Source: Spirochaetia bacterium
GTDB lineage: Bacteria > Spirochaetota > Spirochaetia > UBA9216
Length of the DNA stretch: 64,000 nt
NCBI GenBank assembly: GCA_963675665.1
Contig: OY776510.1
Coordinates: 3,104,001 to 3,168,000 of the forward strand
Direction of reading: 5' to 3'
How positions within the stretch are numbered: the stretch's first letter is position 1; each line of letters begins with the position of its first letter. This document shows positions 1 to 64,000 of the stretch, one piece after another. The position numbers were made by a program, and so were the translations under genes. The notes beneath the pieces are model-generated. The model was not told where the DNA came from. It saw only the letters and a list, made by a program, of their open reading frames with translations, and made no database searches.

Positions 1-318
1 CATGAAAACAGCATAATAATAATTCGTATGCGTATACGGCGGAAAATCCTCGTAAAATTCCACACCCTGTGGAATACGGGCTACCTTGACGGCCTCGGAG
101 AGGTTCTGTTCATTTATAATATTGGTATGTCTGTAAATGATGCAGTTTCCTTCAACATCTGCAGTGTCTTTCCAGCTGATTTTAACACTGTTTTTAAGCG
201 ATTCAATTTTTATCCTGGAGACAAAAGGAGTAAAGATACTGTTGGCCTGCGAAAACAGCATTGATGATACCAGTGAAAAACAAAGAATGATAAAAATAAA
301 AAAAAGAGTTCTCTTCAT
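1..318 (-). CDS. Secreted hypothetical protein, N-terminal part (runs off the window)
   Basis: Minus-strand frame open from ATG at 318 to position 1: MKRTLFFIFIILCFSLVSSMLFSQANSIFTPFVSRIKIESLKNSVKISWKD...YYYAVFM. Signal peptide followed by an FN3-like ISW/YYYAV pattern. Not in the ORF track because it has no stop in the window. Confidence 0.75.
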   Translation of the reverse strand, partial: MKRTLFFIFIILCFSLVSSMLFSQANSIFTPFVSRIKIESLKNSVKISWKDTADVEGNCIIYRHTNIINEQNLSEAVKVARIPQGVEFYEDFPPYTHTNYYYAVFM

Positions 319-390
319 ATCTTATATTATAATCGGCTTAATTAGTTATAAAAACACTAAATTTACATGTTTTTGTAATGCTTTCGGGGT

Positions 391-419
391 TTGACATAAA
401 AAAAATTACTTTCTAAACT
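391..419 (+). promoter_or_regulatory. Sigma70 promoter for the cas2-like/prfB operon
   Basis: TTGACA (391-396), 17 nt, TAAACT (414-419). The ATG at 426 sits at the expected +1. Confidence 0.7.
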
Positions 420-425
420 GTGCAT

Positions 426-698
426 ATGTTTGTAGCAGTTGTTTGCGATATTGCAGATGCCGGTCACAGGGACATGGTTATAGATTATCTGAGGCGGTAC
501 GGTTTTAAGCAGGCCGTTGAAAACACATTTGAATCAACTTCCATCAGTGAGAAAGCCTTAATACGTTTAAAGCGGGATATAGACAAATCGACAGATTTTT
601 ATGATAAAATAAGGTTTTACCAGTATCCTTTTGAAGGAACATTGGTTATTTCGTATCTGAATGAAAAGAAGTGGAAGAAATCAGTCATCAGAACATAA
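426..698 (+). CDS. cas2: Stand-alone Cas2-like (Cas2/VapD ferredoxin-fold) protein
   Basis: MFVAVVCDIAD..HRDMVIDYLRRYGF...NTFE...LKRDIDKSTDFYDKIRFY aligns by eye to the Cas2 pattern (YDI, L..YG, SVFE, D.IRIY). About 90 aa. Confidence 0.7.
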   Translation: MFVAVVCDIADAGHRDMVIDYLRRYGFKQAVENTFESTSISEKALIRLKRDIDKSTDFYDKIRFYQYPFEGTLVISYLNEKKWKKSVIRT

Positions 699-707
699 GG
701 AGAAATT

Positions 708-1812
708 ATGCTGCAGGAAATTGAACAGCGAATAGTTGAAATAGAAAAGAAGATCCTCGAAACATGGAGGCGTCTTTGACCCTGATAAGCTGAAAACCCG
801 AATCACCGAGTATGAAAAAAAGACAGCGGAAGAATCATTCTGGAACGACAGGGAAAATGCTGAAAAGACGCTTGGACAGCTGAAAATATTGAAAGGAAGG
901 CTTGAACCCTGGCAGGAAATAAAGAATGAAATAGAAGATACCAAAGAACTTTATAGCCTTGCTGTAGAAGAAAATGACCAGTCAATCGAGTCAGAGCTTA
1001 CCGAAAGTCTTGATAAAATAGAAAAAGAATTCGAACGGCTGGAGGTTCTTGAACTTTTGGGCAGCAAGTTTGATACAAACAATGCCTTTATTACAATTCA
1101 CTCCGGCGCCGGAGGTACTGAAGCCTGCGATTGGGTGAATATGCTGTACCGCATGTATTCGCGCTGGATAGAGCGTGAAAACTTAAAATTTCAGCTTCTC
1201 GACATGCTTGAAGCCGAAGGCGGAATAAAATCGGTAACAATGCAGGTGAACGGTGAATATGCGCACGGCTATCTGAAGGGGGAATCAGGGGTGCACAGGC
1301 TTGTCAGGATATCACCTTTTGATTCAAGTTCAAGACGTCATACATCATTTGCATCCGTATATGTTTCTCCTGTAATCGAAGATGATATCGAGGTGGATAT
1401 TAGGCCTGAAGATATACGAATAGATACCTACAGGGCTTCCGGGGCAGGCGGGCAGCATGTTAATAAAACCGACTCGGCAGTGCGGATAACACACCTGGCG
1501 ACAGGTCTTGTTGTTCAATGTCAGAATGAACGGAGCCAGCATAAAAATAAGGCAAACGCCATGAAAGTGCTGAAGTCACGATTATATGAATATTACCAGG
1601 CCGAGAAAGAGAAGGAACAGGAGCAACACGCACAGGAAAAAAAAGACATATCCTGGGGCAATCAGATTCGCTCATATGTTTTTCATCCTTACAATATGGT
1701 CAAAGATCATAGAACAAAATGTGAAACAGGAAATATTCAGGCCGTAATGGACGGAGATCTTGAAAAATTTATTGAGGAATTCCTTAAATGGAATCGGACG
1801 GCGGGCAAGTGA
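708..1812 (+). CDS. prfB: Peptide chain release factor 2, with programmed +1 frameshift
   Basis: SD AGGAG then ATG at 708. 23 codons lead to CTT-TGA-C (774-780), and the +1 frame continues into the ORF-track protein. SPF and GGQ motifs present. Confidence 0.97.
766..780 (+). promoter_or_regulatory. RF2 autoregulatory frameshift cassette
   Basis: GGAGG-CGT-CTT-TGA-C: an internal SD 3 nt before the CTT TGA C shift site. Confidence 0.95.
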
Positions 1813-2195
1813 AAGCGACAGGCAGATTTCCGGGGGTATTGATTGTAGATGATCTTCAGTTTATGCGGACGGCTATCAGGGAAATCCTTCAGAATGAAGG
1901 AATCACTGTAGCAGGTGAAGCTGAAAACGGCAGAAAATGTCTGGAATTCTATTACAGACATCCCGTAGAACTTGTATTGCTTGATATCACAATGCCTGTA
2001 ATGAACGGTATTGAAGCGCTCGGAAAACTGAAGAGGATTGATCCGGATGTCAGGGTTGTTATGTGTTCGGCAATGGGGCAGGACAAGTACATAATACGAT
2101 CAATTCAACTCGGAGCTATTGATTTTATTGTTAAACCGTTCAAGGCGGAAAGGATTGTATCGGCAGTAAGAAAGGCAATTAATTTTAATGATTGA
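1809..2195 (+). CDS. Single-domain response regulator (CheY-like)
   Basis: LIVDD, LLDITMPVMNG, MCSA and IVKPF receiver motifs. The GTG start overlaps the prfB stop (alternative start 1788). Confidence 0.9.
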   Translation: MKATGRFPGVLIVDDLQFMRTAIREILQNEGITVAGEAENGRKCLEFYYRHPVELVLLDITMPVMNGIEALGKLKRIDPDVRVVMCSAMGQDKYIIRSIQLGAIDFIVKPFKAERIVSAVRKAINFND

Positions 2196-3627
2196 ATATT
2201 CAAAAAAATTATGTTTATCAATCCTGATTATTTTATTTGCTGCATTACATATAAATGCGGATAATGAAATAAAGGCAACCGCAGCTGTTTGCCGGTTTGA
2301 GGATAAAAGCAGTGAAGAGAGTAATCTGGCATACGGTATAGCGATAAGCTTTTATGAAGCTCTGAAATCTGTTGGGGAACACAGGGTCGGCAACAAGGAA
2401 ATAAAAGCTATACTTGCCAAAAGCAATAAAGAAGAGATAACAAAAAAAACAACCGAGCTTGAAAAGCTGTATGAAGAACGCGACAGTTTGTTGTTCAGTT
2501 ATTCGCCAAATCAGCTTGCCCTGAAGATCGAGCAAAAAGATGAGCAGATAGAAAAAAAGAAAAGTGAGCTGCAGGAATTGAATGATTCTTTATCTGAAAT
2601 TGAAACCAACGTTGATGTTGATTTTTATTCAATAATTCCGGTTGAATTAAAGAAAAATGAGGACAGTTTCATATTTAACATGAATCCGGGGCCTGTTTCG
2701 GAAACAGCTGAAAAAAACGATCTCGATTTTATTGTTTATGGCTCTATAGAGGATTCAGGGCAGTACAGGTTGGTTGAAGTAAGGGTATGGAATAACCTGC
2801 TGAATGAGGATATTGAGGTTTGGCAAACGGCAGTGAGTTCGGATGAAGTCAGCAGTCTGATTGCTCCCGGTATAAAGGCCGTTAAAACAGCTGTCCTCGG
2901 ACGGGACTGGTCAGAGCTTACGGTGAAGGCTCCTGTAAACAGTATGATTTATATCGATGATGTATTTTCAGGAATTGGAAGTGTTAACGCGTTGATACTT
3001 GATCCCGGGGCGCGGACTGTGACTGTAAAGGAGCGAAACAGCGAAACGTTTGAGCAGGTTATAAATCTTGAAAAATATGAGCTGAAAGAAATTAATGTGG
3101 ACCTTGTAAAGATGAAGACACGGACACTGGTAATACAGACTTTCCCGCAGGCTGCAGATATATATATCGATTCTGAATGGAAGGGGACAAGCCCGTTAAA
3201 ATTTGAAGTACCGGGGTTTCCGACTTCAGTCATGATAAAGAAGGACGGTTTTGAACAACAAAATTTCTTTATCAGGGAAGATTCGGAAAGCATGATTGAT
3301 ATTATTTTAAAGCCTGATGTGAGTGAACGAGAGGAATATGTTCCTGATAAACGAAAGAGATTTTACTCAAGTCTTGGAGCAGGTATTTTGTCAATTCCGT
3401 TTACAGCATTGTTTTACAGCATGGTTGAGCAGAGCGGAGAAGCGTATTATCGGGAATACAATACTAACGGACTGAACAATACTGATGAGCTGCAGCGTTT
3501 ACAGAATGCCAATATGGCTCAATACAGTTTCTATCTTATTTCTTTGGGGCTGAATATTTTTCTTTTTACGGATACAATAATACAGGCCGTTGATTATGTC
3601 GGCAGTGTTGAATATTTCAGCGAATAA
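2188..3627 (+). CDS. PEGA-domain membrane/secreted protein
   Basis: Signal peptide, coiled coil, PEGA-like motifs (TFPQAADIYIDSEWKGTSPL) and C-terminal hydrophobic helices. Confidence 0.7.
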   Translation: MIEYSKKLCLSILIILFAALHINADNEIKATAAVCRFEDKSSEESNLAYGIAISFYEALKSVGEHRVGNKEIKAILAKSNKEEITKKTTELEKLYEERDSLLFSYSPNQLALKIEQKDEQIEKKKSELQELNDSLSEIETNVDVDFYSIIPVELKKNEDSFIFNMNPGPVSETAEKNDLDFIVYGSIEDSGQYRLVEVRVWNNLLNEDIEVWQTAVSSDEVSSLIAPGIKAVKTAVLGRDWSELTVKAPVNSMIYIDDVFSGIGSVNALILDPGARTVTVKERNSETFEQVINLEKYELKEINVDLVKMKTRTLVIQTFPQAADIYIDSEWKGTSPLKFEVPGFPTSVMIKKDGFEQQNFFIREDSESMIDIILKPDVSEREEYVPDKRKRFYSSLGAGILSIPFTALFYSMVEQSGEAYYREYNTNGLNNTDELQRLQNANMAQYSFYLISLGLNIFLFTDTIIQAVDYVGSVEYFSE

Positions 3628-3647
3628 TATTTTAACAGGAGCAGCAG

Positions 3648-4517
3648 GTGGCTAAACCAGGAATTGGTGAAAGACTTAAAAATTTATTTACAAAATCCGG
3701 TACCGATGAAGATTTTTATGAAGATTTTGAAGATATGCTTATTGAAGGCGACATCGGAGCTTCAGCTGCAATGGAAATAAGTGATCAGCTTAAAGAGCAT
3801 CTGGGCAGAAAAGCTCCTTCCAACAGGCAGGTCGTAAGTGATGAATTAAAAAAAATAATCGGCGGTATGGTTAAAAACGCGGATCCGGCTGTTGATCCTG
3901 AAAAAACCACAATACTTATGGTTCTCGGAGTCAACGGTGTGGGCAAGACAACTACTATAGCAAAAATTGCCGATTACTACAGAAAAGAATACGGAATTGA
4001 GCCGATTTTAAGCGCTGGAGATACCTTCCGGGCAGCGGCAATCGATCAGCTGAAACTGCATGGAGAGAGGTTGGGGTTGAAGGTAATACACCAGCAGCCC
4101 GGGTCCGATCCTGGAGCTGTGATATACGACAGTATTGAAAGCGCAAAGGCGCATGGTTCCCGGATGATTATTGCAGATACAGCCGGAAGAATGCATAACA
4201 AGGCTAATCTTGTAAAAGAGCTTCAGAAAATTGATAAAATTATAAGTTCAAAAGCTGCAGATGCAGAGTACCGTAAAATTCTGATTATCGATGCAACTAC
4301 CGGGCAAAACGGATTCAGGCAGGCTGAATTATTTAATGAAGCAGTCGGAATAGACCAGATTATTCTGACCAAATACGATTCAAGTGCCAAGGGCGGAATT
4401 GCAGTCTCTATCTGTTCAAAATTAGGTCTTCGGTTCTCGTTTATCGGAACCGGCGAAAAATATTCGGATATCCGGATTTTTGATATTGATGATTATATCG
4501 AAAAATTATTGAGCTGA
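3648..4517 (+). CDS. ftsY: Signal recognition particle receptor FtsY
   Basis: GVNGVGKTTTIAK, DTFRAAA, DTAGR, DATTGQN and TKYDSSAKGG motifs. Confidence 0.96.
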   Translation: MAKPGIGERLKNLFTKSGTDEDFYEDFEDMLIEGDIGASAAMEISDQLKEHLGRKAPSNRQVVSDELKKIIGGMVKNADPAVDPEKTTILMVLGVNGVGKTTTIAKIADYYRKEYGIEPILSAGDTFRAAAIDQLKLHGERLGLKVIHQQPGSDPGAVIYDSIESAKAHGSRMIIADTAGRMHNKANLVKELQKIDKIISSKAADAEYRKILIIDATTGQNGFRQAELFNEAVGIDQIILTKYDSSAKGGIAVSICSKLGLRFSFIGTGEKYSDIRIFDIDDYIEKLLS

Positions 4518-5548
4518 TGAAACGCATTTTAATTACCATTCTTGTATTTTTTTCTTCAGTCTTGATATATTCTGATGAGTATTACAGATCGAATATACTT
4601 GGAATGAAACTGGAGCAGATAGACAACCCGCAGGATATAGTCGACGACTGGCTTCTTACAATAAGTTACAGGAACGGAATAGAGAGCAGAATATTATATA
4701 ATGGTGCGGAGACAGTTTCAGTAATGGAAATTGAGCAAAAGGACGGCTGGGTAATTGAAACAACCAGGAGCGGAGAAAAAACTGAAATAATCACAAGGGA
4801 AAACGGCATTATTATTTCGGAGGAAACCTTTGAAAACGGAGTATTGCCTGAAAAAAATACATATGTATACAAAAATGGAAGACTGCAGTATACAGAGCAT
4901 TATTCAGGCGATGAAAAAACCTATACTGATAAATATAAATATACAAAAGAAGGGCGACTTCTTGATGTTAACAGGGAATACAACAGCAGGGCTGATAATA
5001 TAATTGTGTCTTTTATGTTTAATGACGGAAGAATCGAAAGTAATCTTTATACATCGGGGAAAAGGAACAATTATATAATTTTTGACAAAAACGGTATTGT
5101 TCTGAGCGAAAGTTATGGCGATACCTCGAATGAAACAAGAGAATACGGGACTCTGGAAAACGGACTCAGATTTGAAAAGGTCAGCAACAGTGATAATAAG
5201 GAAATTACTACTTTAATCTTTGACGAAGAAGACCGAATTATTTCAAATGAAGTCAGGTCGGAAAACGGAATTCTCAAAGAAAAAACTGAGTGGTTCTATG
5301 AATCTGACAGCATAAAGAAGATAAAAAAGAAAAAAGAACTTTTACTTGAAGTAATTGATTTCAGCTACGACAGGGACGGGATGTTGATTGAAGAGCGTTA
5401 TACAAGAAACGGAAATATTATGCAGGTCCGGGAATTTGATTCGGAGCTTGATTATACTGAAGAATTATACCGGAACGGATTGCCGGTATTAATAATAACC
5501 TATAAAAACGGTACAAGAATAAAAACAGAACAAATCCGGGACTATTAA
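4517..5548 (+). CDS. Secreted hypothetical protein with beta-hairpin (YD/MORN-like) repeats
   Basis: Signal peptide and recurring Y.NG / YD.DG motifs. Translationally coupled to ftsY. Confidence 0.65.
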   Translation: MKRILITILVFFSSVLIYSDEYYRSNILGMKLEQIDNPQDIVDDWLLTISYRNGIESRILYNGAETVSVMEIEQKDGWVIETTRSGEKTEIITRENGIIISEETFENGVLPEKNTYVYKNGRLQYTEHYSGDEKTYTDKYKYTKEGRLLDVNREYNSRADNIIVSFMFNDGRIESNLYTSGKRNNYIIFDKNGIVLSESYGDTSNETREYGTLENGLRFEKVSNSDNKEITTLIFDEEDRIISNEVRSENGILKEKTEWFYESDSIKKIKKKKELLLEVIDFSYDRDGMLIEERYTRNGNIMQVREFDSELDYTEELYRNGLPVLIITYKNGTRIKTEQIRDY

Positions 5549-6748
5549 ATGTTTAAAGAATGGGTTTTTTTTATTTCATCGCGATATATCAGGGCGGACC
5601 GCAGGGGACGAAAAATATCTCCGGGAATACTCTCTGCTGCCGGAATTGCTGTAGGCGTTATGGCCCTGATATCTGTTATTTCCGTGATGAACGGATTTCA
5701 GATGGGTTTTATTGAAGATATACTTGAAATCTCGTCGTACCATTTGAGAATAGAAAGCAGTGATGAAAAAACAGAATCGGAAATTCGGAATATAAAAGGT
5801 ATCAGAAGCGTAATGTCGTTTTATGAAACCAAGACATTATTAAACAGCCCGTATAATATTGAACCATGTCTTGTCAAGGGAATTCCTGCTCTGGCAGAAA
5901 AGCTGGATCCTGAGTTCTTCAACCAGTTGAATATAGTCAGGGGAAGTTTTGAACCGGAAATATCCGAAAGTGTTGTAATCGGAAGAATACTGGCTCTCAG
6001 GCTGGGAATTGATATAGGTGAGCAGGTTTCGGTAGTTGCTTTGAACGGAGGCACTTTTAACAAATTAAGTCCGGAAACAACAGATTTTACAGTAACCGGT
6101 ATTTTTCAATGCGGCTATACGGATTTCGATTCATCGATAATAATTATGTCTGATTATTCTTTGAAAAAAATAGATGAGGGAGCTGTTCCTGTTCTGGGGG
6201 TTAAACTTGAAAACCGTTTTAATGATGAAAAAACGGCAAAAACAATTATCGAACACACAGGACTTAACAGAGAAAATATTGTTTCATGGAGGAGCTACAA
6301 CAAAGCATTTTTCAGCGCTCTGCGGCTTGAAAAATCCGTGATGACGATAATGCTGGGTTTGATTTTTCTGGTTGTGTCGTTCGGAATATTTAACTCAACA
6401 AGAAGGACAATAGCAGAAAAGCAGGAAGAGGTGGGAATACTCAGAGCAATCGGCTCAACCCCGGTTCAGATCAGACAAATATTCGTAATCGACGGATTAA
6501 TAATAGGTATTTCAGGAGGGCTGGCCGGTACGATTGCAGGCATACTGGTGACCACCAATATTAATAAAATACTGAAAGTGTTGTCTTTGAACTCGGCCTC
6601 ATTCCTTATAAATGTGCCGGTACGAATTATGACCGGAGAAGTGCTTTTTATTCTTCTTTTTGCAGTGATTTTCTGTGTTGTTTCGGCCTATGCTGCATCT
6701 GCGAAAGTGTCAAATATAACACCGCAGGAAGTTTTGCGATACGAATAA
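5549..6748 (+). CDS. Lipoprotein-releasing ABC transporter permease (LolC/E family)
   Basis: GIAVGVMALISVISVMNGF and EVGILRAIG motifs, MacB/FtsX layout, adjacent to lolD. Confidence 0.9.
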   Translation: MFKEWVFFISSRYIRADRRGRKISPGILSAAGIAVGVMALISVISVMNGFQMGFIEDILEISSYHLRIESSDEKTESEIRNIKGIRSVMSFYETKTLLNSPYNIEPCLVKGIPALAEKLDPEFFNQLNIVRGSFEPEISESVVIGRILALRLGIDIGEQVSVVALNGGTFNKLSPETTDFTVTGIFQCGYTDFDSSIIIMSDYSLKKIDEGAVPVLGVKLENRFNDEKTAKTIIEHTGLNRENIVSWRSYNKAFFSALRLEKSVMTIMLGLIFLVVSFGIFNSTRRTIAEKQEEVGILRAIGSTPVQIRQIFVIDGLIIGISGGLAGTIAGILVTTNINKILKVLSLNSASFLINVPVRIMTGEVLFILLFAVIFCVVSAYAASAKVSNITPQEVLRYE

Positions 6749-6762
6749 GAGCGGGAGACGTA

Positions 6763-7437
6763 ATGAAACTTTTAAAAGTCAAAGAAGTTAGCAAGAAATT
6801 CAGAACTGAAGCTGAAGAGCTTCTGATCCTGAAAAATATCAATCTTGAAATCGAGAATAATACTACAACCATAATAACCGGTGAAAGCGGTTGCGGAAAA
6901 AGCACTCTGCTGAATATCCTTGGAGGTCTCGATACGGCCGACGGCGGAAGTATTGAGGTAAACGGCAGTTTTCTTGAGAAAATGAATGAAAACAGGCTGT
7001 CTGAGTATCGCAAAAAGAAGATTGGCTTTATATTTCAGTTTCACTACCTGCTCAAGGATTTTACATGTGTAGAGAATGTTATGATGCCCTTCTATATGGC
7101 GGGAAACAGTAAAAAAGCGGCTGTAGAAAAGGCTGAATCCATTCTTGAAAGGGTGAAACTCGCTGATAGAATAAAACATTATCCTGCACAGCTTTCGGGA
7201 GGGGAACGTCAGCGGGCAGCGCTTGCAAGGGCATTAATTAATGACCCCGAAATAATCCTTGCTGATGAGCCTACGGGAAATCTTGATGAGGACAATTCAA
7301 GAGTTGTTGAAAATCTTCTTTTCGACATGGTGCATGATTTTGGTAAAACCCTGCTGCTGGTAACTCATGATCCGGAACTTGCAAACAGGGGAGATGAACA
7401 CTACCAATTGCATAAAGGGGAGCTACATCTCAGATGA
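6763..7437 (+). CDS. lolD: Lipoprotein-releasing ABC transporter ATPase
   Basis: GESGCGKSTLL, GFIFQFHYLL, LSGGERQR and DEPTGNLD motifs. Confidence 0.9.
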   Translation: MKLLKVKEVSKKFRTEAEELLILKNINLEIENNTTTIITGESGCGKSTLLNILGGLDTADGGSIEVNGSFLEKMNENRLSEYRKKKIGFIFQFHYLLKDFTCVENVMMPFYMAGNSKKAAVEKAESILERVKLADRIKHYPAQLSGGERQRAALARALINDPEIILADEPTGNLDEDNSRVVENLLFDMVHDFGKTLLLVTHDPELANRGDEHYQLHKGELHLR

Positions 7438-8720
7438 AATTATTTTCGGGATTCTCTTTCTTTCTTGGAATCAGAAATTTTTATACATTCAGGAAAGGAA
7501 AAAAAAGAACAATGGCGGGAGCAGCTATAGCAATTGCCCTGTCTGTAATACCCCTTATAGTAGTTATAGAAGTCTCCGACGGTATGATTGAAGGAATTAC
7601 AAGACGATTTATTGAGCTTGAAACAGGCCATATTCAGCTTATGCCCTTTGAGGAAAGCAGTGTGAAGGAATTGAAGAATGTGAGTCTGGAACTGATGGAA
7701 TTGCCTGGAGTAAGATATGCTGCACCGGTATACCGGGGAACTGCATTGATCTACTCAAAAAGTTTCAGAACAGGAATCCAGATAAAAGCTTTTCCTGAGG
7801 ATATTCTTGAGAAAGATGACGGTTTCAGAAAGTATCTCGAAATAATCGACGGAGATTTTGATCTTTCAGATCAGTCAGGGATATTGCTAAGTAAAGAAAT
7901 TGCCGGGCAGCTCAATATATCAACCGGAGAAACTGTAAAATTATTGACAGCCAAAAGAACCAGAAGCGGAAAGATGATTCTCAGGCCCGAGCAATTCATT
8001 GTCAGGGGAATATTTTCTACCGGATATTACGAAGTAGACGCACTTTCAGGATATATTGGACTTGAGAAAGGAGAAAAGCTTTTCAGCGGTGACGGACAGC
8101 TGATTATTCAATGTAAAATTGATGATCCGTATAACGGTGCAGATGCGGCAGCAATGCAAATGCAGAAAAGCCTGGATACAGACATGTCTGTGACAACCTG
8201 GTACAGAATGCAAAGATCCATGTATGAATCATTATATACTACAAGGATACTGCTTATATTTATCATGGCGATAATACTGGTAGTTGCTGCCGTTAACATT
8301 ACATCCTCCATGATAATAATGGTGATTGAGCGGCAGCAGGATATAGCGATATTAAAAAGCTGCGGCACAAGCAGAAGACAGATAAGAAACTCCTTCATAA
8401 TAACAGGCATGATGACCGGGATTGCCGGAGCTGCCGCCGGAACATTAACCGGACTGGCTATTGCCGTCAATGTAAATGGAATAATAAATTTCTTTCAAAC
8501 TTTCTCTGGCTGGTTTAACAGAGAGATTTTAAACAGCTCCGAAACCTTCTCACTTCTTTCCGCTTCTACATATTATCTTGACGAAATACCTGTAGATCTG
8601 GATCCGAAAAAGATAATAGCTGTAGCTGCCGGTGCAGTAGTTTTATCGGTAATAGCGGCCGTACTGCCTGCGCGCAAGGCGGAAAAACTGATGCCCCTGG
8701 AAATAATGAGAAAACATTAG
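7434..8720 (+). CDS. Lipoprotein-releasing ABC transporter permease (LolC/E family)
   Basis: DIAILKSCG, YYLDEIPV and PARKA motifs. Second permease of the lol cluster. Confidence 0.9.
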   Translation: MKLFSGFSFFLGIRNFYTFRKGKKRTMAGAAIAIALSVIPLIVVIEVSDGMIEGITRRFIELETGHIQLMPFEESSVKELKNVSLELMELPGVRYAAPVYRGTALIYSKSFRTGIQIKAFPEDILEKDDGFRKYLEIIDGDFDLSDQSGILLSKEIAGQLNISTGETVKLLTAKRTRSGKMILRPEQFIVRGIFSTGYYEVDALSGYIGLEKGEKLFSGDGQLIIQCKIDDPYNGADAAAMQMQKSLDTDMSVTTWYRMQRSMYESLYTTRILLIFIMAIILVVAAVNITSSMIIMVIERQQDIAILKSCGTSRRQIRNSFIITGMMTGIAGAAAGTLTGLAIAVNVNGIINFFQTFSGWFNREILNSSETFSLLSASTYYLDEIPVDLDPKKIIAVAAGAVVLSVIAAVLPARKAEKLMPLEIMRKH

Positions 8721-8790
8721 TATTGAAATAAGATTATAATATTATAGAATTTCTCCCGAAATTTTATTACACTAAAAGTAAGGTGAATAG

Positions 8791-9303
8791 ATGAAATGCG
8801 ATATTTGCGGTGAAAAAGACGCCGTTATACATGTTAAACAGATTGCAGGCGATAAAATAACTGAACTTCATTTATGTGCGGATTGTGCCGGTGAAAAAGG
8901 CATATCCGGTGAAGAAGATGTAATAGAATTGTCGCTTTCACAGTTGCTGACCAGTCTGATAGATTTGACTGATCGCTATGCCGATAAAGAAGACAGAAGT
9001 GTCTGCTCTACATGCGGAACTACAATAAAGGATTTCAGAAAAAATGCTGCAGTCGGATGTGCTGATTGCTATAATACCTTCAGCAGGGAGATTGAAGCAT
9101 ATCTTGAGAATACGGCCGGACAGGTTCAGCATGTGGGAAAACTTCCCGAGAAAGTCGGGACGCTGAAAAAACTGCTTATAGACAAGGAAAGCCTTCGTGA
9201 AAAGCTTGAGAGCGCTATTGCGCAGGAAAATTATGAACAGGCAGCTGTCCTGCGCGACAGAATAAAGATAATTGAACAACGCGCCGGAGTGGAAGATGAA
9301 TAA
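8791..9303 (+). CDS. mcsA: McsA (CxxC zinc motifs plus UVR domain)
   Basis: Four CxxC motifs, HVGKLP and ENYEQAAVLRDRI. Upstream of mcsB-clpC. Confidence 0.92.
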   Translation: MKCDICGEKDAVIHVKQIAGDKITELHLCADCAGEKGISGEEDVIELSLSQLLTSLIDLTDRYADKEDRSVCSTCGTTIKDFRKNAAVGCADCYNTFSREIEAYLENTAGQVQHVGKLPEKVGTLKKLLIDKESLREKLESAIAQENYEQAAVLRDRIKIIEQRAGVEDE

Positions 9304-10357
9304 TACAGTCAAGATTGATAAAAAAAAAGGTTGGTTCTCTCAGCGCGGAAACAGGGATGATGTGGTTATTTCAAGCCGTGTACGACTTGCGCGGAATATT
9401 AACGGTCATAAATTTCCGGGTAAACTGAGTACAGAAGATGAAGAAAATGTAGATCGGGAAATTATTGATGCATTCGAAACGATGGGAAAATCGGAAGAAT
9501 GGGGATATTCCGGAATCGGTAAAATCAAGCCGCTTGACAGAAAAATTCTTCTTGAGCGTAATTACCTGACACAGGATTTTATACTGCATTTGAATAAAAA
9601 TATAATCTTGAGAAAAGACAATCTTTGCTCATGTATTTTAAATGATAAAGATCATTTAAGGCTTTCAGTTTTTAACGGCGGTCTTGAAGTCCGCAAATGC
9701 GCAGAAAGGGCGGACGCTATTGATTTAAATCTTGAGGCAAAACTGGATTATGCCGTTTCATTTGAATTCGGATACCTGAATACAGAAGTTAACAACCTGG
9801 GTACCGGTATGAAAGCGTCCGTGATGATGCATCTGCCGGCGCTTGTAAGAACCAATCTGATTGAAAAAGCTTTAAAGGCGGTAGTGCAGATTGGTTTTAC
9901 TGTCAAGGGTTTTATGGGAGATGAAGATAATTCTCTTGGAAGTATGTACCAGATATCCAATCAGTTTACAATCGGACAGTCCGAATCCGAAATTATTGAG
10001 AAGCTGGAAAATCTTGCTATACAGATATCCGATTACGAACAAAAAGCAAGAGTAGAAATGTATGAGAAAAAGCGAACCGAGATTGAAGACTATATTTTCA
10101 GAGCTTTCGGCCTTTTGACTAACTGCAGGCTGTTAACGTCAAATGAGGCTATAAGTAATTTGTCGGCATTGAGAATGGGAATATCGCTCGGGTTAATTGA
10201 TTTGCCGATTGAGATTTGTACCGGTCTGATTTTTCTAAGCCAGAAATCTCATATTCAGAAGATGATAAAGGATAAGGACGCAGGGGCTGACGAAATGCTG
10301 GTTGATTATACACGTGCAGAGTATATCAAGGACGCAATCAGTAAAAAGAAGCTTTAA
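9296..10357 (+). CDS. mcsB: McsB-family ATP:guanido phosphotransferase with degenerate active-site motifs
   Basis: [25 protein letters not shown] and YQISNQ motifs. NEEDH reads NDKDH. Confidence 0.88.
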
Positions 10358-10374
10358 CCATAGTGGAGGACAGA

Positions 10375-12864
10375 ATGTTTAAGGGTTTGACACAGAGAGC
10401 ACAGAGAATACTGACAATTTTCGCACAGGAAGAAGCTAAAAGGTTTCATTCCGACCAGCTGCTACCTGAGCATATAATTCTGGCGATCATTAAGGAAGGA
10501 GAAGGCATCGGGTACAAGGCCATAAAAAATCTCGGTGTTGATCCTATTGAATTGCAGCTTGAAATAGAACGCAATATTCCAAAGAAACACAGCGGTCTGA
10601 TTCTGGGAGATGTACCGCCTTCAAGAAGAGGTAAAAAAATCCTTGAAGATTCGGCGGAAGAAGCCAGGAATCTTGGGCATGACTATATCGGAACAGAACA
10701 CCTGATAATCGCCGCAATAAATGAAAGCGGCAGTATAACATCAAGGTTTTTTATCAAACAGTCGGTCAGCCCTGAGAATGTACGCAATGCCGTTATGGAA
10801 TTACGCGGACCGGGCAATGTAAAACAGAAGCAGCCCATGCAACAGGAGCAGGCCAGGAAGAAACAGACTGTCAACGGAAAAAAAAGCACGCCTACTCTTG
10901 ACGAGTTTGCAAGGGAATTAACTGAATATGCCCGAGAGAACAAACTTGATCCGGTTATAGGCCGAGATAAGGAAATCCAGCGGGTAATCCAGATTCTGGC
11001 AAGAAGAAATAAAAACAATCCTGTTCTTATCGGAGAACCCGGTGTCGGCAAAACGGCTATTGTAGAAGGGCTTGCGCAGAAAATAGTTTTGGGAGAAGCA
11101 CCGGAAGTACTTATAGGCAAAAGGGTACTGACGCTGGATCTTGCCTCGCTGATTGCCGGGACAAAGTACAGAGGTGAATTTGAAGAACGGCTTAAAAGGG
11201 TTATGAAAGAAATAAGAGCAGCCGGGAATGTAATTCTTTTTATTGACGAACTGCATACAATTATCGGCGCAGGCGGTGCTGAAGGGGCTATAGACGCGTC
11301 GAATATGCTTAAGCCGGCTTTATCAAGGGGAGAGCTTCAATGTATCGGAGCTACAACACTGAACGAATATAAAAAATATATTGAAAAAGATGCCGCGCTT
11401 GAAAGACGTTTTCAGACAATACTGGTTGAAGAACCCAATGTGGATGATACCATTGCCATTCTGAAGGGAATAAAGCTTAATTATGAAGAGCATCATAATG
11501 TACGATACTCCGAAGAAGCACTGCAGGCTGCTGCAAAGCTTTCCGACAAGTATATATCTGACAGGTTTCTGCCGGACAAGGCAATTGATCTGATAGATGA
11601 AGCGGGATCTTACAAGAGGATAAATAACAGTATCAGGCCGAAAGAACTTGCAGATATGGAGAAAAAGATAGAAGACCTCACCCAGGAGAAAATTACACTG
11701 GTAAACAGTCAGAATTATGAAAAGGCTGCCGCTGTAAGAGATACCGTAAGAAAAATGAAGAGTGAAGTCGAAGAACTCAAGAAGGGATGGCAGGACAGCC
11801 TTAAACATGAGAAAAATGAGGTTGACGCAGACGATATTCAGGAATTAATCTCAAATATTACAGGAATACCGTTATTCAGGATTGCGCAATCCGAATCCGA
11901 ACGGCTGCTGAAGATTGAAGAAGAGCTTCATAAAACAGTAATCGGACAGGAAGACGGAATAAAGGTTATCGCATCTTCGATAAGACGTTCCAGGACCGGA
12001 TTAAGTTCTCCGTCAAGACCAATGGGTTCCTTTATTTTCCTGGGACCAACCGGCGTCGGAAAAACGCTTCTTGCAAAAACACTGGCTGAGTTTCTCTTTG
12101 GCAACCAGGATTCGCTGATACGTATCGACATGTCCGATTACATGGAAAAACATAATCTTTCAAGATTGGTCGGAGCTCCTCCGGGCTATGTAGGTTATGA
12201 GGAAGGCGGGATTCTTACAGAGCAGATAAGAAGAAGACCCTACAGTGTAATTTTACTGGATGAAATAGAAAAGGCACATCCGGACGTATTCAATCTTCTT
12301 TTACAGGTTCTGGAAGAAGGCGAACTTGCCGACAATCTTGGGCACAAGGTGTCTTTCCGCAATGCGGTATTGATTATGACCAGTAATGCCGGTGCAAGGG
12401 AAATATCAAGGGGATCTTCTCTGGGGTTTTCTGTTCACGAAGGTATTATGGATCACGGTGAAATTAAAACATCGGCAATGAATGAGTTGAAACGTGTTTT
12501 CAGGCCGGAGTTTCTTAACAGAATAGATGATATTGTTGTATTCCACAGCCTCGCAAAAAAAGAAGTTAGCGCCATTTTTGATATAATGATGTCAGAAGTT
12601 GCATTAAGACTTTTTGAAAACAATATTTTTATAGAAATCAGTAAAAAGGCAAAAGAAAAATTGATTGAAGACGGGTATGATGTTAAATTTGGAGCAAGAC
12701 CTCTGCGTCGTACTATTCAGAATGAGATAGAGGACCAGCTTTCAATGGAAATACTGAAAGGTAATTTTAAAAGCGGAGATCATATTCTGGTAGAGCTCAG
12801 AAACGAGAAGATTAAGTTCAGAAAGAAGCAGCCTCAGAAAATAGATGAGGCGCATGTTAAATAA
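10375..12864 (+). CDS. clpC: ATP-dependent Clp protease ATPase ClpC
   Basis: Clp N repeats, two Walker A motifs ([16 protein letters not shown]) and a UVR middle domain. Confidence 0.97.
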
Positions 12865-13477
12865 GCCTTTAAGCAGTATATTTTTCACAGCTTTCGATTT
12901 CGAAACAACAGGATTGTATCCTGAAAAGGACAGAATTATAGAGATCGGGGCTGTCAAATTTAATCTCGACGGTGAAGAGTACAGGTTCTCGGGGCTGATT
13001 AATCCGGGAATGAATATTCCTGAACAGGCTTCCGCCGTTAACGGCATATATGATTCAATGGTAGAAAACAAACCGGAAATCGGTAGTATTTTGCCTGATT
13101 TTGCCGATTTTATTAACGATACCGTGCTTGTTGCTCACAATATTGGTTTTGATGCAAGTTTCCTGACTTATACAGCTGCAAGAGAAGGTTTTAAATTACC
13201 GGATCTTGTCTGTCTTGATACTATTCAGCTTGCCAAAAAATATTTCAGCGGACATTACAGCTACAGTCTGGAAAACATAAGCAAAGCATTGGGTATAAGC
13301 ATTGAAAACGCACACCGTGCGGAAGACGATGCTGAAGCCTGTATGAAGCTTTTCAGGAAATGTCTGGACAAGATAGAAGATTATCAGTATCTCGAATTAA
13401 GAGGTTTGTTAAAGAAATCAGGCATAAGAAAAAAAAGTTTGTTAAGTAATTACGGTTTGGAAGGTTGGAAAAAATGA
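12854..13477 (+). CDS. DEDDh 3'-5' exonuclease (DnaQ-like)
   Basis: [14 protein letters not shown] and HRAEDDA motifs. Confidence 0.92.
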
Positions 13478-14403
13478 ATCTTGAAGCATTTGTACTCGGA
13501 ACAGGCGGCATGATGCCGCTTCCTCACAGATTTCTTACTTCCGTTCTTCTGAGAAGAGAAGGAGAACTCTTTCTTTTTGATTGCGGAGAGGCCACACAGA
13601 TAAGTTTAAGAAAGCTTAATCTTAAGTGGAAAAAAATAACTGCTATTTTCATATCGCATACGCATGCTGATCATATAACCGGACTGCCCGGAATACTGAT
13701 GCTGTCGTCCCAGGTTGACAGAAATGAACCCTTGTATATATACGGGCCGCCTAAAATACGCGAGTATGTTGAGACAAGCAGAAAAGTACTCGATATGTAT
13801 ATAAATTACGAGATAATCGTTGAAGAAATAAGGGAAGACGGTCCGGTTTATAAAGGGGAGGGGTTTAAAATAGACTCATTCAGCCTGTCTCATACGAAAC
13901 CTTGCGTGGGTTATACATTAACGGAAGATCACCGTCCGGGTGTTTTTTACCCGGAAAAAGCTGAAGAATTAAAAGTCCCGAAGGGACCGTTGTGGTCTTC
14001 GCTTCAGAAGGGAGAAAATGTTGTTCTGGAAAGCGGGGAAACAGTAAAACCCGAAGATGTACTGGGAGATGAACGTTCAGGCCGGAAATTTTCATATGTA
14101 ACGGATACTGTATATCTTGAAAAAATATCAAAACATGTAGGTAATTCTGATTTATTCATCTGTGAAGGGATGTTCAAACATGAGCTTGAAGAAGATGCTG
14201 CTGAAAAAATGCATATGACTGCAGTTCAGGCGGCTGAAACGGCAAAGACCGCAGGCGGCGTTAAAAAGATGGGTCTTATCCATTACAGTCCCAGGTATAT
14301 AGAATCAGACTTGCGCGCTATGCTTAAAGAGGCAAAAGAGATTTTCCCCGCTACTTTTCTTACCCGCGACGGGCAGTATATTTCCATTCCGAATGTCGAC
14401 TGA
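13474..14403 (+). CDS. rnz: Ribonuclease Z
   Basis: LGTGG, DCGE, HTHADHITG, the GP-rich exosite and HYSPRY. Confidence 0.95.
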   Translation: MNLEAFVLGTGGMMPLPHRFLTSVLLRREGELFLFDCGEATQISLRKLNLKWKKITAIFISHTHADHITGLPGILMLSSQVDRNEPLYIYGPPKIREYVETSRKVLDMYINYEIIVEEIREDGPVYKGEGFKIDSFSLSHTKPCVGYTLTEDHRPGVFYPEKAEELKVPKGPLWSSLQKGENVVLESGETVKPEDVLGDERSGRKFSYVTDTVYLEKISKHVGNSDLFICEGMFKHELEEDAAEKMHMTAVQAAETAKTAGGVKKMGLIHYSPRYIESDLRAMLKEAKEIFPATFLTRDGQYISIPNVD

Positions 14404-14405
14404 TT

Positions 14406-15572
14406 CTAAAGCGTCGATGCAATATATTCACGGTATTTATTGAGATCAGTGCGAAAAGAAATTGTCGTACTGTCCGGCTCGGATTCAGCACGTGAAAGTG
14501 CAGCCTTCGCTTCGTGAATCATGCGGTTTTCGCTGAGAAGACGGCTGTTGCGTGAGGTTAGGCCGGCATAGACTTTATATGACGAGTCAGGAAATCTTGA
14601 AACAAGACTCTTTCTGAATCTTTCTATTTCATTCAGACCTTCATCGATATCTTTTTCGGGAATTATAACGCAGAAAGTGTGTTCACCTGCTTCAAAAGCA
14701 AGATCCTTATAGGTGAAATGTTCAACAATAAGTTCGGAAATATTACGATAAGGAATAAAACCTGACGGGCTTATTACACTGATAAACGCAAGACAGCTGT
14801 CCTGATCAAAAGACGCGGCGCGCTTTAGTTCGGCCTCAAGTTTTTCACCCAGAAAATGTTCCCAAACAAGTCCGCTGCGTTCGGAATACAATCCCGTTGA
14901 GGCTTGTGATGAGTCATTTTGTGATATGTATTCTGTTGATAGTGCAGGTTCTGTCGAAACCGGAGTAATGGATGATTCGTCTGTTTCTGCTGCCATTGCG
15001 GGCTCGGAAATAGATTCGTATGAAATATTACTCTGTTTGCGGGTGAGAAAAACGATAATAATGATTAAAATATAAATCAGTGAAGCTATAAGGGCATTGC
15101 GCAGAGCAGGAAAAAACAGGTTTCTGTCCATTAAATTGAAAAGAAGAACAGTTTTAACGGAAACGCCGTTGTCAAAATATAGTTTGTTTTCATATTGTCG
15201 AAAAAAAGGCTGTTTAAGAAAGATCTCAGGTTCCCAGCCGGCGAGATTGCCTGTGCCGGGAGGATTAGATAAAATACTGGAGTCATTCAACTTTATATAT
15301 TCAGGCCCTCTGTCGGAATATATAAGAACCCCTTTCAGCGAAGGATAAATATTAAAAAGTTTGTTCACATCTGCAATGAAATATTCTGTAGAAAAAGAAT
15401 AATCGATGGAATAAGCACTTTCGATTTCAGAATTTATTCTGATGGAAACTTCTGTCGATGTATTATATGCGTTTTCCCTTTCTGTATATATCGAATACCC
15501 GGAATAAAACACAATCAGAAGATAAAAAACAATACTTATTGTAAAAAATATTTTTATACCTTTAGTTGCCAT
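14406..15572 (-). CDS. Membrane protein with degenerate GGDEF-like domain
   Basis: Two TM segments flank a periplasmic region. The C-terminal domain begins LEAELKRA and has AGEHT where GGDEF is expected. Confidence 0.7.
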   Translation of the reverse strand: MATKGIKIFFTISIVFYLLIVFYSGYSIYTERENAYNTSTEVSIRINSEIESAYSIDYSFSTEYFIADVNKLFNIYPSLKGVLIYSDRGPEYIKLNDSSILSNPPGTGNLAGWEPEIFLKQPFFRQYENKLYFDNGVSVKTVLLFNLMDRNLFFPALRNALIASLIYILIIIIVFLTRKQSNISYESISEPAMAAETDESSITPVSTEPALSTEYISQNDSSQASTGLYSERSGLVWEHFLGEKLEAELKRAASFDQDSCLAFISVISPSGFIPYRNISELIVEHFTYKDLAFEAGEHTFCVIIPEKDIDEGLNEIERFRKSLVSRFPDSSYKVYAGLTSRNSRLLSENRMIHEAKAALSRAESEPDSTTISFRTDLNKYREYIASTL

Positions 15573-15652
15573 ATATATTATTATACGGAAGAAAATGGAT
15601 ATGTATATACTTTTTTTTACAAAAAAATATCAACATAAGCTATAATTTTGTT

Positions 15653-16471
15653 ATGAAAAGAAGGAATTTGCTTGCAGGCAGCTGGTATCCGGAAAGTGAA
15701 ACTGAGGTATCGGAGTTACTTGGCAGGTGGACGGATGATATTAAGGTTTATGATGAAAAGTATGCCGCAATTGTACCGCATGCAGGATGGTTTTATTCCG
15801 GGCGAATAGCCGCCAGGGTGCTAAAACAGCTTTGTTATAAAAAAGAACTACTGATAATAATCGGCGGTCATCTGCATCCCGGAAGCAGCATATTAGCCGC
15901 ATATGAGGAAGAGATTGAGCTTCCTTTAAAATCAGTCAAAAACAGGATTGAATTACTGGATAAATTAAGAAAAGAGATTCGTATCAAAGAGGACGTATAT
16001 CAGGACAACACTGTAGAAGTTGTTGCAGCTATGATCTCGTACTTTTCGCCTGAAGCTGAGATTTTATGGTTAAGGGCACCGGCCGACAGCCAGTCAGTAT
16101 CTCTTGCTGAAGCAGTATTTAAGTTGATGACAACTGAAAATATTAATGCTGCTGTAATAGGATCAACTGATTTAACTCATTACGGAAGCAATTATTCTTT
16201 TAAACCGAAAGGAAGCGGTAAAGACGCTTTGCAGTGGGTTAAGGAAGTAAATGATGCAGAGTTGATTAATATGCTGCTTGAATTTGATTATAAAAATGCT
16301 ATTGAGCATGCTATTAAAAAAAAATCTGCATGTTCGATTGGTGCAGCAATAGCTGCAGCAAGATTTGCCGAGCTCAACGGGGCAGAAAGAGGAATCCTGG
16401 AAGAATACGCTACCAGTTATGATATAACGCCTGCTGAATCGTTTGTGGGATATGCCGGAATATTATATTAG
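15653..16471 (+). CDS. amrB: AmmeMemoRadiSam system protein B (MEMO1 family)
   Basis: AGSWYP, VPHAGWFYSG, STDLTHYG and SFVGYAG motifs. Confidence 0.9.
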   Translation: MKRRNLLAGSWYPESETEVSELLGRWTDDIKVYDEKYAAIVPHAGWFYSGRIAARVLKQLCYKKELLIIIGGHLHPGSSILAAYEEEIELPLKSVKNRIELLDKLRKEIRIKEDVYQDNTVEVVAAMISYFSPEAEILWLRAPADSQSVSLAEAVFKLMTTENINAAVIGSTDLTHYGSNYSFKPKGSGKDALQWVKEVNDAELINMLLEFDYKNAIEHAIKKKSACSIGAAIAAARFAELNGAERGILEEYATSYDITPAESFVGYAGILY

Positions 16472-18120
16472 TCAAGGTACTTTTTAATTATATCAAGAGC
16501 CCAGCTTCTTACTTCGTTAAGAATGAAAGAAGAATTAATATTCATATGTTTATATTTTTTCCGAAAGACAGCAGCAACGGGAAAAAGGGTAGTCCAGATA
16601 TCTTTATCGGTGTATTCAAGTTTTGAGAAATATACAGCCGGGTTCGTTTCAGGAACCGGCAATGATTCAAGTCTCTTTCCATAGGAATTAAGAAAATCTT
16701 TCCAGCCGGATCTTGAACTTCCGGCGGAGAACAGGGGAAAAGCGTCAACATTCTTTTCTTTTTTGTCAACATTGATAGTCTCACCCAAACCGCCAACAGG
16801 AATAATCCTGGCATTAATTTCACCAGAAAAAATCTCCAGCCTTTCCTTGTAACTTATCATCGGCCTGGTGTTGTATCTGTAACCATAGTCTGTTTTTATC
16901 ATTCTGATATTATCGTTTCGGTAAAGAAAGTCATAGAAACTGGATTCTATCGGTTTGACACGCCGGTTTCTGCTGCTGAAATAAGGATAAATATACGTAC
17001 CGCGTGCATAACTTTTTCCTTCGGGATATGAAAAATCAGCACCGTAAATATAGATGTTACGGGCTCCGAGACTGTCGGCAAGGGAGATTGCCGCATGGGT
17101 GACATTCCCGCCTGAAGTGTCGACATAGGGAAATTTTCTCCAGTTTCTGTTAACATATCTGGAAAACGGATGTCCGCTTGTAAAGAAAATTACATTGTCT
17201 GAAAGACCGGCAAGATATCTTGGAGATGCCAGATCCATAACAAGCGGAATCTCACGCGGATAACCGGCCATAAAATGATGATAGGTAATATGCTGGCAAT
17301 CAATTGAAATAACCAAATCCGGAACGATAGAGTTTTTAAGAAGACATGATAATGCCGTATCGGTAGATATAAGGTAACTTTCATCCCTGTGAGACAAAAT
17401 ATGATCGAGATGTATTTCAAGGGAAGGACCGGCGGCAGCTATGCAGATATTTTTTTGCGGCCTGAGGACGGAAAATGATTTTTCAGCTGCTTTAAGATTT
17501 GATATGGAATTTATAAACCATCGTTTGCCGAACCACGTCTGGACTGTGTAATCGTCTGATAAAGTATCAAGAACATCCTGAATTTTTGTAAAGATTGAAA
17601 GGAAATATTCTTTTTCAGATTCTACTCTTGAACGAAGTTGTAAAGTTCTGAAATCACCAGTAACAGCCGGAAGGTAGTTGGACGGAAGATAATCACTTAT
17701 GAATTCAGAGGTTTTATCGATAAGCAAAGAAATTCTTGAGTCTGAAAAAATATCGGACATATCTATTCTTGTTAAGATTTTTTTTATTATATCGATATCT
17801 TTCTCAATTATCAGAATACCGTTTACATCCGGCTTTTCGAGTAAGGCTTTGATATGGTATCCGGCTCCGAGACCAAAAACAACAATATACCCACCCCCTT
17901 TAATAGAATCTGCATATCGCTGAGCTTCCTTCGCCGGGTCAAACATTGAATGAAGAGAATATTCTCTTCCGTTAACTTCAAAGACGGGAACAATCAGGTT
18001 AGTCTTTGAAACTTTAAATCTGATTCTATCTGAAATATCACCTTTTGTAAGTTCGGCTGCAGCTTCCTTGTTGTGTAGTGAAAGTGAAAGAAGGTTCCTG
18101 TCGAGCATATTATCCGTCAT
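16468..18120 (-). CDS. Maf / DUF115 (MptE-like) putative flagellin glycosyltransferase
   Basis: LHSMFDP, GLGAGYH, AAAGPSL, PDLVISID, GGNVTH and GADFSY motifs. Confidence 0.85.
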   Translation of the reverse strand: MTDNMLDRNLLSLSLHNKEAAAELTKGDISDRIRFKVSKTNLIVPVFEVNGREYSLHSMFDPAKEAQRYADSIKGGGYIVVFGLGAGYHIKALLEKPDVNGILIIEKDIDIIKKILTRIDMSDIFSDSRISLLIDKTSEFISDYLPSNYLPAVTGDFRTLQLRSRVESEKEYFLSIFTKIQDVLDTLSDDYTVQTWFGKRWFINSISNLKAAEKSFSVLRPQKNICIAAAGPSLEIHLDHILSHRDESYLISTDTALSCLLKNSIVPDLVISIDCQHITYHHFMAGYPREIPLVMDLASPRYLAGLSDNVIFFTSGHPFSRYVNRNWRKFPYVDTSGGNVTHAAISLADSLGARNIYIYGADFSYPEGKSYARGTYIYPYFSSRNRRVKPIESSFYDFLYRNDNIRMIKTDYGYRYNTRPMISYKERLEIFSGEINARIIPVGGLGETINVDKKEKNVDAFPLFSAGSSRSGWKDFLNSYGKRLESLPVPETNPAVYFSKLEYTDKDIWTTLFPVAAVFRKKYKHMNINSSFILNEVRSWALDIIKKYLD

Positions 18121-19669
18121 ATAAATTAAATCCTGATAAATAATTGAGGGCTTTATCAATAATATAGTATGCTTTATTTTGTACTTCTGATCCGGTTTTA
18201 TAAGAATAATGTCTTTTAAACTCAAGAAGCTCAGGTAAAAAAAGATTATTAAAAACCGGGTTATTCAGTATATTGAAAATAAACATACCTGAATCATTTT
18301 CTTTTATATCGCCAAGTAAAGAAGTAAGAGAATTCCTGAAATGTCGAAGGCAGTTGTCAACAAGATCCTGTTTCTGCAACAGGGAACTATTACTGACTTT
18401 CTTAAGGTTGATTTTGCAATTTATATCAAGAAGCTGTTCTGCCTCTTTATAGCCGATATTTGTAAATGATCCGGGGGGCTTTGTATGATAGTTTAGAAAA
18501 AAGACTCTGCTGCTGAACCTGGAACTGTTTGCAGCAAACCAGCCGGAATAAACTTTCAAAGCATGTGTGATTCTTCTTGATTCATCAACAGGTTTTGAGT
18601 TGATTATATTACGCCTATAGTAGATATCAGTTAACGGGAAAGTTCTGGAACTGTTTTGTTCAATAAAATTTTCAAAGCTATGCGGTCTGACATGGCTGAG
18701 CAAGTCAATGAAAGAAAAATCAAGACCGCTTAAAAAAACAGGACCGGATGAATATTTAAATGAATAAAAAAGAGCGCTTCCGGCAACAGTACCGTTGGAC
18801 GGAAGATTTATAAACAGATTAGTATTACAAAGAAGGGGTGCATCAAGGAAGTAGTTCTGAGAAACAGGAATAGTAATATTATCGAAAAAGGTATGAGGAA
18901 CTGAAGCAGAGTAGGGCAGTATCAAAGGATAGCTTTCAAATCCTGCAAGATGCAGTTTCGCCCAATAGCCGGGATCTGTTGAAATAATAAGATTCGGACG
19001 GATTTCATGAAATCTTAAATAATGTAAAGCCGACGGTAGTGCAAGAAGAATAAATCTGTCCCGATTCTTTTTAATAAAATCAATGTCGTTCTCAAGGTTT
19101 GGTCCTGAGCCTGCAACAACAACAGGATGATTGGTTCTGTCAATAGAGTAAGAATCTGCAGATATACTAAAATTTTTAATATAATTCGAAAACATGCGTT
19201 TTCCAAACCCCGAAGTGGTTGTTATATTTCCGTGTAATTCTCTTAAAAACCCCCACAAACAGGATTTAAGCCAGTCTGATAATTCCGTGAAATGATTAAG
19301 AGACGGCGGCCAGCTTATTATCTTCAATCCCTCAACATCAGTTTCTTTTATATATTCCCTGATTTTGTTAATATAAGCAGGATTGGCGCTGTCAACGAGC
19401 AAAGAGAAATCGGAGCTCGGGGATTCCCTGATAAAGAAGTCGTTAACAAAATGAATGGAAATAATTTTTGAGTTTGGTATGTTTTTTTTTATAACCCCGG
19501 CGAGATAATTCAGACAAGGTTCAATGAGGATAAATGTACTGTAGTTTTCAAGTTTATTTTTTTTAAAAAACTTGACAGCCTCATTAACCGGAGAATAAGC
19601 AGAATGCATGTATTTGTCAGAAAGCCTGGCGGTAGGAAAACCGCTTTTACTGCTCTCAATTTCTATCAT
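18110..19669 (-). CDS. Maf / DUF115 (MptE-like) putative flagellin glycosyltransferase, second paralog
   Basis: MHSAYSP, AGSGPNL, PNLIISTD, GTVA and GLDFS motifs. Confidence 0.8.
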   Translation of the reverse strand: MIEIESSKSGFPTARLSDKYMHSAYSPVNEAVKFFKKNKLENYSTFILIEPCLNYLAGVIKKNIPNSKIISIHFVNDFFIRESPSSDFSLLVDSANPAYINKIREYIKETDVEGLKIISWPPSLNHFTELSDWLKSCLWGFLRELHGNITTTSGFGKRMFSNYIKNFSISADSYSIDRTNHPVVVAGSGPNLENDIDFIKKNRDRFILLALPSALHYLRFHEIRPNLIISTDPGYWAKLHLAGFESYPLILPYSASVPHTFFDNITIPVSQNYFLDAPLLCNTNLFINLPSNGTVAGSALFYSFKYSSGPVFLSGLDFSFIDLLSHVRPHSFENFIEQNSSRTFPLTDIYYRRNIINSKPVDESRRITHALKVYSGWFAANSSRFSSRVFFLNYHTKPPGSFTNIGYKEAEQLLDINCKINLKKVSNSSLLQKQDLVDNCLRHFRNSLTSLLGDIKENDSGMFIFNILNNPVFNNLFLPELLEFKRHYSYKTGSEVQNKAYYIIDKALNYLSGFNLYDG

Positions 19670-20936
19670 AGATTTTCAATAACAAAATCATTTATTCTAT
19701 CTGCAAGATCTTCTCCCACCGTTTGAATCTCATTTACAACGATTTTTGGTTTATTAAAAATCTTGCTTTTATCGAAAAGGGAAAGAAGACTTGCAGTCAT
19801 CTGATTTTCGATGATTGAATTATTACTTGTCAGGCCAGACAGAAATACAATAACAATCCGGCACTCTGTAATTTTTATTATAAAACTGGAACCGAAAAGC
19901 ATAGAGTTGTACATGCTGAAAATATTGTTTTCAACTATAAAATGATCAATGGTTTCATCGTTTTCAATAAGTGTATCTATTATATCCTTATAATCAATAA
20001 AAATTATTTTAGTATTTTCAAAAGTTTTATCTGAAAACTTTGCAAGTCTGCCTGTAAGAGTTTCATGAAAAGATTCAACGGTTATTGGAGGATCAACAGG
20101 TTTGGGCAGAGTATTAATAATTCTGGAACGGCTGTTATAAAAAAATTCTGAACTTTTCCTGGTAAACAGTGATGCAAAATCTTTAAACTTTGGGTTTTCA
20201 GAGGTTGTTGAATTAAAAAGTAGAAGAAGACCGAAAATAATATCATGATAGCTGATAAGCATTATATCAATATTTTCAATGGTATCCCAGAGCCGCTTGG
20301 AGAGATATTTCTTGAAAATATTTTTTGATATACCCGAATATATTTCACTCCCGCTGAAAACAAGATTGTTTTCCTGTATATATTTAAGTTCAATTCTGCA
20401 TCTTCTGAGACTCGTTTCATCTATTCCGAGAGATGCGAATGGTATGAATAAATTCGAATCACTTTCAAAAGTAAGGAAAAGCCCGGAATTGAAATTAAAA
20501 GAATGTATTGCAATTGAAAAAATTTGTGACGGTAAATCCATCCCTGTAGTAATAGCATTAAAACTATTTGTAAGAAGATTGTAGTCGGGCTGCCAGGGGG
20601 TGTCTTTTTCATCATTGATAAAATCAGGAAGTCCCTCAATCTCTGATTCGTCCGGCAACTCTGCTTCAGGTAGTTCTGCAAGCTCTTCAGGTAGTTCTGC
20701 AAGCTCTTCTTCATTTTTTTTATCATCGCGATTTTCTTCTGAAGAGGGAAGAATAATGTCGAGATCAATTATATCGTTTCTGTTTTCGGAAAAATCAGGA
20801 AGATCCGGCGGAATAATAATCTGTTCTTCTGCAATTAATTCTGTAGAAGAGGCTTCGTTAAATGAACTTTTTTTTTTTTGTCGTCAAGATGGAGAGCTCT
20901 GTTAAGGAGCCCTCCGGAAGTATATTTAGTAATCAT
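19666..20936 (-). CDS. Hypothetical protein (acidic linker plus GAF-like region) split by a frameshift at an A12 tract
   Basis: The ATG at 20936 overlaps the upstream stop (TAATG) but its frame ends after 33 aa at 20835. The long frame (19666-20883) has no ATG near its 5' end. One extra A at 20868-20879 joins them into 423 aa. Confidence 0.7.
20664..20708 (-). repeat. 21-bp tandem repeat x2 (EELAELP)
   Basis: cttcaggtagttctgcaagct occurs twice in tandem. Confidence 0.85.
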
Positions 20937-23566
20937 TATGGTTTTAACCCCAGTTCATCAAATAATTTTTTATAGACATCAAAATGTTCAGATTTGGCAA
21001 ATTCTTCGATTTTATCGTCAGGAAGTGATTCAAGGAGGTGGTCCATATATGACAAAACGGACTTAATCTCGGTTTTAAGATCATCAGGTAATGTGGATAA
21101 TGCGTCTTCTTCAGAATCCGGGACATCAACTGAATCAGTTTCCACTTCTTCTTCATCTTCAATAGATATCATTTCACCATCAAGCTCAATTTCATTATTT
21201 GGTGTTTCAATAATATCCGTTCCGTCGTCTTCAATATTCTTTAAATCATCAAAAGCGGGGTCTGAAAGATCCAGTTCATCATCAAAATCAGGATTTTCGA
21301 CCGAGATTCCTTCTTCTTCAACCGCAATATCATCAAGAGAAGATGCGTCGAAACTAATTTCTTCATCAAGAGACAGGTCATCTATATTTTCATCGTCAAA
21401 TGAAGGGGGTGCAAGAGTTTCCCCGCCTAATGAGGGTATTTCCCCGGAGTAAGCATCTGATTCAAGGTCTAATTCCTCAATATCGTTGATTTCATCGGAC
21501 ATCTCAGGTTCTTCATCAAGAGACGGGATATCTTCAAGCTCAAGTTCTTCATCGATATCTATATCCTCATCAAGTTCAAGTTCTTCATCAAGTTCAAAGC
21601 TGATTTCATCATCTGTGCTTTGCGTATCATCATCAATAGAAATATCATCTTCGAGAGTTATTTCATCGGATATATCAGGTCCTTCTTCAAGAGACGGGAT
21701 ATCTTCAAGATTAAGTTCCTCATCTATGTCGATTTCATCCTCAAGTTCAAGTTCCTCTTCGAGGTCAATGTCCAATTCATCTTCTACACCTGAAGTATCA
21801 TTTTCAGATACAACCTCCGCAGAAATTTCCTCTTCAAGGGTGATTTCATCGGATATCTCAGGTTCTTCATCAAAAGTGGAGATATCTTCAAGATCAAGTT
21901 CCTCGTCTATGTCGATTTCATCCTCAAGTTCAAGTTCTTCTTCAAGGTTTATGTCAAGATCATCATCTGTAAATGCAACATCATCCTCAGATTCATCAAA
22001 TGAAATTTCTTCGATATCGCCGGATTCATCATCAAGGGAAATTTCGTCTTCAAGTGTTATTTCATCGGAGATTTCAGGTTCTTCATCAAGAGACGGGATA
22101 TCTTCAAGATTAAGTTCCTCATCTATGTCGATTTCATCATCAAGTTCAAGTTCTTCTTCCAGATTGATGTCAAGATCATCATCAGTAAATGCAACATCAT
22201 CCTCAGATTCATCAATTGAAATTTCTTCGATATCGCCGGATTCATCATCAAGAGAAATCTCGTCTTCAAGGGTTATTTCATCGGATATCTCAGGTTCTAC
22301 ATCAAGGTCAAGATCGCTATCCATGTCAGGAACATCATCTGAAGGAGTTTCTTCGATTAATGAAAGGTCTGAATCCGGCTCTTCGTCAAATGTAATATCA
22401 TCTTCAGTAATTATTTCATCTTCGATTGAAGCAATTTCATCAGCGGGTTCATCTATGCCGACTTCTTCATCAAAACTGATATCATCAAAGGATGAAAGAT
22501 CGGTATCACTATCAGAAGAATCCTCATCTTCGGCAATATCATCTTCAATAAAAGATAATTCTTCCTCTAAAGGTGTTTCTTCGGTTTCAGTCTGGTTAAA
22601 TCCGGACAAGAGTTCTTCAGTATCGTTCTGGTTAAAATCATCGCTTTCAATATTGTCGTCGTTTAAGAGTGCTTCGACATCAGTATCAGTGATGTCCTCG
22701 GAAGCGAAGGGGGCTTCCGGTTCAGCTTCGTCAAAATCAACTTCAAAATTATTGAGAATATCTTCTTCAGGAGCTTCGGATACTGTTCCGCTTTCTTCAG
22801 TTATATCAGCAGTATTAAGAATATTATCAAGCTCATCTCCGGTGAGTGCAATAGTTTCATCTTCATCGTCTTCAAAAAAACCTGTCAGGTCTTCACCGGC
22901 AGGTTCCTGTGGTGTTCTGTCTGTTGTTTTAAGAGAAGATAATTCATTTTTAAGTTCAGAAAGATCCTGTTTTATAGAAAGAAGTTCTTCTTCGATTTTC
23001 AGGAGAATGGAACGGGAAGAACCCTGTTCAATATCTTCGGAAGAAATAGTTTCGGATAAATTATCGATACTGTCAGTTACACTGGATTCAACTTCAGAAA
23101 GATCTGCTTCAAGAGCATCAAGATCAGAAAACTCATCTGAAGGTTTAGAAAGAAATTCAGTATCTTCATCAGAGATGTCGTCAAAGGAATCTTCAAAAGA
23201 ATTTTCATCGATTATGTCATTTTCTGTTTCGGCTTCAGGAAGGGTCATGTCGCTTATGTCATCAAAGGAAATATCATCATCGGATGATTCATCGATTTCT
23301 GTTTCAGAAATAGTATCTTCAAGCGAACCAAGCAATTCCTCTTCTTCGTCTGTAAGAAGCTCCTCAGTGTCTTCGTCTTCGGAATTGAGATCTTCAAGAA
23401 TGAAATCGGCTGAGTCGGCAGATTCAGCTTCTTCAACGTCTTCAGGTCCTGTTTTAACCCAAACGCCGTATTTTTCAAGATCGTTATCAGTATTTTTGAT
23501 ATCAGAAGAACCTATATTGTCATCCAGTTCATCAATAGAAAGATCAATATCATCAAAATCGGACAT
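20936..23566 (-). CDS. Very acidic 876-aa low-complexity protein with short ordered islands
   Basis: D/E-dominated. Islands are YGVWVK, a coiled coil ([15 protein letters not shown]), TIALTGDELDNIL and a C-terminal EIKSVLSYMDHLLESLP...YKKLFDELG. SD AGGAG present. Confidence 0.88.
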   Translation of the reverse strand: MSDFDDIDLSIDELDDNIGSSDIKNTDNDLEKYGVWVKTGPEDVEEAESADSADFILEDLNSEDEDTEELLTDEEEELLGSLEDTISETEIDESSDDDISFDDISDMTLPEAETENDIIDENSFEDSFDDISDEDTEFLSKPSDEFSDLDALEADLSEVESSVTDSIDNLSETISSEDIEQGSSRSILLKIEEELLSIKQDLSELKNELSSLKTTDRTPQEPAGEDLTGFFEDDEDETIALTGDELDNILNTADITEESGTVSEAPEEDILNNFEVDFDEAEPEAPFASEDITDTDVEALLNDDNIESDDFNQNDTEELLSGFNQTETEETPLEEELSFIEDDIAEDEDSSDSDTDLSSFDDISFDEEVGIDEPADEIASIEDEIITEDDITFDEEPDSDLSLIEETPSDDVPDMDSDLDLDVEPEISDEITLEDEISLDDESGDIEEISIDESEDDVAFTDDDLDINLEEELELDDEIDIDEELNLEDIPSLDEEPEISDEITLEDEISLDDESGDIEEISFDESEDDVAFTDDDLDINLEEELELEDEIDIDEELDLEDISTFDEEPEISDEITLEEEISAEVVSENDTSGVEDELDIDLEEELELEDEIDIDEELNLEDIPSLEEGPDISDEITLEDDISIDDDTQSTDDEISFELDEELELDEDIDIDEELELEDIPSLDEEPEMSDEINDIEELDLESDAYSGEIPSLGGETLAPPSFDDENIDDLSLDEEISFDASSLDDIAVEEEGISVENPDFDDELDLSDPAFDDLKNIEDDGTDIIETPNNEIELDGEMISIEDEEEVETDSVDVPDSEEDALSTLPDDLKTEIKSVLSYMDHLLESLPDDKIEEFAKSEHFDVYKKLFDELGLKP
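21490..22300 (-). repeat. Intragenic tandem repeats with periods 216, 216, 183 and 171 bp
   Basis: The anchor CAGGT (PEISDEI motif) recurs at 22291, 22075, 21859, 21676 and 21505. Confidence 0.9.
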
Positions 23567-23709
23567 TCTCTACTCCTGCAAATAAATCGCTGGTAATATT
23601 ATCGGCAGCAAATTGCAATTAATAAATTATAAACATATTATAACAGATAAGAAAGTTGATTTCATCATAAAGACTCAAGAAAGGCATAAAAACCGCCGTT
23701 ATTGCATAT

Positions 23710-24147
23710 ATGAAGGCTATTATCAGGATATCAGTTTCGGCGTATATAACCCTTTTTTGTTTCATTATTCTGAACATAATCTGGGGCAGCTGCGGAGTTA
23801 TTTCATATAACGAACTCAGTAAATATAAAGATACGCTTGAAACAAATATATATGATTTGGAAGATATAAACGGCAATCTTGTGCTTGATTCGGAAAAACT
23901 AATCAGCCGGCCTGATGATATAAAGATTCAGGCAAGGGAAATAGGGTGGATTGCTGAAAATGAGGGTCTTATACAGGTAAGAGGATACAAAACGAATAAA
24001 ACCGGATATTCTATGGGAAAATTGTTAAGCAGCGAAAAAGGTAAACGAACTGACAACAGAAACAATATGATTATTGCCTTACTTGTAGGGGTTTCAATTT
24101 ACATTTTCAGCGGTTTCTTTAATGGTTTTAGATTAAAAGATAAATAA
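23710..24147 (+). CDS. Septum formation initiator family (FtsB/DivIC-like)
   Basis: N-terminal TM, WGSCG, a coiled coil and QAREIGWIAENE. Confidence 0.7.
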   Translation: MKAIIRISVSAYITLFCFIILNIIWGSCGVISYNELSKYKDTLETNIYDLEDINGNLVLDSEKLISRPDDIKIQAREIGWIAENEGLIQVRGYKTNKTGYSMGKLLSSEKGKRTDNRNNMIIALLVGVSIYIFSGFFNGFRLKDK

Positions 24148-24221
24148 TTAATAAAAAAACGAAATTAATTGGATTTTTGCTTACTAATCCACTACAGTTA
24201 TTAATGGCAACACTTTCTCCT

Positions 24222-24273
24222 GTGAACGTGGAAGCAAGGATAAACGTCGGGCACAGCTTCCACGTTCGCTTTT
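24222..24273. terminator. Long-stem hairpin between convergent genes (terminator or small RNA)
   Basis: GAACGTGGAAGC (24224-24235) pairs perfectly with GCTTCCACGTTC (24256-24267). 20-nt loop, T-rich tail on the + strand. Confidence 0.55.
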
Positions 24274-24289
24274 CATTTTAAGCTTAAAA

Positions 24290-25624
24290 TTATCTGATCT
24301 TTCGTGATTCAACATAAAATCTTTTTTCAAACGCTTCACCCATTGAGAATGTTTTACGCGGAAAAGCTCCGTCGTCTATGACTGTTTGAAAGAAAGTGTC
24401 CTTTTCAATCGACGGAAGAAAAACTCCAATATTTCCGTCCTTTTCTCCAAGTTCATCTGTAACATCAATGCCATGAATATAATCTACCGATGCATCCGTT
24501 ATTTGCTTCAGGTAATTGTCTATATGGTTTTGTATAGTTCCTGCTATTATGGAACTTTCAGGATTCAATGCTTCAATTATTCCATAGCCTTTGCTGGTCC
24601 GGTATCCGCAAATTTGACGTTTTCCGGGGTTGTTTATTATCTCCAGAATCCCGGGAAGATTATCAAGCTCTGAAATCCTGAAATCCGGGTTATTTTTCAA
24701 TCCGGAAAGAAAAGTATCAGGAGAAGCATTGAAGAGTACCCGGTGAATAGCTTCAAATTGAATACCATCCGAGAAAATATTTACCAGTTCAACAAGTGCC
24801 CATCGGGAAGGGTGACTCATATATTCCGGATTGCCGCTGTTTTTCTTCTTATAGTTTTCCCATATGGTTTTGGCTGTAGCCAGTGAATGATTTCCGTCTC
24901 CCATAGCAAAAACAAAGGCCTTATCGCTTTTATATTTATCTTGAAGTGTCTCCTGTGAGCTGAGGGTTTCGACAGCTTTAGAAATCAAGGCTATATGTTT
25001 TTCGGAATTGACCCTGTATCCCGTCAAATGACCGCTGTCCATCATCAAATCAAAATCATACACTTTTTGAAATTCGGAAAGTTTTGCAGTTAAAGGTTCG
25101 ATAAGCGTTTTTTCAGGATCATCAATAAGAACCATAATGTGCGGAAGTTCCAGTACGGCATTTTTACGTATTTTTACCCTGGGAGGAATCCGATCAAGTA
25201 TTGTTCCTTCTGTTGCCCTGATAAGACTGTTTGAATCCACACTGAAATCATATTGCTCCAAATCCAGAGCCGCCACCAGTCCCCACCGGGGTTTTGCGTC
25301 GGGAATCTCGCGTTTTACAAGAATAAAACCGGAAACGGGGTCACTTAATACAGATTCTGAAATATACCGTCTCATTGTCCTGTTTATATTCTCAATTCTT
25401 TTTTCAGGTTCTGCTTCTTCAAGATAGCATTCCGGGAATATCAGGTTGAGAGTAGAAGGAACGCCATTTGTCAGCTCTTCAACTTTTTTCCAGTAATCCA
25501 GTTGTGAGGTATACTGATCGCATGCTATTACAGCCCATCGGCTCATATCAAATTCTGCAGCCGGAAGAAGAACCTCCGGTATCCGGATTCCCATTTTCTC
25601 AAGTTTGTTTCTGTACTCTGTCAT
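24290..25624 (-). CDS. DUF1015 family protein
   Basis: WAVIACDQYTS, IRATEGT, MGDGNHSLATAK and PRKTFSMG motifs. Confidence 0.88.
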   Translation of the reverse strand: MTEYRNKLEKMGIRIPEVLLPAAEFDMSRWAVIACDQYTSQLDYWKKVEELTNGVPSTLNLIFPECYLEEAEPEKRIENINRTMRRYISESVLSDPVSGFILVKREIPDAKPRWGLVAALDLEQYDFSVDSNSLIRATEGTILDRIPPRVKIRKNAVLELPHIMVLIDDPEKTLIEPLTAKLSEFQKVYDFDLMMDSGHLTGYRVNSEKHIALISKAVETLSSQETLQDKYKSDKAFVFAMGDGNHSLATAKTIWENYKKKNSGNPEYMSHPSRWALVELVNIFSDGIQFEAIHRVLFNASPDTFLSGLKNNPDFRISELDNLPGILEIINNPGKRQICGYRTSKGYGIIEALNPESSIIAGTIQNHIDNYLKQITDASVDYIHGIDVTDELGEKDGNIGVFLPSIEKDTFFQTVIDDGAFPRKTFSMGEAFEKRFYVESRKIR

Positions 25625-25699
25625 GGGTTTATATTAATGAAAATTATAATTGTTGAATAGATCCTTTACAGCAGGAAACGCATCTGTTATTTTAATTCT

Positions 25700-26575
25700 G
25701 TGGGAAATAATACTGTCTATATTAACGTTGATTTTATGCCGCCTTCTGTGGAGCGTTTCTGTAAAGTTCCCAAGGCTGTGTCTGAAGCCGGTTATAATGA
25801 ACTGTGCATCAGAATGATTGATAATTTCCCATGGAGTTTCGACTGCAGAATGAAAAGCGATTCGGCTTATCCTGAAAACGTTGTTTCTTTTGTAGCAGAA
25901 GCCTGCGATGAAAAAGGTATTGCTTTTTCGCTGGTTTTTCCGGGTTTGTATGATTATGTAAGGCTAATAAGACTTAACGGGTATCGAAGACTGGCGTTGG
26001 ATGGGCCAGGTGTTCCGGGAATAAATACGGATGCTGTCGGTTTTTCACATTTAATTGAGACGATTACGGAAGATATGGTTTCATTATGCCCTCAGCTCGG
26101 TTGTTTTGTATTTGAAAATACAGATAAACCCGGGCAGGACTATTATTTAAAATGTTTAAAAGTAATTGAGTCATCAGGCGTGGGGACCAGAAAAAACACC
26201 GAAGAAAATGAATTTCATGTTGCCGAGTTTTTTATGACCGGAAATGATTCTGAATTGGGAACATCATTCAGAAAGCTTCAGGAAGTTATTGGAGATTTGG
26301 CCGGTTCGTTATATCAGATTCGACAATATATTGTAATGTCTTCATTGGGGACCCAGTTTCCGGCGGCCTCGGAGAAGGGAATTCACTTCGGATTTGAAGA
26401 GTTGCAGATGCAAAGAAAAGAGATCTTTTATAATTGTGACAGCTTCTCAAGGGCTGCATCGGGGCTGCTGGAGCCAGGCTGGCTTGAACATTATTGCAGG
26501 ACTATACAGCTGAATGCTGATGATGAAATATTTTCTGTTGAAAGAAGGTTGAGACAAACCGGCTTGCTTAAATGA
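25700..26575 (+). CDS. Hypothetical protein with degenerate GH20 hexosaminidase-like N-terminus
   Basis: GYNELCIRMIDNFPW...AYPENVV...ACDEKGI resembles the start of the GH20 (HexD/GcnA-type) barrel. No HxGxDE motif. Confidence 0.5.
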   Translation: MGNNTVYINVDFMPPSVERFCKVPKAVSEAGYNELCIRMIDNFPWSFDCRMKSDSAYPENVVSFVAEACDEKGIAFSLVFPGLYDYVRLIRLNGYRRLALDGPGVPGINTDAVGFSHLIETITEDMVSLCPQLGCFVFENTDKPGQDYYLKCLKVIESSGVGTRKNTEENEFHVAEFFMTGNDSELGTSFRKLQEVIGDLAGSLYQIRQYIVMSSLGTQFPAASEKGIHFGFEELQMQRKEIFYNCDSFSRAASGLLEPGWLEHYCRTIQLNADDEIFSVERRLRQTGLLK

Positions 26576-26653
26576 TACTTCAGCTCTTGCAGTATTGCTA
26601 AAACAGGCTGAAAAGGTTATTCTCAACTACGTAAACTATCATTGGAGAAAGAG

Positions 26654-28489
26654 ATGAGTATACCATTAAGAAGTAACGATACAACCCAGGGGAGAAGAAT
26701 GGCAGGCGCACGCAGCCTGTGGCGGGCAAACGGAATGAAGCCGGAACATTTCGGGAAGCCGGTTATCGGAATCGCTAATTCTTTTACACAATTTGTTCCC
26801 GGGCATGTACATTTGCATGAAATCGGACAGAAGGTTAAAAAAATTATTGAGTCTAAAGGCTGTTTCGCCGCAGAGTTTAATACAATCGCAATTGACGACG
26901 GAATAGCGATGGGGCATACGGGTATGCTTTATTCGCTGCCTTCGCGAGAACTGATTGCAGACAGTGTGGAATATATGTGCAATGCCCACAGGGTTGATGC
27001 TCTTGTATGCATCAGCAATTGCGATAAAATCACTCCGGGTATGCTCATTGCATCAATGAGGTTGAATATTCCTGTCGTATTTGTGTCCGGCGGGCCGATG
27101 GAAGCCGGAAATGTTTCCGGCAAGGCAACCGATTTAATAGATGTTATGATCAAGGGCGGCGACAGCAGTGTTTCCGATGAGGAACTGGCTGAATTTGAAG
27201 AATTGAGCTGCCCGAGCTGTGGTTCATGTGCCGGAATGTTTACGGCAAATTCCATGAATTGTCTTAACGAAGCACTTGGGCTGGCGCTTCCGGGAAACGG
27301 CACTCTTGTTGCAACTCACAGTAATCGTTTCAATCTTTTTGAGAAAGCGGCAAATTTAATTGTAGAACTTGCGGACAGATATTATAACAAGGGAGACGAA
27401 AGCATTCTGCCGAAGAATATTCTGACAAAGCAGGTTTTCAAGAATGCCATGTCGCTTGATATTGCAATGGGCGGTTCAACAAATACTGTTCTTCATCTTC
27501 TTGCTGTAGCCAATGAAGCCGGTGTGGATTTTGGAATGGACGACATCGATGAGCTTTCACGAAAAGTTCCTTGTATTTCCAAGGTTGCTCCGAATTCTAA
27601 TTATCATATACAGGATGTTAACCGCGCTGGCGGAATCATGGGAATACTCGGAGAGCTCGATCGGGCAGGGCTTATTGATACAACCGTCGGAAGAGTAGAC
27701 TATCCAAGCCTGAAAGAAGCTCTTGATGAGTATGATATTATTCGAAAAAGTCATACTGAATATGCTGAAAAAATCTATCGAAGTTCAGCCGGAAACAAAG
27801 GCCGGAACCTTGTAATGGGTTCACAGTCTGAGTATTATGACCAGCTTGATATTGACCGGGCCGGCGGATGTATACGGAATTCGGAAAACTGCTATTATGC
27901 CGACGGCGGACTGGCTGTGCTTTTTGGCAATATTGCTGAAAAAGGATGCATCGTAAAAACTGCGGGTGTTGATCCATCGATAATGAAATTCTCCGGGACG
28001 GCCCGTGTATTTGAAAGTCAGGAAGATTCATGCGAAGGGATTCTGAACGGTGAAGTAAACGAAGGCGATATAGTGATTATACGTTACGAAGGACCAAAGG
28101 GCGGACCGGGCATGCAGGAAATGCTTTATCCTACTTCCTATCTTAAATCCAGAAAGATTGATAAGGAATGTGCCCTTCTTACTGACGGACGTTTCTCCGG
28201 TGGAACTTCGGGTCTTTCAATCGGTCATGCATCTCCCGAGGCGGCTGCCGGCGGGTTGATTGCGCTTGTTGAAAGCGGTGACAGGATAGAGATTGATATT
28301 CCGAAAAGAATAATCAGGCTTGATGTTGATGAAAAAATAATTGCTGAAAGAAGGAAAAAGGAAGAAGGAAGAGGTAAGGATGCTTATACTCCCAAAAACA
28401 GAAACCGTGTTATATCAAACGCATTGAAAGCATATTCTATCTTTGCTGCTTCGGCCGACAGGGGGGCTGTCAGAATCCTGCCTGATTAA
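26654..28489 (+). CDS. ilvD: Dihydroxy-acid dehydratase
   Basis: [31 protein letters not shown] and TDGRFSGG motifs. Confidence 0.97.
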
Positions 28490-28497
28490 ATCCGTAA

Positions 28498-28644
28498 TCA
28501 GGCACACAGCAGTTTTCTTCGGTATTGTTCAACCTTTCTTGCGGTAATAAGGGTCCTGCGCAGTTCTTCAAGCTCTGCAGGGTCCTCTTCTTTTTGAATA
28601 CTCTTTTCCAGAAACTGTATTAAATCGGTTATAGCGCTGTTCAT
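28498..28644 (-). CDS. Small 48-aa hypothetical protein
   Basis: SD AGGAGG 7 nt before the ATG. MNSAITDLIQFLEKSIQKEEDPAELEELRRTLITARKVEQYRRKLLCA fills the gap convergent with ilvD. Confidence 0.7.
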   Translation of the reverse strand: MNSAITDLIQFLEKSIQKEEDPAELEELRRTLITARKVEQYRRKLLCA

Positions 28645-28806
28645 TTGAAGTCCTCCTGCCCCGATTTTTTCATCGGCTTTCAGTTTTAAAAAACAGCATA
28701 TAACTGTTTTAAAACATCAATCATTTAATTGTCGGCCGCATACTATCAATTTTTCAGTAAATATGTTTCAATTTTTACAGAAATATTATTAAGTCAGGGG
28801 ATATTA

Positions 28807-29325
28807 ATGGAAGCTCTACTTATTTCCGGAGTGATTGTTTTTATTGGAAGGATACTGCAGGATCTTGTTTTTAATTTTAAAATTGAAATGTTTAACCGGG
28901 GAAGACTCGGCGGTGTCTTCGGAATAAATTTTATTGAAAGTATAATTGGTATGTCGGTTATAGCAATGGTTGTAGGGTATATCGATGATGACCCGAGGCT
29001 TCTGATTTTTCTCGGGTTCGGCTCTTCGGTAGGCGGAATAATAGTAATAAAGATTCGTGATTTAATGAACAAGCGGCTTGTGGGACAGCGTCAGTATTAT
29101 GCACGTATTTCTTTTACAGGTAACGAAGATTTGGCAGGTATATTGCAGAAGGATGGTTATATTTTTACCGTTGAGACAAAAGAATTTCTCGATGGAAAAA
29201 TTCGGACAATAATAGAGGGATCGCTGGAAAACAGGGCGCGGAAAGAACGACTTAAAGGGCATCTTAAAGGGCGTTCCGGCCAGCTTGTAACAATTATTGC
29301 TGCACGTGAGGTTTACTGGGTTTAA
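28807..29325 (+). CDS. DUF5698/UPF0316-like membrane protein
   Basis: Three TM helices with an FIGRI...RG...FIE...GFGSSVG pattern, plus a small soluble C-terminal domain. Confidence 0.55.
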   Translation: MEALLISGVIVFIGRILQDLVFNFKIEMFNRGRLGGVFGINFIESIIGMSVIAMVVGYIDDDPRLLIFLGFGSSVGGIIVIKIRDLMNKRLVGQRQYYARISFTGNEDLAGILQKDGYIFTVETKEFLDGKIRTIIEGSLENRARKERLKGHLKGRSGQLVTIIAAREVYWV

Positions 29326-29395
29326 AAAGATTTTCATGTAACAACTTGTAATTACTCATGTGTATAAATTAATGGGTGTTTATAAGGAGTTGATT

Positions 29396-29995
29396 ATGAA
29401 AAAAAAACTTGTGATGATAATTATCTTTCTGATCCTGATATCTTCAGTTTTAAGTGCACAAACCACCGAAACCGGGTGGGGCTGGCAGATCGGAACCGGT
29501 ATTAATGGAAGCCTGTCGTATTTTGAAACCGGTATTATGTTTCCGCGCATTAATGAAACTGTTTTTATTAATGTCAAGATTAAAGCCATGAGTGCTATTA
29601 CCTGGACTAATTTTACGAATATGGAAACAGGAGAATCTGTTTCATTTCATCCGGCAGTGGTCGGAGGGTGCATTACGATGGGCGGCGGAAGCCGGCTAAT
29701 TAAAGATCTTTTTAAAGTTTACGGCGGAACGGATATTTTTTTAGGTTATTCGTTAACGCCCTACGACAGTTTCTTCTATAAGGTTGGAAATCTTTTTCCG
29801 CCTAATCTGACCTTCGGCGTCTGGGGTCATTTCGGCCTGGAATTTTTCACTTCAGAGAATTTATCGGTTTTTATTCAGTCCGGAGGCGGTTACAAAAGTT
29901 TGATTACCGAAGAAAAAAATAATCCCTATGCAGTTGCAGGCAGCTGGCCCGGCAGCGGTTTTTGTGTTGAAATGGGTACAAATATCTATTTTTAA
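29396..29995 (+). CDS. Putative outer-membrane beta-barrel protein
   Basis: SD AAGGAG, signal peptide, Gly/aromatic amphipathic strands and a C-terminal IYF. Confidence 0.65.
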   Translation: MKKKLVMIIIFLILISSVLSAQTTETGWGWQIGTGINGSLSYFETGIMFPRINETVFINVKIKAMSAITWTNFTNMETGESVSFHPAVVGGCITMGGGSRLIKDLFKVYGGTDIFLGYSLTPYDSFFYKVGNLFPPNLTFGVWGHFGLEFFTSENLSVFIQSGGGYKSLITEEKNNPYAVAGSWPGSGFCVEMGTNIYF

Positions 29996-30095
29996 CGGTA
30001 AAGAATACAGACAATATATGCAGAAAGTGCCCGGTTTAAATTTAATAAGCGGATTTGCAGGATTTCTAAAGAAATAATAATTATCCTTTTTCCTG

Positions 30096-30154
30096 TTGAC
30101 ATTTTCTTTTCAACAGTGCATACTGTGTATATACGATATACACAGTATGCACTG
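30096..30154 (+). promoter_or_regulatory. Sigma70 promoter with overlapping GntR/YtrA-type palindromic operator
   Basis: TTGACA-17-CATACT. Perfect 19-bp inverted repeat CAGTGCATACTGTGTATAT-ACG-ATATACACAGTATGCACTG at 30114-30154. Confidence 0.85.
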
Positions 30155-30167
30155 GAGGTGTTACCTT

Positions 30168-31034
30168 ATGAAAGTATTGGATGTCAGGGGATTATGCAAG
30201 AAATACGAAAAATTTTATCTCGATAACGTTTCTTTCAGTCTCGAGGAGGGGTATATTATGGGTTTTATCGGCAGCAATGGGGCAGGTAAAACGACAACCC
30301 TGAAAGGAATGCTTAATGTAATACATAAAGATGCCGGTACCGTGGAAATTTTCGGAAGAAATATAAACGGTAATGAAATTGATATAAAACAGGATATTGC
30401 TTTTATGATGGGCGGCAGCGATTATTACATGCAACGGAAGGTGAAAACAATTACTTCGGTTGTTAAGAGATTTTATTCAAACTGGAATCAAACTGCATAT
30501 GAGGGATATCTAAAGAGGTTTAAACTGGATCCTGAAAAAAAGGTTCATGAACTGTCTCAGGGTATGAGAATTAAGTATGCTCTTGCTATAGCTTTGTCTC
30601 ATAATGCAAGGTTTATAATTCTTGATGAGCCGACTTCGGGACTGGACCCGGTTGCAAGAGATAACCTGCTGGAACTCTTTCAGGAGCTTGTGGAAGAAGG
30701 AGATAAAAGCATTTTGTTTTCCACTCACATAACATCGGATCTGGAAAAATGCGCTGATTATATAACCTACATAAACAACGGCCGGATTATTGAAAGCACA
30801 ACAAAAGATGATTTACTTGAAAAGTACCGGCTGGTAAACGGTTCTGCTGATGATTTGGATGAAATTAAAGATGATTTGGTTGCCCATAAAAAAAATTCAT
30901 TCGGTTTTCTGGGATTAATTGAAATGGAAAAATACAAAAAATATAAAGGGATCAATTCTGAAGCCCCTGCGCTCGATGATATCATGATCTATTATGCAAA
31001 AAAGGAGGAAGACAGTGAACAGTCTGGTATATAA
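30168..31034 (+). CDS. ABC transporter ATP-binding protein (YtrB-like)
   Basis: GSNGAGKTT, LSQGMR, LDEPTSGLDP and STH motifs. Confidence 0.93.
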   Translation: MKVLDVRGLCKKYEKFYLDNVSFSLEEGYIMGFIGSNGAGKTTTLKGMLNVIHKDAGTVEIFGRNINGNEIDIKQDIAFMMGGSDYYMQRKVKTITSVVKRFYSNWNQTAYEGYLKRFKLDPEKKVHELSQGMRIKYALAIALSHNARFIILDEPTSGLDPVARDNLLELFQELVEEGDKSILFSTHITSDLEKCADYITYINNGRIIESTTKDDLLEKYRLVNGSADDLDEIKDDLVAHKKNSFGFLGLIEMEKYKKYKGINSEAPALDDIMIYYAKKEEDSEQSGI

Positions 31035-31668
31035 GGATTTTAAATTATCCATAAACTGGTTTTTTTATATCATGATGCCTGTAATAATGGGCGCCCTGTT
31101 TCTGATACCGCAATGGCCCTATTTAATTGTTTTTATGTATTTCTTTTTTATTTCGATTCCCAATATTTTCAGTACATTTAATGCACAAAACGATTTCGGT
31201 TTTGCCGTTATGATGCCCGTAAGCAAGAAAGAAATTGTTAAAGGAAAGATTTTAACCTTTCTTATAATTGAATTGCTTCATCTGCTTGCCGGAGCTGTTT
31301 TTGCAATACTTCATGTAAAACTATACGGATTTGATAATTTTATGCTGGATCCTGATATTGCTCTTTTCGGGACAGCCTTTATTATGTATGCAATATTCAA
31401 TATTATTTTTTTCCCTGTCTACTTTAAATCGGCTTACAGGTTTGGAGTTCCTACAATAGCAGCAACTGCCGCAGCCGTTCTGTTTGCAGTGATCGTAGAA
31501 ACATTCGGTTTAATCAGTCCTGTTTTCAGAAACTGTCTGGAGGGCCAGAGCCCGGAGATGAGAAAGCTGCAGCTTGCCATTCTGGTATTCGGAGTAACGA
31601 TTTTTTTTATTTTCGGCTTCATAACATATAAAATATCAGCAAAGAGATTTGAGAATATTGATTTATGA
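31015..31668 (+). CDS. ABC-2 type permease
   Basis: Six TM segments, MPVSKKEIVKGK motif, SD AGGAGG before the GTG. Confidence 0.85.
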   Translation: MNSLVYKDFKLSINWFFYIMMPVIMGALFLIPQWPYLIVFMYFFFISIPNIFSTFNAQNDFGFAVMMPVSKKEIVKGKILTFLIIELLHLLAGAVFAILHVKLYGFDNFMLDPDIALFGTAFIMYAIFNIIFFPVYFKSAYRFGVPTIAATAAAVLFAVIVETFGLISPVFRNCLEGQSPEMRKLQLAILVFGVTIFFIFGFITYKISAKRFENIDL

Positions 31669-32042
31669 GAGGAATAAGCATATCCAATACCTCTGCAAAG
31701 CCGATTTACCAGCAGCTGTTTGAACAAATCAGTTCGCAGATATTAAAAGGCGAGTTGAAAAGCGATTTTAATCTGCCGCCGATCAGGACGGCGGCAAAGG
31801 AACTCAGAATAAGCATTATTACTGTAAAAAAAGCCTGGGAAGAATTGGAGCGGGCCGGGTTGATTTATTCCGTAGCCGGCAAGGGTTGTTTTATTTCAGA
31901 TCTTTCAAATAATGAACTGGGAAATAAAAAAAATGAAATAATAAGCAAGCAGATGTTCAAGGATTTAAAGTTTTATAAAAATCTCGGAATAACAGAAGAT
32001 GAAATAATTGAACTTATAAAAGAATATTATAATCAGGAGTAA
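31665..32042 (+). CDS. GntR family regulator (YtrA subfamily)
   Basis: PIYQQL, LPPIR..A..L.IS..TV.KA..EL and GKG motifs, short C-terminus. Confidence 0.93.
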   Translation: MRGISISNTSAKPIYQQLFEQISSQILKGELKSDFNLPPIRTAAKELRISIITVKKAWEELERAGLIYSVAGKGCFISDLSNNELGNKKNEIISKQMFKDLKFYKNLGITEDEIIELIKEYYNQE

Positions 32043-32100
32043 TTATTTTAAAAAGATTTGAGGATTGGAATAAATATAATTTTTAATATATAATATTAAA

Positions 32101-33564
32101 ATGAAACTAACGGAACATTTTAAACCTTTCAGGGAAAATAGTATCGGTAATGATGCTGAAATGACTTTAAGTACCGGGGTTAAGGCTCCGGTCATATACG
32201 CCGACTGGGTTGCAAGCGGCCGGCTATATAAAACTGTTGAAAAATTCATGGCTGAAACTGTAGGACCGCTGGTTGCCAATACTCACACCGAAACTACGCT
32301 TACCGGAACTACCATGACTCATGCCTATCACCATGCCCGGGATATAATAAAGAAACATGTTAATGCCGGGAGTGAAGATCTTCTTTTTCTTGCCGGATTC
32401 GGAATGACTGCAGCTGTAAATAAACTCCAGCGAATTCTTGGGCTGCGCATGCCGGAAGGCTGCCCCGCTTCCTGCAAGGACTATGACAGGCCGCTGGTGA
32501 TAATTACACATATGGAACATCACTCAAACCAGATAACATGGGAAGAATGTCTATGTGATGTCGTTATTCTTCCGCGTGTCGATGAAACAGGGCTTCCGGA
32601 TCTTGAAACGCTTCAGTTTCTGCTTGATGAGAACAAAAACAGAAAGCTTATAGGGGCATTTACAGCCTGCAGTAATGTTACCGGCATCATTACGCCTTAC
32701 CATAAAATGGCGAAAATGATGCATAAGGCCGGAGGTCTTTGCTTTATAGATTTTGCCGCGTCGGCTCCTTATGTCGATATCAATATGCACCCTGCTGATA
32801 AGGATGAGGCGCTTGACGTAATATACTTTTCACCGCATAAATTTCTGGGTGGGCCGGGGGCGTCCGGAATCCTGGTAATGAATAAAGCTCTTTATAAACG
32901 GAACGTCCCCGATCACCCGGGCGGCGGAACAGTAAAGTGGACTACGCCGTTCGGCCGGCACAGTTATATTGACGAGATTGAACTTCGCGAAGACGGCGGC
33001 ACGCCAGGATTTCTGCAGGCAATAAGAGGAGCTCTTGCAATTAAAATCAAGAATGCCATGGGAACGGCCAATATCCTGAAACGGGAAGAGCAGCTTAAAA
33101 TAATACTTCTTGAAGAGCTTAAAAAGGAAGCCGGAGTCTTTTTACTTGAACCGCAGAATATGAACAGGTTGGGGATAATATCAGTTTATGCGCCCGGAGA
33201 ACATCACAATCTTATTGTAAAGCTTCTTAATGACAGGTTTGGAATACAAACACGGGGCGGCTGCAGCTGCGCGGGCACATATGGGCACCTTCTGTTTTCC
33301 ATAGATGAAAAAACATCGCACAAGATAACCGATATGATAGAGAGCGGAGATCTGACTGAAAAACCTGGCTGGGTACGGATATCGCTTCATCCATTGATGA
33401 CTGATGATGAAGTGCGTTTTATCGGAAAAGCAGTTGTTGAAGTTATCAGGAATTATAAACAGTGGCAGACAGACTATATTTTTCATCCTGAATCGGGAGA
33501 ATTTACGCTGAAAGAAGGAGAACCCGATTGCCGGAATTTACTTGATGAATTTCATCCAGCCTGA
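32101..33564 (+). CDS. Class V PLP aminotransferase / cysteine desulfurase-like
   Basis: EHHSN, SPHKFLGGPG, EDGGTP and RGGCSCAG motifs. Confidence 0.88.
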   Translation: MKLTEHFKPFRENSIGNDAEMTLSTGVKAPVIYADWVASGRLYKTVEKFMAETVGPLVANTHTETTLTGTTMTHAYHHARDIIKKHVNAGSEDLLFLAGFGMTAAVNKLQRILGLRMPEGCPASCKDYDRPLVIITHMEHHSNQITWEECLCDVVILPRVDETGLPDLETLQFLLDENKNRKLIGAFTACSNVTGIITPYHKMAKMMHKAGGLCFIDFAASAPYVDINMHPADKDEALDVIYFSPHKFLGGPGASGILVMNKALYKRNVPDHPGGGTVKWTTPFGRHSYIDEIELREDGGTPGFLQAIRGALAIKIKNAMGTANILKREEQLKIILLEELKKEAGVFLLEPQNMNRLGIISVYAPGEHHNLIVKLLNDRFGIQTRGGCSCAGTYGHLLFSIDEKTSHKITDMIESGDLTEKPGWVRISLHPLMTDDEVRFIGKAVVEVIRNYKQWQTDYIFHPESGEFTLKEGEPDCRNLLDEFHPA

Positions 33565-33583
33565 AGGATATTTAGCAGGCCCC

Positions 33584-33619
33584 AAAAAAGGGGAGTCCGG
33601 ATTCGGATCGGACTCCCCT
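33584..33619 (-). terminator. Intrinsic terminator between convergent genes
   Basis: AGGGGAGTCCG / CGGACTCCCCT stem, with an A-run giving a U-tail on the minus strand. Confidence 0.8.
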
Positions 33620-33651
33620 CTAACATACAATTACCTGGTATGAAATTGCAG

Positions 33652-34992
33652 CTATACAACTTCTTTCAGAGTATCTTCAAGTCTGTTGAGAACTTCGTCA
33701 ATCTCTTCTTTTGTTATTATCAGAGCCGGTTCGAAGCGTATTGTATTTGCACTGATCAGTGTGCCCGCTACAAGAACTTTTCGTTTAAAGAGGCCTGAGG
33801 CCACCTTGTAACCGACCTTTGGATCATTAAAGTGCTGACCTATAAGAAGACCTTTTCCCGTGATTCTGTTGTATACTCCGGGATATTTCTTTGCAAGGTC
33901 TTCAATTTTCCCAATCATATATGCACCGTTTTCCGCTGCTTTCCGGGGAAGGTCGTCGCGAAGGGTTACATTAATAGCAGCTATGGCTGCTGCGCAGGCC
34001 ATAGGATTTCCTCCGGTTGTTGTTGTATGAATAAACGGGTTCGGATCCTCAAATGCTTTCCAGATTTTACTGCTTCCCATGAAGGCTCCAATAGGCATAA
34101 CGCCGCCTCCGAGAGATTTAGCGGTACAGAGTATATCCGGAGTTACATCCCAATGGTTTACTCCCCATAATTTACCTGTACGTCCCATACCTGTCTGAAC
34201 TTCATCGGCGATTAATAGAATTCCGTATTTATCGCAGATTTGACGTGCTCTGGGCCAGAAGTCATCCGGCGGAACAATGGCTCCGGCTTCTCCCTGTATG
34301 GGTTCAGCTATAAAACCGGCTATATCAATACCTACGATGTCGCAGATTTCAAGTTGCTTTTCAAGAGCATCAGCATCTCCGTAGGGAACATAAAAAGTCT
34401 GGCCGCCGTAGGGCTGAAGGCCTTTTCGATAGTCCTTTTTCCCCATAACCGATAATGAGCCCTGGGTTTTACCGTGAAAAGCCTTGACTGTAGATATAAA
34501 ATTGAATTTGCCTGTGTAAAGTTTTGCTATCTTAAGCGCACCTTCTATGGTTTCAGTTCCGCTGTTTACAAAAAAGGAATGGTCAATATCGCCGGGAGTA
34601 ATCTTTGCCATGAGAGCGGCAAGTGCTCCTCTGAGCGGATCCATAAGTTCCTGTGTCGGAATACCTGATCTGCCGGCCTGTGCTTTAACAGCTGCCACTA
34701 CTTCCGGATGAGACCAGCCAAGATCAAGCGCGCCGTAACCGCCGAGACAATCGATATATTCATTATCGAAGACATCGTAATATTTGGCTCCGGAGCCGCG
34801 CCATTCCGTTCCGGCATAGTCGCCTGCTTCTGTTACGGATTTTCTGTATTCAACCCATCCCTTGTTGAAATGATCCACAAAGTTGGTAACTGTTTCTTTG
34901 GAAATCATTTTCGCAGTTTCTTCGGTAATTTTATCGCTTAAAACGATGTCATACCATTTTTGTGCAAACTGCTGTGCGTTCTGTGAACTCAT
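33652..34992 (-). CDS. patA: Putrescine aminotransferase (class III)
   Basis: N-terminal HFNKGWVEYRKSVT is typical of YgjG/PatA. Also EPIQGEAG, DEVQTGMGRTG and HTTTTGGNP. Confidence 0.88.
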   Translation of the reverse strand: MSSQNAQQFAQKWYDIVLSDKITEETAKMISKETVTNFVDHFNKGWVEYRKSVTEAGDYAGTEWRGSGAKYYDVFDNEYIDCLGGYGALDLGWSHPEVVAAVKAQAGRSGIPTQELMDPLRGALAALMAKITPGDIDHSFFVNSGTETIEGALKIAKLYTGKFNFISTVKAFHGKTQGSLSVMGKKDYRKGLQPYGGQTFYVPYGDADALEKQLEICDIVGIDIAGFIAEPIQGEAGAIVPPDDFWPRARQICDKYGILLIADEVQTGMGRTGKLWGVNHWDVTPDILCTAKSLGGGVMPIGAFMGSSKIWKAFEDPNPFIHTTTTGGNPMACAAAIAAINVTLRDDLPRKAAENGAYMIGKIEDLAKKYPGVYNRITGKGLLIGQHFNDPKVGYKVASGLFKRKVLVAGTLISANTIRFEPALIITKEEIDEVLNRLEDTLKEVV

Positions 34993-35077
34993 TTTATTCT
35001 CCTTTGAGTCTTGTAAAACAGGGGCTGAGGTAATTATTCAGCACCTGCTTTATTTTGATTTATACTTTACCGGTTAT

Positions 35078-36589
35078 TTAAATAGCGACAAAACCGGTGA
35101 TTAAAAATGCGATAGCTGCTATAAAAGCCCCAAGTATACCGTAAGGGGCCTGGGTAAATGCATGTCTGAGGTTGTCACATCCTGTTGCTGCAGAAGTAAG
35201 GATAGTAGCGTCGGAATAAAAACAGATATGAGATCCCCATCCGCCTGCAGCTGCTACAGCTCCGATAACAATTAAGGGGTTTACACCCAGGTTCAGGGCT
35301 ATAGGAATAACCATCGGTATGGCTATTACATACATTCCCCAGGAAAGGCCCATAATGAATTCGGTAATACCGAGAATAATAAATACTACGAAAGGAAGCA
35401 TCTGCGGTGTTACGTTAGCGGTTGCGCTTGTGATGACATAGTCGAGGAACCCTATTGCTTCGTTTCCTGCTGCAAACATGTATGCAAGCACTACCATAAT
35501 CAAAGGAAGAAGCATATTCTTGACACCTTCAATAACAAGATCAAAGAATTCCATTTCATCAATAATTCCCTGGAAAACATAGAAGAAGAAGGTGAATGCC
35601 AGGGTGATTAAAACTCCGGCCTGCATATCTACATCAGTAAGAATAGTGGCAACTACAAGTACTATAATCGGAAGAAAGAAATTGATGAGTTTGGGGTTAT
35701 CGGGAATCTTGAGTTCCTTATCACCGCGGATATCAATCTTTTCGGAACCGTCCGGTGCAAGCTGTCCTGTTTCTTTTGCACGTTTGTAAGCGCCTTTCAT
35801 CGGCCCGAAAATTGGAATAATACCGATAATTACAAGCGGTACAATCAATGCCGCTGCCCAGGCGTAATAGTTATAAGGTATTGAACCTATAAAATATTTC
35901 AGACCTTCGCCGTCGGCGGTAAGACCCTGTTGCTCAATAAGGCTGCCTATAAAAATTGCCCAGGTAGATATCGGTACAAGCAGACAAACCGGAGCAGCGG
36001 TTGAGTCTACAATATATGCAAGCATCTCTCTCGGAACTTTGTGTTTGTCGGTACAGGGCGCCATGCTCGATCCAACGGTAAGCGAGTTTAAATAATCATC
36101 AATAAAGATAACTACACCGAGCAGCCAGCTCCAGAGCAGTGTGCCTTTTTCTGTTTTAGCTTTGCTGGCAACAAAATTGCCGAAAGCATAAGCTCCGCCC
36201 GCTCTTTCAATAAGTGCTATTAAAGAACCCATCAAACCGCAGACGATAAACAGCCACCCGATGTCTTCGTTTATCATCGTTTCAAGAAGCGCATCGCTCC
36301 AGGGCCAGAAAAACCCTGTTTTGTATGCCAAAATAAATCCGAACACGGACCCGAGAACCAGAGATTCAAGTATGCGTTTTGTCCAGAAAATGTAGAAGAG
36401 CAGAAAAGCCGAGGGAAGTATTGTAAGTATCCCAAGATTCTCAGCGTCAGGTACGACAGCGCCTATTATAAAAAAGGCTGCAATAAGAATTACCCAGGTC
36501 AGGACCTTCTTTTTGATGTTTCCGTTGCCTTTACCGTTTAAAAACGATTGCTTTAAGGCCGATTCGGAACTTGGTTTGGTATTATCCAT
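35078..36589 (-). CDS. NhaC-family transporter
   Basis: IFIDDYLN, DSTAAP, PISTW, G.SWG and HIC..SDATILTS motifs. Confidence 0.88.
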   Translation of the reverse strand: MDNTKPSSESALKQSFLNGKGNGNIKKKVLTWVILIAAFFIIGAVVPDAENLGILTILPSAFLLFYIFWTKRILESLVLGSVFGFILAYKTGFFWPWSDALLETMINEDIGWLFIVCGLMGSLIALIERAGGAYAFGNFVASKAKTEKGTLLWSWLLGVVIFIDDYLNSLTVGSSMAPCTDKHKVPREMLAYIVDSTAAPVCLLVPISTWAIFIGSLIEQQGLTADGEGLKYFIGSIPYNYYAWAAALIVPLVIIGIIPIFGPMKGAYKRAKETGQLAPDGSEKIDIRGDKELKIPDNPKLINFFLPIIVLVVATILTDVDMQAGVLITLAFTFFFYVFQGIIDEMEFFDLVIEGVKNMLLPLIMVVLAYMFAAGNEAIGFLDYVITSATANVTPQMLPFVVFIILGITEFIMGLSWGMYVIAIPMVIPIALNLGVNPLIVIGAVAAAGGWGSHICFYSDATILTSAATGCDNLRHAFTQAPYGILGAFIAAIAFLITGFVAI

Positions 36590-36774
36590 CTCATAAACCT
36601 CCTAAAAAACATAAAATAAGAATAAATTATGTTTATAAGTGTTGTCAAGGAAAAAATAAAAGTAAAATAGGAACACATATAAGAGGAAAAGTTTGATTTA
36701 GGAGCCGATTAGTGCTATATAATAAATAGGTGGTATTACGTTGACAAAGGAGATTTAATAAATAAAATAGAACT

Positions 36775-37254
36775 ATGTTCAGTCCGTATGATGAGCTTGA
36801 TTATAGAATACTCGTTAAGTTGCGTGAGAACTGCAGAAAGTCAGCTTCAGATATTGCCCGGGAACTTGGTGAGAATGAACGTAAGGTGCGAAAGAGAATT
36901 GATCGCATGATATCGCTGGGAATCGGAAAATTCACTGTTGTTATCGATCCGAAAACTTTCGGATATGGTATAACTGTCGATATTTTTCTTGAAATTGAGC
37001 CGGAAAAAGAAAAAAGTATTATGGATACCCTGGCGTCGATTCCCGAATTGACTTATATTGCAAACGCCCAGGAATCGAATATTATATCAATTGAAGGTTA
37101 TTTCAGAACCAACGAAGAGATGTATGATTTTCTCCGCGAAAGGCTTCCAGGTATTGAAGGCGTAAGCATAAAAAGTTATGCGCTTGTACCGAGGATACTG
37201 AGGGATATAGACAGCTGGATGCCTGATCCGGAATCATTCGGCATAACGGAATAA
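36775..37254 (+). CDS. Lrp/AsnC family regulator
   Basis: N-terminal HTH (DELDYRIL..L....R.S...IARELG). Divergent from nhaC-patA. Confidence 0.88.
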   Translation: MFSPYDELDYRILVKLRENCRKSASDIARELGENERKVRKRIDRMISLGIGKFTVVIDPKTFGYGITVDIFLEIEPEKEKSIMDTLASIPELTYIANAQESNIISIEGYFRTNEEMYDFLRERLPGIEGVSIKSYALVPRILRDIDSWMPDPESFGITE

Positions 37255-37257
37255 CTG

Positions 37258-38445
37258 TTAAGCTTTCTTTCTTACGATAAAACCTTCTTCCACAGGGGCG
37301 TTCGTTGTAATTGTATAAATCTTGCCGTGATCGGCCTGGTCAACCGGCAAGCCTTCCTCGTCGTAGATCATATAGAAATCGTCTTCCACGAACAAAACAT
37401 CCGGACCGATAAATTCAAGCGTTTCGCCTGGTTTTATCTGGTTTTTTACTATCAGCTCCCACTGGTTCTCACTGATTTTCCGGCCGATAATTCCCATGAA
37501 AATATACTGCCGCAGATATGACTTTTCAGTAGGAACTTCAATATCGTCTTTACCGAAATAAAATCCGGTTGAAAATTCGCGATGGCTGACTTTATAAAGT
37601 TCATCTTTATACCCGGTAATATCTTCGCCGATGCCGGCCAGTGCGTCTACAGCTTTGCGATAGGCGCGGGTTACAACGGCTGTATAGTATATAGATTTCA
37701 TGCGGCCTTCAATTTTCAGCGAATCAACTCCGGCATCACGAAGTTCTGCAAGATGATCGATCATACAGATATCTTTTGATGAAAGAATGCTTGTAAACCC
37801 GTCTCCTTCATAGACTGGATAGTATTCTCCCGGGCGTTTTGCTTCTTCGAGAACTCTGTAGTCCCAGCGGCAGGAATGCGAACAGTTTCCCTGATTGCCG
37901 CTGCGGTCAGCCATCCAGGCACTCAGGAAGCATCGGCCCGAATATGCAAGGCACATGGCACCGTGGACAAAGCATTCAAGCTCAACCTCAGGAACGGCGT
38001 TTTTAATCCTGCTTATCTCGGACAGTGAAGTTTCCCGGCCAAGCACGACTCTTGTAAAACCCATATCCCGGTACATTTTAACAGCTTCGGAGTTAACGCA
38101 ATTAGCCTGAGTACTCAGGTGAAGCTCGGTATCAGGAAAGTGTTTTTGAAGCCTGCGGACAATTCCGATATCGCTTATAATAAATGCATCAAACGGGTAG
38201 TTGGCAATATATTCAAGGTTGTCATCAAGAGCGTCGAGGTCGCCCTCGTGAAAATAGATATTCAGGGCTCCGTAAAGTTTTTTGGAACCCTTGATAGCAC
38301 GGATGATTTTGTATTCTTCGTCATTAAAGTTATCAGCCTTCTGGCGCAGTGAAAAATTTCTTATGCCTATATATGCTGCATCAGCGCCGTAAAGATAAGC
38401 GTATTTAAGTTTTTCGACATTTCCTGCCGGTGCAAGTACTTCCAT
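37258..38445 (-). CDS. Peptidase U32 family (TrhP/YegQ-like tRNA hydroxylation protein)
   Basis: EVLAPAG, HLSTQAN, HGAMCLAYSGRC, CSHSCRW and KIEGRMK motifs. Confidence 0.9.
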   Translation of the reverse strand: MEVLAPAGNVEKLKYAYLYGADAAYIGIRNFSLRQKADNFNDEEYKIIRAIKGSKKLYGALNIYFHEGDLDALDDNLEYIANYPFDAFIISDIGIVRRLQKHFPDTELHLSTQANCVNSEAVKMYRDMGFTRVVLGRETSLSEISRIKNAVPEVELECFVHGAMCLAYSGRCFLSAWMADRSGNQGNCSHSCRWDYRVLEEAKRPGEYYPVYEGDGFTSILSSKDICMIDHLAELRDAGVDSLKIEGRMKSIYYTAVVTRAYRKAVDALAGIGEDITGYKDELYKVSHREFSTGFYFGKDDIEVPTEKSYLRQYIFMGIIGRKISENQWELIVKNQIKPGETLEFIGPDVLFVEDDFYMIYDEEGLPVDQADHGKIYTITTNAPVEEGFIVRKKA

Positions 38446-38564
38446 AAAACGCAGAATATCAGGAAAACAGCGACTCGGCAATGATGAATACTGCATGAAA
38501 CGGTTTATTATAAAATAATCCGGTATACAAAACTTCAGTCATTATTTAAAATACTGATGAAATC

Positions 38565-39482
38565 ATGAATATAAAATATGGATTCTTACTGATATTATGT
38601 CTCTTTTATCTATGTGTTTCGGACATTTTGTCTGCAGAGCAGCTTACAAAAGTTACCGGCAATGAAATATCAGGCTATCAGTGGCCTGAATCCATTTTTC
38701 CTACTGCACCGCCAGTCGGGAGTGTTAAGGCAATTACTGAAACAGCATTTTCACTTCAGGAGAATGGAGGGAGTTTCAGCAGAGAATTAAAGTATACGCT
38801 GATTTTACGATACGGCAAAGACGGCCTTCTTCAGTCGGAGGAGTATTTCAACAGCGACGGAAGCCCGGCTAACAGTATAAACTATACCTATGAAAACGGT
38901 CGACTCGTATTGAAAACACAAAACCATCCAAGTGTTCAGAACCCCGATCGCGAAATCTTTATAATATCGGAAGACGGCAGAATAGTTGAAGCGGAAAAGA
39001 TTTTTTCAAAGGGAAATTACGGCTGGAAGTACCGGAACTCTTATGACAACCATGGACGAATAGTGCTTACAAGCAAATATGACCGGTACTGGAAATGGCA
39101 GCTGGTATACAGCAGGTTGTTTGAGTATGATGAATCAGGCAGGCTCATAGCCACTGAAGGTTACGGTATGAAAAGCGAACTTTTATGGCGTGATGAACAC
39201 AGTTACGATTCTGACGGCCGTGAAATTGAATCTGTAAAATACAATCCCGACGGAGAGCTGGTTGTCAGAATTGTAAATGAATATACCAACTCCGGGCAAT
39301 ATTCCCGCAGGGAGTTTTTTGATCATAATAATACAAGTTATGCCGTTTATACATACGGATGGAATCATGATGAAAAAGGAAACTGGACCGCAAAGATAAC
39401 AGGAAGAGAAGTGCAGGGCAGCTGTTCTTCATATATTCTGCCTGATTCCATGATTAGCCGTGAAATTGAGTATTATAAATAG
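38565..39482 (+). CDS. Secreted YD/RHS-like repeat protein
   Basis: Signal peptide, repeated YD..GR, and a terminal D..GNW...REIEYY. Confidence 0.7.
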   Translation: MNIKYGFLLILCLFYLCVSDILSAEQLTKVTGNEISGYQWPESIFPTAPPVGSVKAITETAFSLQENGGSFSRELKYTLILRYGKDGLLQSEEYFNSDGSPANSINYTYENGRLVLKTQNHPSVQNPDREIFIISEDGRIVEAEKIFSKGNYGWKYRNSYDNHGRIVLTSKYDRYWKWQLVYSRLFEYDESGRLIATEGYGMKSELLWRDEHSYDSDGREIESVKYNPDGELVVRIVNEYTNSGQYSRREFFDHNNTSYAVYTYGWNHDEKGNWTAKITGREVQGSCSSYILPDSMISREIEYYK

Positions 39483-39546
39483 TCTTACCTGATTTTGTAT
39501 TCAGCAAGACTGACGACTCATATTTTTAAATTATATGCGGACATTT

Positions 39547-39571
39547 AAAAGATCCCGCCCTAAAGGCGGGA
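39547..39571 (-). terminator. Intrinsic terminator
   Basis: TCCCGCC / GGCGGGA stem, with a short U-tail on the minus strand. Confidence 0.65.
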
Positions 39572-39578
39572 CTGATTT

Positions 39579-41216
39579 CTATTCAAATATTGCGGCGTAA
39601 ATCTTTTCACTGCTCTGGAAAGAAAGCACGGCCTTTCCGTTTGAACTGACGGCAAGCGTCGGGTTCGAATCTATGTAATCAGCTCCGGCAAAGGTTGTAA
39701 AAGTTGAGCTGGTTTCGTCAGCTATCCAGCTGTCCCAAGCGGCATTATACTTGTATCTTTTTACTTTAACAGACGTTTCCGCATAATTAACATAAACTAT
39801 AAAACCGTTTCCCGTCTGATCAAGAGCAACTTCGGGAGAGAAATTGTCCGTAGCGTCGCCTATAGTTTCAAGGGTTGAAGCGTATGAACTGCTCCAGACG
39901 TCCCATCCTCCGGCTTCTATTTTGCCCGCATACATATTGCCGTCTGCAAACCATATGGACATTATGTTACCGTTTCCGTCGAATGCTGCTTCGGGGTTTT
40001 TACACCATTCTATCGGGTCCCACAGGGTTTTTGCCGAACTCAGCGTGTCGGCAGAAGCGTCGTAAAATCCGGCTTTTATGAGTTCACTACCGACATACCA
40101 CATAAGAATCGCGTTGCCGTCGGCATCACATGCCACACTCGTGTTATACGTGTTTAAACTGCTCAGCTGGTTCACGTCGCTCCATGCTTTTGTCGAGGCA
40201 TTGTATCTGCTCATGTAGGCATCCTGATCGTAGATCCATACTGCGAAAGCGTTGCCGTTTCCGTCCATGGCGCAATGCGGATCAGTTATGCCGTTATGGG
40301 AGCAGAGCTGTGAAGCACCGCCCCATTCGCCGTTTGAATAAATATCAGTCCAGATATAATTTGTTTCGTCGTCAAATACGCCCCAGACCAGGGCGGCCGA
40401 TTCGAGAGAGCCCTTTGCGGCGGCAGCGCTGATAAGCGTATCGGTATGTTCGTGAGAGGTAAGGCCGGATGCCGTACCCCAGTTGCCGTCGTCAAGGATT
40501 GAAGAAAACAGTTTCTCATCGGCTATTTCGTCGTATTCGGCCCATGCTGAAATACCGAAGCCGTTACCGTTGGATGCTGCCACGGGATATGTGAAGTTGC
40601 CTTCCATGGCATAAGTTGACGACCGTGCTCCGGGATTACTCCACGCGCTGCCGTTCCAGAAGGACGAGTAGGCCCAATAACGAGCATCGTTTACTATAAC
40701 GTCGAAAACAGCGACAGCCCGGTCGGGCGTGTAAAAAGCAACCTGCGGGTTATAACTGCCGTAGTAAATGTCGCTTACGGTCATAAGGCTGCTCCACTGT
40801 CCGTCTCGAATGCGGAAACTGTAGTTCTTTTCAAGGCTCTGAGTTGCACGGCTGTCTGTGTGGGTAATATTAATCGAGATGCTGTATGAAGTATATAGCG
40901 AGAGCTCGGAGGAAGGGGTAAAGGTAATAATTTTACCGGTGCTGTCAAGCGAAAGGCTGCCTGAAACCGGGCCTGCTTCGGTTGATACTGTAACGCTGCC
41001 CGAGGGAATAAGCGATTCGGTGATGGCTCCGTCGAGAGTAATAACAACATCTGTTCCGGGGTCAACATCCACGTCGTTGTCCGCAGGGCTGACGGAAACA
41101 ACCGAAGGCATTGTAAATGACGGGGTTTCGGTGTCTCCGTCATCCTGGGAACAGCCGATGATAAAAACAGCAATTAAAACAATTAGAAAAAATGAGGTAA
41201 CAGAACTATTTTTCAT
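39579..41216 (-). CDS. Lipoprotein with Ig-like (Big_5/SbsA) domain and probable beta-propeller
   Basis: Lipobox FIIGC, P.VVSVSPAD..DV...TFTPSSEL..Y, and repeated D..GNA.AVW blades. Confidence 0.78.
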   Translation of the reverse strand: MKNSSVTSFFLIVLIAVFIIGCSQDDGDTETPSFTMPSVVSVSPADNDVDVDPGTDVVITLDGAITESLIPSGSVTVSTEAGPVSGSLSLDSTGKIITFTPSSELSLYTSYSISINITHTDSRATQSLEKNYSFRIRDGQWSSLMTVSDIYYGSYNPQVAFYTPDRAVAVFDVIVNDARYWAYSSFWNGSAWSNPGARSSTYAMEGNFTYPVAASNGNGFGISAWAEYDEIADEKLFSSILDDGNWGTASGLTSHEHTDTLISAAAAKGSLESAALVWGVFDDETNYIWTDIYSNGEWGGASQLCSHNGITDPHCAMDGNGNAFAVWIYDQDAYMSRYNASTKAWSDVNQLSSLNTYNTSVACDADGNAILMWYVGSELIKAGFYDASADTLSSAKTLWDPIEWCKNPEAAFDGNGNIMSIWFADGNMYAGKIEAGGWDVWSSSYASTLETIGDATDNFSPEVALDQTGNGFIVYVNYAETSVKVKRYKYNAAWDSWIADETSSTFTTFAGADYIDSNPTLAVSSNGKAVLSFQSSEKIYAAIFE

Positions 41217-41305
41217 AAAATCCTCTTTATTCAATAAAAATACAATATATTATAATTTACAGCAGTTTGTTTGAGCTTTCAATTTATTTTATCTGTAACT
41301 TGTGT

Positions 41306-42478
41306 TTATTCGATAGTTGACACTTCACGTATATTACGAATGAAATAATCATGCATCAGGATGAACCTTTCAAGGAAGAATGACATCCAGGGTTCCGGTA
41401 CAGCCTGATGGGTCAGTTCTTCGAGCGGAGTAATTACAACTTCCCGGTTTGTGGTCATAATGTTTGCTATCGGAACAGCTGTTACCTTTCCGAGAACGGG
41501 ATTGCCGTTATTATAAGAGAATTCAGCCTGAATAATTGCCGAATCGCCTGTATACGACCATTCTTCCTCGGGCAGATCCGGGTCCGCAATGCGCCCCTGT
41601 CCCGAAATGAAATTGCCGAGAGAGTTCATTATAAGCGAGCTGTTTGTGCCGGAGTCGTCGTCATAACGGAAAATTTCAACAGGCTGAACAACATGAGGGT
41701 GATGGCCCCAAATAACATCCACGCCGGCCGCTGCAAGTTCATGGAAAAACTCTGTTTTACGTTTGACTGGCTCAGTATAGTATTCAACTCCGCCGTGATA
41801 GCCAAGTATGAAAAGATCATAGTTACCAGTCTGTTTTCCGATCCAGCTGATGAATTCGTCGGATTGTTCCCTGTTTCTGAAATCAACCAGCAGCATATGT
41901 CCCGGTTCAGGGATTACATTGGAAAACTGGGTAACGGCAAGATATCCGATCTTCCAGCCGTTTTTGTATATTGTAACGGGTCTGAACTCTGTCTGCGGAT
42001 TACTCTTGGCTCCGGAATAATATACTTTTCTGTCATGATCACGGCGGTATTCCCAGGTTATTGCTTCCATTGAGCCGACCGTTGATTTAAGCCCCCCGGT
42101 GCCCTGATCTCCGCTGTGATTGTTTGCCAGAGACAACACGTCGACACCTGCATCAATTGCCGCCTTGACATATTCCGGGTGGATATTAAACACCGGGTAA
42201 CTGGCCTGCGGGATGTCGCGGTTAACGGGAAATTCAACGTTGCAGAAGGTAAGGCTGTCGTTCAGCATTATTTTTTCGATGTCGCGGTAGATCATGGAAT
42301 AATCCGGCATAGAATAATTAATTATATGCGCCATCATATCTCCCGTGAAACTCAGCAGAAGATCTGTTTTATTCCCGGGGATATAAACCGGGCCTTCCTC
42401 AATCTCAAGGGCTGCAAGGCTGTAAGCTGAGATAAAAAATGCAGCAGTAAAAACGATTATGCTAAAAAATCTTTTCAA
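41306..42478 (-). CDS. CapA family metallophosphoesterase
   Basis: FTGD, SLANNH, YHGGVEY, GHHPHV and SLGNFIS motifs. Confidence 0.9.
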   Translation of the reverse strand: MKRFFSIIVFTAAFFISAYSLAALEIEEGPVYIPGNKTDLLLSFTGDMMAHIINYSMPDYSMIYRDIEKIMLNDSLTFCNVEFPVNRDIPQASYPVFNIHPEYVKAAIDAGVDVLSLANNHSGDQGTGGLKSTVGSMEAITWEYRRDHDRKVYYSGAKSNPQTEFRPVTIYKNGWKIGYLAVTQFSNVIPEPGHMLLVDFRNREQSDEFISWIGKQTGNYDLFILGYHGGVEYYTEPVKRKTEFFHELAAAGVDVIWGHHPHVVQPVEIFRYDDDSGTNSSLIMNSLGNFISGQGRIADPDLPEEEWSYTGDSAIIQAEFSYNNGNPVLGKVTAVPIANIMTTNREVVITPLEELTHQAVPEPWMSFFLERFILMHDYFIRNIREVSTIE

Positions 42479-44801
42479 TTACCTCTTCCATTGTTTCTAC
42501 CGGATAAAACCTGATTCCTTTTTTGATATGGTCGGGTATTTCTGATAAATCCCTCTCATTCGCTTTTGGAATCAGTATAGTTTTAATACCGGCGCGCCTT
42601 GCGGCTATGGTTTTTTCCTTCAACCCGCCGATAGGCAGGACCTTTCCTATCAACGACATTTCGCCAGTCATTGCCAGTTTCTTTTTAAGCATCTTTCCGG
42701 TTGCCAGTGATAACAGTGCCGATGCCATTGTGATGCCTGCCGACGGTCCGTCTTTTGGCGTGGCGCCTTCAGGTATATGCAAGTGTATCATGTTGCTGTT
42801 GAAAAAGTTAGAGTCCGCGCCGTGTTTTTCTGCAATGTGGCGTACATATGTAAAGGCAATTCCGGCTGATTCCTGCATGACATTGCCCATTTGTCCGGTA
42901 AGTTTCAGTCCCTCCTTTCCGGGAACGTTTATTGCCTCAATCATCAGCGTGTCGCCGCCGAAGTTTGTCCAGGCCAGGCCTATGGCGGTTCCGGGCTGTG
43001 TAACAACCTTGACGTCGTCTTCACGGAAAACAGGTTTGCCGAGATATTCCTCAAGGGTTTCAGGCTCAATGCTGAAAGGCGGTGCGGCTTCTTCCAGAAC
43101 GATCTTTCTGGCAATTTTACGGTGAATTCTGTCGAGCGCTTTTTCATAGTTCCTCATGCCGGCTTCGCGTGCATAATTTACAGCTATCGCAGAAAGTGTA
43201 TTTGTAGAGTATTTCACATCCCGGCGTTTCAGCCCGGTTTTCTGGACGGATTTCGGTATCAGGTATTTTTTTGCGATCATTATTTTTTCTTTTTCGATGT
43301 ACCCCGACAGCCTGATTATTTCCATCCTGTCAAGAAGCGGACGCGGTACGGTGTCGAGCGTATTTGCGGTTGCTATGAAAAGGATATTGCTGATGTCGAA
43401 CGGAAGGTCGAGGTAATGATCACGGAAGGCTATATTCTGCTCGGGATCAAGCACTTCAAGCAGCGCCGATGAAGGATCTCCCTGATACGAAGCTCCCATC
43501 TTGTCGATTTCATCTATCATGAATACAGGGTTGCCGGTTTTAACAATCTTGAGTCCCTGTATGATCTTGCCGGGCATGGCCCCGACGTATGTTCTGCGGT
43601 GGCCTTTTATCTCGGCTTCATCGCGCATGCCCCCGACGCTGAAACGGAAAAACTCCTTGTTGAGAGCGCTTGCAATTGATTTGCCTATCGAGGTTTTTCC
43701 AACTCCCGGGGCGCCAACCAGACAGATTATCGAACCTTTGTTGTCCTTTTTCAGTTTCCTGACGGCCAGGTATTCAAGAATACGTTCTTTAACATCTTCA
43801 AGACCGTAATGGTCGCGCTCAAGAATTTCCGAAGCTTCTTTCATATCATAATTTTCCGGTTCAGGATCATTCCAGGGCAAAGATATTATTGTATCGAGAT
43901 AATTTCTCGTAACGACGAATTCAGATGAATTGGGATCCATCAGCTTGAATTTCTCAAGCTCCTGCTCAACCTGTTCCTTGATTTCACCGGTAAATTTGAA
44001 TTTATCGATTGCTTCCGAGAAACGGAGATATTCTCCGCTTTTTGCATCCACAGGCATTCCAAGTTCTTCCTTGATTGCCTTGAGTTCTTCTTTAAGGAAG
44101 TATTCTCTCTGGTTTTTTTCTATTTTTTCGTTGATCTGTTTTTGAATTTTCCGCTGAATCTTCATAAGTTCCTGTTCTTTCTTTATATAAACAAGAACAG
44201 ACTCAAGTCGTGCCTGAACATCAAGCGTTTCAAGAATTTTCTGCTGGTCCTGACGATCTATGTTTAAAATTGAACTGAAAAAATCGGCAATTTTTCCGGG
44301 CTGGTCTATATTGACCATGGACAGTCTCATTTCTTCCGAGAACAACGGGTTATTTTCAGACAGCTGTTTCATCTCGTTTATTATTGAGCGGGTCAAAGCC
44401 TTGACTTCTATGGTGTCATCATTAACATCATCAAGGTATTCGACTGCAGCCGTATAAGGCGCGGAATCAGTGAGAAATTTTTTAACCTTGAACCTTTTCA
44501 GGGTTGAGATAAATACATTGATACCGCCGTCAGGCAGATTTATTTTTTTTACGATCTTGCCTACCGTGCCTATTTTGCATAAATCTTCAGTTGAGGGTGT
44601 TTCATTATCATCATCTTTAATCATAAGAAGTCCGATTAGGCTGTTTTGCGACAGGCTCTGATCAACAACGGAAATATCCTGTTCGGATTCAATCATCATC
44701 GGGGTAAAAATTCCCGGGAAAACAGGCTTTCCGATTGTCGGAATCACAAACAGGCGGTTGGGAAGCAACTGATCAGCTGGAACAATTTGTTTTTCTGGCA
44801 T
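42462..44801 (-). CDS. lon: Lon protease
   Basis: GAPGVGKTS, GHRRTYVGAMPG, PKDGPSAG and GGLKEK motifs. Confidence 0.97.
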   Translation of the reverse strand: MPEKQIVPADQLLPNRLFVIPTIGKPVFPGIFTPMMIESEQDISVVDQSLSQNSLIGLLMIKDDDNETPSTEDLCKIGTVGKIVKKINLPDGGINVFISTLKRFKVKKFLTDSAPYTAAVEYLDDVNDDTIEVKALTRSIINEMKQLSENNPLFSEEMRLSMVNIDQPGKIADFFSSILNIDRQDQQKILETLDVQARLESVLVYIKKEQELMKIQRKIQKQINEKIEKNQREYFLKEELKAIKEELGMPVDAKSGEYLRFSEAIDKFKFTGEIKEQVEQELEKFKLMDPNSSEFVVTRNYLDTIISLPWNDPEPENYDMKEASEILERDHYGLEDVKERILEYLAVRKLKKDNKGSIICLVGAPGVGKTSIGKSIASALNKEFFRFSVGGMRDEAEIKGHRRTYVGAMPGKIIQGLKIVKTGNPVFMIDEIDKMGASYQGDPSSALLEVLDPEQNIAFRDHYLDLPFDISNILFIATANTLDTVPRPLLDRMEIIRLSGYIEKEKIMIAKKYLIPKSVQKTGLKRRDVKYSTNTLSAIAVNYAREAGMRNYEKALDRIHRKIARKIVLEEAAPPFSIEPETLEEYLGKPVFREDDVKVVTQPGTAIGLAWTNFGGDTLMIEAINVPGKEGLKLTGQMGNVMQESAGIAFTYVRHIAEKHGADSNFFNSNMIHLHIPEGATPKDGPSAGITMASALLSLATGKMLKKKLAMTGEMSLIGKVLPIGGLKEKTIAARRAGIKTILIPKANERDLSEIPDHIKKGIRFYPVETMEEVIEKIF

Positions 44802-44899
44802 TCTCTACCTCTATATTTTTATTGGTTAAATTATAATACTTTTTCTAAAATATGCAAAATTTCCCCAAAAGGCAAATGAATGCTGTATAATAACGGGCA

Positions 44900-45652
44900 A
44901 TGAATCGCAATTATTCAACTGAAGCTGTGGTCCTTAAAACCAGACGTTTCGGCGATTTCCATAAAGCGGTTACGATACTCAGTCCTGATTGCGGAATAAT
45001 TAACGCGGTAGCGCATGGAGCATATAAAGGGAAGAGCAGGATCAGCAGTATTACCGATCCTTTCTGTGTGTCGGCTTTTGAACTTTACCATAACCCCGTA
45101 AAGGATGTCTGGAAGATAAACGGCTGTGAATCAATCGATCTGAATGAACGAATCAGGGAAAACCTGAACGCGCACTATAACGCTTCTTTCTGGTCCGAGC
45201 TGATTATAAAAAGCTATGCCTCCGGAGCAGATTTTATTTCGGTTTTTTCCCTGTATACATCCGCTCTGACAGGACTTAATGCAGATAACAGCGCCGGACT
45301 GTCGGTAACCTTGCATTTTCTGTACCGGTTTCTCCTGAATTCGGGTTTTATTACCGATTTTTCCGAATGCGGACATTGCGGAAAGCTTATTGCAGGTGAA
45401 GATGTTTACTTCTCTCCTGCCGAAGGTTGTTTTTTATGTGCCTCATGCGCATCGAAGGGCCTGCCTGTGATAAAGGGCGCAGCGGCAGAATATCTTGAAG
45501 AATCATCTGCTGTTCACCTTGAAGAAGCGGTTAAAAAAAGGTTAGATATACAGACTGAAAAAGAAGTAAGAAATACACTGTTGGCGGTTCTGAAAACTAT
45601 CATTGATGCTCCGTTGAACACCCTGGATTATATAGATTATGGTATGGAATAA
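44900..45652 (+). CDS. recO: DNA repair protein RecO
   Basis: N-terminal OB fold (EAVVLK...AHGA) and a CxxC...CxxC zinc finger. Next to recJ. Confidence 0.9.
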   Translation: MNRNYSTEAVVLKTRRFGDFHKAVTILSPDCGIINAVAHGAYKGKSRISSITDPFCVSAFELYHNPVKDVWKINGCESIDLNERIRENLNAHYNASFWSELIIKSYASGADFISVFSLYTSALTGLNADNSAGLSVTLHFLYRFLLNSGFITDFSECGHCGKLIAGEDVYFSPAEGCFLCASCASKGLPVIKGAAAEYLEESSAVHLEEAVKKRLDIQTEKEVRNTLLAVLKTIIDAPLNTLDYIDYGME

Positions 45653-47747
45653 AAAAGACATAAATCCGGATAAGGTCCGTGAAATATCGGAAAGGTTCGG
45701 TATAGATCTTATGCCCGCATCGGTTTTTGTCAGGCGCGGCATTACTGACTATGAAAAACTCAAATTCTTTCTTGAAGATGATCTTCAGTATCTGCACAGT
45801 CCGTTCAATTTCTCCGAGATGGAAGATATTGTAGACCGAATCAGGCTTGCAGTTTCCGAAGGCGAGAAGGTGAAGATTTTCGGAGATCGGGACGTAGACG
45901 GAATAACCTCGACGGTTTTGCTTTATAATGAGCTGAAAAAGATGGGTATGGACGTCGAATGGCGCCTTCCCGAAGGGGATGACCCTTACGGGCTTACAAT
46001 AACTGCTGTTGATGATTTTGCTGATCGTCACGGAAGTCTGCTGATCACGGTAGACTGCGGTATTTCAAATTATTCAGAAATCGAACATGCACTGGAACGC
46101 GGTGTAGATACAATTGTAATTGATCATCACAACAGTCCTGAAAACCTGCCTTCGGCTTTCGGAATAATCAATCCCAAAATGGAAGACAGCTGCTATCCGT
46201 TCATGCATCTGGCCGGATGCGGTGTTGTCGCCAAAGTAATATGGGCGTTGAGGTTTTCCGCTCTTGATATTTATAATCAGGAATTCTGCATGCTGAATAT
46301 CCGGCCGGGGAACGAGTCGTATATTCTTGAAGCCGTTAAAATGAAAAACCTGGTTGCCGAGGATAAAATTACGGAAACGCTTGTTCCGGGAATGGTAAAC
46401 CTTGAGAATTCCAGGCTTCTTGACTTTCTTCAGCTTCAGATAATTGTCTATGACGCCGAGCCGCAAAAAAGAATGTTGCAGAAAATATTCGGAAATAATA
46501 CGGATATTCATCTGATCGATTCAGCCCCGGAGATTTGGAAGGCCTTTCCGTCTCTTCAGGGCAAGAGTCTTCTCAAGATGCGCGACGGCAGCAGAATGGT
46601 AAGGTACAGCACTGAATCTCCCGGAGAAATTGATGTTTTTATTAATCTTTTTACAGCGTTTATCCTGAGGAAAGAAGCTTCATTATCTACGGAATATGAA
46701 AAAGAACTTGATCTGGTTGCACTAGGGACAATAGCCGATCTGATGCCGCTTGAAGATGAAAACCGGATAATTGTAAAACGGGGTATGAAGCAGCTGATAA
46801 AAACCGAAAGAAAAGGGTTGCGGAATCTGCTTGCAACACGCAACCTGCTTTCAAAGACTTTAAGCACCACCGACATAGGATGGCAGGTAACCCCTATTAT
46901 AAATGCTACCGGAAGAATGGGTGTTCCGTCGAAAGCGGTTGAACTGCTTTTAAGCAGCGAAACAGAAGAGATTAACAGGCTGACCGAAGAAGTTACAAGT
47001 CTCAACCGGCAGAGGAAAAAGCTGGGAGAAGATGTATGGAGCCGGATTATTCCGCAGGCCAAACAGAGTTATCAGGATTTTGAAGCAAGGCTTGTTATGG
47101 TTGCCGACAAGGCAATGAACCGCGGAATTACCGGAATCATGGCATCAAGACTGGCAAGTTTTTTCGGGGTGCCGGCAATTGCAATATCGATAATGGGTGA
47201 CAAGGCTGTAGGCTCTATAAGAAGTGCAATGGATATCAATGTAAAAGATTTTATTTCAGGCGCATCAGATTTGTTTATTGATTACGGAGGCCATGATTTT
47301 GCCGCGGGTTTCAGTATTGAACTGTCCGATTTTGCCGGTTTCACGGCCCGGATTGAAAAACTGGCGCCTGAACTTAAAGGTGCGGACACAACAGAAGCTT
47401 CAATTAACATTGATGCGGAGCTTCCTTCCGGTTATTTGAATCCGGAATTGATAAAAACTGTTGAAATGTTCGAACCATACGGCGAAAATAATCCTCCGCT
47501 GGTTTTTCTTTCGCGCGGCGTCAGGATTGAAACCATGGAGCTTATCGGTAAAAATGAACAGAACCATCTTCGGCTGCTGCTGGCTTCGGGAAATTATAAG
47601 TGGCCGGCTGTTTACTGGAATGCGGCCGAGCGCGCAAACCGGGATTTCAGCCGCGGCGATAATGTTGATATTGTTTTCAGACTCGGAAGGAATTACTATA
47701 TGAACAAGGAAAGCCTTCAGCTTACTATTCTGGACATAAAAAAATGA
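45639..47747 (+). CDS. recJ: ssDNA exonuclease RecJ with internal insertion
   Basis: DRDVDG, TVDCG, IDHH, GTIAD, PIINATGR and GGH..AAG motifs. Confidence 0.95.
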   Translation: MVWNKKDINPDKVREISERFGIDLMPASVFVRRGITDYEKLKFFLEDDLQYLHSPFNFSEMEDIVDRIRLAVSEGEKVKIFGDRDVDGITSTVLLYNELKKMGMDVEWRLPEGDDPYGLTITAVDDFADRHGSLLITVDCGISNYSEIEHALERGVDTIVIDHHNSPENLPSAFGIINPKMEDSCYPFMHLAGCGVVAKVIWALRFSALDIYNQEFCMLNIRPGNESYILEAVKMKNLVAEDKITETLVPGMVNLENSRLLDFLQLQIIVYDAEPQKRMLQKIFGNNTDIHLIDSAPEIWKAFPSLQGKSLLKMRDGSRMVRYSTESPGEIDVFINLFTAFILRKEASLSTEYEKELDLVALGTIADLMPLEDENRIIVKRGMKQLIKTERKGLRNLLATRNLLSKTLSTTDIGWQVTPIINATGRMGVPSKAVELLLSSETEEINRLTEEVTSLNRQRKKLGEDVWSRIIPQAKQSYQDFEARLVMVADKAMNRGITGIMASRLASFFGVPAIAISIMGDKAVGSIRSAMDINVKDFISGASDLFIDYGGHDFAAGFSIELSDFAGFTARIEKLAPELKGADTTEASINIDAELPSGYLNPELIKTVEMFEPYGENNPPLVFLSRGVRIETMELIGKNEQNHLRLLLASGNYKWPAVYWNAAERANRDFSRGDNVDIVFRLGRNYYMNKESLQLTILDIKK

Positions 47748-48676
47748 GGATTTCTAAAATGATAAAAAGAACAGCTTTTTGTCTATTATTTATTTTTACG
47801 GTCTTTTTTACATTTACCCTTGATCTTGAAATACCTGAATCCGTTGAACAGGGCGGAGTGCTGACAGTCGTTACGGATTCCTCCGGGGTAAAACTGAGCT
47901 TCGGATCAGACGATGAGATACATTCCAGGACTGAATCTTTTAAAACCGATATTGACGGACAGCAGGTTTATATAGCGCTGCTCGGTGTTCCTTCGACCCT
48001 TGCTCCGGGCACATATGCGGTCAATGCGTTCGGTTCGCCGGATGACGGGGAAGAAAGCCGAACAGAAGCTATAATTGTTAAATCAAGGGATTTTATAAAC
48101 GAGGATATTCCGCTCGGAAATTCAATGTCCGAACTCAGGCAGTCCGATGATGCCAGGAAAGCCGAGCAATGGAGGACCCTTCTTGAAATACTTAAAAATG
48201 TCGACAGTACGCATGTTTATGAAAGCGAAAAACTTGCTGTTCCGGTAACTGACTACATTCGTACCTCATCGTTTTATGGAGACCGAAGACGGTTTCTTTA
48301 CGACGACGGAACCTCCGCGCGGTCAATACACAACGGTATTGATTATTCGGCTGAACCCGGAACACCAGTATATGCTGCAGGTTCAGGCCGGGTCGTATTC
48401 TCCGGGGAACGGATAATATCAGGCAATACAATTGTTATCGAACACCTGCCAGGCGTATATTCGCTTTATTATCACATGAACAGTCTGAAAGCGGGTGAAG
48501 GGAGTTTTATTGAAGCCGGGACACAGATAGGCGCTGTAGGTGCAACCGGACTTGTAACCGGCGCACATCTTCACTGGGAAATACGTGTGGCGGGTGTTGC
48601 GGTTGATCCCGGACAGTTGACCGGCGACTGTATTATTGACAAAGACTTTATTTTAGGTAATATTGGTAACCAATAA
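47744..48676 (+). CDS. M23 family metallopeptidase
   Basis: HNGID, YYH and GAHLHWE motifs, plus a signal peptide. Confidence 0.92.
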   Translation: MRISKMIKRTAFCLLFIFTVFFTFTLDLEIPESVEQGGVLTVVTDSSGVKLSFGSDDEIHSRTESFKTDIDGQQVYIALLGVPSTLAPGTYAVNAFGSPDDGEESRTEAIIVKSRDFINEDIPLGNSMSELRQSDDARKAEQWRTLLEILKNVDSTHVYESEKLAVPVTDYIRTSSFYGDRRRFLYDDGTSARSIHNGIDYSAEPGTPVYAAGSGRVVFSGERIISGNTIVIEHLPGVYSLYYHMNSLKAGEGSFIEAGTQIGAVGATGLVTGAHLHWEIRVAGVAVDPGQLTGDCIIDKDFILGNIGNQ

Positions 48677-48697
48677 ATATACAAGGGGGTGATTGCT

Positions 48698-48907
48698 ATC
48701 GCTCATGTTAATATTGATGAAGGTGAACCGTTAGAAAAAGCCATCAAGCGCTTTAAAAGAATGGTTGAGAAAGAAGGTATTATACGTGAATGGAAGAAGC
48801 GTGAATACTTCGAGAAACCTTCTACCATTAAGAATCGAAAGAAGAAAGCGATGGAGCGCAAGCAGATGAAAAAGCAGCGCAAAATCCAGAACATGAAGAA
48901 TTACTAG
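48698..48907 (+). CDS. rpsU: 30S ribosomal protein S21 (probable ATC start; the GTG at 48689 lies inside the SD)
   Basis: [10 protein letters not shown] and REYFEKPS motifs. SD AAGGGGGTGAT at 48683-48693. Promoter TTGACA (48636), 16 nt, TAATAT. Confidence 0.93.
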
Positions 48908-48940
48908 CAATCTGCCGTAATTTTACGGTATCTTGAGACC

Positions 48941-48973
48941 AGGGGTCCCGCTTAATGCAGGATCCCTTTTTTT
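48941..48973 (+). terminator. rpsU intrinsic terminator
   Basis: AGGGGTCCCGC / GCAGGATCCCT stem followed by a T-run. Confidence 0.8.
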
Positions 48974-49100
48974 ATTAAATTATTTGGTGTTAATTGTAAT
49001 GAATAGACTGTATGATTGAAGATATCAACAGCTTTTCTGTATTGCGTTACAATGCGGATATGAGATAAAATCAGGTAGTTTTTAATATCGGAGAGAAGAT

Positions 49101-50177
49101 ATGCGCAAATATAACTTTTTTGCAGGGCCGTCGACCCTTCCTGTAGAAGTCCTTGAAGAACTTAAAGAAAATATGGTGGACTATAAAGGCATGGGAATGT
49201 CATTGATTGAGACGAGCCACAGAAGCAAAGAATATGATGAGGTTCATAATGATGCTGTAGCCCTTGTGAAAGAGCTTCTCGGTCTGCCTGCAAACTACCG
49301 GGTGATGTTTCTCGGCGGAGGGGCAACGCTTCAGTTTACAATGGTGCCGGCGAACCTTTTGACCGGTCCCCGCATAGCAGATTATGCAGTTACCGGTTCC
49401 TGGGCCCAAAAAGCATATGAAGATGCCGCCAGGCTCGGAAATCCGGTTATTGTCTACGACGGAAAGGATAACAAGTATACACAGCTTCCGGCCAATTTGA
49501 CTCCCGGCGAAGATTCATCTTACCTGCATGTTACGTCAAACGAAACTATCGGAGGTTTGCAGTGGCAGAAATGGCCGGAAACAGGCAATGTTCCTCTTGT
49601 AGCGGATATGTCAAGCGATATCATGTCGAGGCCTGTCCCTGTAGAAAGATTCGGACTTATATATGCAGGCGCACAGAAGAACCTCGGCCCCGCCGGCGTA
49701 ACTCTTGTAATTATACGTGAGGATCTGCTGGAACGCAGTACAGCCAACAACCTTACCGCTTATCTTGATTACTCTATCCATGCAGACAAGAATTCATTAT
49801 ATAACACTCCTCCCGTTTTCAGCATATATGCTGTTATGCTGGTGCTGAAAAGACTTAAAGCCCTCGGCGGGCTTGAAGCGGTTGAGAAAGTTAACAGAGA
49901 AAAAGCCGGTATAATATATGATGTAATTGATTCAAGCAACGGGTTTTTCAACTGTCCCGTACAGAAAGAAAATCGCTCAATGATGAATATTGTATTTACA
50001 ATGGAAAATGAAGAACTTGAAAAGGATTTTATAGCAAAAGCCTCTGAAAAAGGTATGGTCGGGCTTAAAGGCCACAGAAGTGTTGGCGGATGCCGCGCTT
50101 CGGTGTATAATTCCATGCCTATGGAAGGCGTAAATGCGCTTGCCGATTTTATGAAGGAATTTGCAGCCGGAAAATGA
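49101..50177 (+). CDS. serC: Phosphoserine aminotransferase
   Basis: NFFAGPS, SHRS, NETI.G, GAQKNLGPAG, NTPP and GHRSVGG motifs. Confidence 0.96.
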   Translation: MRKYNFFAGPSTLPVEVLEELKENMVDYKGMGMSLIETSHRSKEYDEVHNDAVALVKELLGLPANYRVMFLGGGATLQFTMVPANLLTGPRIADYAVTGSWAQKAYEDAARLGNPVIVYDGKDNKYTQLPANLTPGEDSSYLHVTSNETIGGLQWQKWPETGNVPLVADMSSDIMSRPVPVERFGLIYAGAQKNLGPAGVTLVIIREDLLERSTANNLTAYLDYSIHADKNSLYNTPPVFSIYAVMLVLKRLKALGGLEAVEKVNREKAGIIYDVIDSSNGFFNCPVQKENRSMMNIVFTMENEELEKDFIAKASEKGMVGLKGHRSVGGCRASVYNSMPMEGVNALADFMKEFAAGK

Positions 50178-50617
50178 AATTTGATGAAATAAATCTTCAG
50201 ATAATCAAACATCTGAGAGATGGAAGAAAATCATTTAAAGTAATCGCGGATGAATTGTCTATCACCGAGAACACTGTAAGGGCAAGAGTGAACAGACTGA
50301 TCGACGAAGGAGTTCTGAATATCAGCGGACTGGTAGATCCTGAAAATATACCGGGCCATCAGACCGCCATAATCGGCGTTAAAATCAAGAACATGCGTCT
50401 TGTTGAAAAAGGCGAGGAATTCAGCAACCTGAAGGGAGTGCATAGTGTTGCGGTTGTGACCGGACGCTACGATCTTATAGTGCAGGTTCTGCTGAATGAG
50501 GAATTCAGCCTTCTTGAATTTTATACAAGTGAAGTGACTAAAATTGATGATGTTCAGGATGTCGAGACCTTTATAGTGTATAAAGGCTATAATATAAACG
50601 TACCCTATATTCTTTAA
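50174..50617 (+). CDS. Lrp/AsnC family regulator
   Basis: HTH motif and VTGRYD. Overlaps the serC stop. Confidence 0.9.
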   Translation: MKFDEINLQIIKHLRDGRKSFKVIADELSITENTVRARVNRLIDEGVLNISGLVDPENIPGHQTAIIGVKIKNMRLVEKGEEFSNLKGVHSVAVVTGRYDLIVQVLLNEEFSLLEFYTSEVTKIDDVQDVETFIVYKGYNINVPYIL

Positions 50618-50630
50618 CTGGAGAAGTATC

Positions 50631-51614
50631 ATGGCGGAACTTAAAACGAAGTACATGGGAATTGAACTGGACTCACCTGTAATAGCAGCAAGTTCGGGTT
50701 TAACAGCAACAGTAGATAAGGTGAAAGAGCTTGAACAGGCCGGGGCCGGTGCAGTAGTTCTGAAATCTTTATTCGAAGAGCAGATACTGTTCGACAGTAA
50801 TAAAATGACCGAAGGTTATAATTCTGAAGTGCATGCCGATGCTCTGGATTTTTTCAACGGAATGAGCAGTAACTATTTTCTGGATGAATATCTCGGGTTG
50901 GTTGAGGACTGTAAAAAATCGGTCAACATTCCGGTTATTGCAAGTGTTAACTGTGTTACAAACGGCGCATGGATTAAATATGCAAAAAGATTTGAAAATG
51001 TAGGGGCCGATGCTTTGGAACTTAATGTTTTCAGTCTTCCTGTAAACAAGAAGATGAGCAGTGAAGATTATGAAAATCTTTATTACAATATTGCCAAAGA
51101 GATTAAAGTCGCGGTAGATATTCCCGTAGCCTTAAAAATCAGTCCCCATTTTACCAGCCTTGCGAGGGTGATTGAGAATTTCGCTGATCTTGATATTAAC
51201 GGGCTGGTTCTTTTTAACCGTTTTTACAGGCCTGACATTGATATAGAAAAGCTGAAAATGACGCATGCACCTATTTTAAGCGCAAGCGAAGAGATGTCCC
51301 TTGCGCTGCAATGGATTGCGCTTCTCTCCGGAGAGATAAAGATCGATTTTGCCGCAACGACCGGAATTCACGATGCAAAAGGCGTTATCAAGCAGCTTCT
51401 TGCCGGCGCAAAGGCGGTTCAGCTGTGTACTACTTTGTATAAAAACGGCGCGGGCGTTATTACAAATATTAATAATGAATTAAAAGAATGGATGAAATCA
51501 AAGAATTTCAGCTCTGTAAGCGACTTCAACGGGATGCTCTGTCAGGAAGAGAGCGGCAGTCCCGAGGCCTATGAACGCACACAATACATGAAAGCCGCCG
51601 TTGGAATAAGCTGA
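50631..51614 (+). CDS. Dihydroorotate dehydrogenase-like flavoprotein
   Basis: AVVLKSLFEEQI, LFNRFY.PDID and YERTQYMK motifs. Lacks the ELNxSCPN cysteine. Confidence 0.88.
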   Translation: MAELKTKYMGIELDSPVIAASSGLTATVDKVKELEQAGAGAVVLKSLFEEQILFDSNKMTEGYNSEVHADALDFFNGMSSNYFLDEYLGLVEDCKKSVNIPVIASVNCVTNGAWIKYAKRFENVGADALELNVFSLPVNKKMSSEDYENLYYNIAKEIKVAVDIPVALKISPHFTSLARVIENFADLDINGLVLFNRFYRPDIDIEKLKMTHAPILSASEEMSLALQWIALLSGEIKIDFAATTGIHDAKGVIKQLLAGAKAVQLCTTLYKNGAGVITNINNELKEWMKSKNFSSVSDFNGMLCQEESGSPEAYERTQYMKAAVGIS

Positions 51615-51889
51615 TGAATCTCAGCATTTTTGAAATGCTGATGCTGATATGTTTCGGGGCTGCCTGGCCCCTGAACATATACAAATCAATTCGATCAAAA
51701 TCGACCCAGGGCAAAAGCGTATTTTTTTTGTTTGTAATAAATATCGGCTATATCTCCGGCATGATACACAAGATAGTTTTTAACTATGATCCGGTAATAT
51801 TTCTGTATTTACTGAACTTCGTTATGGTAAGTATAGATATAGTCCTGTTTTATCGGAACCGAAAAATAGAAAAATCATCAGAATGTTAA
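51614..51889 (+). CDS. Small 3-TM PQ-loop/SemiSWEET-like protein
   Basis: WPLNIYKSIRSKSTQGKS followed by hydrophobic helices. Confidence 0.7.
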   Translation: MNLSIFEMLMLICFGAAWPLNIYKSIRSKSTQGKSVFFLFVINIGYISGMIHKIVFNYDPVIFLYLLNFVMVSIDIVLFYRNRKIEKSSEC

Positions 51890-51907
51890 CATCTCCGGGA
51901 GGTTAAA

Positions 51908-52852
51908 ATGAATATTGCAGTTATAGGAATCGGCGGAGTAGGCGGTTATTACGGCGGAAAAATCGCCATGCTTCTGGAAAAGCATGGCGATCTGAATTTG
52001 TATTTTATTGCCAGGGGCCGGCATCTTGAAGAAATTAAAAAGAACGGTCTGCTTCTGGAAACTTCAGACGGCACAATAAAATGCGTACCGTCTCTGGCTA
52101 CGGATAATTTTGATGAACTTCCGGTGCTTGACCTTTGTATAATAACGGTAAAAAGCTACGAACTTGAGAATGTACTTGTAAGATTAACAACGAAAGTGGT
52201 TGCCGGCACGGTGGTGATACCGTTGTTAAACGGTGCGGATATTCATGAACGGGTTAGAAAAATCATCAAAACCGGTGTTGTATTGCCGTCCTGCGTTTAC
52301 ATAATTTCATATATTGAAAAACCGGGGAAGGTTGTTCATAAAAATCCGTCATGTGTTATTCATACCGGAAATGATAATTTGGCGGGTGAAGCTGATAAAA
52401 CCGGAATTACGCGTATCCTTAAGCTTTTCGATAATGCCGGAATTAATTACAAATGGCATGACGACCCTTTTCCTGAGATTTGGAGAAAGTTCCTGTTTAT
52501 TGCATCATTTGCGCTGGTTACTGCAAGGTATAATGCCGTTATCGGAAAGGTCATGGAATCGGAAGAAATGAGCAACAGCGTTAAAGGAATCATTAATGAG
52601 ATTTTCAGGATAGCTGAAGCAAAAGGAATAGCCCTTTCTGCGGAAGCATGCGAAAAAGCTTTCTCCCTGGGCGCCAAATTTGATTATGATTCAACAACGT
52701 CTTTTCAGCGGGATTACAGACAAAATGATAAGCAGGACGAAAGGGATATATTCGGTTCCGCGATAATCCGGATGGGAAGAGAATACAGCGTGGATACCGG
52801 GGAAACAGAGCGAATATTCAGTGAAATAGAAAAAAACAAACCGCAGAAGTAG
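51908..52852 (+). CDS. panE: Ketopantoate reductase
   Basis: GIGGVGGYYG, VKSY, PLLNG, WRKF and SFQRD motifs. Confidence 0.88.
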   Translation: MNIAVIGIGGVGGYYGGKIAMLLEKHGDLNLYFIARGRHLEEIKKNGLLLETSDGTIKCVPSLATDNFDELPVLDLCIITVKSYELENVLVRLTTKVVAGTVVIPLLNGADIHERVRKIIKTGVVLPSCVYIISYIEKPGKVVHKNPSCVIHTGNDNLAGEADKTGITRILKLFDNAGINYKWHDDPFPEIWRKFLFIASFALVTARYNAVIGKVMESEEMSNSVKGIINEIFRIAEAKGIALSAEACEKAFSLGAKFDYDSTTSFQRDYRQNDKQDERDIFGSAIIRMGREYSVDTGETERIFSEIEKNKPQK

Positions 52853-52888
52853 GAAAAAGATAAGTTTGGGTATATTCTTTTTCTCAGG

Positions 52889-53860
52889 ATGAACAAAAAA
52901 TCTTTCACAGTATGTTATCTCACGGTTTTTTTAGTGCTTGTCAGTTCATGTTCAATGAAAGAAGACATTGATTACAGAACAGAAATGCGGAGTTTTGTTG
53001 TCGGTATCAGCAGTTACGCAAAAGAAATGAGCGAAGGTTTTATAATTATTCCGCAGAACGGGATTGAGCTGATTAGTCTAAACGGTGAACCGGAAGGGAA
53101 TTTGGCAACTGCTTATCTTGAGGCAATAGACGGAGCAGGGCAGGAAGATTTATTTTTCGGATACCTGAGCGATGATATTGTAACACCTGCTGACGAGAGT
53201 GAATATTTAAATTCCTTTTTAAACAAGGCCAGGGATAATTCTTTAAAAATCCTTGTTACAGATTATTGTTCGTCGAATACCAATATGGACATTTCGTATT
53301 CATTGAATAATGCCGAAGGTTATATTTCATTTGCCGCAGACAACCGGGAATTGAACAATATTCCCGATTATCCTGCACAAATTTACTCGGAAAACGCAAA
53401 TCAGATATCGGATTTGAATCAGGCCGGAAATTTTCTTTATCTGATAAATACGGAAAATTACGGTTCCAGGAACGATTTTATCAATTCCGTTGAATCCACC
53501 AATTATGATTTAATAATTATGGATTTCTTTTTTAACGACGGCACATCATATTCCAACGCTGAAATTGCGGCAATGAGACAGAAGGCCAACGGCGCTCAAA
53601 GACTTGTAGTTTGCTATTTATCAATCGGTGAGGCCGAAGATTACCGTTACTATTGGAATGAAGACTGGAACAGTAATCCGCCGGCATGGCTTGATGAAGA
53701 AAATCCGGATTGGGACGGAAATTACAAGGTTAAATACTGGCATTCGGACTGGCAGGATATTATTTACGGAAATAACCAGTCATATGTTCAGAGGATTATA
53801 GATGCAGGTTTTGACGGGGCATATCTTGATATTATCGATGCATTTGAGTTTTTTGAATGA
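52889..53860 (+). CDS. Lipoprotein, endo-alpha-1,4-polygalactosaminidase-like (GH114/TM1410-related)
   Basis: Lipobox LVSSC, plus CYLSIGEAEDYRYYW, GFDGAYLD and IIPQNG. Confidence 0.85.
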   Translation: MNKKSFTVCYLTVFLVLVSSCSMKEDIDYRTEMRSFVVGISSYAKEMSEGFIIIPQNGIELISLNGEPEGNLATAYLEAIDGAGQEDLFFGYLSDDIVTPADESEYLNSFLNKARDNSLKILVTDYCSSNTNMDISYSLNNAEGYISFAADNRELNNIPDYPAQIYSENANQISDLNQAGNFLYLINTENYGSRNDFINSVESTNYDLIIMDFFFNDGTSYSNAEIAAMRQKANGAQRLVVCYLSIGEAEDYRYYWNEDWNSNPPAWLDEENPDWDGNYKVKYWHSDWQDIIYGNNQSYVQRIIDAGFDGAYLDIIDAFEFFE

Positions 53861-53884
53861 AAAGCCGGAGAAAAATCTCCGGCT
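53861..53884. terminator. Hairpin terminator between convergent genes
   Basis: AGCCGGAGA-AAAA-TCTCCGGCT. Confidence 0.75.
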
Positions 53885-53891
53885 GATAAGA

Positions 53892-55400
53892 TCAGATAAA
53901 TTTCTCCCGGATTTTTGAACTTACGTAATCCAGAATAGCAACCGTAATAGCAATGAACCATACGGCAATTCCGGCTGATTTATAATCGAGAAGCCTGATG
54001 TACTGAACAAGCAGAAAACCAATACCGCCGCCGCCGACCATACCGATTACGGTAGACATACGTACGTTTATATCCCACCGGTAAATGGTGAAGGACACAA
54101 AAGGCGGTATCATTTGCGGTACTACAGCGAACATTATCGTCTGCAGCCGGTTGGCGCCTGTCGCCTGAATAGCTTCAATCGGGCCCGGATCAATGCTTTC
54201 AATCGCTTCCGAATAAAGTTTCCCGAGGGCGGCAATTGTATGAATCGTAAGAGCAAGAATTCCCGCAAAAGGACCGAGCCCTACCCAAACGACAGCAATC
54301 AGCGCCCAAATCATCGGTTCAATCGAACGCGTAATGTTGAAAAGGGTTCTTACAATATAGTAAATGGTGATTGAAACCCAGGAGCTGGACATAAGGTTGC
54401 GCGCCGCAAGAAAACTCAGCGGTATGGCGAAAATTATACCGAAGAAGGTTGCCATCATCCCCATAAAGATTGTTTCAAGCATAAGCTCAATCGTAAGAAG
54501 CAGCGGTTCGCTGGCATGCAGGGAGCCAACAACCGAGGTCTGCCTGGCTTGAACATGGTGTATCTGCTGCCCGACGGCGCTGGGAGGAGTAAGCCTGTAA
54601 GGGATTACAAGATCAAGTGAGAAGTTTCCCTCGGAATCTGTGGTTAACCCTACATATTTACCGTCCTGGCGCGGTCTGAATTCGTTTCCAATTGAATCTT
54701 CCCAGTATATTTCGGTAAAGGTGTCGGGTTCAAACCCTTTACCTTCAAGATGAATTGTGTCGCCGGCAATCATGTTGTTTTTTTCATCAAGAGTCGACAT
54801 CTTTCCGAATGTAGGAGTTGATTTGATATAAGGTTCTCCTTCAACATATTCAGGCGGCGCAGGCGGATTCACAGTATCGTCAACAAGTATAGCTGCTTTG
54901 GCGCCTATCGAGGTGGTGTCCCTGGTAACGGCTGCTTCCCACGGCCATAAAATCTTGGAAAGAGGGGGCCATGCTTCAGGGAATTCGCGCAGCATCTTGC
55001 CGACATTTATTTCGCTTATCTGCCAGCCGAGCAGGAAGAACATAATCAGAATAAGGGCAAAAACCCCGGCGCCCTTCCTGTGTTTGCCGCCGGCCTCTTT
55101 ATATGAATCGAATATTATCCATATCCAGATTGCGGCAATACCGAGGCAGATGAAAATTATAAAAGCCGGTTGCCGGCTGAAAGATTTGACAAATTTTGCT
55201 GCAAGTCCTGTTTCCCTGTGTGCAATGATATTGAGCCGCCAGATAAAAAGTCCGATTATACTGACAAACGAAAACAGCATAAGCAGACCTCTTCTGAATT
55301 TGAAAGAAAGAATCTGGCCGAGGCCCGGTATTGCGGCTGAAACTACTGCAGCGGCAACCGGAGGAAGAACAGGTTTGTGTTTAGCTTTTTTGTTATCCAT
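53892..55400 (-). CDS. phnE: Phosphonate/phosphite ABC permease with extra domains
   Basis: C-terminal LGKLYSEAIE, YRWDINVR and VGGGGIG motifs. Confidence 0.9.
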   Translation of the reverse strand: MDNKKAKHKPVLPPVAAAVVSAAIPGLGQILSFKFRRGLLMLFSFVSIIGLFIWRLNIIAHRETGLAAKFVKSFSRQPAFIIFICLGIAAIWIWIIFDSYKEAGGKHRKGAGVFALILIMFFLLGWQISEINVGKMLREFPEAWPPLSKILWPWEAAVTRDTTSIGAKAAILVDDTVNPPAPPEYVEGEPYIKSTPTFGKMSTLDEKNNMIAGDTIHLEGKGFEPDTFTEIYWEDSIGNEFRPRQDGKYVGLTTDSEGNFSLDLVIPYRLTPPSAVGQQIHHVQARQTSVVGSLHASEPLLLTIELMLETIFMGMMATFFGIIFAIPLSFLAARNLMSSSWVSITIYYIVRTLFNITRSIEPMIWALIAVVWVGLGPFAGILALTIHTIAALGKLYSEAIESIDPGPIEAIQATGANRLQTIMFAVVPQMIPPFVSFTIYRWDINVRMSTVIGMVGGGGIGFLLVQYIRLLDYKSAGIAVWFIAITVAILDYVSSKIREKFI

Positions 55401-56184
55401 TTTTACCTCCGCTGATAGAGCCTGCATTAACACGTACAGCCTCTTCGCCGTATATCTCCTTGAATTCGGTATCGGTCATTTTTCTGATCTCCGCATTGCT
55501 TCCCTGGTAAACAAGATTGCCGTCTCTGAGACCTATCACCCTGGTCGAATACTGCTGAACAAGATCGAGATAATGAAGACTGCATAATATTGTAATATTG
55601 CGCTGCTTGTTTATGTCTTCAAGATAGCCGAGAATCGAGTGAGCAAGAACAGGATCCAGGCTTGCAACCGGCTCGTCAGCAAGAATCATCTTGGGTTCCT
55701 GCATAAGGGCCCTTGCTATGCCTACACGCTGCTGCTGGCCTCCTGAGAGCTCGTCAGCGCGTTTTTCAGCCTGATCTGCTATTCCTACCATTTTTAAAGC
55801 CTCAAACGCCCGCTTGCGGTCTTGTGAAGGGAAATGATGGAGCAGGCTTGAACTGGGATTTACATAACCGAGCCGCCCCGACAAAACATTTGTTAAAACG
55901 CTTGAACGCTTAACAAGGTTAAAATGCTGAAAGATCATGCCTATCTGACGCCTGATTTCTCTCAGCATTTTATTGTCGGCTTTGGCCACATCAATACCGT
56001 TCCAAAGAATTTCACCTTCGGTAGGTTCTATCAGCCTATTAATGCATCTCAGCAGGGTAGATTTTCCTGAGCCGGACAGGCCGATGACAACAAGAAACTC
56101 TCCGTCTTCAACAGTAAAACTTACATTTTTAAGGGCTTCGGTTCCGTCGTCATATATTTTGGTAAGATTACGGATTTCAAGCAT
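55393..56184 (-). CDS. phnC: Phosphonate ABC ATPase
   Basis: [29 protein letters not shown] and DEPVASLDP motifs. Confidence 0.94.
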
Positions 56185-56193
56185 TATTCCTCC

Positions 56194-56495
56194 AAAAAAA
56201 AAGGACTGAATAAGAAAGCAGTCCGGTTAAAATACTAATTTATGGATGTTTCAGGTTTTCCGTTTCGGAAAACCTGAAACACCTTATTGAATTAAATAAG
56301 CTGCAGTACAGATTTTATTCAATTATTTGAGGCTCTTTCAAAACTCAAGAAACTTTAGTCTCAGAGTTTCTGAAAGAGCTTCCATAATGTAACTGAAGAA
56401 AAAATTACAACTTCTTATGCTGTAAATAAAAACTTAAAATTGTAATTTTTTTCTTCAAAGCTTCTTGCTAAACTAACCGAGTTTTGCAAGAAGCT
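56194..56495 (-). promoter_or_regulatory. Array of six consecutive stem-loops ending in a terminator-like hairpin with U9
   Basis: Inverted repeats at 56459-56495, 56395-56456, 56329-56382, 56286-56323, 56247-56281 and 56203-56224. Confidence 0.8.
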
Positions 56496-57400
56496 CACTT
56501 ATTAAGTTCTTCGATGCTTAATCCGGCAGCCTGGAGAACCTGTCTGAACGGATCATAGAAAGTATCATCATGCTTTTCAAGTTCAGTCCACTGGTATGCT
56601 GTATTAAGGGCTTCTTTGCCTTCTTCTGTTGCTGCAATTTTCAGCAGTGCTTCAACGATCTTGTCCTGGATCTCTTTATCAAGGCCGGGAATAAACTGTA
56701 CTCCGTCGTTAGGTATATTTTCAGTCAGGGCAATTACAACAACTTTTTCCATAACGTCGGGATAGTCTCCCTCTATTCTGGTTCGTGCGTCCACATATGA
56801 TGCTCCCGCATCCACGTCGCCGTTATAGATTGCAGCAACTACTCCGTCATGGCTTCCGCAGTCAACCACACCTGAAAGTCCGGTTTCCGGATCAACTCCG
56901 GCTGCGCGCATTGTAAGCATCGGTATAATCCAGCCGCTTGTAGACAGGGGGTCGGGCCGCCCGAATGTTTTGCCGTTAAGTTCGGAAACAGCAGAGATTC
57001 CGCTGTCGGCACGAACCATAAGCTGACCGTTATATGTCGGGCTGCCGTATCTGACGGATATGAGTCTGGCTTCGGCTACTCCACGTTCCGCCGCCATTAC
57101 ATAGGCAAAGGTTGCAAGTGAAGCCATATGGGCTTCGGGGGGATCGCTTGACATGGCTTCGATAACGCCTGCATATTCGGTAGCAACGTTTGTTTCGAAG
57201 AAAAGGCCGGTTTCGTCATGAAGCATGTCGGCTACAGCCTGAGCTCCGGACGAAACACGTTCCATCTCGCCCGAGGGTACGAACGACCATATAATCGGGT
57301 TTTCCTCACTCCCAAGGGGGATTTCCTGCTGTCCTCCGGCAAAGGAAACGCCGGTAAGTGCAATCATGATTAGAAGTGACAGTGTAAGAATTTTTTTCAT
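56495..57400 (-). CDS. phnD: Phosphate/phosphite/phosphonate ABC substrate-binding protein
   Basis: STSG, GSHD and IPND motifs. Signal peptide ends in FAGGQQE with no lipobox Cys. Confidence 0.9.
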   Translation of the reverse strand: MKKILTLSLLIMIALTGVSFAGGQQEIPLGSEENPIIWSFVPSGEMERVSSGAQAVADMLHDETGLFFETNVATEYAGVIEAMSSDPPEAHMASLATFAYVMAAERGVAEARLISVRYGSPTYNGQLMVRADSGISAVSELNGKTFGRPDPLSTSGWIIPMLTMRAAGVDPETGLSGVVDCGSHDGVVAAIYNGDVDAGASYVDARTRIEGDYPDVMEKVVVIALTENIPNDGVQFIPGLDKEIQDKIVEALLKIAATEEGKEALNTAYQWTELEKHDDTFYDPFRQVLQAAGLSIEELNK

Positions 57401-57528
57401 TTTTGCCTCCATTTGAATTTTTAACATTTAATTATATGCCCGCCTCATTAAAAGTGCAATCTGAATATCCAAATTATTGAAAAAAGGCGGTATTGCAGTA
57501 GAGATACTAATGCGCTATTATTCAGTTT

Positions 57529-58683
57529 ATGACCAATAATGAAGATCTGTTTGAATTTGAAGATATAAGACCGTACACTGATGCCGAGTATCCGGAGATA
57601 ACGAAGCGACTGGCGCGAAACAAATATTTGCAGGATTTTTTAAGAAACCTGAGATGGCCGAACTGTCCGAAGATGTTCAAGGTGCCGGCAGGAAAACTTG
57701 TTGAATTATTCATAAGGTATGAACTCGGGAAGGTCAGCACTATAGCTGCCTTTCAGAAAGAACTTGTAGTCGGACGGCTTGTACAGTGGATAGTCGACAA
57801 GACAACGGACGGTGTAAGTTGTTCAGGACTTGAAAAGCTTGACAGAAATAAAGCATACCTGTTTATCTCAAACCATCGCGATATTGTTCTTGATGCAACA
57901 CTGATAAATTATTTTATTGTGCATGAAGATTTTGCTACAACCCAGATTGCATTCGGAGATAACCTGCTTATAAACGAATTTGTAAGTGATCTGATAAGAA
58001 TAAATAAATCTTTCATCGTTAAAAGAAATCTGCCTCCGAGAGAACAGTTGCAGGCTTCAATTACGTTATCGAAATATATCAATCATACTCTTGAAACAGG
58101 TGATTCAATCTGGATAGCTCAAAAGGAAGGCAGGTCAAAGGACGGAGCCGATCAAACCAACCCTGCGGTTATAAAAATGTTTTATCTTTCACAGAGAAAA
58201 AGCGGTGTGGAGTTTTCCGATTTTATCAACAAATGCAAAATTGTGCCTGTATCGATCTCATATGAACTGGATCCATGTGATACCCTGAAAGGCTGGGAAG
58301 TTCATAGAAAGGAAACCCGGGAGTTTATAGAAAAAACAAAAACAATGGATCTTGTAAGTATGTGGACCGGTATGAAAGGCTCAAAAGGCAGGGTGCATAT
58401 CCATTATGGTGAACCTTTAAACGGAGAATTCAAAAACGACAAAGATGTTGCTCTTGCGCTGGATCGTGAAATACATCGTGGTTACAGGCTGTGGCCCAGC
58501 AACTACATATCATATGATGAAATTAATAAAACCGGTAAATATGCAGAACATTACAGTGAAGATGAACGCCAGAAGTTTCTGCATCGTTACAGAAAGCTCG
58601 GGCAGCCGGTTCTTGAAAAAGTTCTGGCAATGTATGCAAGGCCTGTTCTTAATCAGGAAGAAGCTGTATTTACAAATGAATAG
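57529..58683 (+). CDS. Glycerol-3-phosphate / lysophospholipid acyltransferase
   Basis: SNHRDIVLD, GDNL, WIAQKEGRSKDG and YE.DPCD motifs. Confidence 0.9.
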   Translation: MTNNEDLFEFEDIRPYTDAEYPEITKRLARNKYLQDFLRNLRWPNCPKMFKVPAGKLVELFIRYELGKVSTIAAFQKELVVGRLVQWIVDKTTDGVSCSGLEKLDRNKAYLFISNHRDIVLDATLINYFIVHEDFATTQIAFGDNLLINEFVSDLIRINKSFIVKRNLPPREQLQASITLSKYINHTLETGDSIWIAQKEGRSKDGADQTNPAVIKMFYLSQRKSGVEFSDFINKCKIVPVSISYELDPCDTLKGWEVHRKETREFIEKTKTMDLVSMWTGMKGSKGRVHIHYGEPLNGEFKNDKDVALALDREIHRGYRLWPSNYISYDEINKTGKYAEHYSEDERQKFLHRYRKLGQPVLEKVLAMYARPVLNQEEAVFTNE

Positions 58684-59356
58684 AAGGTTTCTTGCTGTCG
58701 CCGCTGTATTAATTCTTTTATTGGCGGCAGGATGCGGCAACAGCCCCCCGGAATTAAACCAGATTTACAGTCAGCTTAATTTTCTTAATGAGCCCGGATC
58801 GGAGCGAGTTTGGGCGGAGCTGCTTGTGCTGATGAACGCCGATGATGAAGACGGCTATGACAATCTGGAGTTTATCCATGTTATAAACGAGAAGCAGCAG
58901 CTTTTCTGGACTGTAGACAGCGACAGCAGATCGGAAAGGGACAACCGCGGGATGAAATGGATAGGCGGGCAGCGTTTTATGATGACTGAAGGTGAAATTC
59001 CGCCTCCTGGAGAGTACAGGGTTATAATTACTGACAAAGCGGGGGAAAGAGCTGAAGACGGGATATTTTTGCCGATAGTAAAGGAAATTCCTGCGGCTGA
59101 AGATTTTCCTGAAATAGCTTTTACTGAAGATGATAACATCTTTATTATAAAGAGCGCTGAAAAACGTAATATTATCTCTTTTTACGATTCAGCCGGAAAG
59201 CTTCTTTCTGCTTATGCATCAACCCCCGGAGAGGTTAATATAAGAGCACTAAAAGAGAATGATATATTAACGGATAACTGGAGAAGTATGAGAATATCGT
59301 TTTACAGCGATGCGACAGGAGCCGGTTTAATCTCCGGCCCGTATCAACGGCGGTAG
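58676..59356 (+). CDS. Hypothetical lipoprotein
   Basis: MNRRFLAVAAVLILLLAAGC lipobox. The ATG overlaps the end of the upstream gene. Confidence 0.8.
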   Translation: MNRRFLAVAAVLILLLAAGCGNSPPELNQIYSQLNFLNEPGSERVWAELLVLMNADDEDGYDNLEFIHVINEKQQLFWTVDSDSRSERDNRGMKWIGGQRFMMTEGEIPPPGEYRVIITDKAGERAEDGIFLPIVKEIPAAEDFPEIAFTEDDNIFIIKSAEKRNIISFYDSAGKLLSAYASTPGEVNIRALKENDILTDNWRSMRISFYSDATGAGLISGPYQRR

Positions 59357-59400
59357 GTGAAAAGCTAAATACTTTTTATACATACGACAATGTTAAAAAG

Positions 59401-60750
59401 TTACAAACTTTTTAACATTGCTTGCAGTTTTTCTTTGCCTATCAGGTTGACAGGCCTGCTTTCAGTGAATTCGCGGGCCTTTCTGGAAAAACCTGAACTT
59501 GTTACAATCAAGCCCCGGCTTACCGAAGCTTTTTTCATTGCTTCGTGAATTGATCTGGCGGTGGATTCCTGTATTAGTTCGGGAACGCGGAGATACCAGA
59601 TCATCAAAGGTATTTTTTTGGCTCCTCGCCATTTTGACTCGGATTCGACGGCGATTATCTGGCAGCCGTTTTGTACGTCACCAATGTCCCTGATGCTCAT
59701 ATTCATTTCCGCTGTAAGTTTCTTGCATATTTCGAAGAATTCATCCCGCCCGGCAGTCAGGTAATCTTTCATTCTGTCGTCAGTTCGAAGGTCCTGGTAC
59801 TGGCTGAGTTTTTCTCCGACATCCTTGAAAGTAGGCTTCTTTGCATAAATAAGTTCCCACTGTTCAATCGCCTTGTCAATATCGCGTCTTTGTTCAAAGC
59901 AATGGGCAAGAAAGTACCTGGCAAAGAGGATTTCCTGGCCCGTGTTGTCGGAGTTTGCAATGGCCCTTTCCAGTTCTGTTACGGCACGTTCGTAATTCTT
60001 TGTGCTTATATAGCATATGCCCCGTTCAAGCAATGATTTTACCTTGAGATCGGGATCTCTCTGTGATTTTTCAAATGAATTCAAAGCGCCTGCGTAGTCT
60101 TTTTTGTCTTTTAGTATTTTGCCTATATAGAAATTGGCCTTATGATTTTCCTGGTTGTAACGAAGGGCCAAATCAAGCTCGGCTTTTGCCTCTCCCTGCC
60201 TTTTGTTGCGGTAATATATGCTTCCAAGTTTGAAATGCGCATCAGTATGCTGGGGATTAAGCTCAATGGCTTTTTTGAAGTGATTGACGGCACTGTCGGT
60301 TTTATTCCGGTATTCAAAAAGACTTCCGGCAAGAAAATACCATTCCGGTTCTTCGGGTTCGAGTCTGATTAAAAGCAGGTACTCTTTAAGAGCTTCTTCA
60401 GGCTGATTAAAATCGTTATAGAGTTTTGCTATGGTTTTTCTGAATTCAATCTCTTTAAGAAGCCCGGAAAAGTCGCCGTACTCGTTTATTTTTTTCATTT
60501 CCATAAGCGCAAGTTCGGATTTACCGTCGGCCAGATATGATTTGCCGAGCAGATAATGAACCTCGAAATTTCTCGGTTCGCCTGCAAGTATCTGTTTTGC
60601 CTGTTTAATGGCGGCGGAATATTTACCCTGCTTGTAGAGATCCTGAATTCCTGCTACCTTTCTAGGGGCAAGAGTAGATCTGAGAATAAAAATTAATGCA
60701 ACGGTTAATGCAATGCCGATTATTATTATAACAAGTACTATTGGTGCCAT
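59401..60750 (-). CDS. Membrane-anchored TPR protein with C-terminal Mrr-like restriction-endonuclease-fold domain
   Basis: N-terminal TM and TPRs, then EF..IC..L...M...GLIVTSSGFSRKAREF...VNLI...L. Confidence 0.8.
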   Translation of the reverse strand: MAPIVLVIIIIGIALTVALIFILRSTLAPRKVAGIQDLYKQGKYSAAIKQAKQILAGEPRNFEVHYLLGKSYLADGKSELALMEMKKINEYGDFSGLLKEIEFRKTIAKLYNDFNQPEEALKEYLLLIRLEPEEPEWYFLAGSLFEYRNKTDSAVNHFKKAIELNPQHTDAHFKLGSIYYRNKRQGEAKAELDLALRYNQENHKANFYIGKILKDKKDYAGALNSFEKSQRDPDLKVKSLLERGICYISTKNYERAVTELERAIANSDNTGQEILFARYFLAHCFEQRRDIDKAIEQWELIYAKKPTFKDVGEKLSQYQDLRTDDRMKDYLTAGRDEFFEICKKLTAEMNMSIRDIGDVQNGCQIIAVESESKWRGAKKIPLMIWYLRVPELIQESTARSIHEAMKKASVSRGLIVTSSGFSRKAREFTESRPVNLIGKEKLQAMLKSL

Positions 60751-60823
60751 AAAAACTCCAGTTAAAGATTAATCTGTAATTTAAGGAGTGTCAAATGATA
60801 TGCCGTAAAAAATGGGGTTTGCA

Positions 60824-61525
60824 ATGAAAAAATATGCGATTGTTATCTCTGCTGTATTTTTGTTGATTGTTCAGGCAGGCGCGCAGTCGATTTTTAAGGA
60901 TGGAGAGACCCTTTTGAGTAATAATCAGCTTAGCGAATCAGCTTTGCTGTTCGAAGAGGTTATTGAACAGGAACCGAAAAACGAGAAGGCTTATCTTTAT
61001 CTCGGTTACATATATGAAATTAAAATGGATTACAACTCGGCAATATCCGTGTTGACAAAAGGTCTCGAAAATACTTCAGGCAGCAAGGATAAGTTTTATT
61101 TCAATATAGCCAACAACTATTTCAAGGCAGGTGATTACGACACCGCAGCTGCAATGTATTCAAAAGCGCTGCAGAACAGCCGGGGATTTGCAGAACCGTA
61201 TCTGAACAGGGCAAACTGCAGGGTAAAAACCGGCGAATATTCTCTTGCCGTGAGGGATTACAATCTTTTTTTAAACATGAAGCCGAATGATCCTCAGCGG
61301 CCGGAAATTGAGAAAATGATTTCAATGCTTGAACTTACCATGGCTGAAGAAGAGACTCTTCGACAACAGGAAGAACAGAGAAGGCTGGCACAGGAAGCCC
61401 GTCAGAAAGCGCTTCTTGATTCGGTATTGAATTCACTCAGTAATGCCGGGGAAGATACTACAAATCTTTCGGCTGAATCGGAGAATATTGAGGATATTGA
61501 GATAGAATTAGGTATAGAAGATTAA
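60824..61525 (+). CDS. Secreted TPR protein
   Basis: Signal peptide, about 4 TPRs and a coiled-coil/acidic tail. Confidence 0.85.
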   Translation: MKKYAIVISAVFLLIVQAGAQSIFKDGETLLSNNQLSESALLFEEVIEQEPKNEKAYLYLGYIYEIKMDYNSAISVLTKGLENTSGSKDKFYFNIANNYFKAGDYDTAAAMYSKALQNSRGFAEPYLNRANCRVKTGEYSLAVRDYNLFLNMKPNDPQRPEIEKMISMLELTMAEEETLRQQEEQRRLAQEARQKALLDSVLNSLSNAGEDTTNLSAESENIEDIEIELGIED

Positions 61526-61538
61526 AAAGAGGATATTG

Positions 61539-63467
61539 ATGGATAGGCGTTATATAATAATCATCGCAGCTGTATTAGTCGTTGCTGCAGCTTTAATACT
61601 GTTTTTAACATTAAGACCGGGTGACGGCGGAGAAGACGTTCAGATTGAGGGTCAGCTGACGGAAGCACAGAAAATAAGGAATAATACTCTTATTCTTGCG
61701 GAAGACTATATGCAGAAAGGCGATTACCAGCGAGCACTTGACCTGCTTGACGGGCTGCTGATCAAGGACGCGTCGGATGAAGAAGTTCGGGCCCTTCGCG
61801 ACAGGGTCCTTCAGGCCCGTGAAACAGCTTCTTCCGAAGAAAAGCTGGAAGAGAAAAAACAGCAGGATGATCTTGTTGAGACGCTTGAGGAGCTTGGAGA
61901 AAGTTTCAGCCAGAATGCTCCGGTTATAAACCTTTCCGCGCAAAAGGAAGATTCGGAGGAAGAAAAACGCAGGCTTGAAGAACAACTTGCTCAGCTCGAA
62001 GAGCAGAAGAGGCTGGCCGAAGAACGCAGAAAAGAAGAAGAAGCAAGGCTCGCCGCTCTTTCCGAGGCGGAACGTCAGAAAGCTGAAAAAGTCCGTAAAT
62101 TGATTGACGAAGGCGTCAGAAAGATGGCGGATAAAAACTACTCTGACGCAAGAACCAATTTTGATGAAGCGATAAGCCTGAGCCCGAGGGAAGCCGAGGC
62201 ATTCGCCCAGAAAGGCGAATCATATTTTCAGGAAGATAAAACAAACCAGATTAATATACGGGAAGCTGTTGAATATGCGAATAAAGCGGTTGATTATGAT
62301 AAATCGCTATGGATTCCGCATAATACTCTCGGCAAGATCTATGTTGAAACAAAGAATTATTCCGAAGCGATAAAAGAATTCAAGGAAGCTACCAGGCTGA
62401 ATCCGGATAACGCGGATATTCTGTATGAACTTGGTAAAGTACAATATCGGGCCGGGCAGTTTAATGATTCGAGAATGTCTTTTGAAGGGGTAATCCATCT
62501 GGACCCTCAGCATTACAGAGCTTATTACAATTTGGGCGCTTCATTCATAAAGCTCGGAAAGGCCGGCTCGGCCCTGGATGCCTATAAAAAAGCCGTTGCG
62601 GTAAACCCGTCCTATGATTCGGCATATTTTGCCGCCGGTAATTTATTAAATCAGGCCGGCAAACTGGGCGATGCAGAAACTTATCTAAAAAAGGCGGCAA
62701 CGCTGCAACCCTCTAATGCCAGCTATCTTGATGTACTTTCCGTAGTTCTTTATAAACAGGGTAAATATACCGATGCCGAGAAATATCTGCTGAAGTCAAT
62801 TGAAATCGAACCCGACTCTGCTGAATCAAATTATAATATGGCTCTTACACTTTATAAACTGAACAGGTATTCGGAGGCTCTAGAGTATTCCGTTAAGTCC
62901 ATACAGCTTGACAATTCAAATGCTCCATACCTCTATACTCTCGGACAGATCAGTGAAGCGCTTGGAGACAAAACAAATGCGGCAGCAGTATATGAGAAAG
63001 CCGTATCAATAGACAGCAGATATATCCTGCCGAGAATTAATCTCGGAAAGATTTATGATGAAACCGGAGAATATGATAAAGCGCTTGAGCATCTTGCAAC
63101 AGCCTACAAAATGGAGCCTGAATCACTGGAAGTTAATAATAACCTGGGAAATGTTTATCTTCATACGGAGTTGTATGAAGACAGTATACGACATTACAAA
63201 AAGGCAATTGAAAAGAAACCGAACGCAACATTAATTCGCTATCACCTTGCAATTGCGTATATTGAAACCAGGCAGGAGAGCCTTGCCATAAAAACACTTG
63301 ATGAATTAATCAAGATTGACCCTAATTACTGGGACGCGTATTACAGGCTTGGAAATCTTATGTATAAATCCGGTGATGAGGAAGGGGCTTCAGCAGTTTT
63401 CAAGGCCCTTCTTGATAAAAAACCCGATTATAAAAATCGTGCCGAGATTGAAGCCCTGATAATGTAA
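61539..63467 (+). CDS. Membrane-anchored coiled-coil multi-TPR protein
   Basis: N-terminal TM, E/K/R-rich coiled coil and more than 10 TPRs. Confidence 0.88.
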   Translation: MDRRYIIIIAAVLVVAAALILFLTLRPGDGGEDVQIEGQLTEAQKIRNNTLILAEDYMQKGDYQRALDLLDGLLIKDASDEEVRALRDRVLQARETASSEEKLEEKKQQDDLVETLEELGESFSQNAPVINLSAQKEDSEEEKRRLEEQLAQLEEQKRLAEERRKEEEARLAALSEAERQKAEKVRKLIDEGVRKMADKNYSDARTNFDEAISLSPREAEAFAQKGESYFQEDKTNQINIREAVEYANKAVDYDKSLWIPHNTLGKIYVETKNYSEAIKEFKEATRLNPDNADILYELGKVQYRAGQFNDSRMSFEGVIHLDPQHYRAYYNLGASFIKLGKAGSALDAYKKAVAVNPSYDSAYFAAGNLLNQAGKLGDAETYLKKAATLQPSNASYLDVLSVVLYKQGKYTDAEKYLLKSIEIEPDSAESNYNMALTLYKLNRYSEALEYSVKSIQLDNSNAPYLYTLGQISEALGDKTNAAAVYEKAVSIDSRYILPRINLGKIYDETGEYDKALEHLATAYKMEPESLEVNNNLGNVYLHTELYEDSIRHYKKAIEKKPNATLIRYHLAIAYIETRQESLAIKTLDELIKIDPNYWDAYYRLGNLMYKSGDEEGASAVFKALLDKKPDYKNRAEIEALIM

Positions 63468-63479
63468 TCTGTGCCGGGC

Positions 63480-64000
63480 TCAGAATGTCCGGCCGAACAT
63501 CCTGAATAGCTGCTCGCGCGTGATTTGCTGTATAACCGGCCTTCCGTGCGGGCATCTTGGATTTTCAAGTTTAAGAACAGCACCGGCCAGTTCCAGCGCC
63601 GTTATACTGCTGATACTGTCTCCGTCCCTGATAGCGGACCGGCATGACATCATGGCGTAGAGTTCCTTTTTAAGTTCAGATATGTTTTTTATCCCTCTGC
63701 TGAAAAAGGCGGTTAACTCATCTTCCATACCGCTGCAGATGGACGGCATGGAATTGAGCATCCATTCCCCGTCATCGGCCTGCTGAAGATCAAAACCCAT
63801 TTGTTTAAATTGTTCAATCGAATTCAGCAGAAAATGCTCCCTGGCTGATTCTACACAGAAAATGACGGGGACAAGGAGTTCCTGAACTTGTGGTTTTTCT
63901 TCGCTCAGCCTGTCGAAAATAATGCGCTCATGAGCGGCATGCTGATCTATCAGCAGGAGAGTATCACCGTGTTCGAAAAGTAAAAAAAGATTGAAAAGCT
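63480..64000 (-). CDS. mutL: DNA mismatch repair endonuclease MutL, C-terminal part
   Basis: DQHAAHER, SCRSAI and CPHGRP motifs. The frame is open to the window edge. Confidence 0.95.
   Translation of the reverse strand, partial: LFNLFLLFEHGDTLLLIDQHAAHERIIFDRLSEEKPQVQELLVPVIFCVESAREHFLLNSIEQFKQMGFDLQQADDGEWMLNSMPSICSGMEDELTAFFSRGIKNISELKKELYAMMSCRSAIRDGDSISSITALELAGAVLKLENPRCPHGRPVIQQITREQLFRMFGRTF

Follow-up and report, generated by a model that had tools for sequence, protein, structure and literature searches.

Whether Cas2 has a role beyond joining two Cas1 dimers, including use of its nuclease site, has been argued for over a decade. Canonical Cas2 proteins (Pfam PF09827; for example, 1zpw and 4qdl) have ~90 aa, adjoin cas1 and a CRISPR array in the genome, and share three hallmarks: an acidic residue that closes the first strand, a G-F/L...F/W-E motif and a D-x-x-R-x-Y segment before the fourth strand. 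They form homodimers with a two-Asp metal site at the interface, show metal-dependent nuclease activity in vitro and work with Cas1 in adaptation. The VapD toxins (H. influenzae 6zi0 and C. jejuni VapD-VapW 9kan) have the common ferredoxin-like Cas2/VapD fold and also occur outside CRISPR loci, in a mobile context, as two-gene modules with an adjacent cognate antitoxin gene. Solo Cas2 homologs of mobile elements lie beside resolvases or relaxases and are proposed, in the available text, to be addiction toxins (Makarova et al. 2012, PMC3506569). BPSL1038 of Burkholderia pseudomallei is placed in a 'Cas2/VapD nuclease sub-family' with a D(x20)SST motif and is metal independent, according to the available part of its description (PMC10491678). 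In the available text of these sources, none of VapD, the solo Cas2 of mobile elements and BPSL1038 heads an operon for a translation factor and is inherited vertically with it. Our literature search found nothing on a spirochaete Cas2-like/prfB family, and the listed papers on Cas2 in Treponema denticola deal with the CRISPR Cas2; the search covered sources other than subscription journals and supplementary tables of CRISPR censuses, which may include these loci as solo cas2.

We found a Cas2-like gene that, in class Spirochaetia, has become fixed as the leading cistron of the operon of prfB (RF2). The gene studied here lies near the start of the window, by which we mean the whole 64-kb stretch of DNA that was analysed (Table 1), and its product (P0001) has the same fold, strand order and approximate length as canonical Cas2. 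Unlike canonical Cas2, the Cas2-like family is inherited vertically with a housekeeping operon, Cas1 was not found in 18 of its 26 carrier genomes, and it adds three invariant residues (K49, D53 and W83) as well as a conserved hairpin at the C terminus. The structural match of P0001 to VapD is weaker than that to Cas2, and its context is housekeeping rather than mobile. Like the solo Cas2 of mobile elements, as the available text of PMC3506569 describes them, the family does without Cas1, but it sits instead, vertically inherited, in a translation-factor operon. Its likeness to BPSL1038 is that of a lineage-restricted, CRISPR-independent Cas2-like fold; judged by the available text of PMC10491678, the spirochaete family differs in having no SST motif, in keeping the canonical Cas2 motifs, and in belonging to another phylum and another genomic context. 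P0001 descends from Cas2, yet it lacks the association with cas1 and CRISPR by which Cas2 is recognized from context.

Table 1. Features of the Cas2-like gene and the prfB operon, numbered from the first letter of the window.
Feature	Position	Strand	Remarks
-35 hexamer TTGACA, operon promoter	391..396	+	promoter scan; conserved in relatives
-10 hexamer TAAACT	414..419	+	ends 6 nt upstream of the ATG; without a Shine-Dalgarno motif
Cas2-like gene (P0001)	426..698	+	90 codons, 90 aa; ATG at 426, TAA at 696-698; acidic D8 closes the first strand
AAGGAG, prfB Shine-Dalgarno	697..702	+	overlaps the TAA stop of the Cas2-like gene; read directly
prfB frame 0	708..779	+	ATG at 708-710; 23 sense codons, then in-frame TGA (777-779); read directly
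prfB programmed +1 frameshift site	766..780	+	GGAGG (766-770), CGT, CTT (774-776), TGA (777-779), C
prfB +1 frame, RF2 body	778..1812	+	PCRF and RF-1 domains: PF03462 186 bits, PF00472 161 bits
Receiver-domain (CheY-like) gene	1788..2195	+	PF00072 107.8 bits; overlaps the prfB 3' end; next operon gene
PEGA-domain protein gene	2188..3627	+	
ftsY	3648..4517	+	
343-aa gene	4517..5548	+	no assignment
LolC/E-type permease gene	5549..6748	+	

The initial annotation had recognized a Cas2-like pattern in the 90-aa ORF, with CDI in place of YDI, and this reading holds: residues 7-9 are C-D-I, and residues 1-66 match PF09827 at 29.1 bits (curated cut-off 23.8, E 1.2e-6). Pfam support for the family is marginal, with four of nine members above the cut-off (24-29 bits) and no match at E 0.01 for the other five scanned, including the T. 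denticola-type ortholog; overall, the family scores 0-30 bits vs 65-99 for canonical Cas2. For P0001, PADLOC returned Cas2 models alone, weakly, an NCBIfam search gave nothing meaningful, and Pfam reported Cas2 alone, with no VapD family at E up to 10. An Rfam scan of window positions 1-3000 gave no match. The family profile matches solved Cas2 proteins by sequence (3exc, E 0.004; 1zpw, E 0.021) and aligns D8 with the first-strand Asp (YD[VI]) of both.

Structure comparison, which had been proposed together with the profile search as a check, likewise favors Cas2 over VapD. P0001 is predicted to form strands at residues 2-8, 28-31, 34-37, 61-69, 72-79 and 82-88 and helices at 12-24 and 42-55, and its AlphaFold2 model, built from the alignment, has a pLDDT of 94.4 and a pTM of 0.83. 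In the VIA wide search of ~48,000 PDB representatives, which is independent of Foldseek, ranks 1-13 are all Cas2 (Z 8.4-11.1), among them 1zpw (Thermus thermophilus TT1823; Z 11.1, 70 residues aligned) and E. coli Cas2 from Cas1-Cas2 (4qdl_E; Z 10.4, 82 residues aligned). Below the Cas2 chains come unrelated ferredoxin-like folds at Z of at most 7.5, and VapD follows at Z 6.5 (ranks 31-32). Among the matches listed by Foldseek, nearly all are Cas2 entries, the best at E 1.8e-3 and none at E 0.001, with TM 0.57-0.70 for the compact ones.

An alignment of 27 homologs, with identity down to 43%, has 13 invariant columns, and in a 34-sequence alignment that includes treponemes eight residues are invariant (M1, F2, E36, K49, D53, D57, P68 and W83). 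The Cas2 hallmarks of the family are the first-strand acidic D8, an F/W-E-S motif in which E36 is invariant, and a D57/D60-x-x-R63-x-Y65 segment; beyond these, K49, D53 and W83 are invariant in the 34 sequences, and the C-terminal hairpin is basic (K-K-W-K/R). In genomes without Cas1, we infer that this hairpin cannot serve Cas1 contact. Position 8 is D or E in 33 of the 34 aligned members, and because it is Gly in the remaining one (L011 = P0028), the acidic residue is not a strict requirement.

Selection on the gene is strongly purifying. Comparison of seven close relatives gives saturated synonymous sites (pS 0.65-0.93) and a pN of 0.06-0.25; dS could be computed for 7 of the 21 pairs, which have dN/dS of 0.035-0.081, and the remaining 14 are saturated. 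Because of the 13 invariant columns and the saturated synonymous sites at this low pN, a chance ORF is ruled out, and the ORF is a real protein-coding gene. P0001 is a true, strongly constrained member of the Cas2 superfamily.

Synteny between cas2 and prfB across the spirochaetes had also been put forward as a check, and within the class it is complete: all 55 Spirochaetia loci examined have prfB directly 3' of the Cas2-like gene and in the same orientation. These comprise 20/20 loci fetched from a search of 41 relatives, 29/29 same-class loci fetched from a phylum-wide search, and six judged by coordinates, in which the prfB RF-1 domain is located 0.7-1 kb further 3' in the same orientation; 12 further same-class matches of the phylum search stand outside this count. 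The loci span at least 16 families. Upstream, a divergent gene for a 414-aa predicted secreted protein of no Pfam family is recognizable in 38 of the 49 fetched loci. No small partner ORF is conserved beside the Cas2-like gene across loci, and no adjacent antitoxin of the VapX/VapW type was found, the neighbors being prfB and the divergent 414-aa gene.

Outside the class, the arrangement differs. Other spirochaete classes gave 14 strong matches to the family, and in the 10 loci that were fetched none of the orthologs has prfB within 2 kb (0/10), and each of the 10 is preceded by a GGAG-type ribosome-binding site of its own. No match to the 414-aa gene was found in these 10 loci, and none of the 12 neighbor ORFs scanned in six of them is a cas gene. 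A divergent gene for a TPR protein is present in 3 of the 10; a common neighbor in other classes was rejected, as the other loci have GGDEF, oligopeptidase F, Mur-ligase-like, DUF3047 or no-Pfam genes. The 10 orthologs form one clade (support 99/100). Hence, since the out-of-class orthologs are away from prfB and form one clade, the Cas2-like gene predates its link to prfB, and the pairing became fixed within class Spirochaetia or close to its base.

We found the family to be restricted to spirochaetes. A family-profile search of 1.84 billion cluster representatives gave 63 matches at E 1e-3 and 32 at 1e-10, and the seven tail matches scanned (P0086, P0088, P0092, P0093 and P0095-P0097) are canonical Cas2s (65-93 Pfam bits). 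In a phylum-wide sample of 401 genomes, the scores fall into two groups, 56 genomes at 78 bits or more and 7 at 30 bits or less, with none between. Among the best 80 of 285 relatives, confirmed in named GTDB genomes, nearly all are labelled spirochaetes, including Candidatus Thalassospirochaeta sargassi (87% identity) and Oceanispirochaeta (~54%). The gene is carried by 26 of 41 relatives (10/10 in the same family, and many other families of the class), most genomes have one strong copy, and no match came from three large families of the phylum sample (0/75, 0/38 and 0/17).

The initial annotation had named clustering with CRISPR-linked Cas2, together with a lack of conservation next to prfB, as an outcome that would speak against its reading. 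In a maximum-likelihood tree (52 rows, 90 columns, inner forks poorly resolved), 44 family members separate from the eight nearest canonical Cas2s with a split support of 100/99. The family is a distinct, spirochaete-restricted subfamily.

The absence of cas1 and of a CRISPR array from the window, noted from the letters alone, was borne out. A genome-wide search found no Cas1 within the window, the sole match in the genome being at C1:2308075-2308944 (the window begins at C1:3104001), and no CRISPR-like array was found in the window, in which the sole periodic repeats are those of a coding repeat (21461-22340). The gene is an orphan locally only, with a full cas1-cas2-CRISPR locus elsewhere in the same genome, ~795 kb from the window: there, Cas1 is accompanied by a canonical Cas2 that scores 99 Pfam bits and by an array in which a 32-nt repeat occurs at least 81 times. 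P0001 is 27% identical to this CRISPR Cas2 over 71 aa.

We sought the Cas2-like gene and Cas1 in the same 41 relative genomes. Both were found in 8, the Cas2-like gene without Cas1 in 18 (in draft genomes, 'not found' is short of proof of absence), Cas1 without the Cas2-like gene in 5, and neither in 10. The frequency of Cas1 is 31% in carriers of the Cas2-like gene vs 33% in non-carriers. Nine of the 18 carriers in which Cas1 was not found are at least 96% complete, and some are 98-99% complete in 4-10 contigs. A canonical Cas2 adjoins cas1 and an array; the Cas2-like gene adjoins prfB instead in 55/55 loci, and neither cas1 nor an array was found beside it in any of these 55 Spirochaetia loci. 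The Cas2-like subfamily is no longer tied to CRISPR.

The gene was said to have its own consensus promoter, and we found the TTGACA/TAAACT pair to agree with the consensus at 10 of 12 positions across a 17-nt spacer. Since the scan found five promoter-like sites vs 5.1 expected by chance, the match alone is weak proof; its conservation is what gives it weight, as at least 9 of 12 positions match in 47 of 49 related Spirochaetia loci. The promoter is of the sigma-70 type. The end of the -10 box lies 5-10 nt from the ATG in 45 of the 49 (6 nt in 23 loci, 7 in 9, 5 in 6, 9 in 4, 8 in 2 and 10 in 1), and no Shine-Dalgarno motif precedes the gene in any of them (0/49). The Cas2-like gene is predicted from this geometry to be a leaderless first cistron. 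A leaderless start peculiar to this gene was rejected, as it is a genome-wide habit: strong promoters upstream of an ATG with an open frame of at least 80 codons number 94 at a spacing of 6 nt and 43 at 7 nt, above a background of 5-32. Leaderless mRNAs are reported for Borrelia in the available text of PMC5314773.

At its 3' end, the gene runs into prfB as first described, its stop fused to the prfB Shine-Dalgarno sequence, with the TAA abutting GGAG at 699-702. The stop codon differs among orthologs (TAA, TAG and TGA), and a stop specific to RF2 was rejected on this ground.

The ortholog at locus L052 is letter-for-letter the Treponema denticola entry AAS12560.1 (Q73L19_TREDE), and that at L049 is a T. 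succinifaciens database entry. We mapped three raw stranded RNA runs (X20-X22, matching species label) on L052:1250-3100. Depth is zero on both strands over the promoter region (1436-1497) in all three runs; plus-strand depth is 52/16/21 in the bin of the ATG (position 1501) and climbs to ~500/170/210 inside the gene. Reads continue without a gap through the intergenic region into prfB (480-520/207-227/220-242), and reads from the divergent gene upstream fall on the opposite strand, an internal control for strandedness. The L052 ortholog is expressed and co-transcribed with prfB with a 5' UTR of zero to few nt, as seen by ordinary RNA-seq, a method that does not fix a 5' end to a single nucleotide, applied to the ortholog rather than to the window organism. 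This RNA edge agrees with the promoter geometry of the 45 loci, and the transcript level is similar to or above that of prfB.

The genes downstream of prfB are all on the + strand, with their ends overlapping or abutting. Within prfB, the CTTTGA frameshift cassette, the established autoregulatory site of RF2, is present in 20/20 of the Cas2-like/prfB loci checked. We found CTTTGA and its upstream GGAGG-like motif also kept in 5/5 Spirochaetia genomes without the Cas2-like gene, and a dependence of the prfB frameshift on this gene was rejected. Across 34 genomes, the pairwise divergence of the Cas2-like protein correlates with that of RF2 (Pearson 0.69, a value that none of 2000 Mantel permutations attained). 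Because related genomes are non-independent, this correlation is no test of co-evolution; it is compatible with vertical co-inheritance.

The best overall explanation, and probably the right one, is a CRISPR-free Cas2 subfamily that occupies the first position of the prfB operon in class Spirochaetia. The initial annotation's 'domesticated non-CRISPR Cas2' is supported by the fold, the pairing with prfB, the independence from Cas1 and the separate clade, and the gene seems to be a class-wide, housekeeping-embedded Cas2 paralog that was recruited to a housekeeping job. The role in RNA or translation, also raised there, stays a suggestion drawn from the operon context. At the level of activity, the likeliest of the readings considered, which we propose tentatively, is a small and probably dimeric protein that would bind nucleic acid, or cut it as an endonuclease, in a metal-dependent manner, with RNA as the most likely substrate. 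Its synthesis would be tied to that of RF2 through co-transcription and through the stop codon fused to the prfB ribosome-binding site. The retained Cas2 hallmarks, the invariant E36, K49, D53 and D57, and the basic W83 hairpin point to the metal-dependent role, and RNA is more plausible than DNA because of the operon context. The link to prfB may carry no functional meaning and reflect merely a stable operon, since orthologs lie away from prfB (0/10) and the frameshift site is kept without the gene (5/5).

ArfA/BrfA-type rescue factors are small proteins that act on stalled ribosomes, where they bind RF2 and the empty mRNA channel. An attractive alternative, which we regard as unlikely, is that the Cas2 fold was recruited in Spirochaetia to termination or ribosome quality control, acting physically with RF2 or on its mRNA or ribosome substrates; the protein would, for example, cut or bind mRNA on stalled ribosomes so that RF2 could release them. 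If true, a Cas2 would here have its first housekeeping role, and the family would be a present-day instance of the RNase activity at the ribosome that has long been suggested as the ancestral function of Cas2. Likewise unlikely is an RF2-linked translation factor for which nuclease chemistry would be irrelevant: the fold would be a protein or ribosome adaptor that might recruit or tune RF2 on stalled or terminating ribosomes, by an ArfA/BrfA-like logic, or act on the prfB frameshift. Such a factor would fit the invariant position directly 5' of prfB (55/55), the fused stop and Shine-Dalgarno sequence, the co-transcription in the ortholog, the conserved basic K-K-W-K/R hairpin with its invariant W83, and a divergence that tracks that of RF2; against it are the out-of-class orthologs away from prfB (0/10 loci), the frameshift site kept in 5/5 genomes without the gene, and the invariant acidic E36, D53 and D57, which seem to resemble a catalytic or metal site more than an adaptor surface. 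Nor is its distribution complementary to that of an ArfB-like rescue factor, and the Cas2-like gene as a substitute for ArfB was rejected (among 41 genomes, 21 have both, 5 the Cas2-like gene only, 4 ArfB only and 11 neither). A complex prediction of RF2 (residues 26-end) with the Cas2-like protein, run without controls, gave ipSAE 0.00 and 0.00 and weighs neither way.

That the gene belongs to an addiction or stress module, as a VapD-like toxin or an mRNA interferase that adjoins prfB by accident, is very unlikely: Cas2 and VapD do share a fold (VapD Z 6.5), and non-CRISPR Cas2 homologs in mobile elements are proposed as toxin-like RNases in the available text of PMC3506569, but the structure and sequence matches favor Cas2, there is no antitoxin gene (only prfB and, in 38/49 loci, the divergent gene for the secreted protein), most genomes have a single strong copy, descent looks vertical under strong purifying selection, and the ortholog is expressed in culture as highly as prfB. 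A spare adaptation Cas2 that serves spacer acquisition in trans, with Cas1 from elsewhere, is less probable still, although the host genome has Cas1 and a large array and the Cas2 motifs are kept; Cas1 is undetected in 18 of 26 carriers, some of them 98-99% complete in 4-10 contigs, the CRISPR locus owns a Cas2 (99 bits), the family splits from canonical Cas2 at 100/99, and no cas gene is among the 12 neighbor ORFs in 6 of the 10 out-of-class loci. We give hardly any credence to a regulatory upstream ORF, of which the translation rather than the product would matter for prfB expression. A first cistron that is probably leaderless and has its stop overlapping the prfB Shine-Dalgarno sequence could act in this way, but the 90-aa domain is predicted to fold confidently, eight residues are invariant in 34 sequences with dN/dS ~0.05, orthologs away from prfB have their own Shine-Dalgarno motif (10/10), and the stop codon varies (TAA/TAG/TGA); this reading is for the most part refuted by conservation at the protein level. 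The Cas2-like gene and ArfB both tend to be missing from small genomes.

The CRISPR-free Cas2 subfamily amounts to a natural experiment: a Cas2 free of Cas1 across a class, under strong purifying selection and with its putative active-site residues intact. The transcript level of an ortholog matches that of an essential translation factor, and the family is present in cultivable species (the T. denticola and T. succinifaciens entries). Because orthologs are present in cultivable treponemes, its function is directly testable. Databases name the L052 protein 'hypothetical protein' or 'CRISPR-associated protein Cas2', and because genes of the family are so named, CRISPR surveys will tally them as orphan cas2 loci in spirochaetes, a misleading label. 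Look-alikes in the ESM Atlas are spirochaete 'putative Cas2' clusters, of which 40-49% of members pass Pfam.

Upstream of the Cas2-like gene, we found a divergent gene whose 414-aa product has a hydrophobic, signal-like segment at its N-terminus, and no Pfam family was found for it. Of the 49 Spirochaetia loci compared, 38 keep this gene in that position. Hence, the conserved block extends beyond cas2-like/prfB. At the other end of prfB, its last 25 nt are overlapped by a stand-alone receiver-domain gene; the equivalent overlapping position in the T. denticola-type locus (L052, 2919-3239) holds an ORF of 106 aa that matches no Pfam family.

Features of the window and of its source genome (G000, contig C1; L143 and L144, fetched loci)
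Feature	Coordinates	Details
Divergent gene	window 1-318 (-); full gene G000:C1:3103074-3104318 = L143 4074-5318	414 aa
Leaderless-type start, one example	window 391-428	promoter of the Cas2-like gene through ATG
Receiver-domain (CheY-like) gene	window 1788-2195	
Third RF-1-domain ORF	G000:C1:4203902-4204252	146-aa frame; 68.7 bits
cas1	L144 8054-9085	343 aa
cas2 of the CRISPR locus	L144 9089-9379	96 aa

The third RF-1-domain ORF is ArfB-like. Of the 41 relatives searched, 25 have similar short ORFs, and by genome these ORFs mostly co-occur with the Cas2-like gene. In one Spirochaetia genome without the Cas2-like gene (G014, locus L146), the RF2 query gave a second match at 41% identity, which is probably prfA.

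For the whole source genome, we counted ATGs that open at least 80 codons and lie downstream of a strong -35/-10 pair. Sorted by -10-to-ATG spacing, the counts peak sharply at 6 nt, with 94 cases, and at 7 nt, with 43, over a background of 5-32 per spacing. From these promoter sequences, leaderless starts look common in this bacterium.

Within the window, positions 21461-22340 hold imperfect tandem repeats (13 copies of a 40-nt unit, TTCAAG/TTCATC-rich) with spacings that are multiples of 18 nt; these most likely are a coding acidic repeat rather than a CRISPR array. The genome's own complete CRISPR-Cas locus lies ~795 kb upstream of the window (G000:C1:2300001-2316000, L144). In its array, the 32-nt repeat GTCGCTCCCTTCGCGGGAGCGTGGATTGAAAC occurs at least 81 times, with spacers of ~34 nt between the copies; this repeat resembles that of subtype I-C, a candidate subtype for the locus. 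Two identical spacers stand side by side in the array at L144 10085-10216.
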